Shown here: positions 1-64,000 of the stretch, in pieces
Layout: every line of letters begins with the position of its first letter
Numbering within the stretch: position 1 is the stretch's first letter
Source of the DNA: Ostreococcus lucimarinus
Lineage: Eukaryota
Strand: one strand, 5' to 3'
NCBI GenBank assembly: GCA_000092065.1
Contig: CP000582.1
Length of the DNA stretch: 64,000 nucleotides
Position numbers and translations under genes: made by a program
The notes under the pieces: model-generated
Databases searched by the model: none
What the model saw: the letters and a program-made list of their open reading frames with translations, nothing else
What the model was told of the DNA's origin: nothing

Positions 1-603
1 AGCGATGCATCACATTCTGGATCTTTTCGGTATCCTCCCCGCGTGGTGCGAACACCGATCGTTGAGACCAAACTTAGCAGGTGCGCTTCACTGTACTTCG
101 ACATACGCCCGCTGATAGTACGGGCGTCGGTCTCAAACAATTCAATTTATTTATTGACGAGAAGAGGCGTACACCACGAGTGGGGCGCTACCTATGTCGA
201 CACGCCGTGAGCACGACACAGTTTTGACAGTTCAATTCAAATTTTTGTCACCAGTTTGGCATTTTGAAAAAAGGTTTTTCCGGGTGTTCGGGGAGGGCAG
301 TTATGTTATGAGCGGATGTTTTCACACGCCACCAGGTGAGTTTTGTGGAGCACATTTGTCGAGTTATGACTCAAGAATGACCCCGAGCTATGTACATTCA
401 ATTCTCTTAGACTCCGCGCGTATGAATAAGCACGCACGACATCGACGCGACCTACAAACCCAAGGTTTCTCAAAACCCTGGGTGGTTCCAGTCCAACTGG
501 AGGTCTACGGCGGAAGGGAGGCTGTGAAGACGCGTCAGTCGAATCAGACGAAAGTCAACACGTGCGAGCCGGTAACGATTGACAGGTCGAAAGCATCAAA
601 GCG

Positions 604-1893
604 ATGTTGGCTACGAAGTATTCATTGACTGAGCATAGACGAATGCAGATCAGCCTCGGTGCGAGCAAGCGTTCTATACAGTGCACTGGAGTCCGTCGTG
701 CGAGACAGAGGGGTATCGTAGCAGCGAATCCAAATCCTTCCTTCAGTTTGAAGACTTTGAAAGTAAATGTTGCAAAAGCTGTTGTAGATTTGGCTCCAGG
801 AGAAGCGGGTTTGAGGCTTCTATCACGGGCTTTTCCTTCAAAGATTCGCGGTACCTTCGATGGTCTCTTATCTAGTTATAAAAGTCAGCTATTAGTGGCT
901 TTAGGTGATGACGATCGAGCTGCCACTGCCGTCACGAGTATATTCAAAGACATGATTAAGGCTTACGCAGAGCAACTTCTTGGAGAGTCGTATACGTTCC
1001 CTTCTTTTCACCGAGCAATTCGCGAGCCTTTTGACTACTATCAGATGGCCAACGCATACATCGGCTCGTTGATCGACTTCGACCGATCAATCCTTCGGTA
1101 TTCATCAAGGTGGTCAAAGGTGCAACAACAGCTAGAAGCCGGTGAAAATGTCGTATTTTTGGGAAATCATCAGAGCGAGGGGGACGCTGCTTTTATCCCG
1201 CTCCTTACCGAAGTGTCCCACCCGGGCCTTGGCGAGCAAGTCATTTATGTCGCAGGCGGACGCGTTGTGAGTGATCTGCTCGCCAAACCTTTCAGCATGG
1301 GGAAAAATTTGTTGTGCGTTGTTTCAAAAAAGCACATGGACGAAGATGCGGCAAAAAAATCAGCACAAATGAAACAAAATCTCACCACACTGAAAGAAAT
1401 GCAATTGTTGTTAAACAAAGGTGGTGCCTTGATATGGATCGCACCTGCAGGTGGTCGGGATCGGCGCAAGCCAGATGGTACCTTAATTCCAGATGAATTT
1501 GATCCCCAAGCAGTTGAGATGATGCGTAAACTTGGGACAAAGAAAACGTCTGCGCTTACACATTTTTATCCTTTGGCTATGGCTACATACGATATAATGC
1601 CTCCCCCTGCCACTACAGAAAAGGAGCTTGGTGAAAAACGTGTTGTCAACTATACCGGAGTTGGCTTATCTTTGGGCGAGGAAATCGACGTTTCAGATGC
1701 AGGAGAGTGGCGAAAAGAAATAGCTGCTGGCGAGGACATGGACGAGGCGAAGCAACTTTCCACTTACATTTGGCGTCAAGTTCTATCAGAATACTTGGAA
1801 ATAGATGCCTGCAATGTTCCCGGGGGGGAGACTCTCCCTCTTCCTGCGGATAGCTTGAGACCGGTGAGGCCACCCTCTGTCCCAAAATTCTGA
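604..1893 (+). CDS. ATS1: Plastid-type glycerol-3-phosphate acyltransferase (soluble GPAT), apparently single exon with an N-terminal transit-peptide-like extension
   Basis: The 429-aa ORF aligns along most of its length to plant ATS1 as I remember it: FLGNHQSEGDAAFI (the H(x)4D acyltransferase box, NHQSEAD in plants), IWIAPAGGRDR (IAPSGGRDR), FHRAIREPFDYY and MPPP. The N-terminus is Ser/Arg/Thr-rich. Confidence 0.85.
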   Translation: MLATKYSLTEHRRMQISLGASKRSIQCTGVRRARQRGIVAANPNPSFSLKTLKVNVAKAVVDLAPGEAGLRLLSRAFPSKIRGTFDGLLSSYKSQLLVALGDDDRAATAVTSIFKDMIKAYAEQLLGESYTFPSFHRAIREPFDYYQMANAYIGSLIDFDRSILRYSSRWSKVQQQLEAGENVVFLGNHQSEGDAAFIPLLTEVSHPGLGEQVIYVAGGRVVSDLLAKPFSMGKNLLCVVSKKHMDEDAAKKSAQMKQNLTTLKEMQLLLNKGGALIWIAPAGGRDRRKPDGTLIPDEFDPQAVEMMRKLGTKKTSALTHFYPLAMATYDIMPPPATTEKELGEKRVVNYTGVGLSLGEEIDVSDAGEWRKEIAAGEDMDEAKQLSTYIWRQVLSEYLEIDACNVPGGETLPLPADSLRPVRPPSVPKF

Positions 1894-2021
1894 GCAAACT
1901 GCAGTTTTGACGACACAGTACATGATATGCAACTGAGAAGTACTTCTGTAGTCCTCGCCACGCACTCAACAATTGAGGTGCACATTATGTGATGTCATTT
2001 ATTATAAAATTCATCGATCTT

Positions 2022-2549
2022 TCACGTAGCTTCGCGTAATTTTACATGTGTAGCTGAAAGTGCTTGTTCAAAAGCGCTCAGCAGCGAATATAAAGTGAAG
2101 TCCTGTTTCGCCAAATCCACTTCACCCGCCGGAGTCACGAGAAACAAATTACCCAATGTCGATTCGCAAGCCCTCAGCTCTTCTTCATAAGACCGAGCGA
2201 CGCTTTTAAGATAGTCTAGCGGACTTTCATGACATGTTACAGGCACCTTCAAGCTTTGGGATCCCTGTGTTGATAGATGTGAGCGGATGCTCTCGAGGGT
2301 TGCCCATGCTCGTTGAGACCCCTTGCTCTGATGTGCACACCTTTCTACCTGAAGTTGGAGCGCCGTTTCTTTCCTACCTATACATACTTTCGCCGCCGAC
2401 AAAAGACGTCGCGTCAGGTCAAGGGAGTGTTCTAGTTTGGGCACATCAGACGCTGTCGCTCTCCACGAGCACGGATCGAACAAGTTCGCTTGCGCGCTCG
2501 TTCGAGATAATACATCATCCACTTGAGAAACGTAAACCGCGTGTAGCAT
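2022..2549 (-). CDS. Hypothetical protein (175-aa ORF, no recognisable domain)
   Basis: The ORF sits between ATS1 and the tRNA pair. No motif was recognised. Confidence 0.25.
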   Translation of the reverse strand: MLHAVYVSQVDDVLSRTSAQANLFDPCSWRATASDVPKLEHSLDLTRRLLSAAKVCIGRKETALQLQVERCAHQSKGSQRAWATLESIRSHLSTQGSQSLKVPVTCHESPLDYLKSVARSYEEELRACESTLGNLFLVTPAGEVDLAKQDFTLYSLLSAFEQALSATHVKLREAT

Positions 2550-2741
2550 CGCTAGGAGTGTGTAGTAAGGAAGAGTAGAACAGCGGACCCGCGCGGGCTA
2601 CAGCGTCTGTAGAGAGCCCGTTCCGAACGGAACGGGCCTTTGTTTTTTCTCGTGCTGTCGCGCCGGGTTTCCATAGTTCCTTGACGCATTGCGTTTGTAT
2701 GTGTACAAATCTTGTACTAAGTACTGAAAAAGTAAAAAGTC

Positions 2742-2748
2742 AAAAAAA
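2742..2748 (-). terminator. Pol III T-run terminator of tRNA-Leu (T7 on the minus strand)
   Basis: An A7 run on the plus strand gives T7 on the minus strand, 2 nt past the tRNA 3' end. Confidence 0.55.
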
Positions 2749-2750
2749 GT

Positions 2751-2830
2751 TGACACCGGTGGGATTTGAACCCACGCTCTTTCGAACCAGGACCTGAACC
2801 TGGCGCCTTAGACCACTCGGCCACAGTGTC
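2751..2830 (-). tRNA. tRNA-Leu (anticodon CAG), type II with long variable arm, 80 nt
   Basis: The reverse complement is GACACTGTGGCCGAGTGGTCTAAGGCGCCAGGTTCAGGTCCTGGTTCGAAAGAGCGTGGGTTCAAATCCCACCGGTGTCA. It has a 7-bp acceptor stem with one G-U pair, the D-arm GCCGAGTGGTCTAAGGC, the anticodon loop TTCAGGT (CAG, G37), a 12-nt variable arm and the T-arm TGGGTTCAAATCCCA. It closely resembles plant nuclear tRNA-Leu(CAG). Confidence 0.9.
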
Positions 2831-2919
2831 TTTTCGCCACAATGGCGCGGATCGTACAATAAATAGCGCACCGTGCGCGCGATTCATATCTATAGCAGGG
2901 GGTTTTTCGGCGAACAAGC

Positions 2920-2992
2920 GCTCAATTAACTCAGTGGATAGAGTGTCAGCTTCCTAAGCTGAGGGTCGCGGGTTCGATCCCCGTATTGAGTG
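2920..2992 (+). tRNA. tRNA-Arg (anticodon CCT), 73 nt
   Basis: The sequence is GCTCAATTAACTCAGTGGATAGAGTGTCAGCTTCCTAAGCTGAGGGTCGCGGGTTCGATCCCCGTATTGAGTG. The D-arm is ACTC/AGTGGATA/GAGT. The anticodon stem TCAGC/GCTGA carries the loop TTCCTAA (CCT). The T-arm is GCGGG-TTCGATC-CCCGT. The acceptor is GCTCAAT/ATTGAGT with a G1-U72 wobble. It is divergent from tRNA-Leu, 89 bp away. Confidence 0.8.
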
Positions 2993-2995
2993 ACA

Positions 2996-3029
2996 TCTCT
3001 TTCTTTTTTTTTCTTTTTTTTCTTTTTCG
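2996..3029 (+). terminator. T/CT-rich tract (T9, T8, T5 runs) immediately 3' of tRNA-Arg, probably a Pol III terminator
   Basis: The tract reads tctttctttttttttcttttttttctttttc and starts 4 nt after the tRNA 3' end. Confidence 0.55.
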
Positions 3030-3107
3030 TGAAAAATGAAATGGCGACGACTGCGTGGCTGCACTTTCGTCTGGTGCGCTATATTTTGTTATTTATTTCG
3101 CTATTTA

Positions 3108-3238
3108 TCAGTATGTATTACTTTCCAGGCTCTAATGTATGGGGTCTCGATCGCCACGCGCGCGTTGTGGCGTCGTCGCGAGTTATTAGCACTTCGACGG
3201 CGCGCACGTATAAGGCCCGGGAAAGTGATAATGATTAA
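3108..3238 (+). mobile_element. Degenerate copy of a Stowaway-like (Tc1/mariner-type) MITE
   Basis: The left end TCAGTATGTATTACTTTCCAGG is preceded by TA. The interior matches the 29872..30004 copy in reverse complement (ggctctaatgtatggggt... cgagttattagcacttcgacgg). The right TIR is decayed (cgggaaagtgataatgattaa). Confidence 0.7.
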
Positions 3239-3247
3239 CCTGGGTTT

Positions 3248-3390
3248 ATAAGTCGCGATGGATGCCGTGCGTGTTTGTCTGATGCATATTCATACGCGCA
3301 ATAGTCTATATATGTATGCTAGGTCGTGTAGTGTAGATAGACGTTAGCACCACTACAATACAGGATTGTGTTCATCTCCGTTCATCTCCA
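3248..3390 (+). repeat. Promoter-proximal repeat family 'B', copy 1 (about 145 bp), directly upstream of PsaL
   Basis: The 22-mer ATAAGTCGCGATGGATGCCGTG is identical to 6591..6612. The downstream segment tttgtctgatgcatattcatacgcg...agtctatatatgtatg...tcgtgtagtgtagata...ctacaatacaggattgtgttc matches the reverse complement of 26925..27064 with substitutions. Confidence 0.6.
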
Positions 3391-3533
3391 GTGTCCACTA
3401 CCAGCACACATTACACAAGTGTATACGACCCCCATGTAGGAGCGCCATAATACGAGGAAAGTTCCGTATCTCGCGCGATCGCTCGGCCGCGATCTCGAGC
3501 AAAACCGTATCTATCGTCAGTTTCGACCTCAAC

Positions 3534-4395
3534 ATGATCCGAACCGTGAACGTGTCGCTCGGCGCGCGCGCCATCCTCGAAGGAAAGGTGAGTGTAACGT
3601 GTTCATCGAAAATTTCGTGACTCGTCGTACTTGCGCTTTGTTACACAGCGTTTTACATAGCTCGCACGACACTAACGACGATTCTTTCGCTTGGTTGCCG
3701 CAGTCTTTGCGACATGAGAGACGCTCGCGAGCGCCCGTGAGCGTGACGAATAATTCGCGGTAGGTAGCAAAAAAGATTATTTTCGTCGAGTACCATGTTC
3801 TTCAATCGAACGTCTGGCCTGTTATCACCACCGCGTAAGCGAAACGTTCGAAACTGACCGCGATCACGCGTGCTTTCTTTTCTTTCACAGAAGACGTTCC
3901 GTCGTTTTGGCCTCTTCCGATAAAGTCCAAATCATTAAACCGATCAATGGTGATCCGTTCATTGGTATGCTTGAAACGCCGGTGACTTCATCGCCGGACG
4001 TGGCGAACTTTCTTTCCAATTTGCCTGCTTATCGCACCGGCGTAGCCCCTCTCCTGAGAGGAGTTGAAGTTGGCCTCGCTCACGGCTTCTTCCTTACCGG
4101 ACCTTTCATCAAGCTTGGCCCGCTTCGCTCGACCGATGCGGCTGAGTTGGCGGGTTGCCTGTCTGGTGCTGGCCTTGTGCTTATTTTGACGGCTTGCTTG
4201 AGCATCTATGGAGCGACTGCGTTCCAAAGGGAGGAAGTGGTTGGCTTGAAAACTTTAAGTGGTAGAGCCATCGCTAAAGATCCTTTACAATCATCTGACG
4301 GCTGGGCCTCTTTCACTTCTGGCTGGCTTGTCGGAGGTTTGTCTGGCGTCGCCTGGTCGTATGTTTTGACTCAAGTGTTACCGTACTACTCGTGA
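3534..4395 (+). CDS. psaL: Photosystem I reaction centre subunit XI (PsaL), nuclear-encoded precursor, 2-3 exons
   Basis: The mature region (3891..4395) reads [27 protein letters not shown]...[37 protein letters not shown], the PsaL signature. The acceptor is tttcttttctttcacag at 3889/3890. The proposed exon 1 is ATG 3534..3587 ([18 protein letters not shown]) with a perfect AAG|GTGAGT donor. Phase bookkeeping implies an extra micro-exon at 3791..3834 (acceptor cgag|, donor CGC|GTAAGC). The stop codon TGA is at 4393. Confidence 0.85.
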
Positions 4396-4628
4396 GCCTG
4401 TTGCGCGTAGAGTGTTTTTCAAAGATGCCACAAGCACATGCGCACGTACTTATAGTCATCATCCTACTAGACGTGTGATAAAATGACATGTAACCGCCAC
4501 GCTTTGAACGAACGTATGATAAAATCGCCAACAAGAATACACTGAGAGTTGCGAACTATGTGAGCAGCAACTATCTGCGAGTTCATCTGCGAGTTCACGC
4601 TAAAGTGAAGCAACAACGACAAAGTAAA

Positions 4629-6144
4629 TTAAGAAAGCTGAGAGCACTCGCTCGCACCCATGGGGCAAGACACACTCACAATCGAAAGATACTTATGCAA
4701 GATAGAAAGCCGAAAAAAAGTATGATCTTTGTAGTGCATGTAAATTTTTGCCTTTTGCTGTTTTCCGTGCAAGCGCACCTCAGCAACAGGAGCCCATAAA
4801 GCATAAACTGAGAATAGCAGGAAGAAAAGTCTACACGGTATATGAGATGAAGCCATCAAAAGAGAAGAGCAAAGTCGCCCACCCGATTACTAAAGATGCC
4901 CCAACCGTTGGAAGAATGAATACGTGTCTCGTCCTCAGCAAAATGCAACTGATGACAACCAGTCCCCACAAGGCAAATACACCACTCCTGGGAAATCAGT
5001 TGATACTCAAAAAAACTAGGTGTACTTTTCATGTCTCGTACCTTCCGTGATAAATAACTAAAACATGCGGTAAGCTGGCTTTACCATCGCCGTGTAGGAT
5101 AACGAGCGTAGCTAAAAACACTAACACGTAGCTCTCCAATCTGTTCACCACCGATTGAAGATAAGGTGATTTCATGTGGCCTAGTAATTGATAGTAATAT
5201 CTTCGGATAGTATGAACAAACGCTCGTCCCTGTGTGGCGCCTTTGGTCAACTTAGTTACGTAAAATGCCGTTCGAATCACAACCGACAGCTTGTTTGATA
5301 ATTTTGACTTCGACGAACAATATCACGACCAAGATCGTGAAGCAGAACCGCGAGAGTTTAACGGAGATTTTGTTGTTACAAGGTTTACTCATCATTTTTG
5401 AAATATTCTAGCAAAGGAAAACGATCAAACTTGTACTTTTTGTGAACGGCACTCGAGCTCACAAAATTTGGAATTGGGTCCTCCACCACTGTCGAATACC
5501 AAGCAATGAAAAGATGAATCACCGCGTCGTTATCAGAATCGTGTCGTGTGTAATATTGCATCGTGCTCCCTCCAATCACAATCTGTCGGATTCAGAACAA
5601 CTGTCCGTTGGGGATCGTGACAGCTTTTTAACAACTCAAAGTTTCTCGCAGTGCCTATGACCTTTTTTATGAAACCAACCAAATCTACATTGAATGGGTC
5701 GGAGCTCATGCAACTGATAAGTAGCGCACACCTAATTATGTAGAAATCTATGCTATCTTCTCCAAACTTATAGCTACTTAAACTGTAGATCTTCGGCAAA
5801 AGTTCTGTGGTTAGAGTGCAAAAGTTGACTGTTTCAAGAAGTATCAGTTCAAGTTCACCCATCTCGTCGGAGAATTCAACTAGACTTAAGCGACATGGTG
5901 AAAGGTAGAAGGGTAGCGGAGTTGGGTCTTTTGAAACCATTTCAGTGAGTGCGACGTACATTTCGTATAATTTTGTGCAGCAGATAGTTTCGTGCCCGAT
6001 AGCCTTGCTTGCAACGAGAACAGAAGACGCTGTGACTAGTAAAGGACAGTGGGTTACCCATCGTTCGTCGTGTAATCTCCAGAAAAAAGCTGCAGCTGTT
6101 CCAAATAATAGAACTTTTGAGTCAAAGTGCAAGTGAAGGGGCAC
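4629..6144 (-). CDS. Multi-exon gene for an uncharacterised, probably membrane, protein (fragmented ORFs 4629..4859, 5029..5280, 5385..5579, 5533..6144)
   Basis: A run of same-strand ORFs with hydrophobic stretches lies between them. I could not assign a family and the exon boundaries are not resolved. Confidence 0.3.
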
Positions 6145-6590
6145 TTTGCAGTCTCGTTGTTAGTACACGTTCAGCAAAAGTTTTGAATGACACTCACTTT
6201 CTTCTTCCAGCAACAAGGAAAGAAGCTTACACAGACATAACCGTCGTGTAAACCGTAGCTCTTCTGATGTCGAAGGTCCTCCCAACATTTTCTTCTTCGA
6301 AAACTTTTCTTGGAAAGGAAAACGACACACGAATCACGCCCGCACGATATTGATGATTACTGTAGTTCGGACCATGGGCGATTGTGTATTCGAACTAAGT
6401 GACAGTCGCCGCCGCTTACGTGCGGTGAAGTCAATTGGTAGACGGATGAGTACAGTGGATTCGATTCCTTGTTCGCATGCACGCTTTTATCTTACGCATC
6501 GCTCGACGTCGATGCGGCTTTCAGCAGGCAAGTAAGCAACGACGTGGTCCGCGAACCGCCGTGAACATTGATGCGGGGATGTATTTAGGC

Positions 6591-6700
6591 ATAAGTCGCG
6601 ATGGATGCCGTGTTTTAGGGTTTAGGATTTAGTGCTTGTCTGGTAGGTTATGATCACGTACATGATACGGCCGAAGAGTGATTATATATTGCATTGTACA
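6591..6700 (+). repeat. Promoter-proximal repeat family 'B', copy 2 (partial), upstream of the KDEL receptor gene, with an embedded TTTAGGG-type telo-box
   Basis: ATAAGTCGCGATGGATGCCGTG at 6591..6612 is identical to 3248..3269. It is followed by TTTTAGGGTTTAGGATTTAG (6613..6632) and gcttgtctggtaggttatgatcac, which resembles gtttgtctgatgcatattcatac in copy 1. Confidence 0.55.
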
Positions 6701-6977
6701 AGTACATTAGCTAGCTAGTACTAGCTCTAGTACCTTGAGTATCTTGAGCAACTACAGTGGGGCTGAAAGTGGAACAAGAAACCGGTCGTTTGTTACCCGT
6801 GAATGGTCTTTTCTTTGCACACATGCGCGTGGAGAGCAGAGCTACCTCGCTTCATTCCCACTTCGCTCAATTCACGCGCGAATCGTTCGCGTGCCTGCTC
6901 GCCAGTATTTGTCTTAGGGGCGCGCCCGCTCGTTCAACGCTACGGCCACAGTCACAAATATCTTCCAAGGTCACGAG

Positions 6978-7790
6978 ATGAACATTTTTCGGTTCGGTGA
7001 GTGGCGTTGGCGTCGTCACTTGAGACCATCTTCCTGTTTTTCGCCGTTTCTTTTTTCCATTCCAATCATGTAGCGAGAATAACATCTTTGTTCGTTGAAA
7101 CAGCCGGTGACATGACGCACCTGTGTAGCATAGTCGTAAGTTGAACGCAATTGAGTTGTATACCTTGACGGACGACTCACTCGATCTCCTTAGGTTCTTC
7201 TGTTGAAAATAGAGGCGACGAAATCGTGTGCTGGAGTTTCGTTGAGGACTCAGGAACTATACGCCGTCGTTTTCGTGAGTAGGTACTTGGATTTGTTTTT
7301 CACTTTCATCTCAGTGTACAACACTGTTATGAAAGTCTTCTTTATTACCAGCAGCTTCTGTATAATATGGTACATGCGGCATCATAGGATAGTATCACAG
7401 ACGTATGATCGTGAACAGGACACATTTCGTGTCGCATTTCTCGTTGTACCGTGCATTTTCCTTGCACTGCTGGTCAACCACGAATTCTCCATGGTGGAAG
7501 TGTTGTGGACTTTTTCAATTTACTTGGAATCGGTCGCGATCTTACCGCAGCTCATCTTGCTGCAGCGGACATTTAATGTTGATACACTGACCAGCAACTA
7601 TGTCTTCTTGTTGGGCGCATATCGCGCCTTGTACATATTAAACTGGCTGTATCGGTATTTTACAGAGCCGGGATATTCACAGTGGATAGTCTGGAGCAGT
7701 GGAACTTTGCAAACTGCGATTTATTGCGACTTTTTCTACTACTATGTCGTGAGTTGGCGAAAAAATGAACGCCTGTCGCTACCTAGTTGA
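6978..7790 (+). CDS. ERD2: ER lumen protein-retaining receptor (KDEL receptor/ERD2), 3 exons
   Basis: Exon 1 is 6978..6996 (MNIFRF-G, donor G|GTGAGT). Exon 2 is 7104..7135 (A-GDMTHLCSIV, acceptor aacag|, donor GTC|GTAAGT). Exon 3 is 7194..7790 (VLLLKIEATKSCAGVSLRTQELYAVVFVSRYLDLF...LWTFSIYLESVAILPQL...YRALYILNWLYRY). All intron phases are consistent. The protein matches the KDELR family along its whole length. Confidence 0.9.
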
Positions 7791-8951
7791 CGCTTGTTGT
7801 GATCGTTTGTCGAAACAGCGTGAGATATCATGACACTGTTGAAAATATATAAGAAAGATGTCGGAAATAATTTTACGTAATTTTCTAACTCTGCGAAAAG
7901 GACCTGATTCGTTCATCCGCTGTGCGAATCCGATGATCGCACCGATCACTCTCTCGACTTTGAGCATAGCCACCCGAAGTGGATGGATGCATCGCCCACT
8001 TTCTCTGTGCATTGGTTCTCCTAGACCGTTGAAGAGCCGTATTTATTTAATTAATCAAATGTAATCAAATGTTTCACGCGAACTTCTCAAAATGGAGATG
8101 AAAGCGACTCGTGCGAATGATTCGTAGTGGCTATTCCAAGGCCATACTGGCCCATGGTATTCCTTGCCGACAATCAACTAACGGTGGTCACGGCAATTTC
8201 GCTATAGCCGATTCTTGTATTGCATGAATAAGGTTGTATTAAATTTAATTTAAGTGATCTGAGCACACTCAATACTCGCCTAGTTTTACCAACAACAGAA
8301 ATAGCACTCTTCGAGCTATACGCCGCACGACTTCACCACACATTGAAAAATTTGTCATACGTGTAACTAAACTTGGTGAACATTCAGTAGCACAATTAAC
8401 AAATTAATTTAATTAATTCATGAACTCCTGCTTGCTTGCGCGAAGTACATCATTGGTCGCTTAGCGCAAGCAGTCGCTCGCGCGCGCGAAGACATTTGAG
8501 CTTGCAATGGGTGAAGAACGACTATGGAACGTCGGGCGCTCCTTTTACTAATATTTTTTCTCTCAACTGAAATTATTTCAAAATATCAACCGAGTTTGAG
8601 TAAAATGAACATCTTTCACTCCGTTGCCCTTGAACAAGTTTTACGAAAATAGCCATTGATTGTGAGAGGATGCCGCACAAATATCGAACGTGATACATGC
8701 CTCGCACGGATAGTCTGAGTTTGCTTACTATAAAACTACCAAATAAAATAAAAAAACAAGTAATAATTAAAATAGTGAAAAATAGTTTCGCTCGTTCGTT
8801 CTTGTTTGTTACACACACACACGGACAGACACGCACACATCTCAGATACATAAATTGTGGGTAGAAAAATCTTAGGGATACATAACAAGAATACTACGAA
8901 CATTCTAGGGTTAAGTTGTTCAATTTCAACTTGAACGACCGACACTGTGCT

Positions 8952-10815
8952 TCAGTCGCATTCTTGTGTCTCAGTCACAAGGGCGGCGAGGTCTCGGATG
9001 ATATCAAACGTAGCTTCGGGGCGTCCCAGAGCCCGTGCTCTGGAGGACATTGCGAGAAGTTCGGCATTATTCTCAGGAGCTAGCCATTCGGCAACTATTT
9101 GAGCGATCGTACGCGGGTTCTCACTGTATGCTCCAACTTTATTGTCAGTCACAAAGGGAATATTGCCCTCCTCTTGGCAAGGAATGCAGCCGTTCAAGAC
9201 AATAGGAACCCCACAGATCATAGCTTCAGCGATCGTTCCCGGGCCCGCTTTTGAGATAACGCAGTCACAAGCAGACATATACTCAGCCATATTATGAACA
9301 AATCCCTTCACCACCATTTTCAGTGGCCACACCTTTGACTGCAAGAAATCACTTAGTCTCAAATTGCGACCGCACACCACGATGACTTGGTGTGTGCTCC
9401 TTAATGTTTGTGCTAAAGCTTCCGCAGTTTCTTGAAGCTTACCCATACCTTCTCCACCACCGACGAGCATAACTGTTGGGGCGTCTGTGTCGAGTGCCAA
9501 TTTCGTTCGAAGTTCATGTTTAGAAAGTTGCCTACGTGCACTGAACGAGGGTCGGATAGGAAGACCATGGCACGCGATTTGTTCAGACTTCAACCCGAGT
9601 CGCATAGCCTGAGCAGCCACAAGATTAGTGGCCACGAAACACCTATCAACTGAACGATGGAACCATGTCGCGTGACAGCGTGTGAGGTCAGTTACAACAG
9701 TGGCAAAAGGCACTCTGGATATCAAAGACTGCTTGTGCATCTGTTGTAAGACACGCATCGGTACGTGTTGCATCAAAGGGTGAACGCTGACGATCAGATG
9801 CGGGTCGATTTCTTTAAATGCCCGCGCAAAGTGCTTTGATACAATCACGGTGTATCCCTAGGATGCAAATGTTAGCGCAATAGAAAGAGAAAAGCATTTA
9901 TTTCATCACCTTGAACATGATTTCGTGCAGGAGACGGGGCTCTGAGCAGCGGAAGTTTAACCTCCACAGCCAAGGATTTTTCACGAGAAAAAAGTAACTA
10001 TTTGGCATTTTAGAAAACGGCCAAGGGGAATTACTACTCCACAGATCGACAATGTGTACAGAAAATTCGTCCCCTGTTTTCGAAAAGTTGTGGCCGTGAG
10101 ACGGTTGTCATCAAACTTTAGGCAACATGATTACCGTATATGAGCTCAAAGCAATCTTTGAGAGCCTGAGCACTTGCCCTGTGTCCACCACCAGTATCAC
10201 TCATCAGACACATAACCCGCCGGCCACTCCTGTGGCCGATGAAGTCAGACGGGGAGCGCCCACCGACGTCGACGTTGGAGCAAGTTTTCATTTGTTGTGC
10301 GTTACTTATGACGCACTATGAAGGATGATCAGGGCGACGAAAGGCACGTTAGTCCATTGTGTTGAAAGTCGACGCGATAAAAAGGTAGACAGGTAAAGAA
10401 ACTGGATTAGAAACGCACTTCACCAGAGTTGAGCGGACGGCCACTTTGGGCTTTCAGCACAGCAGATATATTCATATCATTAATTTCCCTACAGCTGACA
10501 GATGATCAAAAGCTTCGAAATAGAATACCGTAAAAAGTACCTCGGGGCAGGTCTATCCATCCAACCGAACACATCAATGGATAAATCCTGAACACTACAC
10601 TTCACACCAGTTGATCTCTTGGGGCTGCGCACCGTTCTTCTACATTCGAAACCATACGACGCGTCCCGGAGCATCGTCATTGATTTCGATCCTAGATTCA
10701 CACGCTCCGTCGCCGCAAGCAGCGATGCGGACTGCGTTGTGTCAGCTCCCAGCATCCCTCCGCTGACAACGCGGGTCGGAAAGTCAGCAGTAGAACAGCC
10801 CCTATCAAAGCTCAC
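8952..10815 (-). CDS. MGD1: Monogalactosyldiacylglycerol (MGDG) synthase, multi-exon, with a likely N-terminal transit-peptide exon
   Basis: The last exon (8952 to about 9857) reads ...IVSVHPLMQHVP...GGGEGMG...KAGPGTIAEAMICGVPIVLN...QEEGNIPFV, matching plant MGD1. Upstream exons found in reverse complement carry DLWSSNSPWPFSKMPNSYFFLVKNPWLWR (about 9895..10010) and LMSDTGGGHRASAQALKDCFELIYG|GTAATC (about 10130..10262). The ORF 10489..10815 is Ser/Thr/Arg-rich and cTP-like. Confidence 0.8.
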
Positions 10816-11666
10816 AACAGTCTGTCGCGCGTTCAGCCACAGGCAACGGGGTGTGCGGCAGATTATACAATGAATGAGGGTAACAGACCTGGGCTGTTAC
10901 GCGCAACCTTTGACCAAAGCGGTGAGTTGAGTGCTGAGCAAACCGTCCGACGAGACTTCCGGTCGGTCCTGTCACATGGATATGATATTAGACATATTTA
11001 CATTATTATACTATGTGTGAGAGTAATACCCGAAGGAGTTATTTTCCGGTTTGTTGGTTCCAGACCCTAATACCTCACCGTAGAAAACCTCGTTTCGTTC
11101 ATAATCGATTCTCTGTGCCGGTACTGGTACAACTTGCACTCCAGTAATAAACTCAGCAGTCGACAAGTGTTACCCGAGGAATCTCGCTCGCTGCCCTGAA
11201 AAGCGCTCGCGGTCGCCCATGATACAAAGGTTTGTCAAATTAAGGGCGTGGCGGAATTGAGGAAAATTTCGAACTGTACAGTCCACTTTATTTTCAACTT
11301 CTCTGTTCAAGCCATGGTGCGCTTTCAGGTTTCATAATGGCAATTTTTCTCACTACGTCCGAGCGGTTAGATATGCATTGGAGGCGTTTGCATTCCTTAT
11401 GCCGCTATGATACCAATGCTAATCAACTTTTTCCGTTATCTGCGTACATTATTTTGGACTCGTGTCGGCCGTTGAGAAGTAAATACATCACTTGTGTTTA
11501 GAATATGGTCGCGTCCCAGCTTGCCAGAGTTGTCAGTGCGAACGCGGTTGAAGTCCACGGAGCACTATGTAGAATTGAAAGAGTAGTGAGTATTGCGGGA
11601 ACAGTTATTTGATCGCGCCAATTTCTTTCGGATTTTCATGTCCTATACAAGAACTAGACAAGGATC

Positions 11667-12860
11667 CTATCTACTGAGTTTCACTACTATACACACGACA
11701 TTGTCTTGCGTTCTACAACGCAAAGCTCGCGCTATCAAAGCATCAGCGATATCTTGCATGCTTTTACTCGGATCTTTCTTCAGTTCACTTCGCACAAAAG
11801 TGACTGCTTGCGCACTATTCATAGTATCCCATAACCCGTCCGACGCTAAGATTATGAACTCGTCCTCGGTTGAACGAGGTATTGTGAAACAATGAGGTAG
11901 CGATATCACCGGCGGACCTTCCATGCTAGCCTTCATTGCAAGAATGTCGCTAGAATCTTTCAATTCCTCAAGTAACTCGTACCGTCCTCCTTTAAATTCA
12001 TAGTCTCCAAATGCCCGAGTGACAGCAAGTATACCACAAACTCGACTCTGCGATATCCAACCACCTGCTTGATTGATCCGTTTGATCTCGCATCTTCCAC
12101 AAGAGCTTGATGTTGTTGGCCGATGATCAGCACTTATATCGACAGGTTTCCCGGAACGGCACAAGACAGCCCTACTATCTCCTACATTCGCACACATTAG
12201 TAGCGAAGAATTCACTACACACACCGTCGCAGTGCTTCCGCTCCAACACTCTGGATCACCAAGTGTGGCTATGTAGTCTATCAATGCACTATCTGCGGCC
12301 ATAAATACCTCAGACATCGACTTTTCAAAGATAGTATTCATCTCATCGTCGGTTGTAGTCTCGTCGCTCAAAAGCTTTCTGTTCTTTCCGAGCATGGCAC
12401 TCACGAACTTATAGAAATTTGAACGTAAATATGTTGAACTACCACATCCTCCGTGTCCATCGTAGACGGCCGCGAAAAAGTGATCTGGACCTTTGACGAC
12501 CTGATAAGCATCTTCCATGTAATCGCGCGGCCCGATGTCACTACACGCTCCCCAGTCAAGGTCTACTGGTCGTCGCACCTTGGCAGCAGGTTTTCTTACT
12601 TGTTCAAGTGAATCTACACTCGACGTCGTCGCTCTTGACGCGTTAGATACAATTACGGCAGCTAAACATGTAGCAACAAGCCCGGCTAGTTCACCTCCAG
12701 TCAAGAGCCCATTCAAATCGCTCAAGGGAAAGCGGCTCCCGCTTTGAACTGTTCGACGCTTATGCCGAAAGTGACGACTGACGAGTTTCGGAGAACTCAC
12801 AGTTGCCACCTGCTGCAAGGGTGCAACCTTCATGTTAGAGCTCGAATGTGTCTTGCGCAA
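11667..12860 (-). CDS. Protein phosphatase 2C (PPM family) with an N-terminal hydrophobic segment
   Basis: PP2C motifs are present: YMEDAY, FAAVYDGHGG, GSTATVC, ANVGDSRAV, ASDGLWD, and VTRAFGD..K. There is a hydrophobic stretch GLVATCLAAVIV near the N-terminus. Confidence 0.8.
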   Translation of the reverse strand: MRKTHSSSNMKVAPLQQVATVSSPKLVSRHFRHKRRTVQSGSRFPLSDLNGLLTGGELAGLVATCLAAVIVSNASRATTSSVDSLEQVRKPAAKVRRPVDLDWGACSDIGPRDYMEDAYQVVKGPDHFFAAVYDGHGGCGSSTYLRSNFYKFVSAMLGKNRKLLSDETTTDDEMNTIFEKSMSEVFMAADSALIDYIATLGDPECWSGSTATVCVVNSSLLMCANVGDSRAVLCRSGKPVDISADHRPTTSSSCGRCEIKRINQAGGWISQSRVCGILAVTRAFGDYEFKGGRYELLEELKDSSDILAMKASMEGPPVISLPHCFTIPRSTEDEFIILASDGLWDTMNSAQAVTFVRSELKKDPSKSMQDIADALIARALRCRTQDNVVCIVVKLSR

Positions 12861-13148
12861 ACCACCTTTTCGGCTTTACAGGCTTCCTGAAATATACGTT
12901 CACACCAAGAACGTCGCGTCGTGGTCAGCGCCGGAAGCGCAGGCTAGGAAAAGATTTCCGTCTTTTTTACTTCAGCAGTTCAGTTGACACCAGCAGGTCA
13001 CAGTACTTTCACCTGCTTTTTACAGGTCTTCAACTCCCCCACTGAGGGGCTGAAGCCTATTTTGCTCTAAGAAATGGACGGTTCGTGACTCCTCGATTTG
13101 CCGCGGCGGCACTTTGCGGCGCAGTAAGTCGGAGGTTGGTACATCTAG

Positions 13149-14744
13149 GTGCTATCGCGTGCAAGCGTGGCGTGCACGACAGGCATGCACGATGACATCT
13201 GTTCTCGAAGTTTCCTTGAATTCTCGTCACGAATTACTTCGCCCATTGTGAACGCTGTCCCGTATCCTCACGTCAACATCCATAACGTTTTTAACGACCG
13301 CTTCCTTCGCGAGTGTTTGGCAGAACTCAAAGACCAGCTGACAGCAAATTTCAAAGAGACTGACCTGTTCAAAGTATATCAAACAACAGATCTAGCTAAC
13401 TTACAGGACTGTGTGCCACGAGCACGCGTGACCGTACCGCATTTATTCAGGCTTCGACAGTATTTGTATTCAGAGGCCTTCCGTGATTTCATCGTTCAGG
13501 CGACAGGATGTGGTTCACTTGACGGCGCAGTGGACTGCTCTTGTAATATTTACACAGCTGGATGTCATCTGCTGTGCCATGATGATGTGATCGGTACTCG
13601 GAGAATTTCATATATAATCTACCTTTCTGAACCAGACGAGGTTTGGACGGGTACAGACGGAGGACAATTGGAGCTGTATCCCATCGGCCCAGATGGAAAA
13701 AATCCAACCGACAGTCCCGTGGTGTCGATGATGCCGGAATGGAATTCCATGGTTCTATTCGAGGTCTTGCCTGGACACAGTTTTCATGCTGTTCGGGAGG
13801 TGAGTTCGATTACAAAAACCAGGGTCAGCATATCAGGGTGGTTCCACGCAAAGCAGATAAAACAAGCTGAAAAACGCTATGGTGCTCCATCAACACTTCA
13901 ACAGCTTCAGGCAGCTGGCGATATCTACTATCCACCGTACACTTCAGTTTCAATTGCAGCTCGGTCTAGCCGACAAATAGCAGAACACGAACTGTCAAGT
14001 TTTTTGCACAAATGGGTCAAACCAGAATATCTGATACACGAAAACATTATACGAATTCGAGAGCACTTTCAAAACGAAGGTTCAATTCAGCTTCACGACT
14101 TTCTCTTGCCAAGTATTGCAGATTCGTTGCGTGAAAAGTTAAAACGCGAAGACAGCCGCAACCGTCGAAAATGTGGCCAGTACGACTACGCATGTGGGCA
14201 TGGTTGGAGTGTGAAAGGTCCGCCTCATATTCGTAGGTATTTAAGTTATCAGCCTGATAGTGCGCGTACGAATAGAAATGATGTAGGTGATCGCTTGGAG
14301 GAAGTTCTGATTAATGTCACCAGCACAGTTGGATTCCAGAACTGGTTGAGCGCGGTCACCGGTTTTCACTGCACACACGCATTTTCTGAAATACGCCGGT
14401 TCCGAGCGGGACTGGACTACACGCTCGCGCACTCTGACATTTTCAAGGATTCTCAGATAGATGTCGATCTATGCTTTACGAGTGGTCCTTCTCAGTGGCT
14501 CTCTGGTGACTTAGGGGGCTATCAATGCTTTACTTCCACTGAAGCAACGGACGGTGCTGCAGACGTATACTCTGGGGACATTGCAGAGAACGAGTCTCTG
14601 CGATCTATCGCACCTACATTCAACAGTTTAACACTCGTAAAAGTGGATAAAGGCATTACTAATTTTGTCAAATTCATTTCAACACATGCGAAGGGAAGTC
14701 GTTGGGACATAACTTCTCGTTTTGTAGTGGCCAAGTCAACCTAG
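13149..14744 (+). CDS. OGFOD1: 2OG-Fe(II) oxygenase of the OGFOD1/Tpa1/Ofd1 family (ribosomal-protein prolyl hydroxylase-like), two DSBH halves
   Basis: The 531-aa ORF carries LLCHDDVIGTRRISYIIYL (the HxD motif), LELYP, FEVLPGHSFHAVREV (second His) and RVSISGWFH (the RxS motif). These align to the human OGFOD1 N-domain as I remember it. The length and C-terminal second domain fit the family. Confidence 0.75.
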   Translation: MLSRASVACTTGMHDDICSRSFLEFSSRITSPIVNAVPYPHVNIHNVFNDRFLRECLAELKDQLTANFKETDLFKVYQTTDLANLQDCVPRARVTVPHLFRLRQYLYSEAFRDFIVQATGCGSLDGAVDCSCNIYTAGCHLLCHDDVIGTRRISYIIYLSEPDEVWTGTDGGQLELYPIGPDGKNPTDSPVVSMMPEWNSMVLFEVLPGHSFHAVREVSSITKTRVSISGWFHAKQIKQAEKRYGAPSTLQQLQAAGDIYYPPYTSVSIAARSSRQIAEHELSSFLHKWVKPEYLIHENIIRIREHFQNEGSIQLHDFLLPSIADSLREKLKREDSRNRRKCGQYDYACGHGWSVKGPPHIRRYLSYQPDSARTNRNDVGDRLEEVLINVTSTVGFQNWLSAVTGFHCTHAFSEIRRFRAGLDYTLAHSDIFKDSQIDVDLCFTSGPSQWLSGDLGGYQCFTSTEATDGAADVYSGDIAENESLRSIAPTFNSLTLVKVDKGITNFVKFISTHAKGSRWDITSRFVVAKST

Positions 14745-14864
14745 CGCACTCTACGGGTGCTGTTGTGAGCCCACGTGTACATAAGTTTACATTAACTACG
14801 TAGTAATATTTTGCTAATATGTATGAGCGTTTCAGTTCCACAGCTATCGAAGGCATGTTTGAAA

Positions 14865-15593
14865 TCATGCTTGATACTGAGCGATTCTCTTTTTTATCTC
14901 TAGCATCTTGCTCTGTAGTTCGTAATTCTTTGCCGAGGAAAGAGTGCTAGAGGCAACAAGAGCACGATATTCGGACTGAATATTTTGGGCTTCTTCGCGG
15001 AGTTCTTCGAGCGTCATTTCTCCACCAGCAAGCTTGGCTTCCATTGACTGTTGCTGTGAGTTCATTTTCACTTGTGCAGGCCGTGTTCCCTCGTACAGTT
15101 GTTGAGTGTTTACTTGAGACTCATTGTGGAAATTTTCAGATGGCTGGAGCAAGTATTCCGTATTTTTTACTCCTAACACCTCGTGCGATGAGCCCACTGG
15201 AGGAAGTGACGTCGATCTTGACTGACCCTCATACTCCCATCCACCCAACGCTCGTCTCACCTCTGGTGGCAAGTCAGTATCAACAGTTGAATTATTTTCT
15301 GTAAACCCAATCTCTATGCTGTTTCTTAGATGAAGCTCCATACGAGCTCTTCGGATCTCCTTTATGTACAGTCTCCAAGATCGTTCTGTGAAACCATAAT
15401 TGAAATAGGAATTGAGTTCAGCTCCACGGCGTCGCCAGGGAGCGACATCGATGTTGTCAAGATCCAAGTCAAAGACCCCACCATGACCAAGCTGTAGAAA
15501 TTCCTTATATTCGTCCGGTGGGATAAAACGAGCGCCTCCTTCTCCGCCAGGAAGAATGCGTTGTTGGAGTTCGTTATATCGAGCGTTTGGCAT
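14865..15593 (-). CDS. FIP1: Pre-mRNA polyadenylation factor FIP1-like (Fip1 domain)
   Basis: DLDLDNIDVAPWRRRGAELNSYFNYGFTERSWRLY matches the Fip1 motif (PWR.PG.D.SDYFNYGF.E.TW..Y). It lies convergent with OGFOD1. An extra 5' exon may exist. Confidence 0.6.
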   Translation of the reverse strand: MPNARYNELQQRILPGGEGGARFIPPDEYKEFLQLGHGGVFDLDLDNIDVAPWRRRGAELNSYFNYGFTERSWRLYIKEIRRARMELHLRNSIEIGFTENNSTVDTDLPPEVRRALGGWEYEGQSRSTSLPPVGSSHEVLGVKNTEYLLQPSENFHNESQVNTQQLYEGTRPAQVKMNSQQQSMEAKLAGGEMTLEELREEAQNIQSEYRALVASSTLSSAKNYELQSKMLEIKKRIAQYQA

Positions 15594-16141
15594 TTGTCCG
15601 TTATACGTATTCCACCGACCATCTGGTAACCTACTTGAAACGCTTTCACGACCTGTTCGCGGTTTCCCTGGGGGAGGCTGCGGAATCTTTCTGTCGTCGT
15701 GCTTGACAAATTCAGTGCCTCGGCGTTCCTCTAGCGATTCTATAGATACGTGACGTCGACGTTAGTTGTCGTCGAACAGCCTGAGTCGAATATTTTACCT
15801 GGAGTGCTTCTTGTCCGCTCAGCCCCGGAGCCAGTCTCGCCAGAATGGAAAATCTTTGCACAATCGTCATGAAATCAAAAAAAGCTGATAATTGAATGGT
15901 TTACCTCTCCGAACAGTTTCTCCTCATTCAAGCCCTTCTCACGTGAAAAACCCGTCATCACGACAACCGCCCTCCTTGTTCTGACGTTTTTGTTTCTACC
16001 GAGGGAACGTGGGCCCTACACCACAACACTACGCTTCCTCAATACATTGTATGCCGAACAGATATGGACGCTTCCAAATATATTCACGTGCTCACGCGCT
16101 AATCGTAGTGTTCAGCGCGTCCAGTTGTCGGTGAACTCGAC

Positions 16142-16879
16142 TTGAGAACCCGGTGTTCGTTCTGGACAAGGGGACGTCTTGCGCACAGCAAGCGACACGC
16201 CGCGATGCCAAACTTAGAACTACCTACAAGAATGTTACCGCGAGTACTGCTACCCACTTTAGCCGCTCTGGGGGCTATACTACACCCGGAGCGGGCAGAT
16301 TTAGTGGGCATCACGAGCGAGACGATTGGAGTTTTTAAGTTTGAGAGGATATTATCACAACTCTTGCAAGACAGAAATGGGCGCGCCATGCTGAGGGACC
16401 GCCAAAGAATATCAGAACATTCGCTACTTAAAGCAAGATTATGCGAGCGCGGAAGCTTAGGTCACGCGTACGCTAAATTTATGGATAGTCGGCAGTTCGA
16501 GCCAAGTGCAAGACCACCAGTCAGGTTTGTTCAGGACAAGCAGAGCAGATACATCGCCATAAGACTACGTGAAATTCACGACATCCTACATGTTTTATAC
16601 GATTGCCCAACTACTTTGAAGGGCGAACTCACCCTCAAAGCAATAGAGTTTGTCCAATATGGCCTTCCAGCTCATTGGGCTTCAGCATATTTTGCGCCAA
16701 GCCGCTTGCCCCTTGCAGAACGCAATTTCCTGACAAATCAACTTTTTCCATGGGCGATAAGAACTGCTAGCAAAGCACCCAACTTATTAAGTTTTGACTA
16801 TGAATCTCTCTTCCACACACCCATTGATCAATTGCGTGATGATTGGAAAATTGAAAGGATACCCTGCAGTTCAGCCTAA
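16142..16879 (+). CDS. COQ4: Ubiquinone biosynthesis protein COQ4 homologue
   Basis: RLREIHDILHVLYDCPTTLKGELTLKAIEFVQYGLP contains the COQ4 HDxxH(x)nE zinc-binding signature. The real start is possibly the internal Met (MPNLELP...). Confidence 0.7.
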   Translation: MRTRCSFWTRGRLAHSKRHAAMPNLELPTRMLPRVLLPTLAALGAILHPERADLVGITSETIGVFKFERILSQLLQDRNGRAMLRDRQRISEHSLLKARLCERGSLGHAYAKFMDSRQFEPSARPPVRFVQDKQSRYIAIRLREIHDILHVLYDCPTTLKGELTLKAIEFVQYGLPAHWASAYFAPSRLPLAERNFLTNQLFPWAIRTASKAPNLLSFDYESLFHTPIDQLRDDWKIERIPCSSA

Positions 16880-18061
16880 GCTTGACTTTTTAACGCAAAT
16901 GAAGACAGTAAGGCAGAAGATGGACGCCAACAACATAGCACAAATAGCAATCAAAGTTGCCTGTTCGTCAGTGCTAAATTTACTTTGCATCACTTCGCTA
17001 AGTCAACGTACTTGGGTCCGTTTTATCGTGTATTTCTGTTCTATTTGGCTCAAGAGAATTGAGGTTATCGGAGTCAAGACTACCGCAAGCCACACGCGCA
17101 GTGCCTTGGTCACTTGACTTCCGGCCTGTAAGGTACAATTTAAGTTTTAATATGATGATTAATGGGCGATTGATGACCATTCAATGCAGTAACATACCCA
17201 AACAAGCACAGCGACCTCGAGAAAGCGCCCTTGCAAAGTGAGGCTTGACTACAGGAGACATGAGTGATAGAACGCGCGGATCATACAAAAAGCTCACTCT
17301 TTGAAGGCAATAGATGTATGCACAAGTGTAGTAGCACGAGTTCAACGCTCCATAGCTCACCATACCTGCAGGACCAAGGTTTTTCAAGGTTTCTCTTTGC
17401 CTGAGATTTTTTCACCTCGCGAAACGAGCAAGCTAATATCTCATCTTACCGACAAAACCAGCCCGATTCAAGTTTACGTTGAGGACTTTGCGAAAAATTG
17501 TCTTTATCAAGCAAGCGATCTTCTCTAGGGAATGAACCCGCATTGTGCGAGGCACTGGGACGGTGCGGGGCCCTTGGGACTTTTCCACCACTGCTTTTAC
17601 AGACGTTCAGTCGTGTTTTCTTGTAAGCTGACGTCGGCGCACATTGAAACGCTACAGCCCGAGTCACCATTAAGCGGCACACGTTTCGCAAAAATGTGCG
17701 GTTCAAATGCGGCTTAGTACCCGTGGACACAGAGGCGAAAGCTGCTCGTGTTTCGGAAGTGAGTACAGGCCCGCGACAAATGTCACACTGAAGCTAGGAT
17801 GATCTATATATGTCCGTTTATGTCCATGCTTCGAGGAAATCGCCCATGATGCGCAAACATGCATAAATAAGCCGAAATTTCCAGACAGTTCGACAAAAGG
17901 TCACCGTTGGCCTTTCAGCAGTGGGCACAAGAAAATATAACGCATACAGCTATCACTGTCACACTTGGCTCTGCGATTCCGTTTGATGGATGACTTTCCG
18001 CTTGACGCAACGTCGCGCGATGCGACGCAAAAGTTTTTGGAACATTTGACACCTTGAGGCC

Positions 18062-19258
18062 ATGCAGTGCGTTTTACTCGAACCCTTTCTAGTAGGGCGT
18101 ATCGCCGTAAAACGGGGCCTCGCTAAAACAAAGCGAGCCAAACACATGAAAGGAGCACACGCGAGCGCACTTTGCGACGCATCTGATATCCCTATACGTT
18201 TAGTCGACCGCCCTGGTAAGTACCCCGTGAACAGCTCTCAACTGGATGACGTTAGGAAATGGGGTCAAGACGTTGCGGCACGAAATATTGCGTATTTCGA
18301 AGCTTCTAATGGAAGTCCGATGCTAAAAGAGCTATATCAAGAACTCGAATGGCTTATAACGGATAGTACCGCCGAAAGAGTCGAATGTTCTCCCAGACTG
18401 AAAGTAGCAACCTCTGGCGACGATGGTTTCAGCGCATCAAGTACCACCCGATCCGCGATTTTGCGTCAGTCGATACCCGAGCTTCAGCAGCTCTGGATGC
18501 GAAGAATAATAGATAGGGTGCCTTTGCAGTATCTCACAAACACGGCGCATTGGCGAGATATGGAATTCACTGTGAATACTTCTGTCCTCATACCACGACC
18601 TGAGACTGAATTACTGATAGATTTTGCGTGCGAATGGCTTCGTGAACTGGAGTCAAATACTGAAAATCATACCATGAATTATAATCTATTGTCAGGGCCA
18701 TGGCTTGATCTTGGAACCGGATCTGGAATTTTGGCCATCGCACTTGCGAAAGAACTACAGCGTAAGTGCGCAGATGCCTCCAGTGTGTACGCAGTAGACG
18801 TTTCTGTAGCCGCACTCGAACTCGCAAGGGACAATGCGCGTCGTAACGGAGTCCAAGATTCCATCAAAACCTTGCACGGATCATGGTTTAACCCGATCAA
18901 AAAAGATGTACGCTTTACCGGAATCTTGACCAACCCTCCGTACATCCCGACAGATTTGCTTGAGTCTCTTCAGCCGGAGGTTTGTTCGCATGAGCCATGG
19001 CTCGCACTCGATGGGGGGGGCGGGGACGGTTCAGCACACTTAGTCACTATCTGTAGGGACGTCAAGAACTTTTTACTCCCCGGTGGTCTGTTTGCAGTTG
19101 AAACCCACGGTCTAGAACAGGCTCGTTTGGTTCAACATTTATTGAACAGCACCGAGGCTTTTCGAGACGTCCACCTAAAAGCAGACTACTCTGGTATAGT
19201 TCGTTATGTAACGGCTAGAAAAGTGAACGATCCTGGAGTCATGGATGGCGCATGCTGA
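18062..19258 (+). CDS. prmC: Release factor glutamine-N5 methyltransferase (PrmC/HemK family), probably organelle-targeted
   Basis: VLIPRPETELL, the SAM motif LDLGTGSGILAIALA, the NPPY motif (ILTNPPYIP), and ALDGG are present. Confidence 0.75.
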   Translation: MQCVLLEPFLVGRIAVKRGLAKTKRAKHMKGAHASALCDASDIPIRLVDRPGKYPVNSSQLDDVRKWGQDVAARNIAYFEASNGSPMLKELYQELEWLITDSTAERVECSPRLKVATSGDDGFSASSTTRSAILRQSIPELQQLWMRRIIDRVPLQYLTNTAHWRDMEFTVNTSVLIPRPETELLIDFACEWLRELESNTENHTMNYNLLSGPWLDLGTGSGILAIALAKELQRKCADASSVYAVDVSVAALELARDNARRNGVQDSIKTLHGSWFNPIKKDVRFTGILTNPPYIPTDLLESLQPEVCSHEPWLALDGGGGDGSAHLVTICRDVKNFLLPGGLFAVETHGLEQARLVQHLLNSTEAFRDVHLKADYSGIVRYVTARKVNDPGVMDGAC

Positions 19259-19408
19259 GTGAGAAATTGCTCAACGTCTGCGTGCACGCAAACAGTGAGT
19301 GGTTCTGTTGACAATGTTAGCACGAGCAGCATAGTGTTAAAAACAAAAGAAGTCTCTACTGAGACAGCGAGCGACTGATATTATTGAATCTAAATTAATA
19401 AATGCTGC

Positions 19409-19933
19409 CTAATCGTACGAAGTTTCCCCGGAAGTTTGGCCGTGCTTCACGTGGTTTGACGACACCTGTATCCGTGTTTTCTCTTTTCGATCGCTAGGTG
19501 ACGCTGTACCGGCATCCAGAATAGGCGCTTTCACTAAGTGAACCTGTTTTTGTAACTCTTTCCTATCATTTCGTCTTCTTTCATCTGTGAGCCCTTTCAT
19601 GCGCCCATCGTAGTGTCTTTTCTCGCGCTTGCTACGGATTCCCTCAACAGTTTTGAGAGCTGCCATGGTTTTATGAGTCAATTCTCTACTGTATCTCACT
19701 GGACGATTACGTCGTCGCTCAAAGTTGAACACGTTATCTCCACTTAGATCTTTACCATGAATTGCGCGATATGCTTTTGTCCACTTAACTTTACGTGGAT
19801 TTCTTTTCATTTTGAAGTTCTTGTGGCACTTGGAGCGACAAAAGCGGAACATTTTAGAATCATTCCGTACGAAACAAATGCCGTGACCAGGATAGATGGT
19901 TGAACTACAGAACCAGCACTTCTCGAGACGCAT
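19409..19933 (-). CDS. RLP24: Ribosome biogenesis protein RLP24 (ribosomal L24e-like)
   Basis: MRLEKCWFCSSTIYPGHGICFVRNDSKMFRFCRSKCHKNFKMKRNPRKVKWTKA is near-identical to RLP24 N-termini (TRASH zinc-finger L24e fold). Confidence 0.9.
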   Translation of the reverse strand: MRLEKCWFCSSTIYPGHGICFVRNDSKMFRFCRSKCHKNFKMKRNPRKVKWTKAYRAIHGKDLSGDNVFNFERRRNRPVRYSRELTHKTMAALKTVEGIRSKREKRHYDGRMKGLTDERRRNDRKELQKQVHLVKAPILDAGTASPSDRKEKTRIQVSSNHVKHGQTSGETSYD

Positions 19934-20238
19934 GAGCTGTGCTATTCACGATCTTGTCAAAATCTAGACCTCTCTAGCGGGGTACGAGTGTCGTTCTGGT
20001 TGTGGCGGCTGGCGGAACGGGCACGGACCAACCCGTCAATTTCCCCTCGTCAGGGTTTTGACCGAGGTGCATTTTATTTAGTAACTAATCTAGTTTTGAT
20101 ATATGTAAATTTATGTATATAATATTGTATGCGACGAGCAAATATGCAATCATAAAAAGCGTGGCGCTCTTTGGACGCGTGGCGGCGGTGACGTTCAACG
20201 TTTCGGTGACTACAGCGAGTTCCGCACGCGGTACAAAA
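19934..20238. promoter_or_regulatory. Bidirectional promoter region shared by divergent RLP24 and BOP1 (about 300 bp) with a telo-box-like CAGGGTTTT
   Basis: The start codons are at 19933 (minus strand) and 20239 (plus strand). cagggttttg lies at 20051..20060. An AT-rich tatatgtaaatttatgtatataatattgt sits before BOP1. Confidence 0.5.
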
Positions 20239-21972
20239 ATGTTCGACGATACGATAAACTCGACTGGGGATGTGCCAGCCGCCTGGTATAGGGATCTTTC
20301 TCACGTTGGATACAACTTGGCTGGTCAGCGACTGCAGCGGAATGTTGGTGCCGATGCACTGTCAAAGTTGCTGAACGACGTCGATGATCGTTCTTCATGG
20401 CGAAAGCTATCTGACGGTTTGACAGGGCGAGATTTCAAGTTATCTCAAAGTGATATTGTTTTATTGAGACGCATGCAAGCGGGTAGGCTGCTGACAGACC
20501 CACTGGCACACATCACGGGAATAAGTCAAATCATGGAAAATGTAGTCTCCACAACCGAACCAAAGCGGCGATTTCAGCCATCGAAATGGGAAGCTAAATC
20601 AGTACTAAGATTAGTTCGCGCTTTGAGGCAGCAACCTCGGCGTAATGTATCAGCTGGCGAGAATGATATTCAACATACTCGTGATATATGGTTGGGCGTG
20701 CAGCACTTAGTGCACAATAGCTCTGGGTCTGTTCGTGTACCGAAACCATTACCACCAGGTAATCACTTTTCTTTCAACCCACCGGCAGAATATGTGGCAT
20801 ACTTGGGCAAATCTTCAGATTACGCGCCAAAAAGTCTCAGGCAGCTTCATAGCTATGAAAACTTCACACGCGAAAGATTTGAGAGATGCCTTGATTTATA
20901 TCTATGTCCTCGTTCCAATCGTGTTAGAGTAAATATGGCACCCGATGAAATTTTGCCGCAACTACCCTCTCCAAAATCTCTGAAACCTTTCCCAGAGATT
21001 CTCACACAGAGCTATACCATCTCAGAGAAAATTATGTCAATGTCTGTTCACTCCTCTGGTGAGTGGCTTGCATGCAGTACAAAAACTGCTAAAGTGTTTA
21101 TATTCGATATTCACACTGGATGCTGTCTCCAAAAAATTAGCTTCGGTATCGCACCCACCGCAATTCGTTGGCATCCAGTGAAACCGCGCATCTTACTGCT
21201 CATACTAGGTTGCTGCGTTCTTGTGACAGATGCTTTCAGTGTTTTCGATGCCTCAAACGTGAACTTTATGGAAACTTCAGAGCTGATGAGTTGGATCCAG
21301 CTCGGTGTATCAACATTTATTGTACGACACACATCAATCGTGAAAGAAATAGTATGGCACGAAAAAGGCTGTTACTTTGCTACGATTTTTGGTACAAAAA
21401 GTGGTGTCATGATACACAATCTTGATAAACAGGAATCCCAATCACCTTTCGTGAAGCACGATGCTCCAATACTCGGCACTTCATTTCATCCAACAAAAGC
21501 ATTCTTCTTCATCTGCTCACAGAAGAGTGTACGAATGTATAATTTGAAGACACAGGAGCTCGAGAAAAAGTTTTCGAAAGGTACGGCAGTGAATTCTTGC
21601 ATGTGTATCAGCTCTAGTGGCTTGAGTCTGTTCGTGGGCACACGTAATGGGAATTTACTGTGGTTTGATATAGGTAGCTCTACGCATAGCAAGGTCATTT
21701 CGATGCGTGGGGCAGCGATAGGTTCGGTGATTTGCCATGAAAAATATCCACTGTTGGCCACTGTGGCATTCGATGGCGACGTGAACATATTTCACATATC
21801 AGAGACATCTGATTTTGACTCGACCACGGAGCCCATGATAGTTCCAGTAAACACAATAAAGAGTACTAGAACAGAAATTGTGGATTGCTGCAGAATACAA
21901 TTTCATCCATGTCAGCCGTGGCTCTTTCTCCAGCGAGGAAAGGCAAATATTGGTCTTTTCAGTCCAATGTGA
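20239..21972 (+). CDS. BOP1: Ribosome biogenesis protein BOP1/Erb1 (BOP1NT domain plus WD40 repeats)
   Basis: GDVPAAWYRDLSHVGYNLAG, PKRRFQPSKWEAK and RERFERCLDLYLCPRSNRVRVNMAPDEILPQLPSPKSLKPFP match the BOP1 N-terminal domain. WD-repeat-like segments follow. The start is taken at MFDD (20239). The ORF is open from 20113. Confidence 0.85.
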   Translation: MFDDTINSTGDVPAAWYRDLSHVGYNLAGQRLQRNVGADALSKLLNDVDDRSSWRKLSDGLTGRDFKLSQSDIVLLRRMQAGRLLTDPLAHITGISQIMENVVSTTEPKRRFQPSKWEAKSVLRLVRALRQQPRRNVSAGENDIQHTRDIWLGVQHLVHNSSGSVRVPKPLPPGNHFSFNPPAEYVAYLGKSSDYAPKSLRQLHSYENFTRERFERCLDLYLCPRSNRVRVNMAPDEILPQLPSPKSLKPFPEILTQSYTISEKIMSMSVHSSGEWLACSTKTAKVFIFDIHTGCCLQKISFGIAPTAIRWHPVKPRILLLILGCCVLVTDAFSVFDASNVNFMETSELMSWIQLGVSTFIVRHTSIVKEIVWHEKGCYFATIFGTKSGVMIHNLDKQESQSPFVKHDAPILGTSFHPTKAFFFICSQKSVRMYNLKTQELEKKFSKGTAVNSCMCISSSGLSLFVGTRNGNLLWFDIGSSTHSKVISMRGAAIGSVICHEKYPLLATVAFDGDVNIFHISETSDFDSTTEPMIVPVNTIKSTRTEIVDCCRIQFHPCQPWLFLQRGKANIGLFSPM

Positions 21973-22658
21973 GCATCTGTTATCACGAGCGAAGCGAGAG
22001 CAAAAACTAGCACGATGTAGTTTAGAAAGACTTTTGAGTAGGAACGAGCGAGATGGCGCTGATACGTGGATGTGCTGTCACTTGAATGAAACTAAAATCT
22101 TCCTAAAGAAATCCGTTCCCAAATGCTCGATGTAAAATAAGAACAACTCATTCGCTTTGCAGAAAGGAGGAAAGCTTCAGAAATCCTCTTCATCCGAGGA
22201 CGAGTCATGATTCGAGTCCGTCATAATTTTCCATCCTACGCGATCGACTTATGTTCGTTTCAACGAAAGCAATGGTGCTGCGTACCTTCGACTACAAAAA
22301 GCCGTCTTATCACTACCAAGTCAGCTGCGTGTGGAATTCGATATTCTTCAAGTCGCTTGTCAGCCATGAGCTGAGTGCCGTTGCACAGCACCCTGTCCTC
22401 CGTAGTTAAGTCACTTTTGAGTTCCGTCTGAGCTTCCTGATCATAAATTTGATGCCAACTTGTACGTGAAAGCTCCTGTACAGTTTTCTGTGCCGATAGA
22501 CTGAGAACAATTTCGTCGAGGATTATAGTTTTAGTCGACAGCGTAGAGTTATGATACAAGCTCCACTTGTTAATCTCTAGTCTTGGGCGAACACGTATCG
22601 TTAACATTGGACTCAGTTTTAACTTCTTTGAATGAATATGAGACGCAGCTATGCGGAC

Positions 22659-22702
22659 GAAGTCGCGTGCGTTTTCGCGGTTAAGTCGCGTGCGTTTTCG
22701 CG
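22659..22702. repeat. Tandem duplication of a 21-bp unit AAGTCGCGTGCGTTTTCGCGG (x2 with a TT spacer), related to the start of promoter repeat 'B'
   Basis: Read directly from the sequence. It shares AAGTCGCG..TGCGTGTTT with 3250..3280. Confidence 0.6.
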
Positions 22703-23375
22703 GCGCGCGATGTCGTCATGATGTCCTATGACATGATCTCACTTCAACTAAATATGAATGATTGGGATGTCACTTCACAAGAAAATCGCATAATAAAGGA
22801 TATCATATAGGGTAAAATTACTTAAACATCGATGCTTAGTTAAATCTAAAATCTAATTTCATCCCGTGGCTCCACTTGTCTCTACATTTTTGCAAAAATC
22901 GCTCGTCGAACGCGTCTCATCGAGAGCGCTCGATCGCCGCTGAGTTTGGCAAAATCCACTATATTCGTGGATTTTCATAAAAATGCGGGTCAGAGGCAAG
23001 ACAAAACAAATCCTACTTAGGTTTTCCTGTGACTACATGATGCTTATTAGCCAAGCGCGCTACGTCTACAGTCTATTTGTCGAAGATTGGAAGATTGAAC
23101 ATTTTGTGTATCGTCATCTCTCAAAAAAATGAACACTATGATGATACACGCTTACACAGATGAAAATGGCGAGTAGCAGTGCGCTACTTAAAAATATCCA
23201 CAGGTACCAAAAGAGAGGCACCGAACTACGAATTTGCGGTTCGCAATTACTTTCAGCAGTATTACTCAAGACTTCTCGAACTCTTCGACGGAATGCTACG
23301 ACGTCAAATTTCTGTCCAAAATTAAGCTGTGCTGCGTTTCCCATTCGCTCAGCGAGCCCAGACACGCGTGCGAGT

Positions 23376-25056
23376 TTACTCATCGCGCACGCAAAGCTCT
23401 TGAAAAATGTTAGAAGGAAACTTTAAAGTATTCGACAATCGTACTTCTGGAGTATTTTCGCACAGGAAGCCCGTCACACCATGTATCACAGTCTCCTTGG
23501 GACCTCCACTATTGCACGCAACGACAGGTTTATGGTACTGCATGGCTTCAAGTGGTACGATTCCAAAGTGCTCTTCATTTGGTGTGTACAAAACACACAA
23601 ACTATGATGCAATAAAACTTGCTTCTGGTGATTGTTGATCGAAGGAAGAAAGAGAACACTGTCAGAGAGTTCTAGATCGTCTTTCAGCCTACACTTCAGG
23701 TGTGAATACAGTTGAAATTTGAAGCGCCTTTTTCACCTCCTCAGCTCGCGCAGCACTTGGACATTATCTTGTAAACGCGAGTCAAAGCCACCTGCAAGAA
23801 TCAGCATGTATGTTGCATCGTTCCGATTTTGCTGAATGAACTTATGAAATGCGAGAATAGCAAGACGAAGGTTTTTATTTGAATCGAAACGATTTATGGA
23901 GAGGAATATCTTCCTGCGTCTGAAGTCAGAAGGTTGTGCTGACTAAGACGAAGTTACCAGCCTTACCTTTCCTGAAAAATTAGTGATTTGCCAGGAAAAG
24001 TTCTGAAGGTCGCATCCACATCATGTGTAAACTCAAGCTCCTAAAGCAGGTCAACAACAAATTTGAACCCAGCGTGTAACCAAAGCGTACCGTCAAAGAA
24101 GCTGTGGGGTAAACAACCTCTGGAGATATTCCTTTCCTGTACAGTCGTTTGAAGGTTCGTGAGAAGACTTCAGCTGTAAAGTAGCTATTCACAACAATAC
24201 AATCAGCCTTTACAAATCTGAGTTAGTCGGAACTCAACTCTCGATAAACTTTTCCTTACCATGCCAGTGCAATGCTCCTCAACATAGTCTATCGGAGTTC
24301 GATACAGACGTTGTAGTGTTGTATTGTGTGGAGCTAGTAGGCAGTCTGGAAAATGACAATAAAAAATTGTGCGTTGTGCGAAGATTTTAAGGACAAATAT
24401 TGGGATTGGAACCTGAGCATTGTTAAAGCCATGTAAAAATTCAACTCACACAGTTAAGTACCTGATCCAAAATCCAAACATCGACTTTACCACAGTCTCG
24501 CCACAGTGCAAAAAACTGTATTCAGTTAGCCTAAAAGTTACTGTGAAGGCAAGTAACGTACAACTACGCAAAGACATCGCAGATTGGCGCAAATGGCATG
24601 AAACCGCCCCGCAAAATTTCGTGGCACCAGTGAATTGTAAACTTGTATCCAGTCAACGCGTTTGCCCTCTGGAGAAAACTTTGAATTCACTCGCTTTCGT
24701 CTTTCACTGTCTTTCACCTGTATTCACAGTGTCTTCAAAGCACCGATTTTCGTCGTGAAATGCCGTATAAAGCTTAATCTACTTTGCGGTCAACTCGGAA
24801 TACAATTACTTTTGAAGCTGACTCATGTGACTTACTTCGTGACCAGCTGTTGAGCACGCTCTTGCGAAGTCCAATATGAGTCGTTCTGCGCCACCTATGA
24901 AGAACCTTGTAATGAACATGCAAAGCGAAGCAGATCTACCTCACCTAATCCAAGATCCGGATGTATGATGTTTATTCTTAGCGGTTTTGAGGTGCCGTCA
25001 GTGTGTGCTGAACTTTTGGCGCGGCACTCTTTGGACAAGTCCTTTGTAGCGAACAT
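23376..25056 (-). CDS. ALG2: Alpha-1,3/1,6-mannosyltransferase ALG2 (GT4), at least 5 exons
   Basis: The last exon has NEEHFGIVPLEAMQYHKPVVACNSGGPKETVIHGVTGFLC, the ALG2 C-terminal box. Other exons read in reverse complement are LLAPHNTTLQRLYRTPIDYVEEHCTGM|GTAAGG (about 24200..24290), VNSYFTAEVFSRTFKRL...PEVVYP (about 24050..24190), FLSINRFDSNKNLRLAILAFHKF..LILAGG (about 23770..23900), and a first exon MFATKD...PLRINIIHPDLGLG (25056 to about 24940). There is a large intron of about 600 bp at 24300..24930. Confidence 0.8.
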
Positions 25057-25455
25057 CGATGTATTCCAGAACGCGTAAGATGTAAAGATACTCGAAGTCA
25101 CTATTGCCAGAGTGTGGACGAGTCGTACAAATTGATGGCTCACGTGACGGGGTCTAGCGATCCCAGGTTTGTCCGTGAACGAACCATACGAAAAAAGGCA
25201 ACGAAATTGGACGTAGGATCTCACGCAGTCCGCATGAGCCAGATTGGTAGATTATGTGAAGATATAATAGGACGGATTGTACAAGTGCAGAAGTGATGTG
25301 GGGTATCCATTGAAATTAATGTTCACACGATGGCCTAAAGTCACATCATACCTACATCAACTATTTGGCTCTTTTCTTGTTTAAAAGGTCCAAGGGATTC
25401 ATCTACGAAATGCGATCTGGTGAATTTCTTGCCACCGTGGTCAGCGAACAAAGTA

Positions 25456-26766
25456 TTAGTCGTTTTCGTAGAACTCTTCCTTACTTATGACGACGCTGTC
25501 TTGACCCAAACTCCCGCCATATCTTTCGTCTGGGTTCAGATCACTCTCGTCCAACTCCGGTACGAGGACGGCGGGAGGTGCTTCGCTGAATTCAACACTC
25601 GGTGCGAACGTGAGGGATTTCAAGTTTTGCCGAACTTTTTCTTTCACCTGATTCAAGTATGAAGGTGTGTTCAAATTTTCTATCCACACCGGCGCGTGTG
25701 CCTTCAACTTGTATCCTGCATCGGCGTAATACTCGTAATAGTTCTCGTGCGGTGGAATATGTTCTACCAGTTGTTTACCTAGGAGAGTTGCTGTCTCATT
25801 CGCCCAGCATCTGGCTACATTGGATTTCGTATAGCCTCCGCCACCTGTAACAAGTATCGGCTTCGCAAAACTTTTCATGAAGGAAACACATTCTGCGTGA
25901 CCTTTCAGTGAAAGGTTAAAGCAACCGATTCGATCGCCAGCTAGTGAATCAGCGCCGCATTGGAGGACGATGGCGCCTGGTTGGAATGAATCCATCACGT
26001 CTTGCATGACAAATTTGAATAGATCCACAAAGCTTTTGTCATCTATGCCATCATTCAAGGGCACATTGACACTGTAGTATTTTCCCGAGTTTATGCCGAT
26101 GTCCCTCAAACCACCTGTGCCCGGGAAGAACATATCGCCATATTTATGAAAACTGACGGTCATCACTCGATCAGTCATGTAAAATGCTTCTTCCACTCCG
26201 TCACCGTGATGAATATCTATATCTATGTACACGACCCGTGCATGTTGCTTCAGGAGTTCTAGTATCGCTAACACGAGGTCGTTGATGTAGCAAAATCCCG
26301 AAGCTTCTGCCTTCTTTGCATGGTGTAAACCTCCAGACCAGTTTATGGCAATGTCTGATACCCCCTGATTCAATCGCCGGACTCCGTCAATGGACCCACC
26401 TGTGTACCGTCGACAAAAGTCAAGCATGTGATCGAAAATGGGGCAGTCTTCGCCAAGGTTGAATCTTTGCATTTCTAAAACGTATTGTTGCTGCTTGTCA
26501 GGAGTTATTTTTGACAAGAAATCGACGTAATCTTCGCTATGAAACTGAGTGAATTCTGTGTTCGTGCAGGCTCGTGGCCTGAAAACTTGCAGGTGTTTAT
26601 GCAAATCATAGGCCAAAATCAAATTGTGCGTCATGCACAAGCGATGAGGCTTCATGGGGTGGTTCGGCCCGTAGTAGTTTCTACCAACTTCTTCGTCATA
26701 GTAGTAGCACACCCTTTCCTTGGCGACCATCGGAACCGACGAAAGCCCGTGTGGAACGAGAACCAA
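25456..26766 (-). CDS. HDAC1: Class I histone deacetylase (RPD3/HDA1-like HDAC)
   Basis: RVCYYYDEEVGRNYYGPNHPMKPHRLCMTHNLILAYDL, GGLHHAKK, YIDIDIHHGDGVEEAF, FPGTG, and YTKSNVARCW are present. The acidic C-terminus is typical. The start is probably the internal Met at about 26730 (MVAKER). Confidence 0.9.
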   Translation of the reverse strand: MVLVPHGLSSVPMVAKERVCYYYDEEVGRNYYGPNHPMKPHRLCMTHNLILAYDLHKHLQVFRPRACTNTEFTQFHSEDYVDFLSKITPDKQQQYVLEMQRFNLGEDCPIFDHMLDFCRRYTGGSIDGVRRLNQGVSDIAINWSGGLHHAKKAEASGFCYINDLVLAILELLKQHARVVYIDIDIHHGDGVEEAFYMTDRVMTVSFHKYGDMFFPGTGGLRDIGINSGKYYSVNVPLNDGIDDKSFVDLFKFVMQDVMDSFQPGAIVLQCGADSLAGDRIGCFNLSLKGHAECVSFMKSFAKPILVTGGGGYTKSNVARCWANETATLLGKQLVEHIPPHENYYEYYADAGYKLKAHAPVWIENLNTPSYLNQVKEKVRQNLKSLTFAPSVEFSEAPPAVLVPELDESDLNPDERYGGSLGQDSVVISKEEFYEND

Positions 26767-26924
26767 CCTTTTGTTAAAAAATTGGCGACGGCCGCAAACT
26801 GTCTTGAATTTCGTAGGAACTGAATACTATCTCGTTTGCTAGGCTTCGGCTTCCGTGTGTTGCGTGCGGTGCAAGGTGGCCGACGTGGTACTTGGAAGAA
26901 AATAAGAAAATTGAATCGAGTAAG

Positions 26925-27064
26925 CCGAACCCAACCCGTATTATAGCGGCGCTAAAGAGTATGTCTACACTACGAGACTCAAACATACATATAGACTAGA
27001 TATAGACTTGGCGCGTATTCATACGAATAACCATCAGACAAGCGACTTTAAACGCGCGACTTGA
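26925..27064 (-). repeat. Promoter-proximal repeat family 'B', copy 3 (inverted), about 140 bp upstream of the HDAC start codon
   Basis: The reverse complement reads caAGTCGCGcgtttaaagtcgcTTGTCTGATGgttattcgtatgaatacgcg..agtctata..atgtatg..tcgtagtgtagaca..gctataatacgggttgggttc. This is collinear with 3250..3380. Confidence 0.55.
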
Positions 27065-27479
27065 AAACTAAACCAAAAAATACAGCAGGATTCGGCTGGT
27101 GCCGCCGCCGTGCAGCCCACGGAAAAGACGCGCCTATCGAAGCGATGCGTGACGAAGGAAGTGAAGGCGACGTGAAAAGCCAACCAAAATTAGAGAAAAG
27201 GTACACAACTTACGTTCGGTTGTACCGTTTCATTGACGTCCTCTGAAGTTCTCCGAAATCCTCAAAGAGTAGGGCATACTACCTGAAGAAGTGTACGACT
27301 GTAAAAGCTCTGTTCTTCCGCCATTTTACATGAACGTTTTCAGCCGAAATGAAGGTCTTACAGCTCATTGAGAAGTATGAGGTACTCAAAAGCAAAGGTG
27401 CAGTTGACAAATTCCTAGCAAAAAAGCGAAAGAGGCGCGCGACTCGAGGAAGAAAATATGTACCCTCTGTTCCCAAGCG
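27061..27479 (+). CDS. RRP36: Small multi-exon gene for an rRNA-processing RRP36-like protein (not represented by a single ORF in the track)
   Basis: A 5' part reads ...AAHGKDAPIEAMRDEGSEG..KSQPKLEK (the KxAP(V/I)E motif typical of RRP36). The last exon from about 27337 is MKVLQLIEKYEVLKSKGAVDKFLAKKRKRRATRGRKYVPSVPKR* (DUF947 C-terminal motif KY..L...G.L.K.LEKRRKK). The GT-AG boundaries between them are not fully resolved. Confidence 0.5.
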
Positions 27480-27562
27480 CTGACTCTTTCAGCGTAAAGT
27501 GAACCGTTGAATTGTTTTGCGCATGGAATGGTAACTTATCTTCGAACTATGACGTCTTTACA

Positions 27563-29686
27563 TCAAATGATGTGCACAATTCCATCGTCAACAAATATCT
27601 CGTTTGAGGTGGCCATTCTGTCTAGAATTTGCGTCACCTTCACAGGGTTGAAATGTGGCGACCACGAAGCTGCACTTCTCATAATAGCAGCAAGTTCTAC
27701 GCTGTTCTGACGAGCTCTAAGCTGACTGAAATTTCGTCTGAAAATACTCAGTTCATCTTCTTCTGTAGTCGGACCAGCAGGTAATGACGTGCAGCAGTCA
27801 GACACAATTTGCTCATTTGCTTCTATCCCGTATTTGAGTAAGCGTATGGCTTCGAGTGCATCGATACGCTCAACTTTCCTCGACATCCTTAGTTTTGCGT
27901 GCGCGCTGGCTAAACGGATCATCGTCTCAAGTGTCCGCGCAGTTATTGGTATCGAGCTTGAAGTTCTGGTCTTTTCTGCTTTCGCAAGTCTCCAAGCAGC
28001 ATATTGTTCAGCGATGCACACTTCTGCTTCATTTGTAAGTTTCTGTTCCCAAGGTCGTTCTTTCATGAATCGCAAATACTTTTGAAGATCGCTCTTCGTC
28101 AAAAACCCGCCGTTTGGCTCAGTACATGCGTCGGTGAAACTCCATTGGTTTTCTGGGTCGACTGCGACACTCGCAAGTCGGCTGCTTGTTGTAGCCGCAG
28201 GGCTCCTGTCCTGGCTATGGAGTTGAAGAACATGGGAAGAAATCGTACGATCGACCGTGGCATCAGATATATCATGAATGACAAAAAGTAAATCGAACCG
28301 TGATAAGAGTGAGTCGGGGAGATTGATGTTGCGAGAAAGACTTTGAGCGTGATCGTACGTCCCATACAGTGGATTGGCAGCAGCAACCACACTGCACCTA
28401 GCATTCAGAGATGCCTGTATACCAGCCTTAGAAATAGTAACCGTTTGCTGTTCCATTACTTCATGTATCGCAACCCTATCGATATCATTCATCTTGTCGA
28501 ATTCATCTATGCAGACAACGCCCCGATCAGCAAGCACCATCGCTCCAGCTTCCAGGCGTCTTTCTCCGGTTTCCATGTCACTAGTGATGGCCGCTGTCAA
28601 ACCAACGCCAGACGAACCGCGTCCAGTCGTACTTATAGCAAAAGGCGCAACACCCATGACACATCGCAATAATTGTGACTTCGCAACGGATGGATCACCA
28701 ACAAGTAAACAGTTAATATCACCGCGAATGTGAGTTCCGTTCGGCAAGTTCTTTTCGTTACCTCCTAGGAGGAGGAGCACTAAGGCTTGCTTAATATGGT
28801 TATGACCGCATATAGATGGGGCTAGAGAACGCCCTAGTAGCTCCAAAAGTTGTCTTGGTTGAACTATATTTGCCATTCTGGTCATGTCTTCGACTTCTGA
28901 TATTGTCGGGATGGGTGAAAGTTCCTTCGATAGTTTTTCTACACAATTTGCAACCAAAACAGTCTGGAAAGTACAAGTGTTACTGCGCTGAACTGGAACG
29001 ACTTTGTAAATTCCGATAATGCTCACTCGGTCTCCGGGTTTGCAGCAATCAACTAAATCTTCTTCGAGAATGACATCCACTGACCGTGGAAGCTGACCAG
29101 CAGGTGCTTTCTCTGGCATTTCTTGAATACATATGCGTTGATGATCAACGTACAACGATTCACCGTATTCGATGTCCAAAGAATTTCCGCTTTGATCTCG
29201 CATTGGAAAAGCCGCACCAGTACTCATACCAGTCAGTGCTGTGACATCGCGATAAATCTGTCCTTGGGACAGCTTTCCTGTATTGGGACAGAACTGAACT
29301 ATCTTTTGAACTTTTGGATTGACAGCGGAGCACTTGGTTACAATGCCATGTACTCGAACCATCTTATTGAGGTATGTTGATAACAGCTGTCTCGGAGACA
29401 GTTCATAGCTTCCAAAATTACCAGAAATACCTACACAAAAAGAGCACGGCTTTCTCAACAAAGATTCGGCGGCCACGCTGAGCGCTTTCAGTGCTACTCC
29501 TGGATCGGTTAGTATCCTCTGCGCTAAAGATGAGTCAAATTCTCGCACATGATCGAGTTGCACGATAAATCTGCCTCCCTCAGTTTGCTTTTGTAGCTTG
29601 ACCAAGTATGTGTCTTCGGAAACGGTTTTGCCGTTCCCTGAAATTTCAAATTTTTTTTGAAAAAAGGCTTCGAACTCGCGTTCCAT
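27563..29686 (-). CDS. MCM3: DNA replication licensing factor MCM3, apparently a single exon
   Basis: The 707-aa ORF reads [29 protein letters not shown], which is near-identical to the corresponding human MCM3 segment. It also has Walker [12 protein letters not shown], Walker B/IDEFDKM, the arginine finger SRFDL, and the C-terminal [21 protein letters not shown], as in MCM3 [20 protein letters not shown]. Confidence 0.9.
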
Positions 29687-29871
29687 GAAGGCGTTCCTCG
29701 CTCGTTGTGTCCAGTTTTAAAGCGCTAGAAGTACTAGCTTTTCACAAGCTCCAATATCAATCGAGCGTGCTCGTAACCGGACTCACTCTTTGAGGCTGCG
29801 CGCTGCGAACGAGGCAGCGAGCGGCGTCCGGGGATTGGTTTTTTGTAAAATTTGTTAGGATTGATATGATA

Positions 29872-30004
29872 TCAGTATATATTACTTTCCACGTCCCCAA
29901 TACGTGCGTACCGTCGGAAGTGCTAATAACTCGCGACGACGCCACAACGCGCGCCTGGCGATCGAGAAGTGCTAGCACCCCATACATTAGAGCCTGGAAA
30001 GTAA
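29872..30004. mobile_element. Intact Stowaway-like (Tc1/mariner-type) MITE, 133 bp, with 20-bp TIRs and TA target-site duplication
   Basis: The left TIR is TCAGTATATATTACTTTCCA. The right end tggaaagtaatacatactga is its reverse complement with one mismatch. Flanking TA dinucleotides are at 29870..29871 and 30005..30006. It sits about 190 bp upstream of the PsbP-like gene. Confidence 0.8.
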
Positions 30005-30195
30005 TACATACTGATATCGGATAGATAGATATCCAACGCCAAAAATGTTTTTCTGGCGTTGGCGTGTCGTACTTGTCGCAGCGTTCGCTTTCTCCACGCG
30101 GCGCAAAGCGTGAAGGAAACCTGCAAAGCGTGAAGGAAACCTGCAGACTCGTTCGCCCGCAAGTGTACGTAATCTCGATTGAGATAAGTTGATAC

Positions 30196-31143
30196 TTGCA
30201 ACCGTTAGTAACTTTTACTGTGAACATGAATGTGCGTATTACTCAGCGGACAGCGTTCCTAACACTAGCCCCTTCGCGCAGCACCGCGTTCAACGGTAGG
30301 AAAGCGTGCAGTAATCGATTCACTCGCATCGCTCGTAAAATCCAAGCGTCGTTGGATTTGACTGAAGATATGGAGCGTATTGTCTCTCGGCGATACGTGG
30401 TTACCTCAACACTTGTGATAGGACAGCTGACACGTGCCTTACCCGCAAAAGCCGTCATGGTATGTATCGAGCGATTGAGCCTAGACCGTGAGCATATCTC
30501 AAAATCGCGTAGGGAATGACGGCAGGGCGCGTTCCAGGGTTCGCCAAGGCCGATACCAATGGCTTTCGAGTGTACACGCGACCCGAGGCCAAAAGCGGTG
30601 GACATGGTGTCGGCTGGAGTGAAATAACACCTTACTCGTTTCAAGCGAATGAGTCATGGAGAGAAACGCCCGTGAGCATTGCTGATCCAGCGGGTACAGA
30701 AATCGATGCTAAATTTGTGAGCGACAGCGATGGAGAGCTGAAAATAATTCTTGCTCCCATCCTTCGTTTTTCAGACAAGGTGAGTGTTTTTTCTGAAAGT
30801 TTGGATGTAAACAAATTGAAACTGAAACAATACATAAAAGGGTGACTTGGATACAATCGATATTAAAGAGCTTGTTTCGTTGAATGCTTTCATAAAAGGA
30901 TTTGGTCCAGAACTATTAGGAAATCCCATACAGGACGAGAACATACTGAGCGCCGAGGAGATTCAAGTAAAAGATAGAACCTACTACATCTACGAACTTG
31001 CAAATCATAGTCTGGTATCAGCAACTACCTGGAATAAAAGAGTTTACATATGTGCCATAACATGCAACTCGTTACAATGGCGAAAAAGTAAATCAAATAA
31101 CATTTCAGTGCTCAAGTCTTTCCAGGTACTTGTCTCCGGCTAG
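30196..31143 (+). CDS. PsbP-domain protein (PPL/PPD family) of the thylakoid lumen, 3 exons, with a transit peptide and twin-arginine signal
   Basis: Exon 1 is 30196..30459 (a Ser/Thr/Arg-rich N-terminus, then the TAT signal SRRYVVTSTLVIGQLTRALPAKA, donor ATG|GTATGT). Exon 2 is 30513..30779 (GFRVY..GWSEI.., donor AAG|GTGAGT). Exon 3 is 30841..31143 (RTYYIYEL..ATTWNKRVYICAITCNSLQWRK, the PsbP fold C-terminal signature). All intron phases are 0 and consistent. Confidence 0.8.
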
Positions 31144-31208
31144 CTCCAAAATTCTGAAGAGTATCAAAGATACTATCCACTGCTTGGAATTTTGAACGCG
31201 CTCCCTAT

Positions 31209-34200
31209 TTACTTCGCTTTGACTTGTACTGATATGTTCATCGCCGCAAGCTCTGCCGTAAGATAAATGAAAACATGTGGAATGGAAATGCGTTCAAGTT
31301 TGTGTGCTGAATCACAGACCCGACAACTCGTTCTGCGAGACGAGTATTCGTCAGTACGGATAGACGCCACGCATGTCAAAGGGGCTATCAAGCTACCACA
31401 CATATTACAAACCCAAGCATCTCGATTATCTGAGCAGATATGCAACCTATCACGCAGCTGCTAAATGTGTTAGAGTTTACGACGGAATAAATCCAAACAA
31501 GCTCACCAAGTATGCTACACCATGGGCAAGGAGTGAATCGCGTTCCATTTCACCGAAACGTATACCACCACCTGACTTTCTTCCTTTGATCGGCTGCATC
31601 GTGAGAGGATTGTTTGGGCCAGTTGACCGCACTTGAAATTTATCGCTCACCTAGTTACTTGTAATGAGAGAACCATGAAAAGTATGAAAAAGACTCACCA
31701 TATGGCGCAGACGTTGGTAGTACACGAGACCAATAAAAATATCAACACTGAAGCTCTCACCTGTACAACCATTGACCAAACGTTCACTACCACAGAAATT
31801 GTAGCCACTTTCTCGAAGCAACTTGCCATATTCTTCTGTGGGTGAAATCTCCTTGTCACTATGCTTGAAAGGAGTTGCATCCGCAAAAATTCCTGTGCTA
31901 GCACCAGCTTTGGCAGCCAAACTCTCAACAAGCATACCAATAGTCATTCGCGACGGAAAGGCATGCGGATTGATGATAACGTCGGGTCGAAGACCTGTGC
32001 GGTCACTAAAAGGCATATCTTCTTCTGGCCACAGGAAGCTGAGAACGCCCTTTTGTCCATGACGACTGCTGAACTTATCCCCTATGACTGGATTTCTATC
32101 ATAACGAAGAGTAATAGCAGCACGTTTGTCATTCTTCGTCGCAGCCTGCTTAACAGACTGAGTTAGCACAACCTTATCTACTACCGCTGCGTCTGTTCCT
32201 CGAAGACGAATCGATCTACCCTTGGTTACACCATCTGAGCTGTGTAAATTTAGAAGTGTGTCGCCTGGCCGAACAATAGAGCCCAGCTGCACAGAGCCAG
32301 TACCGTCGAGCTGCTTATTTTCACTGGTATAGGTGTTATCCCTCCGACTTAATGTCTCATTTGCTGATATACCCTCAACAAGCGTTTTGTATAATGTGGC
32401 ATGTGCGAAACCGCGATGGAGCGAACCCTTGTTCACAATCATTGCGTCTTCCATGTCGTATCCAGTGTATGCAATGACGGCTACAACTGCATTTGTGCCA
32501 AGCGCATAATCGTCTAGCGAATATTTGTCGTAAGTGCATGTTAGTGCTAAGGGTCGCTGCGGAGTATGTAAACGGTAAAGTTTGGTATCACTCCGGTAGC
32601 AAATAGTGTGCATTGGTGTTCCCATCGTCTGCTTGGCCATCTGGCACTGATACATATTACGGGGACTCTGATTGAAGTCGGACCAAGGCGTTAAGCTTGC
32701 GACGCAGCTTAGCGCAGAAGTGTTTCTAATCTCTGCGTGCGTATATGATGCATTGTGACTTTCTACTTGATGTGCAGAAATAGAAAGGAAGGCTTGTTCA
32801 AGTGTACCGATGAACTCAACTTTCATGCTCTCTACTTGCTTCACTGGTCTCATCAACCTAGAAGGACCATAGAAAATATACAAACCTGGAAACAAACCAT
32901 GTTCACCACCGGGATGAATATAAGAGATTTCACTCATGCGCAAAACTGACGTTGTCAAGGTCACCTTAAACGCTCTCAGAGCAGAAATCACATGGGATGC
33001 ATTTTCTGCCGAGATATAGCCTACAAACGAACCTTCCAGCACGACTGGAACATGCGCGTATCCACAGTCATATTGTTCTACACTAATAAGAGCCCTATCC
33101 AGTACCGAGTGTATCTGCAGTAAACGCTTTTGTTGAAACACATGATCTGTGTCAGGCATGACAATTTCACACATCTCTGCCAAATGATTCAGTAAACCAC
33201 AAGGTGATCCATCTGGGGTATGTACTGGGCATAAGAAGCCCCATGATTCGGGTAAGAGCTTACGAACAGTTGTCGTGCGTAGTTCCATAAAATACGCTCC
33301 TCTATGTACGGAGCGAAAGTGTGAAATATACCTGAAGTAATTTAGCTTCTCTGCAACAATAGTAAAACCACTTGTTTGGCTTAAACCGAGCCCAGTTGGA
33401 CTAACTAAGTTCCCGGTGGCTAGGAAATATTCCACTACTTTCCCTACATCACTAGAGCCAGATTCATTGATGAGATGCGAAATAGTCTCCTCACTCCAGC
33501 TGCCCTGTGTGCGTCGAAGATGCGTCACTACCTTCTGGAAAGCTATCCGCACCTTCTCACGAATCATAGCTTGAAGGAGGAGGCCGGGCACCAGGACTTC
33601 TTGATTGACTAGCGAGTCCGGGTCGTCGGGACTACACCGACCCGTCACGATCGACAGAAGCTTACTCAACATGAGAATCAGCAACGACAATTTGTCACCA
33701 TTATGTTGAAGATGAACATAAATAAAATCTTCGAGAAAGCGCTCACCGACAGAAATATCACTTTCGTCAGAAGAAAGATCTAAAAGTGTACGAAAATGCT
33801 GTCCTAAGTAAGATAACGCACACATTTGCGTTCGTATTTGAAGTTCATGACATTCTCGTTGAAGTAGAGCCAAACGGTCCTCAATGAAGGTTTCATCAGT
33901 TCCAGCGCTTCGCAAATGCAGGCACACTTGCCGATACATCTCAGCGTCAGAGCATACTGCAAGTGCCCGTAATACTATGCCAGCTGGTATGAAAAACTCT
34001 TGTCGTCGATGCTGGAGAGCCAGACGTAGCGCACCGGTTCGCATATAGTGCAAGCGAACTATAGACGAGTGCTCATCCTCAGTGACACAGCGAATGACAG
34101 TAGCGAACTCAGAAAACAAAGGTGAGCGTTTCGTAAAAGCTCGTCGGCAGAGTCCAAGAATATGATGCCTCCGTTGTTGTATGATCATACGAATCATTCG

Positions 34201-34692
34201 TTCGATACCATTGATGATGAAATATCCTCCTGCTTCGTGTGCTTCTTCACCACGTGCCACTAGTTGTGCTGGAGAAAGTAGTGCGAGCGAGCAAACATCA
34301 GACTTGACCATCACTGGACAATCTCCGAGATTTACAACGCGTCTCTGCACATTTTCTCCATCTATTTGCCAACAAAACTGAACTGAGAGTGGCGCCTTGT
34401 AACTTTCACCTCCTTCACGACAACCTCTGGGCGTCTTTTGACTCTCCGTGCGTCCCGAAATGCGATGGCGAAATTTAAGTGACTCCAATTTCAAGTCCTC
34501 AAGCCATAGCATGAGTTCTGGACAGCCAGCCGATTGTTGGAACTTTTCAGGTTTCACACATCGCAATATCTGATCGAATCCCAGATTGGTGAGGTGATTA
34601 AACGAGTCTACGTGACAAGCAAACAACTTCTTTATTGGTACCTCGGAAGGAACCGAGTCGCCTGTTATTTCTGGCGAGTTTGCGTTACGCAT
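31209..34692 (-). CDS. RPA2: DNA-directed RNA polymerase I second-largest subunit (RPA2/A135), at least 3 exons
   Basis: The main exon is 34692..31699 ([10 protein letters not shown] at the N-terminus, [24 protein letters not shown]|GTGAGT). A 48-bp intron lies at 31651..31698. The next exon is 31650..31507 ([12 protein letters not shown]...[17 protein letters not shown]|GTGAGC). A 46-bp intron lies at 31461..31506. The last exon is 31460..31209 (QLRDRL..C-x2-C..C-x2-C zinc ribbon, [17 protein letters not shown]). The N-terminal HV(E/D)SFN and C-terminus fit Pol I better than Pol II or Pol III. Confidence 0.85.
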
Positions 34693-35082
34693 CCTCTTTC
34701 GCTACAGAACGATTGTCGAACTCGTGTAGGATGGTGTGGTGTATACGCAACAATCTTCCACGGCGTACAGAGGCGTTCAAGAAACGCATTCCAGCGTGCG
34801 TTCTTCCGCGTGTGTTCTGCCGCCGCCGCCTGCCCCTCACCTTCTCCTTTTGACGAACGACATGTGCCATTACCATGTGATATCTGATAGGGTTAATTGT
34901 ATCTGTAATAGTTAAAGTCTTTAAGTGTTGTTGAAATATAGACATCTATATTTGATGTCGAGATATAATACATGATTCCAGAGGACGATGTTCGCGAATA
35001 AAACGACAAAAGGTTTCTCGCCGGCAAACGTAGAAGCCTGGGGCTCACTTCGAGGTTCAAAGCTTCGAAAAGGGTACCGCTC

Positions 35083-36718
35083 ATGATCTCGCACGTTGGT
35101 TCCATTAGAAACTTCAAAGGTCTAAGTTGTAGCCGGTCGCAGCACAAGACTCATACGTCCAGGAAAAATCATTCCGCCAGTCGTTTATGCTCAAGACTCC
35201 AAAGCTCTTCTGGCGATATCAGCTCATCGAATTTCGTGCGGAAGCATATTTTAGATCTGCAACCATACACTCCTATTGTTCCCTTCGAAGTGCTTTCGGG
35301 TCAGTGCTTTTTGGAAGTTCCTCTCAATTCTTTGTCCTTAACTCGAGTCTAGAAAAACTCCAGCGCCCTATCACAGAAATAGTCAAACTAGATGCGAACG
35401 AAAATCCGTATGGTCCGCCGCCAGGTACTTGATTTTGACATCAGACATTCAGAAACGTTGAGTAATCCTCAGATGTGTACGATGCACTTCGGGACATCAA
35501 ATATCCTCACATATACCCGGATCCTGAGTCGAGACGGTTGCGAGCAGCACTCGTAAGTGGACCTAATTTACTTTGAAAAGATATACCGGTTTGATTTTCC
35601 ACTTCTTAGGCAGCCGAATGCGCAGTTCCGACAGAAAATTTATTAGTTGGTTGTGGTGCTGATGAGGTGGGACGATATCTGGCGATAAGTGCTATTTATA
35701 ACCCAATTCCATAGCTAATTGATTTACTGTTAAGAGTGGTTCTGGAGCCAGGTGATAAAATAATCAATACACCACCAACTTTTGGAATGTACTCTTTCGA
35801 TTGCAACATTAACGGTGCGTGAAACTAATGACTTATATTCACACTATGCTCAAAGCTACCCCAGCTGGTGACGTGATCGATATATGCCGTGGGCTCTCAT
35901 TCAAGATAGATGTCGAGGCGATTGAAGCTGCCGTGAAGACTCACAGCCCGAAGCTTCTGTTTCTGACATCTCCAAATAATCCAGACGGTAGTCTTATTGA
36001 GGAAGACGATCTCCTCCGCCTGCTTCGTCTTCCAATACTGGTCGTGCTGGATGAGGCATACATCGAATTCGCCAGTGCGAAGAGTTACATAACACAAGTG
36101 CCGAGCCGCAAGAACTTGATCGTTCTTCGAACTTTCAGTAAGCGGGCTGCGTTAGCAGGTGGATTGCTCAGATGTGTTTCGAATTTTTACTGACGCATAA
36201 TCACAGGTCTTCGGGTAGGCTACGGCGCTTTTCCGTCCGATCTGATCGAATATATATGGCGAGTAAAGCAACCATATAATGTGTCTGCTATCGCTGAGAC
36301 AGCTGCGCTGGCAGCGTTGTCAAATCCTTCTTACTTGCAGGTACGAGTCATCGATCGACGCAAATGATAGTTTTGACATGTTAGTTCAGGAAGTACGCGA
36401 TAAAATTGTGTTCGAGAGGGCTCGGATGTTTGGGTTACTATCTGAGTTCGACTTTCTTGAACCGTTTACATCAGAATCGAATTTTATTCTTTGCAGGTGA
36501 GCAGTTGCTTACTTCAGCGCGCAAAACTTGTTGTAATTTTTTGTCCCAGGGTCAAAAGAATGAGCGCCGAGTACGTGAAAGCATGTTTGCTTGAACGCGG
36601 TGTTGTCATTAGGCACTACTCTTCTCCGAAAGAAATCGCCGACTGCATACGGATTTCAGTTGGTAGACCAGAAGATACAGATGCAGTGGTGTCCGCACTA
36701 GCTTCAATCAAACTTTGA
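35083..36718 (+). CDS. HPA1: Histidinol-phosphate aminotransferase (HisC/HPA1, class II aminotransferase), about 10 short exons
   Basis: The exon peptides are [21 protein letters not shown]; then [26 protein letters not shown]; then [27 protein letters not shown]; then [19 protein letters not shown]; then [26 protein letters not shown]; then ...[13 protein letters not shown]...[12 protein letters not shown]...[15 protein letters not shown]; then [26 protein letters not shown]; then [24 protein letters not shown]; then [23 protein letters not shown]...[10 protein letters not shown] ending at 36718. It is near-identical in its motifs to plant HPA1. Confidence 0.85.
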
Positions 36719-37266
36719 TTGAATAGGAGTAAGAGGACCGTAGAATATTAAAATATCTCTGAAAGACGAAAGTATTTAAACACAATTCACTTCCTTCGTT
36801 CGCCTATGTTTGTCCTAATGAACTTTTTAGAGCTGAGTTAGTTTTATAGAGAAGTCACCACCTTGAACTGTGCTTGGCGGAGACGAAACACGCTTTGAGG
36901 TATCTTATAGCACGGATCTTTTGCTATCCTCTGCCTGTGATATTTTAACTGCATTATGGCGGTCTGAAACAAACATGGAAAACCTCCTTCATGAGTATCG
37001 TAAAAAAATCGCACCTCTATGCAACTGGCGTCTGTACTGTCACCTGTACTGTCATCTGTGAGCTTCTCTAGTGCATCAATGAGGTTGTCTAAACTCTTCA
37101 ACTACGGCTTATTCATACGGCATATTCGACATGTACAAGGTTTAAAGTACCTGTCGGTGCGGCCAGCGATGTATACCGTATTGTCGACACCTCTTTTTAA
37201 GAGCAGTCGTCCCCATTCCCAACTCTTTTGCGGCGTCTTCAATTTTGAGAACGGCATACATACTTA

Positions 37267-37788
37267 TCAATTGCTACCTATTTCTGAGTGAAGTGAATCG
37301 GTGATACGACATCGTTGCGCACCTGCTTGGATGTCATTTGATGCGTGATATCTCCACGCCTCGTAGTGTTCCTCGCAGTATTCCTTTCGATCTCCTCGAA
37401 GCATTTCGTAACGCTCGGCGAGCGTTACACGAGCGTCGCTCGCGTAAACGCTTGAAGCTCTATCATGGTCCGGATATACTTTCGGTCTGATAACCGGATA
37501 ATTTTCATTGTACAATTGTAGGATTAATACGTGCGTGCTTACAGCTACATCCTGATGGAACATACGATAGCAATAATTGCGCGTCCAATGCTTCGAGCCG
37601 TATAATCGGGCGAAACACCAGGCAGTCAAATCGACTGGTTCGGACACTTCAGCACTTGTAACCCGATCCTCACACAGCCCGTCGACCTCAAAATACCGCT
37701 CAAAATAACGAGAGGGGTGCGCGAAAACCTGCAGCATAGTAAAAGGAACTGAACGAATCTCGACATGCTGGCACAGAAGTTCGCACAT
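37267..37788 (-). CDS. Conserved-looking hypothetical protein (173 aa, Cys/Tyr/Trp-rich)
   Basis: The ORF is only 173 aa and has no recognisable family. Its 5' end overlaps the OLA1 start by 24 bp. An internal Met at 37737 would remove the overlap. Confidence 0.3.
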   Translation of the reverse strand: MCELLCQHVEIRSVPFTMLQVFAHPSRYFERYFEVDGLCEDRVTSAEVSEPVDLTAWCFARLYGSKHWTRNYCYRMFHQDVAVSTHVLILQLYNENYPVIRPKVYPDHDRASSVYASDARVTLAERYEMLRGDRKEYCEEHYEAWRYHASNDIQAGAQRCRITDSLHSEIGSN

Positions 37789-39024
37789 ACAACGTTGAGA
37801 AGTTCGGTGGCGCTTCGAGGTGACGGCTGGTTCTTAAGCGGCAAGTTAACCCTTCGTACGAAAAGTTTTGGCCCTGCACGCTCACGCACTTTGCACTCAA
37901 ACTGCCGAGCATCCCTAAAAACTGGTATAGTTGGACTTCCCAACGTCGGCAAGAGTACACTTTTCAACGCATTGGTCGAGAACAGTCGAGCGCAGGCAGC
38001 TAACTTCCCCTTTTGTACAATCGAGCCTAACTTTGGGACTGTGCCGGTGTTGGACGGCCGCCTAGATGTTTTGGCCCGGATATCAGGAACGAAAAATATT
38101 GTGCCAACTGCGGTCGAGATCGTCGACATCGCCGGACTCGTGGAAGGAGCGTCAGAAGGCCAAGGTTTGGGTAACAAATTCCTTGCAAACATTCGCGAGT
38201 GCGACGCCATCATTCACGTCGTGCGTTGTTTTGATGATGATAACATTGTTCACGTGAACGGAAGTGTTGATCCGAAGAGAGATGCAGCAATCATAAATTC
38301 AGAGCTTGCATTGTCTGATATGAGCCAGATTCAAAAACGCATAGATAAAGTGCGTAAAAGTAAAGGCAAGGTGCACATCGATGGGCAGACGGCTGAAACT
38401 GAGATTGAAATACTTTCAAACATTCTTACGCAGCTTGAAGACGGTAAACAAGTAAGACAACTCAAACTTAACGAAGACGAACTTTTCGTAATTAAAGAAC
38501 TCAATCTCTTGACGGCAAAACCTTGTATATATGCTGCCAACCTACCAGAAGGTGATCTTCCAACAAATGGGGCTACTAACGTCCATTTCCAGGCCTTATC
38601 CAAGCTTGCGACCGACTCAGAAGCTGGACTTTGCGCTGTTTCGGCACAGGTTGCCGCAGAGTTGAAAGATTTAACGCAAGAAGAGCGCGATGACTTTCTT
38701 TCTTGCATCGGAGTGGAGAGTGATGGCACAAAAGAACTAATTGAAGTCGCGTATAGGCAACTCAACTTGCTGACATATTTTACAACAGGCGAAAAAGAAA
38801 CGCGCGCGTGGACGATAAAGAGAGGCTTTACGGCTCCACAAGCAGCAGCTGTAATACATACAGATTTCGAAAAAGGGTTCATAAAGGCTGAGACGGTTCA
38901 TTATGATGACTTTGTGACAAGTGGAGGATTTGCAGGGGCCAAAGAAAAGGGAGTTTGGCAACTGGAAGGCAAAGACTACGTTGTTCAGGAAGGTGATGTG
39001 ATAGTTTTCAAGGTCAACGCATAG
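37765..39024 (+). CDS. ychF: Obg-like ATPase OLA1/YchF with an N-terminal organellar-targeting-like extension
   Basis: The G1 motif is GIVGLPNVGKSTLFNAL. The YchF-specific box is FCTIEPN. The G3 motif is DIAGLV. G4 appears as NxxE-type. The C-terminus has a TGS domain (YFTTGEKETRAWTIKRGFTAPQAAAVIHTDFEKGFIKAE). Confidence 0.9.
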   Translation: MLAQKFAHTTLRSSVALRGDGWFLSGKLTLRTKSFGPARSRTLHSNCRASLKTGIVGLPNVGKSTLFNALVENSRAQAANFPFCTIEPNFGTVPVLDGRLDVLARISGTKNIVPTAVEIVDIAGLVEGASEGQGLGNKFLANIRECDAIIHVVRCFDDDNIVHVNGSVDPKRDAAIINSELALSDMSQIQKRIDKVRKSKGKVHIDGQTAETEIEILSNILTQLEDGKQVRQLKLNEDELFVIKELNLLTAKPCIYAANLPEGDLPTNGATNVHFQALSKLATDSEAGLCAVSAQVAAELKDLTQEERDDFLSCIGVESDGTKELIEVAYRQLNLLTYFTTGEKETRAWTIKRGFTAPQAAAVIHTDFEKGFIKAETVHYDDFVTSGGFAGAKEKGVWQLEGKDYVVQEGDVIVFKVNA

Positions 39025-39032
39025 CTTAGCTA

Positions 39033-40756
39033 CTAGTTCAAGTCACTAGAATTTATAATCGATCCATCTGTGCCCATGACCAATGTTCTTGGCACCCAGC
39101 CACGACCGTAGTCATCGCAACCTAAATCGCGCAGTGCCGCACTTCCAACATCAATACATGACCTCGGATGCAAAGCCTTCAGGTCGTGGAGTTGAGCTGT
39201 CACATTATTGGCCACGAGATAATCCTAGTATATGCTACTTTTAAAAAATAAGAAGGTAAAACAATGATGTTCATACCCTGGTATCCTGATTTCTAACCGC
39301 AATATTCCTGATGAGAATACAGCATTGACGAAGAACTTTACCACAAGTTTCCTGTGGCATCAACTCTAACAGCTGATCGACCCCACCATTTGCTCTCAAT
39401 TCATTAGAAACTTCTACATTCCGAAGCGCCAAAGCCGCCAAAATACTGATCGAGTTCTCACGCACTGAACTTACTGGGGTAATTTACACTCAGATACAAT
39501 GCGATAGAGTAGTAAACCGCTCACCTTCGCACGTCATTAAGGAGACAAAAGTTTTGATAACGTCGAACTTTAGCAGGATTTCTTTGCGCGAGTCGGACAA
39601 TATAAGGCGCCGAACGCATCTGCAGCAATGGTTCAGTAATACTGCGTCCCTTCGACGAGATATTATTGCCTGTGTGGACATGACAAAATTTGACATCGAC
39701 ACAACATCAAATTCACATACCAGTAAACTACTTAAAACATCTTCTGGCACGCTCCTACATATCTTCTCGCTTGTCAACAGGTGAGAAAACTGCATATGCT
39801 GTGAAACAAGATTCTTGCATAGGGAAGCTTTACTTACTAGCTTGAATAAGACCACAGATGTCTCAAGCTGACTCGACTGTACTTGTTGGAGAATAGCTGC
39901 GGTTCCTCAGATTGCTGATTTCACAGGGACGGAAATTACTACATACCGTCATTAACTTTCGCCAACAATCCATGCTCGTGTAATATAAGCGCATGTCTAT
40001 ATTTATTGCTTGTTGAACTCTCTCTGTCATCGTCGATTAAAATCGCGGAGAAGAGTTCACAAATCGCCCGCATCAAGACTACATCAGAGGCACCAAATGC
40101 TTCAGTGAGGATGGTGAGCGTGCGCTCCTGGCATCTCTTGAGTCTTGTTCAATGAAGAGCGAAAAGTAACGTACGGTCTTCATCAAAATTATTTTCGCAT
40201 CACCGTGCTCCTTCGTGACACTTGCTAAGAAAGAGCACAAGGAAGTCGACAACGTTCGGCATTCCAGTAAAGTGAGGAATGCGGCACTTTTCAAGACTAG
40301 ACGTCGGTTCTCGTGTATGATCATCATCGCTGTGTAGGTACGAATGAGACAAAAAATACGAAAAAAACTTTTACACGCACCTGTTAAACAATTTAGAGCG
40401 CGGTCGCGTAGTGTTTGAGCCAAAGTTGTTTTGCAGCAAAATTTTAGAAGAATTTCTATGATTTCTCTTTGACCAGCAGTGCAAGCGAAGTCGACGATGT
40501 TTGGACGGAAAACAGACTGATCTGACAAATATGATTCGAATGAGACGATCGCAGACGTGAGCTTGTCTTCTTCACTATTTCCCCAGGTTTCATCTTCTAT
40601 CTCAGCAAGAGGACAGATCGAAGTCAGAAAAGTTTGCACAACTGCTGTGAAAGTATTGCAGTTGACTTGTGATAAGCTTGTCGCAATGCTTGAAATATCG
40701 AAGCCCTGCAAGGCAAACTCCTCTCTAGCTTCAATCTGGGCTGTAGTCGCATCCAT
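39033..40756 (-). CDS. Multi-exon gene, probable armadillo/HEAT-repeat protein (ORFs 40079..40756, 39490..39855, 39271..39465, 39033..39215)
   Basis: Several same-strand helical-repeat-like ORFs sit together (e.g. LLELMPQETCGKVLRQCCILIRNIAVRNQDTRV). The family is not assigned and the exon joins are not resolved. Confidence 0.35.
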
Positions 40757-41200
40757 TCCGAAGTTTTCTACGTACGAAGTAACAGCTTCATCGTATGCTT
40801 CCTGTAGGTCGGTTGAACAAAATACCCAAAAACAGGCTCATGACCGACCTGTGAGAGACGCATCACATTCGGTCGCTTTCGCTAGATTTAAGACTATTGC
40901 TCGCGACCTAGGTGAAAACGTAACAGTTGAAACTCACCGCGCGCGCTGGATTTTTGTTAAACTTGAAACTGTGCGTCTTCAAACTAGGGCGCTCGGCGCT
41001 TCGCCGTCCAGTTTGTCTTTGCACCACTCTGCAGTCTCGTCTCCCGCTTTCTAGCCTTCATACGCTCTAAGATAAATAAAGTTCAGTCGACAATTTGACA
41101 GATGAAACCACTCCGCGAAAACAGAAAACCGAAGCAGTTACCCATAGTCGCTGGACTACTTCGTGTCGGGGGACGCTGTGCTCACCAAGGACGGCAGTAA

Positions 41201-44200
41201 ATGTCGAACACAGATGATCGCTTTGCATCTCTCATGCAAATTTCACGCGATGACCCCAGTAATTCAGATGATTACTTTTGGGTGCGCTTGAGTGCCGCGG
41301 AAAGCTCGGCGCTCAGTGTCGATCCGTTGACCCTTCAGAACGAGATACATGCGGATCATGCGATGGTCAATGGGCTTTTGCTGAATGCAGACACAAATTT
41401 CATAGAAGCACAGCGATTAAGCATCGGTTCCTGGTCCAGAAAAGAGTTGAGAACGAACACGAAGATCACGTACCAACTACCGAAATCGGATTTACTTGCA
41501 GAAAATCTCGAAGGTTATGCACGAGCGCTGTCAACACTTAGAATGGATTCGCTCACGACGTCAGGAAGACGTCACTCGAAATTGATCGTCGAAAGCCACA
41601 CTCTTATGGGCCTTTTCAAGCTAAACCCTCTCCGGGTGTTCGATTTAGTCTTTGACTCAGTCAGAGAACTTGCTGACTCCAAACACGGCGATGCTTTTGC
41701 AACATCGTTGGAATCTAGTACTCATTTAAGCGATATAATAGGGTTTCGCTTGACAAGGTGCGCCGATTTCAAACGACGACACAAAATCGCCCAGTTCGAG
41801 CTGAAAATCGCTGCTGAAAAAGAGAACACTGAAATCGGTAGACTGTATCCTTACCTGCTCCCAGTTGACCGATCTCTGTATGATAAAGCCCGAAGCTTGC
41901 AAGGTGTATCGCCCGTAGACGAGTTATACTCTGATGAGCCAAAGTTTTTGTTTCTGGAATCGACTGGAAGTAAAGCCGGTTTGTTGCCTATTCAAGCGTC
42001 GGTCGAAAGGATCATCAGACTGGGTTGTGGTACTCATGCCCTGCCGAAACTTCGGGCGAAAATGTGTGAGCAACTTAAAAAGAGAATACATGACGAGAAG
42101 GAAAAACATGACGAGAACCAGAAATTGGAATCTATTCTCCGCATCGTCTTCTTTCTTGGACCAAATGTATGCTGTGATGCAGCTCTAACGACTGAACTTC
42201 TTAAGTACTTCCAAAGAGTTGTCGCGAATAAAAGAGAGCATTTGAAATTGATCGAACCTGCTATTGCAAAGTGTTTGCTACCAGGATTACCACTTCTGAG
42301 GCCGAATCCTTTAATATGTGAATACATCTGGAAAGTTGTCCATCAACTTCCGCTTGCATCACGCGGAAAAATATACAAACACGCCATGTTTGTCACGTGT
42401 AGCACTCGACTGACTCAGATAAAGAGTTCAGCCGATAAATCAATAATGAGGATCTTACGAAGATTGTCAAATCAAAATGCAAAAGAGCTCGGCCGTAAAC
42501 TTGGTAAGCTCGCACTTTGTCACCCTTTAACGGTGACGAAAGCAGTACTGCAACAGGTTCAGGCGTATCCAAACATGATTGCACCGATCGTGCAAGCTTT
42601 GAAATACTGCACCGCACTAACTTTCGATACTTTGACCTTTTCTGTCCTCGAACATTTTACCGAGACAAAATCCAAACTCAAAGAAGATGGCCAAAACTTT
42701 TCGCTATGGTTTTCTGCTTTGTGTTCTTTTTCTGGAACATTGCTCAGACAATACCATGACATTGAACTTAATGACCTATTGCGGTACATTTTGAAAAAAT
42801 TAGACGAAGGTGAAGTGTTGGATTTATTGATATTAAAGGATCTTATATCGAAATTGACTGGTATCGAAATCTTGAAGGATGTCAGTTCGCTTGAGATTCA
42901 AAGAATGGCGGCTGGAGAAAAACTTCGAGGACTTCACGAGAACTCTACGAGCACTGACTCAAAACGACGGATGAAAGGAATTTTGCGTTTACGCACAGCA
43001 ATTGAAGGGTCGGACGCTTCGAAGAGTATGATGCTTCGATTACTATTAGCAATAGCGAAATGTCGCCAACGAATTGTTCTGAAGACGGCAAGTGCTCAAA
43101 TGAAATTTTTGGGTCAACTTTTTGATGAATGTCACGTTGTTCTATTGCAGTATATTTCGTTTCTTCACACAGCTTACAGTGTAGCAGAGCTCAAGAACTC
43201 GCTGCCAGAGATCCAATCTCTTCTGTGTGAACACCAACTTGATGCTGCTGTCGTTTTCCATTTGTATCGTCCAATTCTTCGGCAAACACTATTTTCATCT
43301 CTGGATACAAGCAGCTCCCTTGCTGAAAGTCACAATCAATACTGGAAGAAACTAAGCAGAGATGTTAAGGCAAGTCTCCATTCTGACGAGCTTTGGGGAT
43401 TGGTATCGCCAGAATTCTACCTCACTTTTTGGTCGCTCAATCTCGAGGATGTTTACGTACCCAAAGAGCTGTATGCAAAAGCGCGCGCGCGGACTGTGAA
43501 ATATGGTTCAACTGCATCGTCAACGTTTGATCAAGTTACTCAATTGCCTAGTAATGTTGTTCACGACGAACTGGCCGAGAGTTTAAACGTAGAGCTGCAA
43601 CAACTTATTGAACATGTTTCCAGAGGTACACAGTGTATTCTGAGAAAGAACTCAACCTGGGTGCAGACTGCGGATAATTTGTCTCCTGCGAGTGTCATTT
43701 TGGAAACATGTGTACTACCAAGGTGCAAAATCTCACACGCTGATGCGTTGTATTGCTCAAATTTTGTGGAGCTTGTTGGTCGAAGTGACACAGATTCCTT
43801 CAGTTTTATTCAGTATTACGATACACTATTCCGTAACGTATCATATCTCATCTATGCTTGCAGTGAATTTGAAAACAAATTTTTTGCTACTTTCTTGACG
43901 AGTGGTATGGCTCAGCTCACACGTTGGAGAGCGTGTGATGTATATAAGAGAGAGTGCTGGCAGCGCTCTGAATTTCGTAATTGCTTGAATCAGAGCAGTG
44001 TCGAAGCAAGTTTCAAAGACTACTTGAGGGTTCTGTACAAATGGGAGCATAGGTTGACGAAAGGCATCCTGCGTAATCTACAGAACGAAGACTACATGGA
44101 AGTCGCCAATTCGTTGAGCTCTCTAATAGCAATCGTTGATACATTTCCTGTCACTGAACTTTTAGGCAACTATATCTACAGCCAAGTCAAAAGAATCAGT

Positions 44201-44320
44201 ATGAGGGACAAGAGGGACGACATCAAAACAATATCGAACAGATACCTATCACTTCTGAATTTAAAACGGGCAAGTTGGAAATGTGTTCCACCCGAGGACG
44301 ACAGTGCAAGTCAGAGTTGA
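41201..44320 (+). CDS. THO2: THO complex subunit 2 (THOC2/Tho2)-like protein, 1039-aa ORF, probably N-terminal and central domains only
   Basis: The segment LHSDELWGLVSPEFYLTFWSLNLEDVYVPKELY matches the conserved Tho2 motif (..LSP.FY.TFWSL...D..VP...Y) as I remember it. The rest is a long alpha-helical protein. It ends 200 bp before a transposon-like insertion. Confidence 0.55.
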   Translation: MSNTDDRFASLMQISRDDPSNSDDYFWVRLSAAESSALSVDPLTLQNEIHADHAMVNGLLLNADTNFIEAQRLSIGSWSRKELRTNTKITYQLPKSDLLAENLEGYARALSTLRMDSLTTSGRRHSKLIVESHTLMGLFKLNPLRVFDLVFDSVRELADSKHGDAFATSLESSTHLSDIIGFRLTRCADFKRRHKIAQFELKIAAEKENTEIGRLYPYLLPVDRSLYDKARSLQGVSPVDELYSDEPKFLFLESTGSKAGLLPIQASVERIIRLGCGTHALPKLRAKMCEQLKKRIHDEKEKHDENQKLESILRIVFFLGPNVCCDAALTTELLKYFQRVVANKREHLKLIEPAIAKCLLPGLPLLRPNPLICEYIWKVVHQLPLASRGKIYKHAMFVTCSTRLTQIKSSADKSIMRILRRLSNQNAKELGRKLGKLALCHPLTVTKAVLQQVQAYPNMIAPIVQALKYCTALTFDTLTFSVLEHFTETKSKLKEDGQNFSLWFSALCSFSGTLLRQYHDIELNDLLRYILKKLDEGEVLDLLILKDLISKLTGIEILKDVSSLEIQRMAAGEKLRGLHENSTSTDSKRRMKGILRLRTAIEGSDASKSMMLRLLLAIAKCRQRIVLKTASAQMKFLGQLFDECHVVLLQYISFLHTAYSVAELKNSLPEIQSLLCEHQLDAAVVFHLYRPILRQTLFSSLDTSSSLAESHNQYWKKLSRDVKASLHSDELWGLVSPEFYLTFWSLNLEDVYVPKELYAKARARTVKYGSTASSTFDQVTQLPSNVVHDELAESLNVELQQLIEHVSRGTQCILRKNSTWVQTADNLSPASVILETCVLPRCKISHADALYCSNFVELVGRSDTDSFSFIQYYDTLFRNVSYLIYACSEFENKFFATFLTSGMAQLTRWRACDVYKRECWQRSEFRNCLNQSSVEASFKDYLRVLYKWEHRLTKGILRNLQNEDYMEVANSLSSLIAIVDTFPVTELLGNYIYSQVKRISMRDKRDDIKTISNRYLSLLNLKRASWKCVPPEDDSASQS

Positions 44321-44538
44321 CAGGACACGACTCGCACCAACCATATCGTGGTAATGCTGAATGATGCTAATTTTGAGCTATCGACGCAAACAACTCTAGA
44401 CCTAAATTTAGTGGTTTACCATCAAATGATCACACACGCCGACGGTACGCAACTTGCTATCGAAACCAAGGTTTCTCTCGTAAGTGTTCTCACAGCAGCG
44501 CCTCCAGCACCGTGCGCTTGCATACGTATCATATCATA

Positions 44539-45957
44539 TGATACTACCTCCATTCGGAAAGTAATGAGAATGAGCCTTGTTATACGCGATGTCACAGGAT
44601 ATCGAGGCGTGCCGTACATGGCTAGAAAGCTGTTGAAATTTCCCGTACGCTGGCGCAAGTTCCCCTGTGTGAATGTGCGTAAAATCGCCGATGCATGATG
44701 ATTTCCATTTTGCTTCATTTACAAAATGATAGGAAAATGCGAAAAAAGTTGCAAAAGTTCGAGAGCGATTTAGCTAAATTTTCACCCCTCTTAGGGTTTT
44801 GTCCTTTTCTCTACGCATGTCCGCCCATCGACGAAGAAACTCTCTACGCGCGTGCTCCGCGCGTCAGCGCGCGCGCGGACGTCACTAATGGACCCGGGGT
44901 GCGACGGAGAGCTCGCACGCTAAGTTTCACATGATTTGGCCGCTTGGTGTGCTAAACCGAGGCACTGAGCGCCGAGGGAGCGACGAGGAGCGCACGCCAT
45001 CAAGTTCGAATCGCGCGCGTCGACGGACGAAGTTGGAGGTTCACGGCGACGCGCGTACGCGACCGAAGAGCGCGAGGCTGCGGAAGCGTAAGGAAACACC
45101 CTCGCGCATAGTTCCCGGCCCTCTGTTGAGTCCGTTCAAGGCTCCAAGCGGCGTGCGCGCGCGCGATGGACGGGAACTGAGCGACACGGAGAGAGCCGCT
45201 TTCGCGAAGTGCATGCACTTTGCGACGCGTTGCGGACAAGCCTCGGTAGCAGACGTATGCAAGGAATGGGGAATAAGCAAGTCTCATGGATACAAGATCT
45301 TAAATCGGTGGCGAACGGAGGAGAGCGTCCAGTCTCGACCCAGAAGTGGGCGCCCACGCGCATTGACGGAGGAGGACATGCACACGCTCGAGTGCCTGTC
45401 GGAAGAGCTCAAAGGTTACTTCACGTGGGAATCGCTGGCGAAGCGGTTCACGGAAAAAACAGGTAAGCGCGTGTCGTGTACAGCTGTGTATAGTTCTTGT
45501 AAATCAGCCGGCTGGCGCCAAGTGTGCGAGCGTTATGTACCTTGCCTCAGCGCAACAGACGTGGCGAGAAGATTGGAGCAATACCATGAATACCATGACC
45601 GCGAGAGACTTGAGAGGTGCTGGGATGTCAAAACCGCAGTCACTAAATGCATCCTCGACGCCAACGGAACGAACGATTACAAGCTACCGCACGGTATCAA
45701 GCACGAGGAACCCATTTTTGTCGATATTTTCTTAGATTCGGACGATACAGACGATCCGGTGGCGCGCACTTTGGACTACGAAGGTCTGCATGCCTCACTC
45801 CCTTCTTCTCTCCCACGATAAATTTATGTTGCAAAAGTTGCGACCCCCTCGATTTTCCTCGAGTTGTAACTCAAGAAAAAAAACGCGGAAAAAAGACCCC
45901 CTCACGATTTCACGAATCACGAACCGTCTCATTACTTTCCGAATGGAGGTAGTATCA
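44539..45957. mobile_element. Tc1/mariner-like DNA transposon remnant: 31-bp inverted repeats flanking an ORF that encodes only the paired-type HTH DNA-binding domain (no DDE domain)
   Basis: Perfect inverted repeats sit at 44539..44569 (tgATACTACCTCCATTCGGAAAGTAATGAGa) and 45927..45957. There is a TA at 44537..44538. The internal ORF 44931..45821 contains CKEWGISKSHGYKILNRW ... SGRPRALTEEDMHTLECL ... GKRVSCTAVYSSCKSAGWR, the Tc1-type bipartite HTH. The TIRs share ATTACTTTCC with the MITE TIRs. Confidence 0.6.
44931..45821 (+). pseudogene. Truncated Tc1/mariner-type transposase gene (HTH domains only, catalytic DDE region absent)
   Basis: See the element above. The 296 aa have a basic, low-complexity N-terminus followed by two HTH units. 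No D..D..E triad is visible. Confidence 0.5.
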
Positions 45958-46010
45958 GTATATATTACTTGCCACGTCCCTAATACGTGCGTGCCATCGG
46001 AAGTGCGTAC
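45955..46010 (+). mobile_element. Truncated copy (5' 56 bp) of the Stowaway-like MITE, abutting the right inverted repeat of the Tc1-like remnant
   Basis: tcagtatatattacttgccacgtccctaatacgtgcgtgccatcggaagtgcgtac matches 29872..29928 (tcagtatatattactttccacgtccccaatacgtgcgtaccgtcggaagtgct). Confidence 0.6.
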
Positions 46011-46921
46011 GAACCCCGTTTCTCAGTTAGACTTCCAATTCCTCAAATTATATCGGCGTTTATATCATTAAATATGTCACATGTGATCGTGTACTCATCT
46101 TTAAAACTACGGTGCGTTACGGACAGGTCACGTGGCGTTTCCCCTCGTTTGTCGGACGTATACTTCGTCACTCCTGATCAATCTTTGAGAGAAATGGACG
46201 GCGTTTGGAAGCTGAGAAGTGTGTCCAAATTTGTGACGACCGACAGCCTCTGGGAAATGGGTCCACACCGATACTCGGGTTTCATACGCTACAACGTGGC
46301 TGGGGGGCTCGTTAGCGTGTGCTTTAGTCCTTACGACAAAGTAAACCATTTGACAATTTTCACTGGGCGATCTTCACAGGGGTTGATATCCTTCGTCAAG
46401 GTTGATGACTCTCCACTGTTTCACTTATCCACGCTCTAAAGATTTGTAGGTTGCGCTCGCCCTATACGTTACCTTGGTGAGTTGTTTTCGTCATAAAGTA
46501 GTTGCCTATGCTGGTAAAGTATCTGTACACGCAAGTACGTCGTTCTGATGGTCAGGAATCGCTCACGAAATTAATCTACGAAAGGCGGCGTTGTTTCACA
46601 TATTCTTCACACGTTCACTGGACAAGTATCTGCGGCTGCAGTAGAGGTTAGTCAGTTCTGATTTCTTAGCAACGCACACCAATTTTGTGAATAGGGAAAA
46701 GGGGAATTAAAAAGAACTTATGCGCTTTACAAGGTAATGACTCTTTTCATGACCGAAACCTTCATTCAAGAGAAAGTTTTCGCCTAGTATGGCCCATGTT
46801 TGAACATGTTATCCTTGAGAACACACGAAGAGAAAGAAAGACTTTGCCTTATATGGAAAAAGCTGTAAATTATCGGAATGATGAGCAAAGAGTACAAAAA
46901 CGGTACTCCAGAAGTGCACAG

Positions 46922-48644
46922 CTACCAAGGCACCTTAGTATAGCTGTGCATGTCATGTATACCGCCCTCTCGCTGAGCTGCGCCAGTTCGCGCCTCCATC
47001 GTCATCGTTCCACTAGCTAAAATCTGATGCGCTTTTGTAAGTGAATCCGCTCCGAGATCTTGAAAACCTTGCTTGACACCGTGCACGAGATACGGAATCA
47101 TAGTTTTCACAGAGCCCTTGTCTCGAACCGTACCAGATACACCTTGAGCAATCTTCAGGTGCCCAGATTCGCTCAGATAGCGAGAATCGCTCCCCTTCTT
47201 CATAGCGTCAAGGCTACCCATTCCACGATACTTTTTTACGCGGACGCCGTCTTGATAGAAGTATTGTCCTGGTGCTTCTGTGGTACCCGAAAACATAGAA
47301 CCACACATGGCGACACTAGCCCCAAGCGCCAACGCTTTGACAATGTGGCCACTGTTTTGGATGCCTCCATCGGCGATGATAGGAACATTGAACTCTTTAG
47401 CTATTTGCCCCACCTTGTAAACGGCTGTCGCCTGTCCTCGACCAACGGCACATACTTCTTGTGTTGTACATATACTGCCGGAACCCATACCAACGCGAAG
47501 CCCGTCAGCGCCAACTTCGAGTAGACGTCGAGCCTGATTCTGTGTGACAACATTTCCAGCGATTACATCCACGTGCGGAAGCTCGTTTTTCAAGTACTTG
47601 ATCATTTCTAGCTGATAAATAGAATCGCCTTGAGATGAATCCAGAATGATGGCATCCACTCCAGCATCTGCGAGATATTTAGCGCGGACACGATCGGCGT
47701 CTCGCGTTCCGATGGCGGCCCCACACAGCAAACGACCATGTTTATCGATAGAAGGAACTCCACTTGGTGGTCTATTTAACCTATCTTTTATGGTCGCTCG
47801 CGTCAACAAGCCAATCAAATATCGCTTTGCATCTACGATGGGTAGCTTTCCCCTTTTACTCTCAAGAAGAATTTGCTCGTTCTCTTGTGCACTCTTCTCG
47901 GTAGAACCGAGCACCAGGTCGTCGACGGAAGTCATGACTTCAGAAAGTAAGGTGTTGCGATCGCGCACAAGTTCAGCGTCACGAGTAGTTACTAAACCGA
48001 GTAGAGCACTACCACAAGTTCCACTTTCACTGATGCAAACTGAGCTGAAACCTCGAGCTGCGCGCAACTCGTCCAAATCTCGAAGTGTTGCACTTGGGCG
48101 CAGAACTGCCGGATTTGCGACGTATCCGGGTCTATGCGACTTGACTATCTTCGCATGTTCAAGTTGAGATTCCATCTACGACGAATCATAAGTTAGAGAC
48201 GTAAAAAATGCGTTGGACTGTCGTACCGCCATGTTGTAGTGAAGGAAACCCATCCCTCCAGCCTCAGCCATTGCGATGGCCATATCAGACTCGGTGACTG
48301 TATAAATCCATTAAGCCTTGTAAATCGTAAAGATATAGTTGCGACCAACCTGTATCCATCGGAGAGCTCACCATTGGCGTTCGGATCGACACATTTCTAC
48401 TCACTCGTGTTGAGAGATCAACCTGTGGGTGTTTGAATCAAGTTGCTGTTAAGTGCGTGCCGAACGATCAAACGTACCTGGTCAGCCGCAAAATCGATGA
48501 AACCAGGATGGAAGATAACATCATCGTATGTGTAGCAAAATCCTAGTCATGAAATTGGTAAGCCGCGAAGAGTCGAAACACACTTCGGCTTCACTTACCC
48601 TGGTTGAAAAGAGCCTCGCCGGGGAAGCCATCGAGGGAAGCCAT
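46922..48644 (-). CDS. IMPDH: Inosine-5'-monophosphate dehydrogenase (IMPDH), about 6 exons
   Basis: The large 3' exon 46922..48175 has GSMGSGSICTTQEVCAVGRGQATAV, the CBS pair and the C-terminal flap. The 5' micro-exons found in reverse complement are MASLDGFPGEALFNQG|GTAAGT (from 48644), YDDVIFHPGFIDFAADQ|GTACGT, VDLSTRVSRNVSIRTPMVSSPMDT-, -VTESDMAIAMAEAGGMGFLHYNMA|GTACGA, then cgtcgtag|MESQLEH... The motifs match IMPDH N-termini. Confidence 0.85.
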
Positions 48645-49035
48645 GACGATACGATTTCAGACGCAGATGAGGAATGAAAACGAACAGTAGTGATAAGAAG
48701 TGATATGATACGACGCAGCGACGCAGCGCGCGCGCACCTATGCCGGGGACCGCGCGACGTGTTCAACCCGTTGGGGGTGAAATACAGAGCTACACTAATC
48801 GTTCGTATAATAAAGTTATTACTGGTATCTCCGTTCGAGCGAGTTGTTTCTTGAGCAGACACTTGGACTAGAGGACCCGTCTCCTGAAGTGCCGGCACCC
48901 GCATAAAGCACAACCGTGGCGAGACGAAGACTAGTCGCATACTTCGGTAGTTCGCCAAACTGTAAGCTGTACGTTTGCGGAACTTCTGATCACTTACAAT
49001 TACATTACGGTTGTGAGTGCACTCTTCCTCGTTAA

Positions 49036-50065
49036 ATGCTTTTTCAGGCAACGAGGAGCGTCGCGAGGAAAGCTCACAGCTGTCGCTATTTTCGTTGCTT
49101 CTCTCAGAAGTCAGCAGCGCCATTCAAAACCGAGACTCGCTTCACCCTAGGAGAACTGCGCAAGAAGTACCAATCATCGAAGCCTATTACCGCCGTCACT
49201 GCATATGACTACCCGAGTGCGAAGCAGGTAAGTTCAGTACTCGTTCAGACAAGCCGAAACTAAGCAATTATAGGTTGATAGTGCAGGCATTGACGTGGTT
49301 TTAGTTGGAGATTCTGCAGCGATGGTTGTGCACGGGCATGAAACAACGTTGCCTATCACACTGAATGACATGATCACGCATACAAAAGCTGTAAAGAGGG
49401 CAGTACAGCGTGCTATGGTAGTGAGCGATTTACCTTTTGGCAGTTACGAAGAGAGTACGGACTACGCCGTGCGTTCTGCCTTGATGTTGATAAAAGAAGG
49501 CCTTGCGGACGCAGTCAAACTTGAAGGTGCCATAGAACCTAGGCTTCGTGTCGTTAGAGCAATTAAAAACGCTGGAATCCCTGTCATGGGTCACGTCGGC
49601 CTAACTCCGCAGTCTGTGAATGTTTTGGGAGGTTTCAAGCCACAGGGCCAGAAAGCAGTCGACGCGATGCAATTGGTGGAACATGCGATTAGCTTAGAAG
49701 ATGCCGGGTGTTTTGCTATAGTTATAGAGTGCGTACCGGAGGCAGTTGCTTCGGCTATTACACGTGTCATCAATATTCCCACCATAGGTATAGGGGCTGG
49801 GCAGCACACCAGTGGGCAGATTCTCGTATATCATGATCTTCTGGGCTTGACTGAGCATCCTCATCATTCAAATGTTGCTCCAAAATTCTGCAAGCAATAT
49901 GCACAACTTGGTATGGTTGCACGTTCTGCACTGTGCTCCTTCAAGGCAGAAGTTGAGAATAAAATTTTTCCTGGCGCAGCGTTTTCTCCTTATACTATGC
50001 AACAAGATGAACTTCAGCACTTCGCAGAAATGCTCAAGAGGCAGGGTTTTGAGCAAATCACGTAG
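49036..50065 (+). CDS. panB: 3-methyl-2-oxobutanoate hydroxymethyltransferase (ketopantoate hydroxymethyltransferase PanB), 2 exons, with an N-terminal presequence
   Basis: Exon 1 is 49036..49227 (...PITAVTAYDYPSAKQ, donor CAG|GTAAGT). Exon 2 is 49274..50065 (VDSAGIDVVLVGDSAAMVVHGHETTLPITL..., acceptor tatag|). It contains the PanB signature GVD..LVGDS..MV..G and GHVGLTPQ. Both exons are in frame and the intron is phase 0. Confidence 0.85.
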
Positions 50066-50395
50066 AGCAAAAGAAAAGCGTGACGTTAGTTGAACTGGTT
50101 CCGATGGCTACCATTTTTTGTGTAAAAATTAATTCCCCCCGCCCACATATACTATGTATATTACACGCTGGAACGAGAACTAATTCTTATAGCTTCCCAT
50201 GCTAAATTGAATCAGCGCTCAGCCTGCAAACTTGAACTCCAACCCGTCGCTCGCGCTCTGTTCGTCGCAACGTGGCGCGGGAGAAGACGCGTTTCCCCGT
50301 GTAGTTCCGGTCGAAGAGGCGGCAGATCCGCGACACTACCTCATCGTACAGTTCAAACAACACTGAAAGTAGCATCGCTCTCAGGGGAGAAATTA

Positions 50396-53002
50396 ATGAC
50401 TTCTCCGATCGCAGATTTTAACAGGAAGAGAGATGAGGATTCAGTCGAAGAGCTTTCTCCATTTTGGGGAATAGAAAAAGGCATAGTACTGCAAGAAGCT
50501 CGTTGTTTCAACGATCCACAGTTGGATGCACGTAAATGCCAACAGGTGATCACAAAGCTTCTATACCTGCATGTTCAAGGGGAGTTTTTCACAAAAACAG
50601 AGATAACAGAGATCTTCTTTTCAGTAACAAAGTTGTTTCAGTCGAAAAATAACAATCTCAGAAGGATGCTCTATCTCATCATAAAGGAGATTTGTCCAAC
50701 CTCTGACGAAGTTATTATCGTTACTTCATCGTTGATGAAAGATATGAACAGTAAAGTTGATCTATACCGAGCCAACGCGATTCGTGTTCTTTGTTGCATA
50801 GCGGACTCAGCAATACTAGGCCAGATCGAGCGTTACCTGAAACAAGCGATAGTTGACCGGAGTGATGCCGTGTCTTCTGCTGCCTTGATATCAGCAACGC
50901 ATTTGTCACTTGCAGATGTTGATATCGTGCGCCGATGGAGCAGCGAAATCCAAGAGGCAGTCAATTCGTCTTCTCCTGAGGTACAGTTTCATGCCTTGGG
51001 GCTTCTGTACGAGATTCGTAAATTCGATAGACTCTCAATCAACAAGCTAGTCGCGCAATTGACCCGAACACAACTTAGATCCCCGTTAGCACAGTGTTTG
51101 CTTATCAGGTATGTTTCAGAAGTGATTAAAGACAGTGCGGAAGATACTGTGGCTCCACTGCACACGTTTCTACAGAGCTGCATGAGGCATAAATCAGAAA
51201 TTGTCGTCTTTGAAAGCATACGTGCAATCACGTCTCAACATGACTTGGAAGCGCACCAATTGGTGTCGGTTGTGAACGTTCTCCAGCTCCTGCTATCGTC
51301 ACCGAAACCAAGTTCACGCTTTGCCGCGATGAGAGTTATCAATAAATTGGCTTTTCTATTCCCAGATCTGATATCAAACTGCAACGCTGATATCGAAAAT
51401 CTCATATCTGACGAGAACAAGTCAATAGCTACTCTGGCCATAACCACATTGTTGAAGACAGGCGGCGATGCTGCGGTTGAACGTCTGTTAGCTCGCATTC
51501 ATTCGTTTATGTCAGAGATTCAAGACGAGTTCAAGATAATGATAATAGAGGCAGTGCGAATAACGTGTATACGATGTGCCCATAAGTATCGCATTTTGCT
51601 ATCATTCTTGTCCACGTATTTGCGCGAAGAAGGAGGGTTCGAGTACAAACAATCAATCGTGCGATCTATTGTGCAACTATTTAACGCAATACCAGAGGCA
51701 AAGGAACTTTCACTTTCTTATCTATCAGAGTTCATTGAAGACTGTGAATACACGCAGCTTTCATGCGAAGTGCTGTATTTACTCGGAAAAGAGACACCAT
51801 ACACGACTGATCCTGGAAAGTATCTGAGATACATCTACAATAGGGTGATTCTTGAGAATCCTTCCATTCGAGCGGCCTCTATTTCGGCAATGGCGAGCAT
51901 CGCTGTGCATTGCGAGATGTTAAAGGGACGTGTCTTAGTACTTTTGCGCCGCTGTCTTTTCGATAGTGATGATGAAGTTCGAGATCGAGCGTGCGCATCA
52001 ATTGCACTCCTTGAGAAGGCATCTGCTCAGAAAGCTGGATCCCTTACAACACACACAACTGAAGCTTTCGAAAATGTGTTACTCAAATACTGCCAGTCAA
52101 ACTCAGATGAACCTATTGATCTGCAGACTATCGTCACTTCAAGTTCGGCAAACAGTGAGTCTACTAATAGCGCTTCGGTTCTCGAACAAGAACACGTGAT
52201 TTCTGACATCTCATACTCAAATATAGCTTCAGTGCCATATTTTGCAACGTGTGGCGACGTTTTCAAGAGCTCTATGAAAATTGATCTGACAGAAGACGAA
52301 ACTGAATACAAAATATCGTGTGTCAAGCACATCTTTGATAGTCATATCGTCTTCGAATTCATTTGCAGCAACACTATCAAAGAGCAAGCATTGACAAATG
52401 TGACTGTCGCTATGGAGGCGTTGGGTACAAGTGGGCTCTTAGAGCCGACTGTGCTGCCTCTTAATGTTATGCCACTTACGTCGTATGGGTCAACATTTGT
52501 TGTGTTCGATCATGAAGTCGGCACACAGGTAGAAGAAAGATTCGCTTGTACGTTGAAGTTTGTTTCGAAAGAGATTGACCCTATCACTGGGGCACTCGAA
52601 GATGATGGTTACGAAGATGAGTACTCAATAGAAGATGTTGAGCTTCTTGCTACTGACTTCATGCGTAGTGCTCGGGTTCAAGAATTCAGTCAAGTCTGGA
52701 GCGAAAGTGAATCTTACGTCGAGAACACTTTTTCAAATATCGTCCTGCCTCATGATACGGTTGAAAAATCTGTGAGTCATTTTTCTTCACTGCTTGGCTT
52801 CAGTCCGTGCATTGGGAAAACTGTCACGCGTAATGCAACTTTGCACACCGCGTGTTTTGCCGCAGAATTGTCAACTGGGGAGCATGTACTCATTAAAATT
52901 GCACTAAGTATGGAATCGCAGTCGAGCGTGACCGCAACCGTCACCTGCCGAGCTCCTCAAGCGCAGCTTTGTAACCAAGTACTTAGCGTAATCACTTGTT
53001 AG
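50396..53002 (+). CDS. COPG: Coatomer subunit gamma (COPG), single exon
   Basis: The protein is collinear with COPG end to end. The matching segments are KGIVLQEARCFND..RKCQQVITKLLYL, LRRMLYLIIKEI, VIIVTSSLMKDM, YRANAIRVLC, IERYLKQAIVD, SIATLAITTLLKTG, and the C-terminal appendage domain. The start is assigned to Met at 50396. The ORF is open from 50207. Confidence 0.9.
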   Translation: MTSPIADFNRKRDEDSVEELSPFWGIEKGIVLQEARCFNDPQLDARKCQQVITKLLYLHVQGEFFTKTEITEIFFSVTKLFQSKNNNLRRMLYLIIKEICPTSDEVIIVTSSLMKDMNSKVDLYRANAIRVLCCIADSAILGQIERYLKQAIVDRSDAVSSAALISATHLSLADVDIVRRWSSEIQEAVNSSSPEVQFHALGLLYEIRKFDRLSINKLVAQLTRTQLRSPLAQCLLIRYVSEVIKDSAEDTVAPLHTFLQSCMRHKSEIVVFESIRAITSQHDLEAHQLVSVVNVLQLLLSSPKPSSRFAAMRVINKLAFLFPDLISNCNADIENLISDENKSIATLAITTLLKTGGDAAVERLLARIHSFMSEIQDEFKIMIIEAVRITCIRCAHKYRILLSFLSTYLREEGGFEYKQSIVRSIVQLFNAIPEAKELSLSYLSEFIEDCEYTQLSCEVLYLLGKETPYTTDPGKYLRYIYNRVILENPSIRAASISAMASIAVHCEMLKGRVLVLLRRCLFDSDDEVRDRACASIALLEKASAQKAGSLTTHTTEAFENVLLKYCQSNSDEPIDLQTIVTSSSANSESTNSASVLEQEHVISDISYSNIASVPYFATCGDVFKSSMKIDLTEDETEYKISCVKHIFDSHIVFEFICSNTIKEQALTNVTVAMEALGTSGLLEPTVLPLNVMPLTSYGSTFVVFDHEVGTQVEERFACTLKFVSKEIDPITGALEDDGYEDEYSIEDVELLATDFMRSARVQEFSQVWSESESYVENTFSNIVLPHDTVEKSVSHFSSLLGFSPCIGKTVTRNATLHTACFAAELSTGEHVLIKIALSMESQSSVTATVTCRAPQAQLCNQVLSVITC

Positions 53003-53500
53003 GTGTCATCAGTTTGATGTTATGAATCAGCTACGAGTCTATGATCGCGCCTGGGAAAACGATGAAACGAGTTGGGAATGAGAAATATTTACCGTTACCT
53101 ATGGCACAGACGGTGGTATGGTATGCACGTGCGAATTGGTCTTCTACCCCCCATGCTCCCTATAGGACTTACTCAGACGCTGAAAAACACGTTAAAGATC
53201 TTAAATCACGCACGCTTTCATGTCGGCATGATAATAGATACTCAATCGCTCGTTGAATAATGATTTCATTCTCTGAATGCCCAAGACATTTCAAAGTTTG
53301 AACAAACTCGCCAACAAGTTCAATATCTTGTGCTTCTTGTAAGTATGGTAAGTAATACATAAGAAACCTCCGCTCGATGTCATAGGACGTCAACTTTGGT
53401 TTTATGGTGCACCACGACGTGTTTGTGAATATTCTGTGTGTTACGAAATAGCACTTCTCTTGAAATGCTTTCAATGATGTAAGTTGTGACTGTCTCTATG

Positions 53501-55555
53501 TTATGCACAGAATTTTAGAGAAAGTAAAATCCCTACCTCACGTTCCAACGACTCAACTGATGTAGTGCACATGTTTTCAACGGCCTCTTCACATATGCCT
53601 TCAACCTTCATCTCTGTTCCGCGAAAGAAGAAAGACCAAATCATGACTGAATTGAGCAGATCATAGGACAATGGAGTCGTCTTACTAATGCCTATGTAGT
53701 CATATAAGTGCCATCGAGGTGCAGCAGATCTTATACAATTTTCAAGTCCCCCAATATCGAATGACATTCTTTTCAGAGCGTACAAAGCTTCGTTTGAGTA
53801 CAGAATATCTTCAGGTAACATTGAAGCATCGAATGTTTTGTGCATTTGTAACCAATGTGTAGCAACACGTTTAGTTGCCTGCAAACAATACTCTCTTGTT
53901 CTACCCTGTGCATTAATCGAAAAGAAATAAAAGGACACTAAAATGTCGCTCCCCCACTCGGAAAAAAACGTGTCGCATGCTAGCACCTCCCTTTCCAAAT
54001 ACTCAAGCGCGTCATGGATAATGGTGCTTCGTTCTGTTAGTTTCGGAGTCCTTGCTGGATCATAATACAGCTCTGCACAACAGAAATTTACGTATGTGGG
54101 TCCCCAATGACTCAGCAGATACGCTAATGTTCGAGTCAACACTTCTTCGTGAACTGTGCTGGTTTCAGTAATACGAAGAACGGGTACAAGTTCGAGAAGC
54201 TTCTCGCCCAAGAGGGTGAACATGCCAATTTTTGCTGGTTGAATATCAAATCTGGGCAAACTTTGCCATTCAATAGTCCGTATTACTTTGATCGCAAGAT
54301 GACAGAGCGAACGGGTATCATAGTTCCAGGGCATGGATGCACAACTATTCACACTCGGAAAGTTTGCATGCGACGCCTCCACCGTGTGGCTGAGAGCCAA
54401 GCAGAAATCCATGTGCGAACTACCAAAAACTCTTCGCATTGAAACGATCGTAGAGTAAATATCGTGTAGACTAGGCCTAACATTAAATGAAGTTGAGAGG
54501 TGGTCTTCCACCGAGCATTTGATAAACTCTAACTCAACCATCGAAAGGCTTGTGCAAATGTACGGTGCCTCACCCCTTGCCACACAAATACCAGAAATAG
54601 CCAAAAGTAACTCATTCAATAGCCGCTTATAAACAATCTCATTCAAACCTTGATACATAGAAAAATTCTTTCGGTTTTCAATCGCCTGGAGTGCCCACGT
54701 ACTCGACACGTAAAAATTTGGAAGAAAAATGGGTTTCCCAATTTCTCTCAGCGACAGTTTCTTTTTGAGCAAGTCTTGAAAATAATTGCAAAGCCGCTGT
54801 GCACCTGCCTTCAACTTACTGATACAATCTGCAACTCTTCTCGTAACTGCTTGAGCGGTAGCACGCTCAACCAATTCCATAAAATCAGCGTGAGTTGCAT
54901 CACCATCAAGTGCGTTCTGCTCTGGTATGCAGAGAACAAGCTGAAGCACCTCTCTGGAAATACTTCTCCTAGTTGAAAGAAGATCATGCAGTGTATCATC
55001 AAAGTATATGAATGAACGCAACAAAAGGAAGCAACTCGCTTGCAGGTCTACAGGCGGCATTTCGCAAAAAACACTTGCTGTGTGAAAATTTAGCCATAGT
55101 CGCTCAATAATGGATTTGATTCCGTATTCAGGACCAGTCATCGTAGACGTGCATGAAACTCCATCTACAAACTCTTTCAAATGGGCCCAAACAATTCTAT
55201 TTACTGATTGAACTTGCACGAAGTCAACGCTTTTGTTCAAGCTAATGTATTCTTCATGCTCTACGGTGCGTGCAGGAAGCCTGGTCAACCATGTATGGTC
55301 GCTGTTTTCCTGAGAAAGATAACGAACCACAGGATACCTTTCTTGTAGATGTGTGAAGAACTCGTCGAAATTCTTCGCCAAAGAGATGCTCATCCTCTCG
55401 AGTACTGCCACAAGATTTGAGGGTTTATCACGGATCGCCGTGTAAGAGGACGAAGCTTGAGATGCTGACCTTAAGTTCTTGATCGTACTTAGTAAGTAGC
55501 TAACGAATAGATATTTAAGTTCATCAAAATCTTTCTGAGTTGTATTCATCGTCAT
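53501..55555 (-). CDS. Large uncharacterised alpha-helical protein (684 aa)
   Basis: The ORF is long and uninterrupted. No family was recognised by eye. Confidence 0.4.
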   Translation of the reverse strand: MTMNTTQKDFDELKYLFVSYLLSTIKNLRSASQASSSYTAIRDKPSNLVAVLERMSISLAKNFDEFFTHLQERYPVVRYLSQENSDHTWLTRLPARTVEHEEYISLNKSVDFVQVQSVNRIVWAHLKEFVDGVSCTSTMTGPEYGIKSIIERLWLNFHTASVFCEMPPVDLQASCFLLLRSFIYFDDTLHDLLSTRRSISREVLQLVLCIPEQNALDGDATHADFMELVERATAQAVTRRVADCISKLKAGAQRLCNYFQDLLKKKLSLREIGKPIFLPNFYVSSTWALQAIENRKNFSMYQGLNEIVYKRLLNELLLAISGICVARGEAPYICTSLSMVELEFIKCSVEDHLSTSFNVRPSLHDIYSTIVSMRRVFGSSHMDFCLALSHTVEASHANFPSVNSCASMPWNYDTRSLCHLAIKVIRTIEWQSLPRFDIQPAKIGMFTLLGEKLLELVPVLRITETSTVHEEVLTRTLAYLLSHWGPTYVNFCCAELYYDPARTPKLTERSTIIHDALEYLEREVLACDTFFSEWGSDILVSFYFFSINAQGRTREYCLQATKRVATHWLQMHKTFDASMLPEDILYSNEALYALKRMSFDIGGLENCIRSAAPRWHLYDYIGISKTTPLSYDLLNSVMIWSFFFRGTEMKVEGICEEAVENMCTTSVESLEREVGILLSLKFCA

Positions 55556-55803
55556 CCTTGATCTTCAAAATATGTCAACAGTAGCTCTGACAAGTGAGGT
55601 GCCAGACTTACCTGCCAAATTCAACATTACGACTGAGCGCGAAATTCATGCTTTCTTCAGCATCCATTGGCTCGCTAGAACCAATATGGATGACGCAGAA
55701 TCTACACTGACGGCGAACATATTCATCAACATCACAAAAAACGTTATTGTTGGATATTGAACGACTGAGATTGACGAACTCATTGACACGTGCCTAAAGT
55801 GGG

Positions 55804-57102
55804 TTAAGATATGTTGAAATCTAAGCCACGTGACTTTACCTTAAGTAAACTTTCGGTGGAAATATCGTCAGCAGCTTTCTGGTACCGTTTATTGCAAACA
55901 CTCACGAGTCGAAATTCATCTTCTTCTCGTATCATTCTATGAAGGAACTGTTCCGTAAAAAGTTTTGAGAAGTCACCGTCGAGTTTCCTTTCATCACACA
56001 CGTGAATCAAACGTGTCGTGCATCCGATGATTTTCTTAATATGACAGGAATCGTCAAATAGCTCCCCTTCAAAACCTGGCAAATCAACAATTTCGACACC
56101 TGATTTCAAGCGAGTGCTCGGGATCTCGAGTGATATAAAATTCAGAAGTCCCCAGCGCGAGTGGTTACCACATGTCACGCTATGCAGAACATTCTTGATG
56201 TATACGAGATCTTGAAATGATGTGCAATTTTTTAAACTACAGGTAAAAACGCGCCCCAGAGTTGCCATAACGTGTTCTGGCAATAGAACATCATCGTCCG
56301 TTAGCTCGGTGATATCAAAAGAGGAGGGAAATCCTAGCATGGAAAGTGCTCGCTGAAGACGTTCATCTTTGTTTGAAATCAAAGACGGACAGAAGTTACT
56401 TTTGGATCCTACTGTACCACTGATGACACCTTCAAGATACAAAAGCTCGTGCTGTCTCTGAGACCTCTGTAAATTACGAGCCGCTAATAACTTCTTGAGT
56501 TCATTGTCAACTTGGGCGGGCGAAGCGTAGGCAAAAGTTATTCTTGCATGGTTACCATAGAATACGTGAATAGGTACTTTTGTAGTGCAAAGCATGTCTC
56601 CCTCCGGCAATATACCGGCGCTGACATCTTGCTTGTCGAGTTGTGGATAGAACTGAGGTAATCTGTTGTCACTTGTACCTAGCGAAGACCCAAGATGAAA
56701 TAACTGCGGGGTCCAGTAAATACTTTCATCGAAAGAATCAAGCACAGTTACTGTCAAACTTTCTTTCATTTTTTGTTCCGTCAGGGCAGGCTCAACTTTA
56801 GAGTCAAAATCGTGCCGTAGTAGCCAATTCAGTAGATGCGTCTTCCCACTACCAGAGCGACCGATGAGACAGACGGTGGTGTAATCTTGTCCTCTCGCAC
56901 GAGACTGAACTTTTTGCAGTTGTGTTTTGAGAAGTTCCAGTCCAGCGCTAAATTTGCCTTGAGCTTTGGAGTCGTCCTTCAGCAAAGAACGTTTGAGCGT
57001 CGAAACGGTCGTGCATAAGGAATATGCTTCTCGAAGTAGTGTAGTGGCATTATCCTTTTTACCCTCTGAATTGGAGCAACCCACGTGCTGAAAGTCTCGC
57101 AT
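55804..57102 (-). CDS. Atypical P-loop NTPase/GTPase-like protein (432 aa)
   Basis: The Walker A/G1 motif is GRSGSGKTHLLNWL. A dynamin/IRG-like G3 DLPG (EIVDLPGFEGE) lies about 290 aa downstream. No other family motifs were recognised. The 5'UTR carries a (GAGAGGAA)4 microsatellite at 57103..57134. Confidence 0.45.
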   Translation of the reverse strand: MRDFQHVGCSNSEGKKDNATTLLREAYSLCTTVSTLKRSLLKDDSKAQGKFSAGLELLKTQLQKVQSRARGQDYTTVCLIGRSGSGKTHLLNWLLRHDFDSKVEPALTEQKMKESLTVTVLDSFDESIYWTPQLFHLGSSLGTSDNRLPQFYPQLDKQDVSAGILPEGDMLCTTKVPIHVFYGNHARITFAYASPAQVDNELKKLLAARNLQRSQRQHELLYLEGVISGTVGSKSNFCPSLISNKDERLQRALSMLGFPSSFDITELTDDDVLLPEHVMATLGRVFTCSLKNCTSFQDLVYIKNVLHSVTCGNHSRWGLLNFISLEIPSTRLKSGVEIVDLPGFEGELFDDSCHIKKIIGCTTRLIHVCDERKLDGDFSKLFTEQFLHRMIREEDEFRLVSVCNKRYQKAADDISTESLLKVKSRGLDFNIS

Positions 57103-57550
57103 GAGAGGAAGAGAGGAAGAGAGGAAGAGAGGAAGACCAACAACCGCCAGACGTTTTGTCGGGAACCGAGAACAACGCGTTAGTTAACACGAACCAAATC
57201 TTGAGTGAAAGAGTCGAACAATATTAAACGCATTAGCAACTTGCAATTCTAGTATACTCACGGCCGCCGTCAAGCGACGTCCTCCTATGAAGTATAACTG
57301 AATTTCTGAATCTCGGTGACAACAAGCTCAAGTCGGAAACGCCAGATTCAGAGACCGCCATTTCTGTACAGTGTTTTTACTTTTTCGAGTCACCCTGCAT
57401 GTAACACTTTGCGCTGCCAACTCTTGGGACTCTTGGAGTAGAAGGCGATCTGATACAATCTGTAGCGAGTATTGTACGCACCGCTTCACCTCTAACTCGA
57501 GAAGCGTAATTGTGCACGTTTGTGGGGGAAAGTGTTTTGGGAGCTAAGTT

Positions 57551-58168
57551 TTGCAAGTTGCGTGTAAGACTAGGAAGCGCAACATGCTGGGAACAAAAAA
57601 ACCGCTCTTACTCGCACCCGGTGATCACTTTGAGTCCGATTCAATTCTGAACACCGCTGATATACCACATGTAACAATTAGTAGAACGTCGAAGCTAGTC
57701 CTGGGCCAGCGGCAAAATTTCAAGGTCAGAACCAGCAGTAGTCCAACACCAGGAGCGAACGTCATTGGCATCGTCACTAAAGTCTCACAGCAAAGTATTC
57801 ACGCCATGATCAATTCTTCGCTCGATGCTGAGATTCCAATTACCTGTCTTACTCACAGTCAGCGAAACGTGCGGGTAGGGTCTGCTATCCAAGCTACTGT
57901 TCAGTCGGTGTCGTCAAAGAAAGTTCTTTTGACTTTTGATGTAAACGAAAAAGGAGTCGCAAACGGCGTGCTTCACAAAGGTCGTGTATTTAGCTTCAGG
58001 CAGCAAGTATCTATGGGCTGCCGTTGTAAACGCTGGAAGATGCAGGCGAGAATGAAGGCGACTTGTCCCACAGACATTGTACTAAGTCTGAACCAGCAAA
58101 TGTGGTTACGAACGACGCAGCGCCGAAAAACACGCGACGTTCACACTCTATTACTGGAATGCATGTGA
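57551..58168 (+). CDS. Possible exosome complex component CSL4-like protein (S1-like fold plus a C-terminal Cys cluster)
   Basis: PTPGANVIGIVTKVSQQSIHAMI and VRVGSAIQATVQSVSS.KVLLTFDVNEKGV resemble the CSL4 S1 domain pattern (PxxGDxVxGxVxxV....AxVxI and VRxGDIVxAxVxSxGD...yLST..eLGV). The assignment is weak. Confidence 0.3.
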   Translation: MQVACKTRKRNMLGTKKPLLLAPGDHFESDSILNTADIPHVTISRTSKLVLGQRQNFKVRTSSSPTPGANVIGIVTKVSQQSIHAMINSSLDAEIPITCLTHSQRNVRVGSAIQATVQSVSSKKVLLTFDVNEKGVANGVLHKGRVFSFRQQVSMGCRCKRWKMQARMKATCPTDIVLSLNQQMWLRTTQRRKTRDVHTLLLECM

Positions 58169-58628
58169 TGGACCAAGTCGACGCGTACTCCTTAAGCTTA
58201 AACTCCTGGAATTGGTGCACCAGTGACTAGGTCATAGACTGTACACCAATACGCGAACATGCATGAAGAGCTCTGTTTTACACCATATAATGTGGGCACT
58301 GCTCCGCGACACGACAACACTTCAGTCACCGTTTCGGATATAAGACAAAACGACGAACACGTGGACGATCGATTCCTTGTTCAATTGCAACGAAACTTCC
58401 AACTTCAACAGCACATGTTAGACATCAAGAGGCAGATGCTTCACTCGAGCGGTTGAGGCGATGGAAAAATGAAGGCGTGACGACATCAAACGGTTTGCTC
58501 AGAGGAATTGCTAGAAAAATGTATTAATAAGTCCTGATGAAATATCAATTGCCTGATAGCGGAAAAAACACCGAGAGTATTCAAAGAATAACTCCGTCGG
58601 GGGTAACCTAGGCACTAAGCGGGCCCAT

Positions 58629-60378
58629 TTAGCAACTACCTGTGATGTAGCACGGGTAGCTCTTCATCGGAGCGTAGGCACCTTGTGCGAAGAACGCCGC
58701 CGTGGAGAAGCCGACGATGACGAGGGTGATGATCCAGCCGAACACAGTTTTACCGATGATGAACCAGTTGATGCCCTTGCGGCCTTCGAGTAGGGCGACG
58801 CCGACGGTGGCACCAACTTGGCAGTGAGTGGTAGACAGCGGCCAGCCGAGACGGGATCCCATGATGATGACGCAAGCCGCACCAAGCTCGATGCAGATAC
58901 CGCGACTCGGGGTGAGCTTGGCAATCTTGGTACCGAGAGCGTGAAGAATCTTGTAGCCGTACAAGGCGAGGCCACAGACGATGCCGGCAGCGCCAAGACC
59001 GAGAATCCAATATGAATCGTCGCCCATTTCAGCTTCCTTCGAAACTTTACCGCTCTTGAAGACGACTACCATAGAGGCGAAGGGACCGATAGAGTTGGCC
59101 ACATCGTTGGCGCCGTGCGCGAACGAGTCGCAGCACGCGGTGAGGATTTGCAAGTATCGCATGCAAAGTTCAGTCTTTTCGTCAAACTTTTCGGCGTTTT
59201 CGTGGATCGCCAATACAGCCATGTCTTCGTCAAGAATGTCTTCAGCCTTGTGGGCGAGTGAAGATTCAAGATGATCTTGCAGAGCGTACCACATGCGACG
59301 CGGCGCGCCAAAGACACCGACAGGATACTCGCGCGGTTGACGGACGACCTTCTCTTCGGCCTTCTTGCCCGAACCACGCTCCGCCTTTTCGAGCTGTTGC
59401 TTCTCGAAGAGCTCATCGGTCGTCTTGAGGATGTAAGGGGTAACGAAGAAGTACGCAATAATGCCACATCCTCCGCCGATGCCGAACGCGATGGCGCACG
59501 CCGTACCGACCGGTGTGTCGTCGAGCTCAAGGAACTTGGCGCCCTTGTACACGATGAAGAAGATGTTGATGATGAGAGTGCACGCAAGCAACACTGGGAA
59601 CGCGACGGCAGTACGAGAATAAGAATGTTCGGAACGCATGACGAGAGTACGCAGGGTCACGAAGAAGACGAACGCAAAGGCGCCAGAGATGACCGGGGAC
59701 AAGAGCCAGGAGATGATGACGGCGACGACGCCTTTGACGTACGGGAATTCGTCCGCTTTCTTGGTCCAAATGACACACTCGCTACCACGCGCGACCAAAG
59801 TCATTCCAATCATACCACCAACGCACGAGTGCGTCGTGGAGACGGCCATTTCGAAGGCAGATGCGATGACGAGCCAGATGGCGACGGCAAAAATGACGCA
59901 TAGGCAGCCGTACATCAAGAGGCCGGGATCGTTCGCACCACCGGTACCGGCGAAGCATTTCTGGTTAGCAATGCCCTTGCGAATTGTCTTGACGACGTGA
60001 CCGCCCATGAACATGGCACCACAGAATTCAAAGATCGCGGCGAGGACTACAGCGTTTTTAATGGTCAACGCGCCGGACCCGACAGAGGTGGCGAACGCAT
60101 TCGCGACGTCGTTGGCACCTGTAGGTAAATACGATTGATCGCACGACGTCAGTGATGCTTCTAATACACTCCAATCGCACGTGTGCGACCAAGCCGTGTC
60201 ATTAAAGCCTATGAACGCGAAAGGTAAAAAGTGCGCGCATCGTGTGCGTACCGATGCCAAAGGCGGCGAAGAAGGCGAGGAAACTGCCGCAAACGACGAT
60301 CCATTCGAATCTCTTGGTTTCAGTAGCGCCGGCCAAAAGGTGGCGGGACGCTTGAGCGAGCGTATCCGAAGAGCTCAT
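58629..60378 (-). CDS. PHT2: PiT-family (PHO4/PHT2-type) inorganic phosphate transporter, 2 exons
   Basis: Exon 1 is 60378..60252 (MSSSDTLAQ...RFEWIVVCGSFLAFFAAFGIG|GTACGC). Exon 2 is 60118..58629 (acceptor ttacctacag|, ANDVANAFATSVGSGALT ... second half GANDVANSIGPF). There are two PiT signature repeats and multiple TM helices. The ORF-track N-terminus (60119..60260) is intronic. Confidence 0.85.
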
Positions 60379-61284
60379 CGTTGTGCGTGACGAGACGGCG
60401 CGCGACGTGTTCTGGCGGCGACCGCGCATATTTCCACGCGGGAATTTGAAAAGGCAAGATTCCGAGAATATTCCTTGCGGAACGAATTCACGGTTCGTGA
60501 ACCTCGAAAGAAGACGCGATTGGTTCCAATCGAGTCCAGAATCCAGGCTCGGGAGAAAATTCATTTGACCATATTGATAGAGACAAAATGGAACCATAGA
60601 GCATTAAATATGGGCGTTTAAGTGATTTTAACCTTTATCAGAGGTAAAAAAGTTTTTACAGATCTGTACCACCGGAGGACGACAAACCGATCGAGAGAGG
60701 GCCGTTCCCAGCGGGACTGCTACGGACGCAGTCGGACCACCTACTTCGCCCATCGCGTGTGCACACGGAGGAACACTCTTGAAACGCAAGAAAGCACAAT
60801 TCTGTACTGACTACATGACCACACGCAAGTTGGGGGTAGGCGTTGCCCAAAATTTCAGCAACTCCCAACGCTTGCGGGTACTGGCTCCTTGGGGTTTCAC
60901 AGGTCCAGTCTCCGACGTTGAGTGGAGAGATGTACCCGTACGAGCGGATGAATACCGATCACAATCTCCAGCGTCCTCTTCGCAAGTCGTGGTTCCACAG
61001 ACAACTACCTCGAAAGTTTATGCGACGAGGTATTATATTCGAGATAGCAGAAGAAACAATGTGTCTGAACTTCACGGTTCAACCTTCACAACTACAAAGA
61101 TAAGTAAGGAAACGCTCCGAGATCTGGCAAATACTCCTATGGATTCGGGACAGTACTACGGTCGTTTACGCATTCGTGAGTGCGTGAGCCTTCTCGACGA
61201 CCCCAGCGCTGGGTATGCCTGAAAGCCGAAACTCGAAATTCTTGTACATAATATTCACAACACATTTTACGCACTTTCGATTCC

Positions 61285-61869
61285 TTAAAGTTCATTCGGT
61301 TGCATGTTTAAATAAGCAACACAAAGCTTCTCGATCAACTCTGAAGCGTCATCATCAACGATGAAGTTTGCCCTGGTTTTTGCTGAGACAAAACCCTCAG
61401 CCACAGTGTTGTCCAAGAACTTCAAGAGTGGATTGAAGAAACCGTTCACATTGAGTATTCCAATCGGTTTTTCATGATGTCCTAACTGACGCCAGGTTGC
61501 TATTTCGAATAATTCCTCGAGAGTGCCTAGGCCACCAGGGAGAGCGATGAATGCGTCAGCTCGCGCAGCCATTTGTGTTTTTCGTTCGTGCATGCCTGAT
61601 GTCACCACAACTTGACCTGGGGTCTTACCGCTTATTTCTTCTGGTTCGAGTGAATAAGGAATTATCCCTAGCACCGAGCCTCCATCAGAATTAACAGCTT
61701 CTGCGAGACTACCCATGAGACCGACAGAACCTCCGCCATACACGAGGGAGATGCCCCTCTTGACTAGCTCCCCTCCTAAAAGCCGCGCAGCGACCGAATA
61801 CGACGAGTTCGAACCCACCGACGATCCACAATACACGCACACGCACTCGATAGGACGCCGTTCGGTCAT
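61285..61869 (-). CDS. LOG: LOG-family cytokinin riboside 5'-monophosphate phosphoribohydrolase (Lonely Guy / lysine-decarboxylase-like)
   Basis: VCVYCGSS, LVYGGGSVGLMG, the PGGLGTLEELFE motif, TWRQLGHHEKPIGILNVNGFFNPLL..EGF are present. The 194 aa are full length for the family. Confidence 0.85.
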   Translation of the reverse strand: MTERRPIECVCVYCGSSVGSNSSYSVAARLLGGELVKRGISLVYGGGSVGLMGSLAEAVNSDGGSVLGIIPYSLEPEEISGKTPGQVVVTSGMHERKTQMAARADAFIALPGGLGTLEELFEIATWRQLGHHEKPIGILNVNGFFNPLLKFLDNTVAEGFVSAKTRANFIVDDDASELIEKLCVAYLNMQPNEL

Positions 61870-64000
61870 ATTTAGCTCTTTTGAATACGTGAACGACCTG
61901 CTCTATAGTGAAGCTTCTGAGAAGATGTTCGTTCAACCTCTGAACTCTGGCAGCGGACCTTATAGCTTCGCTGATTTCACCTTCAGGCAACGGGTCGAAC
62001 GACCTAATAACTGATGACGATTCGTTCGATGCGTTTCGATAGTGAAGTATAAGCGAGGAAACTATGCACGTCTAGAAAGAACGCTGCGAGCGCCGCTGGG
62101 AGTTTGGAGTCGTGCACACATCGACAATACTACGAGATTTCATGTTTATACATGCAACTAATCCGGAGCAAGAACAAAACCGCAATACTGACACCTGCAG
62201 GACGCTCAGTTGAACAAAGTACCCTATCGAGGGCGCTTTGCCAAGATGTTTATGACTAGCGCTGCGAAAAGTAAAAGAAGTCAAAACTGTTTCTGCCTTG
62301 GTAAAACACTACGTACATATGAAAAGTGCGTTCAAACAGAACAATAAAACTACTGGACTGTAATCAGTGCGCATAGGTAGACTCGCCTGCTCTATAATCG
62401 AATTGGCTTGCTAAAGAAAGAAGTGGTGTTTAGTTTGAAAATGAACTCCAACAAAAGGCGTACCGAAATAGCGTCAGACACGCGCGCTCGGAACTGCATT
62501 ACCCTCGCAAGCTTCTTCGTTTGACGCGTACGCAATTCTTTCGGCTTAGCAGCAAAAGTAATCCGAGCCGAGTATTTTGAGTCAGAGACGAATAGACAAG
62601 TAGCTGTTCTGCGTTTAAAAGCCGATACAGACGTCTTTGGTACAAGTCGACCGTTTCTGAATCTGTCGGAAAGGTGGTTTGTAACAATCGGGCGCACTGC
62701 TCTATCCATGCACGCCTTTTTCACACCACTCCAGCTTTACCGGCGCTCTCTAGCCTCTTTGCTGTCGATGTCCGCAACAGCAGACAAGCGACAGCGACAG
62801 CGCCCGCGTCCCCGAAAAACGAGATCGATGATCATACTTTCTCATGGACATTAAATATGGTACAATTAGCTATTATGCGCGTGAAAAGACGAGTGCTATC
62901 ATACCCCGGTCACTAGCGGCCGCGTCAAACATCCGTCGCGTAACTTCCGGTGTTCATCAACGCGTGATGTCGCACAGTCGTCTCGTTGATCAAGTGACAG
63001 ACGCAGTTGTCGCCCAGGCAAGTCTACTTGTTGAAATTTCTGTTTGTGGCTAATGGCTTTTTAGTACTGCGCACAGTTCAGTGCAGTGAAAGCGCCAGCT
63101 TTGGAGGCGATTCGCGAGCTATTATGCCGGTAAATCTGCTTCATTAACGAATTCGTATGATGACGATAAACTTCGAAAAGATACTTGCGAGATATAAGTG
63201 CAACCGCTTGCGAAAAAGCCAACGCTTCGGTGCGTCACAGGTTGTTTTTGTTCTCACGAACTTTTTGACACATATGTACAGGGACGAACGCTCGTGAACA
63301 CTTTAGATGTACTAGAGATTCTTGCCCAAGATGGAAGCATTCTCGACAGTCTTTTCTTGCACGGACACACAGTAGTTGATAGGAATGATGCGTTGAATTT
63401 GATACGCCTTCCCGGTCAGTTTAGTTTGAAGCGCAAACCAAAAGTATTGTTTATTTTGTCTGAGATTCTAAACGTGATCGTCTAACCAGCTCGCAGCTCT
63501 TGGGAAAGATCTCAACAGTCAGAAGTACTGCACCCGCTTATGTGCCTTCTCATTTACAGGCGCTACCTGGGAAGAGTGCAGTGCGTAAGTCAATCAAGCA
63601 AGAAAGCACTGAATTAACGTCGGTAACTTAGCTCAGCAAGCATTCGATGGAGCCAAAACGAACAGTCCCAAACTCATGTCATACTTTGGTGAGTCTTGTT
63701 TATCATCAAAACTTCCGCACTTACAACTTGTAGAAACTTGATGCTACGCCGACAAAACTTGAAATCGGAACTCAAGAAACTAGTACAATACCTAGTGACA
63801 GACTCTTCAGGAATCATGTCACGAAAAATATGAGCAGTATCACAGTAAGTTGCAATGTTCAACTGTGTGAATCGACATTTTCCTGACAAAATGTAGCACT
63901 TTAACGCTCGACATGGCTCCCAGTACCACATGACCACCGGTACCCCTTTGCAAATTATCACTAGTTCACCATTGTGGCTTATCAGTCTTTCAGGCGAATT

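What the first reader, a model, noticed from the sequence alone, without database searches (positions are those of the whole stretch)
3248..3390. Promoter-proximal repeat family 'B' found 140-300 bp upstream of three unrelated genes in gene orientation
About 140-bp related sequences occur at 3248..3390 (upstream of PsaL), 6591..6700 (upstream of the KDEL receptor, partial) and 26925..27064 (inverted, upstream of the minus-strand HDAC). A tandem partial at 22659..22702 is also related. Shared blocks are AAGTCGCG ... TTGTCTGATG ... AGTCTATATATGTATG ... TCGTGTAGTGTAGA ... CTACAATACAGG. The 22-mer ATAAGTCGCGATGGATGCCGTG is identical in two copies. Each copy is in the same orientation as the downstream gene. 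This suggests either a gene-proximal MITE/SINE or a co-opted promoter/5'UTR module.
Basis: seen in the sequence. Interest (0 to 1): 0.55.

Follow-up and report, generated by a model that had tools for sequence, protein, structure and literature searches.

The report
Short dispersed repeat in Ostreococcus intergenic DNA
The finding is a real ~146-bp repeat scattered through the low-GC part of chromosome 2 of the tiny green alga Ostreococcus lucimarinus, and it looks like decaying copies of a small mobile element that sit near gene starts because this compact genome has little other non-coding space, not like a shared promoter module.

Summary
The window is Ostreococcus lucimarinus CCE9901, on an 895-kb chromosome, in DNA of about 46% GC. 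The similarity is real. Copy A (3231-3375, +) and copy C (27083-26925, -) align over about 147 columns at 69% identity (BLAST E 4e-8). The copy at 6591 shares an exact 22-mer plus a weak extension. The 22659-22702 "partial" is not related.

I found two more degenerate copies in the window: D (473-408, -) and H (44478-44375, -). A metagenome scan gave further loci (E, F, G). These define a discrete 146-nt unit, TTGAGAAACCTTGGG...GGATTGGGTTCAT, whose copies are 65-99% identical to the consensus.

- **RNA:** no Rfam hit, no stable fold and no covariation.
- **Transposon class:** no terminal inverted repeats or target-site duplications were found, so the class is unassigned.
- **Orientation rule:** it fails. 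Most copies lie in divergent intergenic regions, where the rule holds automatically. Among the informative cases, 3 are co-oriented with the downstream gene and 3 are not.
- **Other species:** the PsaL and HDAC loci of other Ostreococcus species lack the element. A sister lineage has differently placed or oriented copies, while the 95 nt next to the aconitase ATG stay conserved.

Best reading: relics of a small non-autonomous interspersed repeat. Interest is low to moderate.

The parts
3231..3375 (+). Copy A: full-length copy, 87% identical to the 146-nt consensus. It ends 158 nt upstream of the PsaL ATG (3534). A fragment of another MITE-like element (3104-3195) and tRNA-Arg (2919-2994) lie upstream of it.
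   Evidence: boundaries from the alignment with E/F copies
6591..6658 (+). Copy B: fragment. It consists of the exact 22-mer (6591-6612), a 21-nt telomere-like insertion (6614-6632), then a weakly similar TTGTCTG... stretch. It lies 320-390 nt upstream of the KDEL-receptor ATG (6979), in a divergent intergenic region.
   Evidence: (profile E 0.006)
26925..27083 (-). Copy C: full-length but old copy, 71% identical to the consensus, with internal duplications and indels. It lies between the MCM3-like stop (27563) and the HDAC ATG (26730), co-oriented with both.
408..473 (-). Copy D: 5' part of the element (consensus 1-78 with an 11-nt deletion, 77% identical; weaker similarity continues to about 379). 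It lies in the divergent TIMELESS (ATG 104, -) / GPAT (ORF start 604; the start called in the metagenome contigs is at 643, +) intergenic region.
44375..44478 (-). Copy H: degenerate 5' part (consensus 3-91, 65% identical). It lies just past the stop (44320) of the + strand THO2 gene and next to a 1.4-kb inverted-repeat transposon relic. It is not upstream of any co-oriented gene.

Best explanation
The sequences are copies, of different ages and states of decay, of a short (about 146 nt) non-coding interspersed repeat. The consensus is TTGAGAAACCTTGGGTTTATAAGTCGCGATGGATGCCGTGCGTGCTTGTCCGATGCTTATTCATACGCGCTAAGTCTATATGTAGGTCTAGGTCATGTAGTGTAGACATAGGCGTTAGCACCACTATAATACGGGATTGGGTTCAT. The copies populate the low-GC region of Ostreococcus lucimarinus chromosome 2 and of its closest relatives.

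Most likely it is, or was, a non-autonomous mobile element. It would have been copied as a unit into the few long intergenic spacers that this very compact genome tolerates. After that it drifted, was truncated (mostly keeping the 5' 45-90 nt) and was hit by further insertions.

Its position 150-300 bp upstream of start codons follows from where non-coding DNA exists in such a genome, not from a function in transcription.

Shown: homology, unit boundaries, dispersal, the age spectrum, lack of conservation at orthologous promoters, and lack of RNA structure. Inferred: mobility and the way it is copied. No transposase-recognisable termini or target duplications were found.
For: 1. **Organism and setting.** The GPAT (604-1893) and the neighbouring 175-aa protein are exact matches to O. 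lucimarinus CCE9901 proteins on an 895,087-bp record. Window GC is 42-53%. Loci carrying the repeat have 46-49% GC.
2. **Discrete unit.** Loci E, F and G match A only over 3237-3375, at 85-88%, with unrelated flanks and the same 5' start (TTGAGAAACC) and 3' end (GGGTTCAT).
3. **Age spectrum typical of a repeat family.** Identity to the consensus is E 99, F 95-96, G 88, A 87, D 77, I 72, C 71, J 67 and H 65%.
4. **Same chromosome.** The helicase at locus E is 100% identical to the CCE9901 protein XP_001416184 on the same 895-kb record.
5. **Company of other transposon relics.**
   - A sits 45 nt from a fragment of an element that has 24-nt inverted termini (full copy at 29868-30018).
   - E sits beside a terminus of that same element.
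   - H sits beside a 1.4-kb element with 31-nt inverted termini and an ORF carrying only HTH_29/HTH_32 domains.
6. **Turnover after lineage split.** In a sister lineage (95% nt identity in the 3' 300 nt of the helicase coding sequence), the helicase-aconitase spacer has an old + strand copy (J). Its left flank and first ~15-20 nt are orthologous to a 15-nt stub in O. lucimarinus. The near-intact minus-strand copy E is present only in O. lucimarinus.
7. **No orthologous conservation.** PsaL and HDAC loci of O. tauri and other Ostreococcus species carry no copy. In the lineage with 92.8% identical HDAC, the upstream DNA is unalignable from the ATG on, and its own copy I lies 1.25 kb away in antisense.
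8. **Not an RNA gene.** No Rfam hit. Fold z-scores are +0.75, +1.07, +1.14 and -1.56. Covariation terms are -0.19 and +1.39.
Against: - No terminal inverted repeats, target-site duplications, poly(A)/simple-repeat tail, Pol III boxes or primer-binding site were found by inspecting the flanks of five to six copies. The element therefore fits no transposon class, and transposition is inferred, not shown.
- No clean 'empty site' was obtained. The E/J comparison is a complex rearrangement, not a simple presence/absence.
- Truncated copies keep the 5' end, the opposite of what retroposition usually gives.
- The 5' ~45 nt are more conserved than the rest. E and F differ at 0 of 39 unascertained 5' positions against 8 of 86 3' positions (my count on the, 45 alignments).
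- An exact 22-mer survives in the otherwise decayed copy B. This could mean a constrained motif.
- A recent survey describes O. lucimarinus outlier regions as largely lacking transposable elements (bioRxiv 10.1101/2025.04.21.649811).
- Genome-wide copy number and distribution could not be measured.
Confidence: 0.65

Rival explanations
1. Co-opted cis-regulatory cassette. The element, whatever its origin, supplies promoter or 5'-UTR sequence (for example its TATA-like TTTATAAG and CTATAATAC motifs, or the conserved 5' 45 nt as a factor-binding site) to the gene downstream of it.
For: - A, B, C, D and F lie 150-370 nt upstream of a co-oriented ATG.
- The 5' 45 nt and the 22-mer are unusually well kept.
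- The outlier region is reported to be transcriptionally hyperactive (bioRxiv 10.1101/2025.04.21.649811).
Against: - Four of those five copies are in divergent protein-gene spacers, where co-orientation with some gene is automatic.
- E is antisense to aconitase, H faces the 3' end of THO2, and I is antisense and 1.25 kb away.
- The served genes are functionally unrelated.
- Orthologous PsaL and HDAC promoters in other species lack the element.
- Between sister lineages the 95 nt next to the aconitase ATG are about 89% identical (243-nt BLAST segment spanning them), while the repeat part is scrambled.
- The TATAAT-like motif is TACAAT in A and F.
- The E, F and G copies were found through the 20-mer, so its conservation in them is ascertainment.
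Confidence: 0.12
2. Dispersal without transposition. Pieces of intergenic DNA were copied between spacers of the outlier region by ectopic repair, gene conversion or small segmental duplications during the frequent rearrangements of this chromosome region.
For: - No target-site duplications or recognisable termini.
- The E locus shows a complex fold-back/rearranged structure with a perfect 40-nt palindrome.
- Synteny and spacers in this region turn over fast between lineages.
Against: The same sharp 5' and 3' boundaries recur at independent loci with unrelated flanks (A, E, F; the 5' boundary also in D, G, H and J). This is expected for a unit that is mobilised as such and not for random patch copying.
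Confidence: 0.15
3. A family of genes for a roughly 140-nt non-coding RNA, such as the medium-sized ncRNAs described in O. tauri. Under this reading each copy is its own transcription unit.
For: - Size, multiple copies, intergenic position and conserved 5' part.
- Multi-copy and tRNA-associated medium-sized ncRNAs exist in O. tauri (bioRxiv 10.64898/2026.07.10.737489).
- Copy A lies 240 nt downstream of tRNA-Arg on the same strand.
Against: - No Rfam family hit, even at E<=10.
- The fold is no more stable than shuffles.
- No compensatory support: covariation -0.19 and +1.39 kcal/mol.
- Copies range down to 65% identity with large indels and truncations.
- A T-rich run directly after tRNA-Arg (2995-3030) would end Pol III read-through.
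Confidence: 0.05
4. Chance similarity of AT/CG-patterned intergenic DNA.
For: The 22659-22702 'copy' and the bare 8-mer AAGTCGCG are at chance level.
Against: - A-C has E 4e-8.
- Profile hits range from 1e-15 to 1e-51.
- Independent loci share identical boundaries.
Confidence: 0.01

Closest known systems
MITEs (miniature inverted-repeat transposable elements) and other short non-autonomous DNA elements
   Same: - Size of about 150 nt with no coding capacity.
- Dispersed copies with discrete ends.
- Clustering in gene-proximal non-coding DNA.
- Co-occurrence with Tc1/mariner-like relics and with a genuine MITE-like element (24-nt inverted termini, 29868-30018).
   Different: - No terminal inverted repeat. 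The 5' TTGAGAAACCTTGGG and the reverse complement of the 3' end, ATGAACCCAATCC, are only vaguely alike.
- No target-site duplication at A, E or F.
- The 5' terminal 14-mer recurs inside a palindromic fragment attached to the other element's terminus at locus E. This hints at a relationship but does not prove one.
SINEs / tRNA-derived retroposons
   Same: - Length and dispersal.
- Loose resemblance of the 3' half (GTAGTGTAGA ... TTAGCA ... GGGTTCAT) to tRNA A-box, anticodon-loop and B-box spacing. This rests on my own reading and is not statistically supported.
   Different: - No tRNA or SINE covariance-model hit.
- The tRNA-like part would be at the 3' end, not at the head.
- No A-rich or simple-repeat tail and no target duplication.
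- Truncated copies keep the 5' end.
Solo LTRs / TRIM terminal repeats
   Same: The unit starts with TG and ends with CA, and is within the size range of the shortest LTRs.
   Different: - No 4-6-bp target duplication.
- No paired direct copies flanking a PBS/PPT-bearing core.
- TRIMs were reported as not found in O. lucimarinus (PMC4717578).
Plant telo-box / promoter-proximal repeated motifs
   Same: GGGTTTA and TTGGGTT motifs lie at the ends of the element. A true TTAGGGTTT sits in copy B and in the flank of G.
   Different: - Only 2 exact telo-boxes occur in 64 kb.
- The motif in copy B is an insertion absent from the other copies.
- There is no association with a gene class.

Membership tests
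MITE | Terminal inverted repeats | tested here: not met
   The repeat finder and direct comparison of the consensus ends show no convincing inverted termini. By contrast, the neighbouring element at 29868-30018 has 24-nt termini that are 96% complementary.
MITE | Target-site duplication flanking each copy | tested here: not met
   The flanks of A, E and F (both sides) and of D, G and H (5' side) show no shared 2-10-nt duplication. Older copies may have lost one, but E and F are 94-95% identical to each other (96-99% to the consensus).
MITE | Short (<800 bp), non-coding, multiple dispersed copies | tested here: met
   The unit is 146 nt. There are 5 copies in the window plus loci E, F, G, I and J elsewhere.
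SINE | Pol III-type head (tRNA-, 7SL- or 5S-derived) | tested here: not met
   Rfam at E<=10 on A and C gives no tRNA, 7SL or 5S hit. ARAGORN finds only the two genuine tRNA genes.
SINE | A-rich or simple-repeat 3' tail and target duplication | tested here: not met
   The 3' end is GGGTTCAT followed by unrelated sequence.
Solo LTR / TRIM | TG...CA ends with a 4-6-bp target duplication | tested here: not met
   The ends TG...CA are present, but the 5-nt flanks differ: E has TAAAT/TTCTC, F has GTTAT/TTACA, A has GATAA/TCTCC.
Structured non-coding RNA family | Match to a curated family, or a thermodynamically stable and covarying structure | tested here: not met
   Rfam gathering and E-value searches, fold z-scores of +0.75 to -1.56, and alignment folding with no covariation support.
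Conserved promoter module | Presence at orthologous promoters in related species, with slower divergence than the flanks | tested here: not met
   The element is absent from PsaL and HDAC loci of other Ostreococcus species. It is rearranged or non-orthologous in sister lineages, while the proximal 95 nt of the aconitase promoter region are conserved.
Conserved promoter module | Transcription start or regulatory activity inside the element | not testable with these tools
   No transcript 5' ends were available. The only spliced PsaL sequence recovered (P0026) starts inside exon 2.

The most novel reading that the evidence does not exclude
The element could be a mobile promoter/regulatory cassette, or a lineage-specific ~140-nt RNA gene, that spreads within the low-GC outlier region. 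Its conserved 5' 45 nt, including the invariant 22-mer, would act as a binding site or processed product, contributing to the unusual transcriptional activity of that region.
Probability: 0.1. Interest if true: 0.55.

Novelty: new member of a known kind. Interest (0 to 1): 0.25.

Why it matters
O. lucimarinus is often described as nearly free of transposable elements, even in its low-GC outlier chromosome region. A catalogue based on protein-coding transposons would miss short repeats like this one and like the neighbouring inverted-repeat element.

Knowing the 146-nt consensus would allow three things:
- a proper genome-wide census;
- better masking in promoter-motif searches, because shared 'motifs' upstream of unrelated genes may be repeat relics;
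- use of insertions as markers of the fast structural turnover of this region between closely related populations.

It does not by itself reveal a new regulatory mechanism.

Tried and rejected
1. **22659-22702 as a family member: rejected.** It is a 2 x 23-nt tandem sharing only AAGTCGCG.
2. **Structured RNA: rejected.** Rfam gathering and permissive searches, single-sequence folds on both strands and alignment folds were all negative.
3. **Telo-box idea: rejected.** Only two exact TTAGGGTTT occur in the window, one of them as an insertion in copy B. The terminal motif TTGGGTTYAT does not occur elsewhere.
4. **Viral origin: rejected.** The 20-mer gives no hit in IMG/VR. 17-18-mers from the consensus hit seven low-GC viral contigs, but only over the seed word (profile E > 0.1).
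5. **L025 (66% GC): rejected.** It carries only the 20-mer and is best taken as a chance or coding match.
6. **Transcript 5' ends: led nowhere.**
   - The spliced PsaL protein I reconstructed is not in the collection.
   - The other full-length PsaL sequences belong to other species.
   - The Logan contigs over GPAT are colinear with the genome and uninformative.
7. **Clean empty site: not obtained.** All O. lucimarinus-like metagenome contigs carry A, B, D, E and F. The reference-genome record could not be fetched for the helicase.
8. **Classes with defined ends: no fit.** Solo-LTR, Helitron-like and MITE termini and target duplications were inspected by eye on the alignments, and none fits.
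9. **Palenik et al. 2007** (the genome paper) is not held in the library.

Full report
**Source of the window.** The 429-aa acyltransferase at 604-1893 and the 175-aa protein at 2022-2549 (-) are exact matches to Ostreococcus lucimarinus CCE9901 proteins XP_001416149 and XP_001416391, on a record of 895,087 bp. GC content across the window is 42-53%, mostly about 46%. From general knowledge of this genome (about 60% GC overall), that places the window in the low-GC 'big outlier' region of chromosome 2. I could not verify the chromosome number with the tools.

- PsaL: PF02605.
- KDEL receptor: PF00810.
- HDAC: PF00850.

**Checking the observation.**
- *A and C.* Copy A and copy C are truly homologous. 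blastn within the window gives E 4e-8 and 1.9e-9, and Smith-Waterman gives 147 columns at 69% identity with several indels.
- *The 22-mer.* It is identical at 3248-3269 and 6591-6612. About 2e-4 such coincidences are expected in 64 kb (my arithmetic).
- *The rest of the 6591 copy.* It does not align pairwise. A profile built from other members extends the match to 6658 at E 0.006. By eye, the 22-mer is followed by a 21-nt telomere-like insertion and then GCTTGTCTGGTAGG..., which resembles C.
- *The 22659-22702 'tandem partial'.* It is not a member. It is two copies of a 23-mer sharing only AAGTCGCG, and its best alignment to the consensus is matched by 98 of 300 shuffles.

- Four are the same locus as the window, at 99.7-99.9% identity.
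- One (L025, 66% GC) has only the 20-mer.
- The rest define three new loci:
  - E (L022, L027);
  - F (L016, L018, L021, L023, L024, L028);
  - G (L019, a 5' part only).

E and F match A only over 3237-3375, at 85-88% identity. Their flanks are unrelated and they share identical ends, which defines a 146-nt unit running from TTGAGAAACCTTGGG to GGATTGGGTTCAT. Locus E is on the same chromosome of the same species, because its DEAD-box helicase is 100% identical to the CCE9901 protein on the 895-kb record.

Two further diverged copies turned up in sister lineages: I (L047) and J (L048-L051). Identity to the consensus is E 99, F 95-96, G 88, A 87, D 77, I 72, C 71, J 67 and H 65%. That is the spread expected of a repeat family with old and young members. 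All loci carrying the repeat have 46-49% GC.

**What it is not.**
- *Not a known or structured RNA.* Rfam finds only the two tRNA genes in the window (tRNA-Leu at 2751-2830, minus; tRNA-Arg at 2919-2994, plus) and nothing in the repeat, even at E<=10. Folds of A and C on either strand are no more stable than shuffles (z = +0.75, +1.07, +1.14, -1.56). Alignment folding of six copies gives covariation terms of -0.19 and +1.39 kcal/mol.
- *Not viral.* IMG/VR hits match the seed word only.
- *Not a classifiable transposon.* I found no terminal inverted repeats, no target-site duplication at A, E or F, no A-rich tail and no Pol III head. The ends are TG...CA, but there is no 4-6-bp duplication. TRIMs were reported absent from this species (PMC4717578).

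**Context and the orientation claim.**

| Copy | Position | Relation to neighbouring genes |
|---|---|---|
| A | 3231-3375 (+) | Ends 158 nt before the PsaL ATG at 3534. A spliced JGI sequence, P0026, supports exons 3534-3587, 3704-3759 and 3891-4395. Upstream lie a minus-strand protein gene and two tRNA genes. |
| B | 6591-6658 (+) | Between a minus-strand ORF (5533-6144) and the plus-strand KDEL receptor gene. |
| C | 27083-26925 (-) | Between the MCM3-like stop (27563) and the HDAC ATG (26730), all on the minus strand. |
| D | 473-408 (-) | Between TIMELESS (minus; ATG at 104, known from the metagenome contigs) and GPAT (plus). |
| F | locus L024 | Between an ELO elongase gene (minus) and a plus-strand gene. 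|

B, D and F, and A with respect to protein-coding genes, therefore sit in divergent spacers. There, any orientation is 'upstream and co-oriented' with one neighbour.

The informative cases split evenly:
- In sense: A (relative to tRNA-Arg and PsaL), C, and a 50-nt 3' fragment E' upstream of aconitase.
- Not in sense: E is antisense to aconitase. H points into the 3' end of THO2. I is antisense, 1.25 kb from HDAC.

The orientation rule is therefore not supported. Proximity to start codons is what one expects where nearly all non-coding DNA is promoter-adjacent.

**Comparative test of a promoter role.**
- PsaL loci of other Ostreococcus species (proteins 94-96% identical) have different neighbours and no copy of the element.
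- The same holds for HDAC loci of O. tauri and another species.
- In the lineage whose HDAC gene is 92.8% identical at the DNA level, similarity to the window stops at the ATG.
- In a sister lineage that keeps the helicase-aconitase order:
  - the 95 nt before the aconitase ATG are about 89% identical (243-nt BLAST segment spanning them);
  - the spacer further upstream is scrambled;
  - the sister has an old plus-strand copy (J), whose left flank and first ~15-20 nt correspond to a 15-nt stub in O. lucimarinus;
  - the near-intact minus-strand copy E, together with a terminus of another element, is found only in O. lucimarinus.

This shows turnover, and gain of a young copy, after the lineages split. 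It also shows that the functionally constrained promoter-proximal DNA is not the repeat.

**Company it keeps.**
- A lies 45 nt from a 90-nt fragment (3104-3195) of a 151-nt element with 24-nt inverted termini (29868-30018; another piece at 45953-46006).
- E lies 22 nt from a terminus of that same element. This terminus is fused to a perfect 40-nt palindrome that contains the repeat's own 5' 14-mer.
- H abuts a 1.4-kb element with 31-nt inverted termini (44539-45957). Its 296-aa ORF has only HTH_29/HTH_32 domains, which I read as a transposase N-terminus relic.

[quoted passage not shown] Short non-coding relics such as these would escape a protein-based census.

**Interpretation.** The best-supported reading (about 0.65) is a small non-autonomous interspersed repeat. 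Its copies accumulate and decay in the few long spacers of the low-GC region.

Points that keep other readings alive:
- no diagnostic termini or target duplications;
- preferential retention and higher conservation of the 5' 45 nt;
- an exact 22-mer surviving in the otherwise decayed copy B.

I give about 0.15 to copying by repair or rearrangement instead of transposition, 0.12 to a co-opted regulatory cassette, and 0.05 to an RNA gene family.

**Verdict.** Interest is low to moderate.

Noticed in passing
window 29868-30018; partial copies at 3104-3195 (inverted, 98-100%) and 45953-46006: A 151-nt MITE-like element with 24-nt terminal inverted repeats (GATATCAGTATATATTACTTTCCA). A terminus of it also lies next to repeat copy E in L022/L036.
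   Followed up: partly
window 44539-45957: A 1.4-kb element bounded by perfect 31-nt inverted repeats (TGATACTACCTCCATTCGGAAAGTAATGAGA). It contains a 296-aa ORF (44931-45821) with only HTH_29/HTH_32 domains and no DDE domain. It looks like a decayed Tc1/mariner-type transposon in a species said to be transposon-poor.
   Followed up: partly
window 2751-2830 (-) and 2919-2994 (+): A divergent pair of tRNA genes, Leu(CAG) and Arg(CCT), 90 nt apart. tRNA-Arg is followed by a 35-nt T-rich run (2995-3030).
   Followed up: no
window 3534-4395: The deposited PsaL model (P0027) uses a middle exon that disagrees with a spliced environmental sequence (P0026). The latter supports exons 3534-3587, 3704-3759 and 3891-4395, giving a more plausible Ser/Arg-rich transit peptide.
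   Followed up: partly
window 6614-6632: A telomere-type repeat, TTTAGGG TTTAGGA TTTAG, is inserted inside repeat copy B. A similar TTTTAGGGTTTTG lies about 75 nt beyond the truncated copy G (L019). Only one other exact TTAGGGTTT occurs in the window (44791).
   Followed up: partly
window 22660-22703: A perfect 2 x 23-nt tandem, AAGTCGCGTGCGTTTTCGCGG(TT). It is unrelated to the repeat family beyond an 8-mer.
   Followed up: yes
window 3370-3389: A tandem duplication, GTTCATCTCC x2, lies exactly at the 3' end of copy A. Metagenome versions of this locus differ from the window by two small gaps within copy A.
   Followed up: no
L036 11389-11428 (= L022 338-377): A perfect 17+17-nt palindrome, GAAACCTTGGGGCGTGG TT CCACGCCCCAAGGTTTC. 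It starts with the repeat's own 5' terminal 14-mer and is fused to a terminus of the MITE-like element. It may be a fold-back repair scar or a sign that the two families share termini.
   Followed up: partly
L037 10118-10209 vs L048 5860-5950: A block of about 95 nt immediately upstream of the aconitase ATG is conserved between sister lineages, while the rest of the spacer is scrambled. It is a candidate core promoter/5' UTR.
   Followed up: no
window 17373-17395 (-), 35007-35019 (-): There are extra near-matches to the repeat's 5' terminal motif GAGAAACCTTGGG: 6 within 2 mismatches against 1.2 expected. One is a tandem GAGAAACCTTGAAAAACCTTGG. No further family similarity was detected around them.
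   Followed up: partly

What the first reader, a model, noticed from the sequence alone, without database searches (positions are those of the whole stretch)
29872..30004. Stowaway-like MITE family (TIR TCAGTAT[A/G]TATTACTTTCCA, TA duplication) with three copies in 64 kb, two in promoter positions
The copy at 29872..30004 is intact: 20-bp TIRs with one mismatch, TA on both flanks, 133 bp. A degenerate inverted copy is at 3108..3238 between tRNA-Arg and PsaL. A 56-bp 5' fragment is at 45955..46010. CAGT-initial TIRs plus a TA target-site duplication are the Tc1/mariner hallmark. Plant Stowaway MITEs sit preferentially near genes, and here the intact copy is about 190 bp upstream of the PsbP-like start codon.
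Basis: seen in the sequence. Interest (0 to 1): 0.5.

Follow-up and report, generated by a model that had tools for sequence, protein, structure and literature searches.

The report
Pogo-type MITE family in Ostreococcus

Summary
The intact element is 29872..30014 (143 bp), not 29872..30004 (133 bp). The 20-bp terminal inverted repeat (TIR) occurs four times in the window against 0 expected. The copy at 3108..3238 and the fragment at 45955..46006 are real.

The window is the low-GC part of Ostreococcus lucimarinus CCE9901 chromosome 2. A metagenome scan found at least 9 more full-length copies at unrelated sites, with TA on 16 of 18 flanks, plus a paralogous empty site. So this is a true MITE family.

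"Stowaway-like" is wrong. The MITE is the 5' 79 bp joined to the 3' ~66 bp of a ~3,516-bp autonomous element. That element encodes a 909-aa transposase with Pfam DDE_1 and DD35D spacing, which marks the pogo superfamily. The TIR does not match the Stowaway consensus CTCCCTCCRT.

The Stowaway-type TIR (CTACCTCCAT) belongs to a separate 1,409-bp mariner-like element at 44544..45952. It sits in the TA next to MITE copy 3 and is present, absent or full-length in different environmental contigs.

The MITE upstream of MCM3 and the PsbP-like gene is present in every contig examined. No regulatory role is shown.

This is a new member of a known kind, of modest interest.

The parts
29872..30014 (+). 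Intact MITE copy, 143 bp. TIRs are at 29872-29891 and 29995-30014. It lies in the divergent intergenic region between MCM3 and the PsbP-like gene.
   Evidence: (I5). It is 93% identical to the family consensus. It is present in every environmental contig covering the site.
29870..29871 (.). Left TA target-site duplication of the intact copy. The right copy is at 30015-30016.
   Evidence: TA is on 16 of 18 flanks of 9 distinct full-length copies. A filled versus empty paralogous site shows a 2-bp gain at TA.
3108..3238 (-). Degenerate MITE copy, 131 bp, in inverted orientation. It lies 113 bp downstream of tRNA-Arg and 668 bp upstream of the PsaL-domain ORF. One terminus is eroded and has no TA on that side.
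   Evidence: I1, I2; 85% over 134-135 bp. The same copy is in L013, L023 and L050.
45955..46006 (+). 5' fragment of the MITE, about 52 bp, with TA on its left at 45953-45954.
   Evidence: (D1, 93%). It is also present in contigs that lack element B (L037, L056, L090).
44544..45952 (+). Separate 1,409-bp mariner-like element ('B'). It has perfect 26-bp TIRs (CTACCTCCATTCGGAAAGTAATGAGA) and TA duplications at 44542-44543 and 45953-45954. It is inserted in the TA that flanks MITE copy 3. It is an internal-deletion derivative of a roughly 2.03-kb element.
   Evidence: (I3). Empty sites with a single TA are in L037, L056 and L090. A near-full-length allele at the same site is in L083.
44931..45821 (+). 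296-aa ORF of element B, annotated XP_001416162.1 'transposase-like protein'. It keeps the helix-turn-helix DNA-binding part and the C-terminus, and lacks the catalytic core.
   Evidence: The full-length 522-aa relatives are P0046 and P0047. An AlphaFold model of P0046 best matches Mos1 mariner transposase.
27563..29686 (-). MCM3 gene. Its ATG is 185 bp from the MITE.
   Evidence: XP_001416404.1.
30227..31143 (+). PsbP-like gene, split into several frames by short introns. The first ATG is 212 bp from the MITE.
   Evidence: The PsbP Pfam hit is on 30847-31143.
3237..3375 (+). Unrelated repeat 'C' abutting MITE copy 2. Other copies of C host a MITE insertion or the autonomous element, and they serve as paralogous empty sites.

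Best explanation
The flagged sequence is one copy of a non-autonomous DNA transposon (MITE) family of Ostreococcus lucimarinus.

Origin: the family arose by internal deletion of a ~3.5-kb autonomous pogo-superfamily transposon. The first 79 bp and the last ~66 bp of the parent are joined within a CGCG microhomology.

Proposed mechanism (inferred, not shown): the parent's 909-aa DDE_1 transposase binds the shared ~30-bp TIRs and subterminal sequence. It cuts the element out and pastes it into a TA dinucleotide, which is duplicated.

Distribution: all copies recovered lie in low-GC, outlier-chromosome-type DNA.

Status of the window copies: the copy at 29872..30014 is an old insertion present in all sampled haplotypes, in the shared upstream region of MCM3 and a PsbP-like gene. 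The other two window copies are decayed or truncated.

What is shown and what is not: shown are family membership, TIRs, the TA duplication, derivation from the autonomous element and the transposase class. Inferred are trans-mobilisation by that transposase and any current activity. No effect on neighbouring genes is shown.
For: - TIR: four occurrences in the window against 0 expected.
- Family recurrence: a metagenome scan with the 19-mer returned 49 loci. Of these, 41 carry the family and 8 are chance 19-mer hits with no further similarity.
- Copies: 9 distinct full-length sites of 142-143 bp, 96-100% identical to the L044 copy used as BLAST query. TA is on 16 of 18 flanks. Flank GC is 0.45-0.49.
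- Empty site: L055 reads ...GCT-TA-[MITE]-AA-TTCATAC. The uninterrupted paralogue L042 reads ...GCT-TA-TTCATAC.
- Long elements share the MITE ends. L051 7965->4452 matches MITE positions 1-89 and 77-138. L060-L066 end ...ATACTGA|TA. Junction mapping and the 3,516-bp length estimate are.
- Transposase: spliced prediction of 909 aa, open across two short introns in L061, L062 and L063. Pfam DDE_1 scores 42.4 bits against a cut-off of 22 and covers 15-177 of 177 profile positions. Spacing between the second and third catalytic D is 35 residues. There is a weak HTH_Tnp_Tc5 hit. Eight of 10 distant relatives score above the DDE_1 cut-off.
- These values fall within the published pogo ranges: 1.2-5.2 kb, 300-977 aa, TIR mostly <=40 bp, TA duplication, DD29-59D (PMC7386202).
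- Organism: the MCM3 protein is identical to XP_001416404.1 of O. lucimarinus CCE9901, on a contig of 895,087 bp.
Against: - No transposition assay exists, and no orthologous filled/empty pair was found for the MITE itself. The only empty site is paralogous.
- The flagged copy is present in every contig examined. Those contigs were selected by an exact or near-exact MCM3 protein match, which biases toward close haplotypes.
- The HTH_Tnp_Tc5 hit is below Pfam's cut-off.
- The catalytic triad was read off motifs and the Pfam match, not from a curated alignment. No phylogeny places the transposase within pogo.
- I could not check whether CCE9901 itself holds an intact autonomous copy. The L051 copy is frameshifted and has a damaged 3' tip.
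- Most MITE copies carry ACGGA rather than ACTGA at the 3' end. That is one TIR mismatch relative to the parent.
Confidence: 0.88

Rival explanations
1. It is a Stowaway-type MITE in the strict sense, derived from and moved by a mariner-like element. The mariner-like family present in the same window (element B and its 522-aa relatives) would be the candidate.
For: - The MITE has a TA duplication, small size and a hairpin-forming TIR.
- A mariner-like family with TA duplication coexists and has been recently mobile.
- Both TIRs contain the 10-mer ATTACTTTCC, but in opposite orientation relative to the element end.
Against: - The TIR TCAGTATGTA does not match CTCCCTCCRT.
- The MITE termini are about 97-99% identical, over 79 bp and about 66 bp, to the ends of the DDE_1 element. 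They show no similarity to element B beyond the 10-mer.
- Element B's TIR occurs only at B's own two ends in the window.
Confidence: 0.04
2. The insertion at 29872..30014 has been co-opted as part of the bidirectional MCM3 / PsbP-like promoter. Its presence in every contig would then reflect selection rather than drift. This is compatible with the best explanation of its origin.
For: - It lies 185 bp and 212 bp from the two start codons.
- It is present in both haplotype groups, which differ by a 15-bp indel and one SNP inside the element, and in every contig covering the site.
- Genes in the low-GC outlier region are reported to be unusually highly expressed and enriched in transposable elements (bioRxiv 10.1101/2025.04.21.649811).
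Against: - No transcription-start, expression or reporter data exist.
- In a genome this compact, any intergenic insertion is near a start codon.
- This copy has diverged about 7% from the consensus, like a neutral sequence.
- One contig (L006) carries a rearranged TIR at this site.
- The contigs sampled are close relatives, so presence everywhere is weak evidence.
Confidence: 0.1
3. It is a local inverted duplication or a chance palindrome, not a mobile element.
For: Only three copies are in the window, and two of them are degraded.
Against: - Zero matches are expected by chance.
- Nine full-length copies lie at unrelated sites with sharp boundaries and TA flanks.
- There is a paralogous empty site.
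- There is a parent element with a transposase gene.
Confidence: 0.005
4. It is a structured non-coding RNA gene or an introner-type element.
For: The single strand folds better than shuffles (z = -3.5), through the TIR stem only.
Against: - Rfam finds only the two tRNAs in the window.
- The fold is just the TIR pairing.
- The three window copies lie outside the recognised coding sequences, and the element ends are not GT...AG.
Confidence: 0.01

Closest known systems
pogo-superfamily transposons (pogo, Tigger, Lemi, Fot/Fot-like, Passer) and the MITEs derived from them, such as Arabidopsis Emigrant/Lemi1 and the human Tigger-derived MER elements (these named examples are from my own knowledge)
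   Same: - The autonomous partner has a DDE_1 catalytic domain, DD35D spacing, a TA duplication, a short (~30 bp) TIR, a 3.5-kb length and a 909-aa transposase. All are inside the published pogo ranges (PMC7386202).
- The MITE is a simple internal-deletion derivative of that partner.
   Different: - The transposase is very divergent. Its best relative among 1.84 billion cluster representatives is 34% identical, and only 98 score E<=0.001.
- No DNA-binding domain passes Pfam's cut-off.
- The gene carries two short introns.
- The published survey found pogo in only one green-algal species (Fot-like). Its held supplementary files do not list Ostreococcus, Bathycoccus or Micromonas.
- The TIR starts TCAGT.
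Stowaway MITEs with plant mariner-like elements (Osmar/PlantMar, DD39D)
   Same: TA target duplication, small size, TIR hairpin and intergenic location.
   Different: - The Stowaway TIR consensus CTCCCTCCRT (PMC1925063) is not present in the flagged MITE.
- The flagged MITE's partner is not a mariner-like element.
- In this window the Stowaway-type features belong to element B (44544..45952). Its TIR CTACCTCCAT matches 9 of 10 consensus positions.
- Full-length relatives of B align with an Aegilops DD39D protein at 27% identity, E=1e-24.
- The modelled fold of a full-length relative best matches Mos1.
Transposable-element enrichment of the low-GC outlier region (BOC1) of Mamiellales chromosomes
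   Same: - The window is O. lucimarinus chromosome 2, with low GC of 0.42-0.53.
- Every family copy recovered has flanks of GC 0.45-0.49.
- Enrichment of this region in transposable elements, including Tc1/Mariner calls from an automated annotation pipeline (EDTA), is published (bioRxiv 10.1101/2025.04.21.649811).
   Different: That work reports superfamily-level densities. I found no paper describing this MITE family, its pogo-type parent, or the allelic series at element B.

Membership tests
MITE (generic non-autonomous class II element) | Small (<500 bp) with no coding capacity | tested here: met
   142-143 bp. It holds only the parent's terminal regions.
MITE (generic non-autonomous class II element) | Terminal inverted repeats | tested here: met
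   19 of 20 positions match in the window copy. In the consensus, 22 of 23 match, and the repeat extends to about 30 bp with one indel.
MITE (generic non-autonomous class II element) | Target-site duplication reproduced across copies at unrelated sites | tested here: met
   TA is on 16 of 18 flanks of 9 distinct full-length sites. A paralogous empty site shows a 2-bp gain.
MITE (generic non-autonomous class II element) | High copy number | tested here: inconclusive
   About 16 distinct insertions were recovered from metagenome contigs. No whole-genome count was possible. The number is low by plant standards, though the genome is only about 13 Mb (PMC2367439 abstract).
Stowaway | 10-bp TIR consensus CTCCCTCCRT (PMC1925063) | tested here: not met
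   The TIR is TCAGTATGTA.
Stowaway | TA target-site preference | tested here: met
Stowaway | Derived from or mobilised by a mariner-like element | tested here: not met
   The ends match a DDE_1 (pogo-type) element, not the mariner-like family in the same genome.
pogo superfamily (applies to the autonomous partner) | DDE_1 (PF03184) catalytic domain | tested here: met
   42.4 bits against a cut-off of 22, covering profile positions 15-177 of 177. Eight of 10 relatives also pass.
pogo superfamily (applies to the autonomous partner) | Spacing between the last two catalytic residues within DD29-59D | tested here: met
   35 residues lie between VVDGCQ and QGEDTK. The triad was assigned by motif and Pfam match, not by a curated alignment.
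pogo superfamily (applies to the autonomous partner) | N-terminal DNA-binding domain of CENP-B_N / HTH_Tnp_Tc5 / HTH_psq / BrkDBD type | tested here: inconclusive
   HTH_Tnp_Tc5 scores E=0.022 and 15.1 bits against a cut-off of 22.2. One relative scores 19.1 bits. The published 'Mover' family also lacks a detectable DNA-binding domain.
pogo superfamily (applies to the autonomous partner) | TA duplication and short TIRs flanking a 1.2-5.2 kb element | tested here: met
   About 3,516 bp. The ends read TA|TCAGTAT... and ...ATACTGA|TA.
pogo superfamily (applies to the autonomous partner) | Phylogenetic placement inside the pogo clade, and in which family | not tested
Mariner-like element / PlantMar (applies to element B, 44544..45952) | TA duplication shown by a filled versus empty orthologous site | tested here: met
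   L037, L056 and L090 carry a single TA where the window has TA-B-TA.
Mariner-like element / PlantMar (applies to element B, 44544..45952) | Tc1/mariner-fold transposase with a DDD triad | tested here: met
   - B itself lacks the catalytic core.
- Full-length relative P0046 carries the motifs DIDEKWW, QMDNARPH and SPDTNLND.
- The model has mean pLDDT 58.8, with 75-91 in the core. Its best PDB matches are Mos1 (E=1.7e-8) and Sleeping Beauty (E=2.6e-5).
- The spacing is DD45D, against DD39D in the Aegilops relative.
Introner elements | Copies sit inside genes as spliceosomal introns | tested here: not met
   All three window copies lie outside the recognised coding sequences.

The most novel reading that the evidence does not exclude
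Two TA-targeting transposon systems, with their non-autonomous derivatives, may be currently or very recently active in wild O. lucimarinus and confined to the low-GC outlier region. One is a highly divergent pogo lineage. The other is a mariner-like lineage carrying a Stowaway-type TIR.

The mariner-like element would be a chlorophyte member, or sister, of the plant PlantMar/Stowaway system. A published survey reported no Tc1/mariner elements in Chlorophyta and no PlantMar in green algae (PMC7325037). A chlorophyte member would favour an ancient Archaeplastida origin of the Stowaway/PlantMar system over horizontal acquisition by angiosperms.
Probability: 0.3. Interest if true: 0.5.

Novelty: new member of a known kind. 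Interest (0 to 1): 0.3.

Why it matters
- Ostreococcus has one of the smallest and densest free-living eukaryotic genomes. Its outlier chromosome region is a focus of work on mating type, virus resistance and genome plasticity.
- A defined MITE family, its intact parent, and a neighbouring mariner-like element with empty, full-length and deleted alleles in ocean metagenomes give concrete markers for transposon activity and for population structure in that region.
- Both families are also candidate tools for transposon tagging in a transformable alga.
- The practical correction is taxonomic. TA plus a CAGT-type end does not make an element Stowaway. Here the parent is pogo-type.
- No regulatory effect on MCM3, PsbP-like or PsaL is shown.

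Tried and rejected
- **Insertion polymorphism of the flagged copy.** Contigs were fetched by the exact MCM3 protein and by a variant, P0003. All carry the element.
- **Empty sites for eight other insertions (seven further full-length MITE sites and window copy 2).** Among the loci held, none was found except the paralogous repeat-C site.
- **Word-index protein search with the pogo-type transposase.** It returned only its own cluster.
- **Sequence searches of the PDB with both transposases and with a profile.** Nothing significant was found, apart from weak paired-domain similarity for the mariner-like protein.
- **Rfam.** Only the two tRNAs were found.
- **Bacterial-type promoter and terminator scan of the intergenic region.** It is uninformative for a eukaryote.
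- **A related 903-aa pogo-type element (P0109).** I checked whether it shares the TIR. It does not.
- **Eight metagenome loci.** They were rejected as chance 19-mer matches.
- **Literature searches for an earlier description of MITEs or pogo in Ostreococcus.** None was found in the held library. The Palenik 2007 genome paper could not be read.
- **Alternative duplication (AT, with the element starting at CAGTAT).** Rejected, because the reconstructed empty site would then be 2 nt too long relative to uninterrupted paralogues (inference).

Full report
**1. Observation**

The sequence at the flagged position reads gata|TCAGTATATATTACTTTCCACG ... CCTGGAAAGTAATACATACTGA|tatc.

- The 20-mer TCAGTATRTATTACTTTCCA occurs at 29872-29891 (+), 29995-30014 (-) and 3108-3127 (+). 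A one-mismatch version is at 45955-45974 (+). None is expected in 100 dinucleotide-preserving shuffles.
- The intact element therefore runs 29872..30014 and is 143 bp.
- TA lies on both flanks. With the flanks included, the inverted repeat is 24 nt at 96% (I5).
- The copy at 3108..3238 is inverted and 85% identical over about 135 bp. One terminus is eroded.
- The piece at 45955..46006 is a 5' fragment.
- A sensitive BLAST with the family consensus and with the complete autonomous element finds exactly these three pieces in the 64 kb.

**2. Organism and setting**

- The 707-aa ORF on the minus strand next to the element (27563..29686) is identical to MCM3 XP_001416404.1 of Ostreococcus lucimarinus CCE9901. 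It lies on a contig of 895,087 bp. From my own knowledge, this is the size of chromosome 2, the 'big outlier chromosome'.
- Window GC is 0.42-0.53. This fits the low-GC outlier region, which is reported to be enriched in introns, transposable elements, MCM genes and highly expressed genes (bioRxiv 10.1101/2025.04.21.649811).
- The element lies 185 bp from the MCM3 ATG and 212 bp from the first ATG (30227) of a PsbP-like gene. The PsbP domain is on exon 30847..31143.
- Copy 2 lies 113 bp after tRNA-Arg and 668 bp before the PsaL-domain ORF at 3907..4395.

**3. Is it a family?**

One scan of JGI metagenome contigs with TCAGTATRTATTACTTKCC returned 49 loci.

- Eight are chance 19-mer matches with no TA flank and no further similarity. 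The rest carry the element.
- After collapsing identical flanks, there are 9 distinct full-length insertions of 142-143 bp. They are 96-100% identical to the L044 copy used as BLAST query.
- TA is on 16 of 18 flanks. The two exceptions are single-base changes (TG, TT).
- All flanking DNA has GC 0.45-0.49.
- Adding truncated and long copies gives about 16 distinct insertions.
- The consensus TIR matches at 22 of the first 23 positions and continues to about 30 bp with one indel.
- One insertion (L055 and three sister contigs) sits inside a copy of another repeat, 'C', which is also found at window 3237..3375. The filled site reads ...GATGCT-TA-[element]-AA-TTCATAC. Uninterrupted paralogues read ...ATGCT-TA-TTCATAC. 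This shows a discrete insertion with a 2-bp gain at TA.

**4. The autonomous partner**

- Several loci match only the first 89 bp of the MITE. In L051, a second match (MITE positions 77-138) lies 3.4 kb away on the same strand.
- That 3.5-kb element has ORFs of 467 and 411 aa. The first hits Pfam DDE_1.
- The L051 copy is frameshifted and lacks the last few bases.
- Contigs L060-L069, fetched through the 524-aa version of the ORF, carry undamaged copies. Among them, L060 and L062-L066 end ...GGAAAGTAATATATACTGA|TA.
- Most of these contigs are only 3.0-3.7 kb long. This is what repeat collapse at a multi-copy element produces.
- Removing two short introns (130 and 53 nt) gives an open 909-aa protein in three independent contigs.
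- That protein's DDE_1 match rises to 42.4 bits against a cut-off of 22 and spans positions 15-177 of the 177-position profile.
- The second and third catalytic aspartates (VVDGCQ, QGEDTK) are 35 residues apart.
- The MITE consensus equals the first 79 bp of the element joined to its last ~66 bp, within a CGCG run. Identity is 78/79 and 64/66. The full element is about 3,516 bp.

**5. Classification**

- The pogo superfamily is characterised by a DDE_1 domain. It usually has HTH_Tnp_Tc5-type DNA-binding motifs, a TA duplication (TAA or TAAA in some Fot elements) and TIRs mostly of 40 bp or less. Elements are 1.2-5.2 kb, transposases are 300-977 aa, and spacing is DD29-59D, with DD35D typical of Passer and Fot-like (PMC7386202). 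The Ostreococcus element fits each range.
- The DNA-binding domain is only weakly detected: HTH_Tnp_Tc5 at E=0.022.
- The lineage is isolated. The word-index search found only its own cluster.
- The exhaustive HMMER search of 1.84 billion representatives found 98 proteins at E<=0.001. The best non-fragment match is 34% identical. Eight of ten relatives tested pass the DDE_1 cut-off.
- The closest relative (903 aa) sits in a 3.5-kb element with unrelated TIRs.
- Stowaway is defined by the TIR CTCCCTCCRT, a TA target and mariner-like partners (PMC1925063). The first and third features are not met. The family should be called a pogo-type MITE, analogous to Emigrant/Lemi1 or the Tigger-derived MITEs (from my own knowledge).

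**6. The element next door**

The repeat finder also reported perfect 31-nt inverted arms at 44539-44569 and 45927-45957 (I3).

- *Boundaries.* Comparison with environmental contigs fixes them. In L037, L056 and L090, window 44300-44543 runs straight into 45953-46300 with a single TA. So a 1,409-bp element (44544..45952, TIR CTACCTCCATTCGGAAAGTAATGAGA) has inserted with a TA duplication, into the very TA that flanks MITE fragment 3.
- *Coding content.* Its 296-aa ORF (XP_001416162.1, 'transposase-like protein') has only helix-turn-helix domains.
- *Full-length relatives.* These are 522 aa and carry DIDEKWW, QMDNARPH and SPDTNLND motifs.
- *Structure.* An AlphaFold model has mean pLDDT 58.8, with 75-91 in the catalytic core. 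Its best matches are Mos1 mariner transposase (E=1.7e-8) and then Sleeping Beauty.
- *Alleles at the site.* A Tara contig (L083) has a near-full-length copy, 100% identical to the window over 1,379 bp plus 619 extra bp, with a 504-aa ORF. L084 and L085 have the reference deletion form. L082 has in addition a 200-bp deletion of the left flank that ends exactly at the TA.
- *Relation to plant elements.* The TIR start CTACCTCCAT matches the Stowaway consensus at 9 of 10 positions. A sister copy has CTAACCTCCGTT. Named distant relatives are from angiosperms, diatoms, a brown alga and Pyramimonas. P0046 aligns with an Aegilops protein across the catalytic domain at 27% identity, E=1e-24. That protein is DD39D and the alga's is DD45D.
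- *Literature.* A published survey reported no Tc1/mariner in Chlorophyta (PMC7325037).

This is the more interesting by-product, but it needs a phylogeny.

**7. Function**

- The flagged copy is present in all 14 contigs spanning the whole site and in those that break inside it. These contigs fall into two haplotype groups that differ by a 15-bp indel and one SNP in the element. It is an old insertion present in every haplotype sampled.
- It is 93% identical to the consensus.
- Nothing shows that it acts as a promoter. In this gene-dense genome, position near start codons is the default for any tolerated insertion.
- Rfam finds no RNA family. The single-strand fold is just the TIR stem.

**8. 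Verdict**

This is a new member of a known kind, of modest interest. The neighbouring polymorphic mariner-like element is a side finding worth following up.

Noticed in passing
window 44544..45952 (TA at 44542-44543 and 45953-45954); loci L037, L056, L090, L082, L083, L084, L085: A 1,409-bp mariner-like deletion derivative with a Stowaway-type TIR (CTACCTCCAT...). Ocean metagenome contigs show four alleles at this site:
- empty, with a single TA;
- near-full-length (~2.03 kb, 504-aa ORF);
- the reference deletion form;
- the deletion form plus a 200-bp flank deletion (44342-44541) ending at the TA.

Distant relatives include angiosperm DD39D proteins. Published surveys reported no Tc1/mariner in Chlorophyta.
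   Followed up: partly
window 3237..3375 (fragments at 416-467 and 6591-6612); L042 1891-2010; L055 flanks of 3475-3616; L051 7967-8035: Another dispersed repeat, 'C', of about 140 bp. It abuts MITE copy 2. In other contigs it hosts a MITE insertion, and it hosts the autonomous pogo-type element. Its nature is unknown and no obvious TIR was seen.
   Followed up: partly
window 30103..30145: A perfect 20-bp tandem duplication (GCAAAGCGTGAAGGAAACCT, 2.2 copies) lies between the MITE and the PsbP-like start codon. It is present in all contigs aligned.
   Followed up: no
window about 29829/29830; L002, L003, L004, L006, L008-L010: A 15-bp indel (GGACGCCCTTCGCAA) between the MITE and MCM3 splits the environmental contigs into two haplotype groups. 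In the seven contigs that cover the SNP position, it is linked to a C/T SNP inside the MITE. L006 also has a rearranged left TIR region.
   Followed up: no
window 29881-29890 and 44559-44568 / 45928-45937: The 10-mer ATTACTTTCC occurs in the TIRs of both the pogo-type MITE and the unrelated mariner-like element B. Its orientation relative to the element end is opposite in the two. This could be chance or a shared host-factor site. It remains unexplained.
   Followed up: no
L079-L081 (for example L081 55-78 and 3554-3577): A second pogo-type element encodes a 903-aa intron-free transposase, 34% identical to the MITE's parent. Its TIRs are different (TATTGGGYGGAATTACTCTTA). It lies in low-GC contigs, and in L079 it is next to a THOC2-like gene.
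   Followed up: partly
L051 4452-4470 and L061 185-210: The sequence TTGCGAGCTATACCTTA lies just after the damaged 3' tip of the L051 autonomous copy. It also lies just before the 5' end of the L061 copy. This suggests a shared or preferred insertion context, or a tandem arrangement.
   Followed up: no
window 2751..2830 (-) and 2919..2994 (+): A divergent tRNA-Leu(CAG) / tRNA-Arg(CCT) pair lies just upstream of MITE copy 2.
   Followed up: no

Follow-up and report, generated by a model that had tools for sequence, protein, structure and literature searches.

A probable internally deleted, non-autonomous mariner-like element next to THO2 in Ostreococcus lucimarinus

Plant mariner-like elements such as Osmar and Soymar1, which form the DD39D group, are the autonomous partners of Stowaway MITEs, and the canonical internal-deletion derivatives of class II transposons are Ds, which stems from Ac, and deleted copies of P and Tc1. 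Ostreococcus lucimarinus has been described as nearly transposon-free. At survey level, Tc1/mariner elements are already known in the Mamiellales (bioRxiv 10.1101/2025.04.21.649811), and for Stowaway and plant mariner elements the terminus consensus CTGCCTCCRT next to a TA target-site duplication (TSD) has been reported (PMC3695323). Internal deletions bounded by microhomology are an established route from Tc1/mariner elements to non-autonomous derivatives, as in the Ozma-derived Gnome, Elf and Goblin elements of Aedes, where the deletions show 6-8 bp of microhomology (PMC3814204). Here we describe a locus of O. lucimarinus that very probably carries a 1,409-bp non-autonomous deletion copy of a mariner-like element of the plant/algal DDD clade, mobilised in trans. 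It is an ordinary element of a known sort.

The window, a stretch of 64,000 nucleotides from contig CP000582.1 (assembly GCA_000092065.1), lies in a low-GC region of the genome. A repeat search returned two arms of 31 nt each at 44539-44569 and 45927-45957, which are 100% complementary and 1357 nt apart, in agreement with the preliminary description; the 31-mer occurs in the window twice, as these two arms, with an expectation of 0 from shuffled sequences. The idea that the arms are the ends of an element holds for the inner 26 bp, which are the terminal inverted repeats (TIRs), whereas the remainder consists of the TA TSD and 3 bp of flank. We took these outer 3 bp (TGA/TCA) as flanking DNA that is palindromic by chance, because at other family copies the sequence beyond the TA is unrelated. 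A TA directly outside the TIR was seen at every end, with at least nine distinct flanks (at least five left and at least four right), and the two ends of the element part company past position 26 (Table 1).

Table 1. Positions of the element, its parts and the neighbouring features in the window
Feature	Position	Strand	Remarks
Whole element	44544-45952		1,409 bp; 26-bp TIRs and TA duplication
Left TA target-site duplication	44542..44543	.	TA directly outside CTACCTCC at all ends examined
Left TIR, 26 bp	44544..44569	+	CTACCTCCATTCGGAAAGTAATGAGA; perfect complement of 45927-45952
5' subterminal untranslated region	44570..44930	+	Colinear with the long copies L012, L013 and L008 over their 5' part, 99-100% identity
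ORF, 296 aa	44931..45821	+	Basic N-terminal extension, bipartite HTH, C-terminal tail; catalytic core absent
Deletion junction	45574..45578	+	Single TGGAG remaining from two TGGAG microhomologies
3' subterminal region	45822..45926	+	96-99% identity to 3' ends of other copies
Right TIR, 26 bp	45927..45952	-	
Right TA target-site duplication	45953..45954	.	Doubles as the TA bordering the MITE remnant
Truncated MITE remnant	45953..46006	+	First 54 bp of about 147 bp, terminus TCAGTATATATTACTT...; 92.6% identity to 29870-29923
MITE family copies in the window	29870-30016; about 3106-3230; 45953-46006		TA-flanked
THO2 ORF	41201..44320	+	Pfam Tho2 1-305/305, plus Thoc2 and THOC2_N; complete
IMP dehydrogenase (IMPDH) ORF	46922..48175	-	Pfam IMPDH 5e-95; converges on THO2

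The ORF of the element encodes exactly the protein XP_001416162.1 of O. lucimarinus CCE9901 (100% identity), which is already carried in RefSeq as a "transposase-like protein". It had been read as a Tc1-type bipartite HTH without a catalytic domain, and the Pfam analysis bears this out: HTH_29 matched aa 101-148 (45231-45374) with 29.4 bits, above its gathering score of 28.1, while HTH_Tnp_Tc3_2 (aa 165-216, 45423-45578), HTH_32 and HTH_23 matched below cut-off, and no DDE family was matched. HTH_Tnp_Tc3_2 is above cut-off in the long relatives. A tblastn search of 44300-46200 in all frames with the catalytic core of full-length relatives likewise found nothing (best E 0.44), in line with the HTH-only view. 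The window copy has the TA TSD, the TIRs and the bipartite (paired-like) HTH of Tc1/mariner elements and lacks a DDE/DDD RNase H-like domain of its own. It is a non-autonomous member of the Tc1/mariner (ITm) superfamily, non-autonomous because this domain is deleted here and present in long members of the family. The 296-aa protein, with its basic N-terminal extension of 82 aa, is predicted to be incapable of catalysing transposition and could at most bind the TIRs of the family. With 1,409 bp and this ORF the element falls outside the definition of Stowaway MITEs (under about 500-600 bp, no coding capacity), to whose size its 668-bp relative L014 is nearer.

In an alignment with the 440-441-aa relatives P0016, P0028 and P0042, a single gap of 228 columns takes out D167, D281 and D327. 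The long copy L012, an element of 2,033 bp with a 504-aa HTH+DDD ORF, reads ...GATTGGAG|TGGGC... and ...CGTGGAG|CAATACC..., and the window reads ...GATTGGAG|CAATACC..., with TGGAG as 5-bp microhomology at the junction. Measured against L001, the deletion is 681 bp (227 codons); against L012, which itself is without 19 aa ahead of the second D, it is 624 bp. Apart from the missing 624-bp segment the window copy is colinear with L012 at both ends, with 99.8% identity over the 5' 1,035 bp and 97.1% over the 3' 379 bp, which is the structure of an internal-deletion derivative. Judged from these alignments, a mariner-like element of ~2.1 kb gave rise to this young, non-autonomous copy; the term decayed remnant does not suit a copy with perfect ends, one clean deletion and such identity to L012. 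Apart from the 2,033-bp and 1,409-bp forms, the size series of the family includes P0002, a frameshifted sister derivative, and, from a sister subfamily, L014, which keeps CTA(A)CCTCC termini and subterminal sequence. Of the long copies with these ends, L008 is degenerate and has a stop codon, and neither it nor L012 is a fully intact copy from the reference strain. The exact TIR was found in none of L003, L004 and L005; the right end of L004 has diverged (CTAACCTCCGTG..., then TA), and its left end is missing from the contig.

The comparison shows that a long element lost 681 bp between the two TGGAG repeats, and the microhomology together with class II transposon biology makes it likely that the loss followed an excision, through abortive gap repair or microhomology-mediated end joining. 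With the RNase H-like core went the three catalytic aspartates; the reading frame was kept by chance, so that the last ~80 residues now follow on the N-terminal basic region and the paired-type HTH domain, and both 26-bp TIRs stayed intact. This resembles Ozma- and Ds-type derivatives, which also show one internal deletion with short microhomology, keep both ends, need transposase in trans and occur in several sizes per family. Unlike those, the element described here is 1.4 kb long with a 296-aa ORF and not a MITE, it was seen at about three sites, and its trans-mobilisation is deduced from assemblies.

Since neither Pfam (E up to 10) nor a PDB profile search recognised a DDE/mariner catalytic family in the full-length relatives, the element was classified from remote homologues and by a search with a modelled fold. 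Homologues of the part that the window copy lacks occur in Orobanche, Salvia, Epithemia, Amphora and Pylaiella, with E values between 1e-17 and 1e-23; with the catalytic region of P0016 as query, the Orobanche and Salvia proteins matched over 89% of its length (E 1e-21 to 1e-23). The AlphaFold model of P0016 (pLDDT 81.5) matched the Mos1 mariner transposase (3hos, E 1.6e-10), the catalytic domains of Metnase (3k9j) and Sleeping Beauty (TM 0.71-0.76, normalised to target) and additionally Pax paired domains. Mos1 and Hsmar1 (Metnase) are the best structural matches and have the DDD chemistry in common with P0016, but they differ from it in sequence (13-18% identity), in their DD34D spacing and in their TIRs, and the window copy is without the entire matched domain. 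The DDD triad is conserved, and the second and third aspartates are 45 residues apart in P0016, P0028, P0042, P0035 and L012, compared with 39 in the flowering-plant homologues and 38-46 across the wider algal set. Best hits and motifs place the family in the plant/algal DDD clade of the Tc1/mariner superfamily. In common with plant mariner-like elements it has the TA TSD, the terminus CTACCTCCAT (9/10 positions of the published consensus), the paired-type bipartite HTH, a DDD triad with the third-aspartate motif ...QPxNSPDxNxxDL.FF..., a catalytic region directly homologous to flowering-plant DD39D proteins and a host within the Viridiplantae, here a green alga. It differs from them in the spacing of 45 instead of 39, which sets this subfamily outside DD39D proper, and in the basic N-terminal extension, and its catalytic half is missed by the Pfam DDE/mariner models.

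The identical 1,409-bp element with its junction was found at three flank pairs, each in at least two independent assemblies (ocean metagenomes and the window): the THO2/IMPDH locus (window, L020 and L021), a Na/H-exchanger locus (L019 and L027) and a desaturase locus (L022 and L026). TA-flanked copies therefore exist elsewhere, and the same 1,409-bp form at three TA sites suggests that the short derivative was mobilised in trans. The assemblies indicate that transposase from long copies would still be able to excise the derivative at its ends and insert it at TA dinucleotides. In this way the identical derivative may have reached three or more TA sites, one of which lies between the convergent genes THO2 and IMPDH, at the rim of an older MITE remnant. 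All insertion sites other than that in the window come from short-read metagenome assemblies, which mis-join through this repeat, and L012, with the left flank of THO2 and the right flank of the desaturase locus, is a proven chimera. The private SNPs of L019 and L022 sit near the ends, away from the junction, so that chimeric assembly paths are formally possible, and over 45484-45806, which spans the junction, all short copies are identical, so SNPs there cannot separate independent copies. In L009, L010, L015, L016 and L017 the right flank of L019 and L027 is joined to a long-type interior, so that some short elements at new loci could also be former long copies, converted in place by ectopic gap repair. 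Copies are very few: about three sites were seen.

As the IMPDH gene converges on THO2, the element lies in their shared 3' intergenic region. The stop codon of THO2 is located 223 bp upstream of the insertion, close to the distance of about 200 bp given before, and the further suggestion that the insertion truncated THO2 at its 3' end has to be abandoned: the Tho2 domain is covered completely, the stop lies in native sequence, and each of the eight closest homologues (969-1,052 aa) stops 1-13 residues past the aligned region. An open stretch of 126 codons beyond the stop was considered as a lost C-terminus and rejected, since the window protein and its homologues share their end point; the RNA-derived contig, which is unspliced there, also speaks against it. 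THO2 is thus full length and undisturbed by the element. No splicing across the element region was seen in this contig, L013; its gaps are introns of a minus-strand gene. The HTH match, the TA-flanked copies at other sites and the lack of splicing, on which the preliminary description had let its case depend, all favour a transposon.

The preliminary description had offered three origins for the element, a nested insertion, a decayed autonomous partner of the neighbouring MITE family and a domesticated DNA-binding gene, and the nested insertion is the best of them. The truncated MITE next to the right repeat is real and abuts the element, and removal of the element together with one TA restores ...ATATGA-TA-TCAGTATATATTACTTGCCA, which equals the MITE terminus as found at 29862-29891; a THO2 locus without the element would read ...CATATGA-TA-TCAGTATATATT.... 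The element is inserted at the edge of this older remnant. It is highly improbable that the MITEs in the window are its miniature derivatives. Both families are TA-flanked, and the 10-mer ATTACTTTCC/GGAAAGTAAT is indeed present within the TIRs of both (five exact copies in the window, all in these elements), so the shared core noted earlier is genuine, but it faces the element end in one family and the opposite way in the other, and blastn of either MITE copy against the short element, the long element and the 668-bp relative revealed no further similarity. Moreover, the MITE terminus reads TA|TCAGTAT..., that of the element TA|CTACCTCC..., and the real miniature relative of the family is L014 with its CTA(A)CCTCC termini.

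Selective retention of the HTH-only protein, either as a KP-like repressor acting on the TIRs of the family or as a host transcription factor, seems quite unlikely to us. The deletion is in frame, the intact ORF retains the basic region and both HTH motifs, the RNA-derived contig L013 spans the first 648 bp of the ORF, and among 11 short-copy sequences variable sites are under-represented in the ORF (5/891 bp vs 14/518 bp, Fisher p = 0.0013). However, the surplus of non-coding variants is made up of multi-site haplotypes common to several copies, as exchange between copies would produce, a deletion stays in frame by chance in 1 of 3 cases, and with 99.8% identity to long copies over the 5' part the intactness of the ORF needs no selection. 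The SNPs in the ORF are three non-synonymous and no synonymous ones, a very small sample that gives no sign of purifying selection, L027 carries a 2-bp frameshift, and the sister derivative P0002 is frameshifted as well. A domesticated gene is expected to have lost TIRs and TSD and to be fixed at a single locus; this element has perfect TIRs and an intact TA TSD and occupies three or more loci. Even less credible, and hardly to be entertained, is that the window assembly was collapsed or mis-joined at this point, giving a false deletion, and that the real locus holds a full-length element. L012 (DNA) and L013 (RNA-derived) do join the left flank of the window and the 5' 1,035 bp to an undeleted interior, and the extra segment is the same in both (100% identity). 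Against this, L020 and L021 carry the 1,409-bp form and run from one unique flank to the other, with 99.95% identity over 8 kb, the junction is repeated in L002, L023, L024 and L025, and the RefSeq protein has the same 296 aa. L012 is the chimera, because its right flank belongs to the L022/L026 locus, and a full-length allele at the THO2 locus, as L012 and L013 had seemed to indicate, was rejected for this reason.

We therefore regard the locus as an insertion of a deleted mariner-like element, for which the exact ends, the TA duplication and the deletion that causes its non-autonomy are new here, as are the kinship to the mariners that mobilise Stowaway elements in plants, with an unusual DD45D spacing, and the evidence from assemblies for recent movement of a derivative in wild Ostreococcus populations. 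The importance is modest, and the false lead of a THO2 disruption is removed. In its architecture the HTH-only protein resembles the KP repressor of the P element, in which an in-frame internal deletion keeps the DNA-binding N-terminus and removes catalysis, and such a protein could compete for TIRs. It is conceivable, if doubtful, that the protein is made in the cell and inhibits its own mariner family in a trans-dominant manner, by binding the CTACCTCC TIRs without cutting; the intact ORF at three loci, the NLS-like basic region, both HTH motifs and the RNA-derived contigs over this region are compatible with such a role. If so, the protein would help to hold the transposon load of O. lucimarinus very low. 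As the host is described as nearly free of transposons and insertion sites differ between ocean samples, the family could serve as a population marker, and it is possibly a starting point for a native transposon tool.

The window copy is a young mariner-like transposon made non-autonomous by an internal deletion. Its 296-aa ORF is present and scores above the gathering threshold for Pfam HTH_29, with weaker matches to HTH_32, HTH_23 and HTH_Tnp_Tc3_2 and none to a DDE family, in agreement with the HTH-only transposase ORF of the preliminary description; a search of the element region for DDE remnants likewise detected no catalytic remnant in any frame. The ORF product matches, at 100% identity, the Ostreococcus lucimarinus CCE9901 entry "transposase-like protein" (XP_001416162.1 / ABO94455.1). 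Its homologues include the 440-441-aa proteins P0016, P0028 and P0042, and an alignment with these revealed a single 228-column gap from ...ARRLE to QYHEYH..., which contains the motifs IDIDEKWW, VQMDGARPH and NSPDTNLNDLCFF carrying two invariant aspartates, D167 and D281, and a third, D327, that is nearly invariant. In long copies the breakpoints (slashes) read ...GATTGGAG/TGGGC... and ...CGTGGAG/CAATACC..., and the window junction reads ...GATTGGAG/CAATACC...; by this comparison, the window copy has lost the stretch between two TGGAG repeats, 681 bp compared with contig L001 and 624 bp compared with L012. An assembly artefact is excluded as the origin of the deletion, since contigs spanning both flanks carry the short form and the RefSeq protein agrees. 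In the AlphaFold model of P0016 (pLDDT 81.5) all β-sheet core strands are predicted to fall in the deleted residues 135-361, helix 126-138 would lose just its last four residues, and helices 3-110, modelled as two HTH units, would be spared. An arginine/lysine-rich extension makes up the first 82 residues of the window ORF, ahead of the methionine at which P0016 and P0028 start; it is kept in P0013, P0026 and P0032 and could be a nuclear-localisation region or just a conserved 5' leader.

The catalytic half of the long relatives goes unrecognised in Pfam and PDB sequence searches. Homologues of the lost region were found in Orobanche, Salvia, the diatoms Epithemia and Amphora and the brown alga Pylaiella (E 1e-17 to 1e-23), intermediate homologues gave weak DDE_3 matches, and the DDD triad is kept in 34 of 35 aligned sequences. 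The P0016 model resembles the Mos1 mariner transposase (Foldseek, E 1.6e-10) and the catalytic domains of Metnase and Sleeping Beauty (TM 0.71-0.76, normalised to target). With the TA duplication, the terminus CTACCTCCAT agrees at nine of ten positions with the Stowaway/mariner consensus CTGCCTCCRT (PMC3695323). The family is homologous to, and works like, the plant mariner-like elements mobilising Stowaway MITEs, but these have DD39D spacing, whereas the second and third aspartates are 45 apart in the element's subfamily and 39 in the flowering-plant proteins.

A repeat search of the window confirmed the perfect 31-nt inverted repeat (spacer 1357 nt), whose 31-mer is absent elsewhere in the window, with none expected by chance. 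Family ends were collected at many loci by scanning JGI metagenomes with the inner TIR and by looking up identical proteins. All ends examined read TA followed by CTACCTCCATTCGGAAAGTAATGAGA, and the flanks outside the TA are dissimilar (at least five different left and at least four different right), so the true element is a 1,409-bp unit with 26-bp TIRs. Thus, only the inner 26 bp of the described repeat are TIR; the TA outside it is the target duplication and the TGA...TCA beyond is flank. In-silico excision of the element and one TA restores ...ATATGA-TA-TCAGTATATATTACTTGCCA, the terminus of the intact MITE in the window. The adjacent MITE remnant (54 bp) is truncated and shares 92.6% identity with the intact one, and is therefore older than the element, which shares 99.3-99.4% with its copies at other loci. 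We infer that the element inserted at a TA bordering a remnant already in place.

Coordinates of features in the window (unless a contig is named) and contigs carrying related copies
Feature	Position or contig	Strand	Remark
Introns of neighbour gene	39474-39524, 39790-39837, 39897-39946, 40330-40380, 40802-40848	-	absent from L013
Sixth L013 gap (53 nt)	39224-39284		no canonical splice placement, within 9-bp repeat
Inverted repeat arms	44539-44569, 45927-45957		
Element	44544-45952		
TA duplication	44542-3, 45953-4		
296-aa ORF	44931-45821		
N-terminal extension	44931-45176		aa 1-82
MITE copies	29870-30016, about 3106-3230, 45953-46006		
Short form, THO2/IMPDH locus	window, L020, L021		
Short form, Na/H-exchanger locus (form 3)	L019, L027		Tara sample; another project
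Short form, fatty-acid-desaturase locus	L022, L026		two samples
Form 1, ...CAAGATATATTTAGCCCCGAGGGGC site	L010, L016		long-type interior, 3' haplotype of short copies; L015 grouped at same site
Form 2, ...CAAGATATATTTAGCCCCGAGGGGC site	L009 2475-3408, L017 5771-6704		5'-truncated long copy, another haplotype
Sister-subfamily derivative	L014 4572-5239		668 bp
Degenerate, 3'-truncated long copy	L008 4985-6593		JACLAB010004467.1, GCA_014466335.1; 99.1% identity over 5' 1,035 bp
Element fragment	L003 2861-3451		591 bp, 91% identity; same assembly as L008, presumably a further Ostreococcus or a metagenome-derived genome

Three flank pairs enclose the identical 1,409-bp derivative, junction included, with TA on both sides at each, a pattern as expected for trans mobilisation by long copies, whose transposase would move the short form into TA sites. 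Such copies exist: L012 encodes a 504-aa HTH+DDD ORF, and the P0016-type ORFs are further examples. The short form was probably moved to the THO2/IMPDH locus in trans. In L012 (1-2772, Ga0315320_10001472) a 2,033-bp long element stands between the left flank of the THO2 locus and the desaturase-locus right flank found in L022 and L026; the contig reflects either chimeric assembly through the repeat or true recombination between two copies. The multi-locus evidence has to be read with the caveats that L012 combines two loci, so that assemblers do mis-join through the element repeat, and that the SNPs telling short copies apart sit near the ends, away from the junction. Contigs with long-type interior also exist at the Na/H-exchanger locus, where the insertion site occurs in three forms, and in L010 and L016 the 3' haplotype is exactly that of all short copies. 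This haplotype may reflect an origin of the deletion at this locus, and would also allow ectopic gap repair converting resident long copies. Nine of the 11 differences between the window and L012 in the 3' part fall within 57 bp directly past the junction (45588-45644), where L010, L016 and all short copies agree with the window; the cluster suggests that the family has two 3' haplotypes or that the template was switched in repair.

The suggestion that the HTH-only ORF is a domesticated gene or a repressor under selection finds no support. Variable sites among short copies are rarer inside the intact ORF than outside (p = 0.0013), but the differences in non-coding sequence consist of shared multi-site haplotypes, all three ORF SNPs are non-synonymous, one copy carries a frameshift, and the element has intact TIRs and sits at multiple loci. 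The 296-aa protein may have a KP-like inhibitory side-effect. We also reject the element as the autonomous partner of the MITE family. The MITE TIR holds the reverse complement of a 10-mer from the mariner TIR, but this string is inverted relative to the ends, the MITE termini (TA followed by TCAGTAT...) differ from those of the element, and nothing else aligns. This family is low-copy, TA-flanked and about 147 bp long with termini TCAGTAT[A/G]TATTACTTTCCA, and three of four ends are preceded by GA-TA, giving a GATATC palindrome; no autonomous partner was identified for it.

The location between the convergent THO2 and IMPDH genes is harmless, and the possible 3' truncation of THO2 did not hold up. 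The Tho2 domain is complete (Pfam, 1-305/305), the stop codon lies in native sequence 223 bp upstream of the insertion, and in the eight closest homologues (969-1,052 aa, at 31-43% identity) 1-13 residues follow the part aligned to residues 1026-1033 of the window protein, which is 1,039 aa long. Between 40849 and 45578 the RNA-derived contig L013 runs colinear with the genome, and no splice in it takes out the THO2 stop or spans the 5' part of the element. RNA coverage continues from THO2 into the element, in a contig that merges several transcripts, as a spliced minus-strand gene is also included (five 47-51-nt GT..AG introns removed), so that the strand is not assignable. The THO2 frame stays open for 126 codons past its TGA (44321-44698), into the transposon; since the homologues end where THO2 ends, this looks like chance.

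Other, independent internal deletions hit related elements: a MITE-like derivative in L014 (83% identity to the window element, CTAACCTCC termini, TA TSD) retains the first ~470 bp and last ~160 bp, and P0002 is a frameshifted form of 387 aa. The same pattern is known for other Tc1/mariner elements (PMC3814204). The feature was correctly spotted in the preliminary description and is an ordinary one, already annotated as "transposase-like". Over 14.8 kb, metagenome contig L007 matches the window at 100% identity. The window's GC is 0.43-0.49, far below the roughly 59% given for standard Ostreococcus chromosomes (PMC5082852). O. lucimarinus is described as largely without TEs, and the low-GC "outlier" region of Mamiellales concentrates introns and transposons (bioRxiv 10.1101/2025.04.21.649811). 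The low GC and very short introns of the window fit such a low-GC outlier region or chromosome of Mamiellales genomes.
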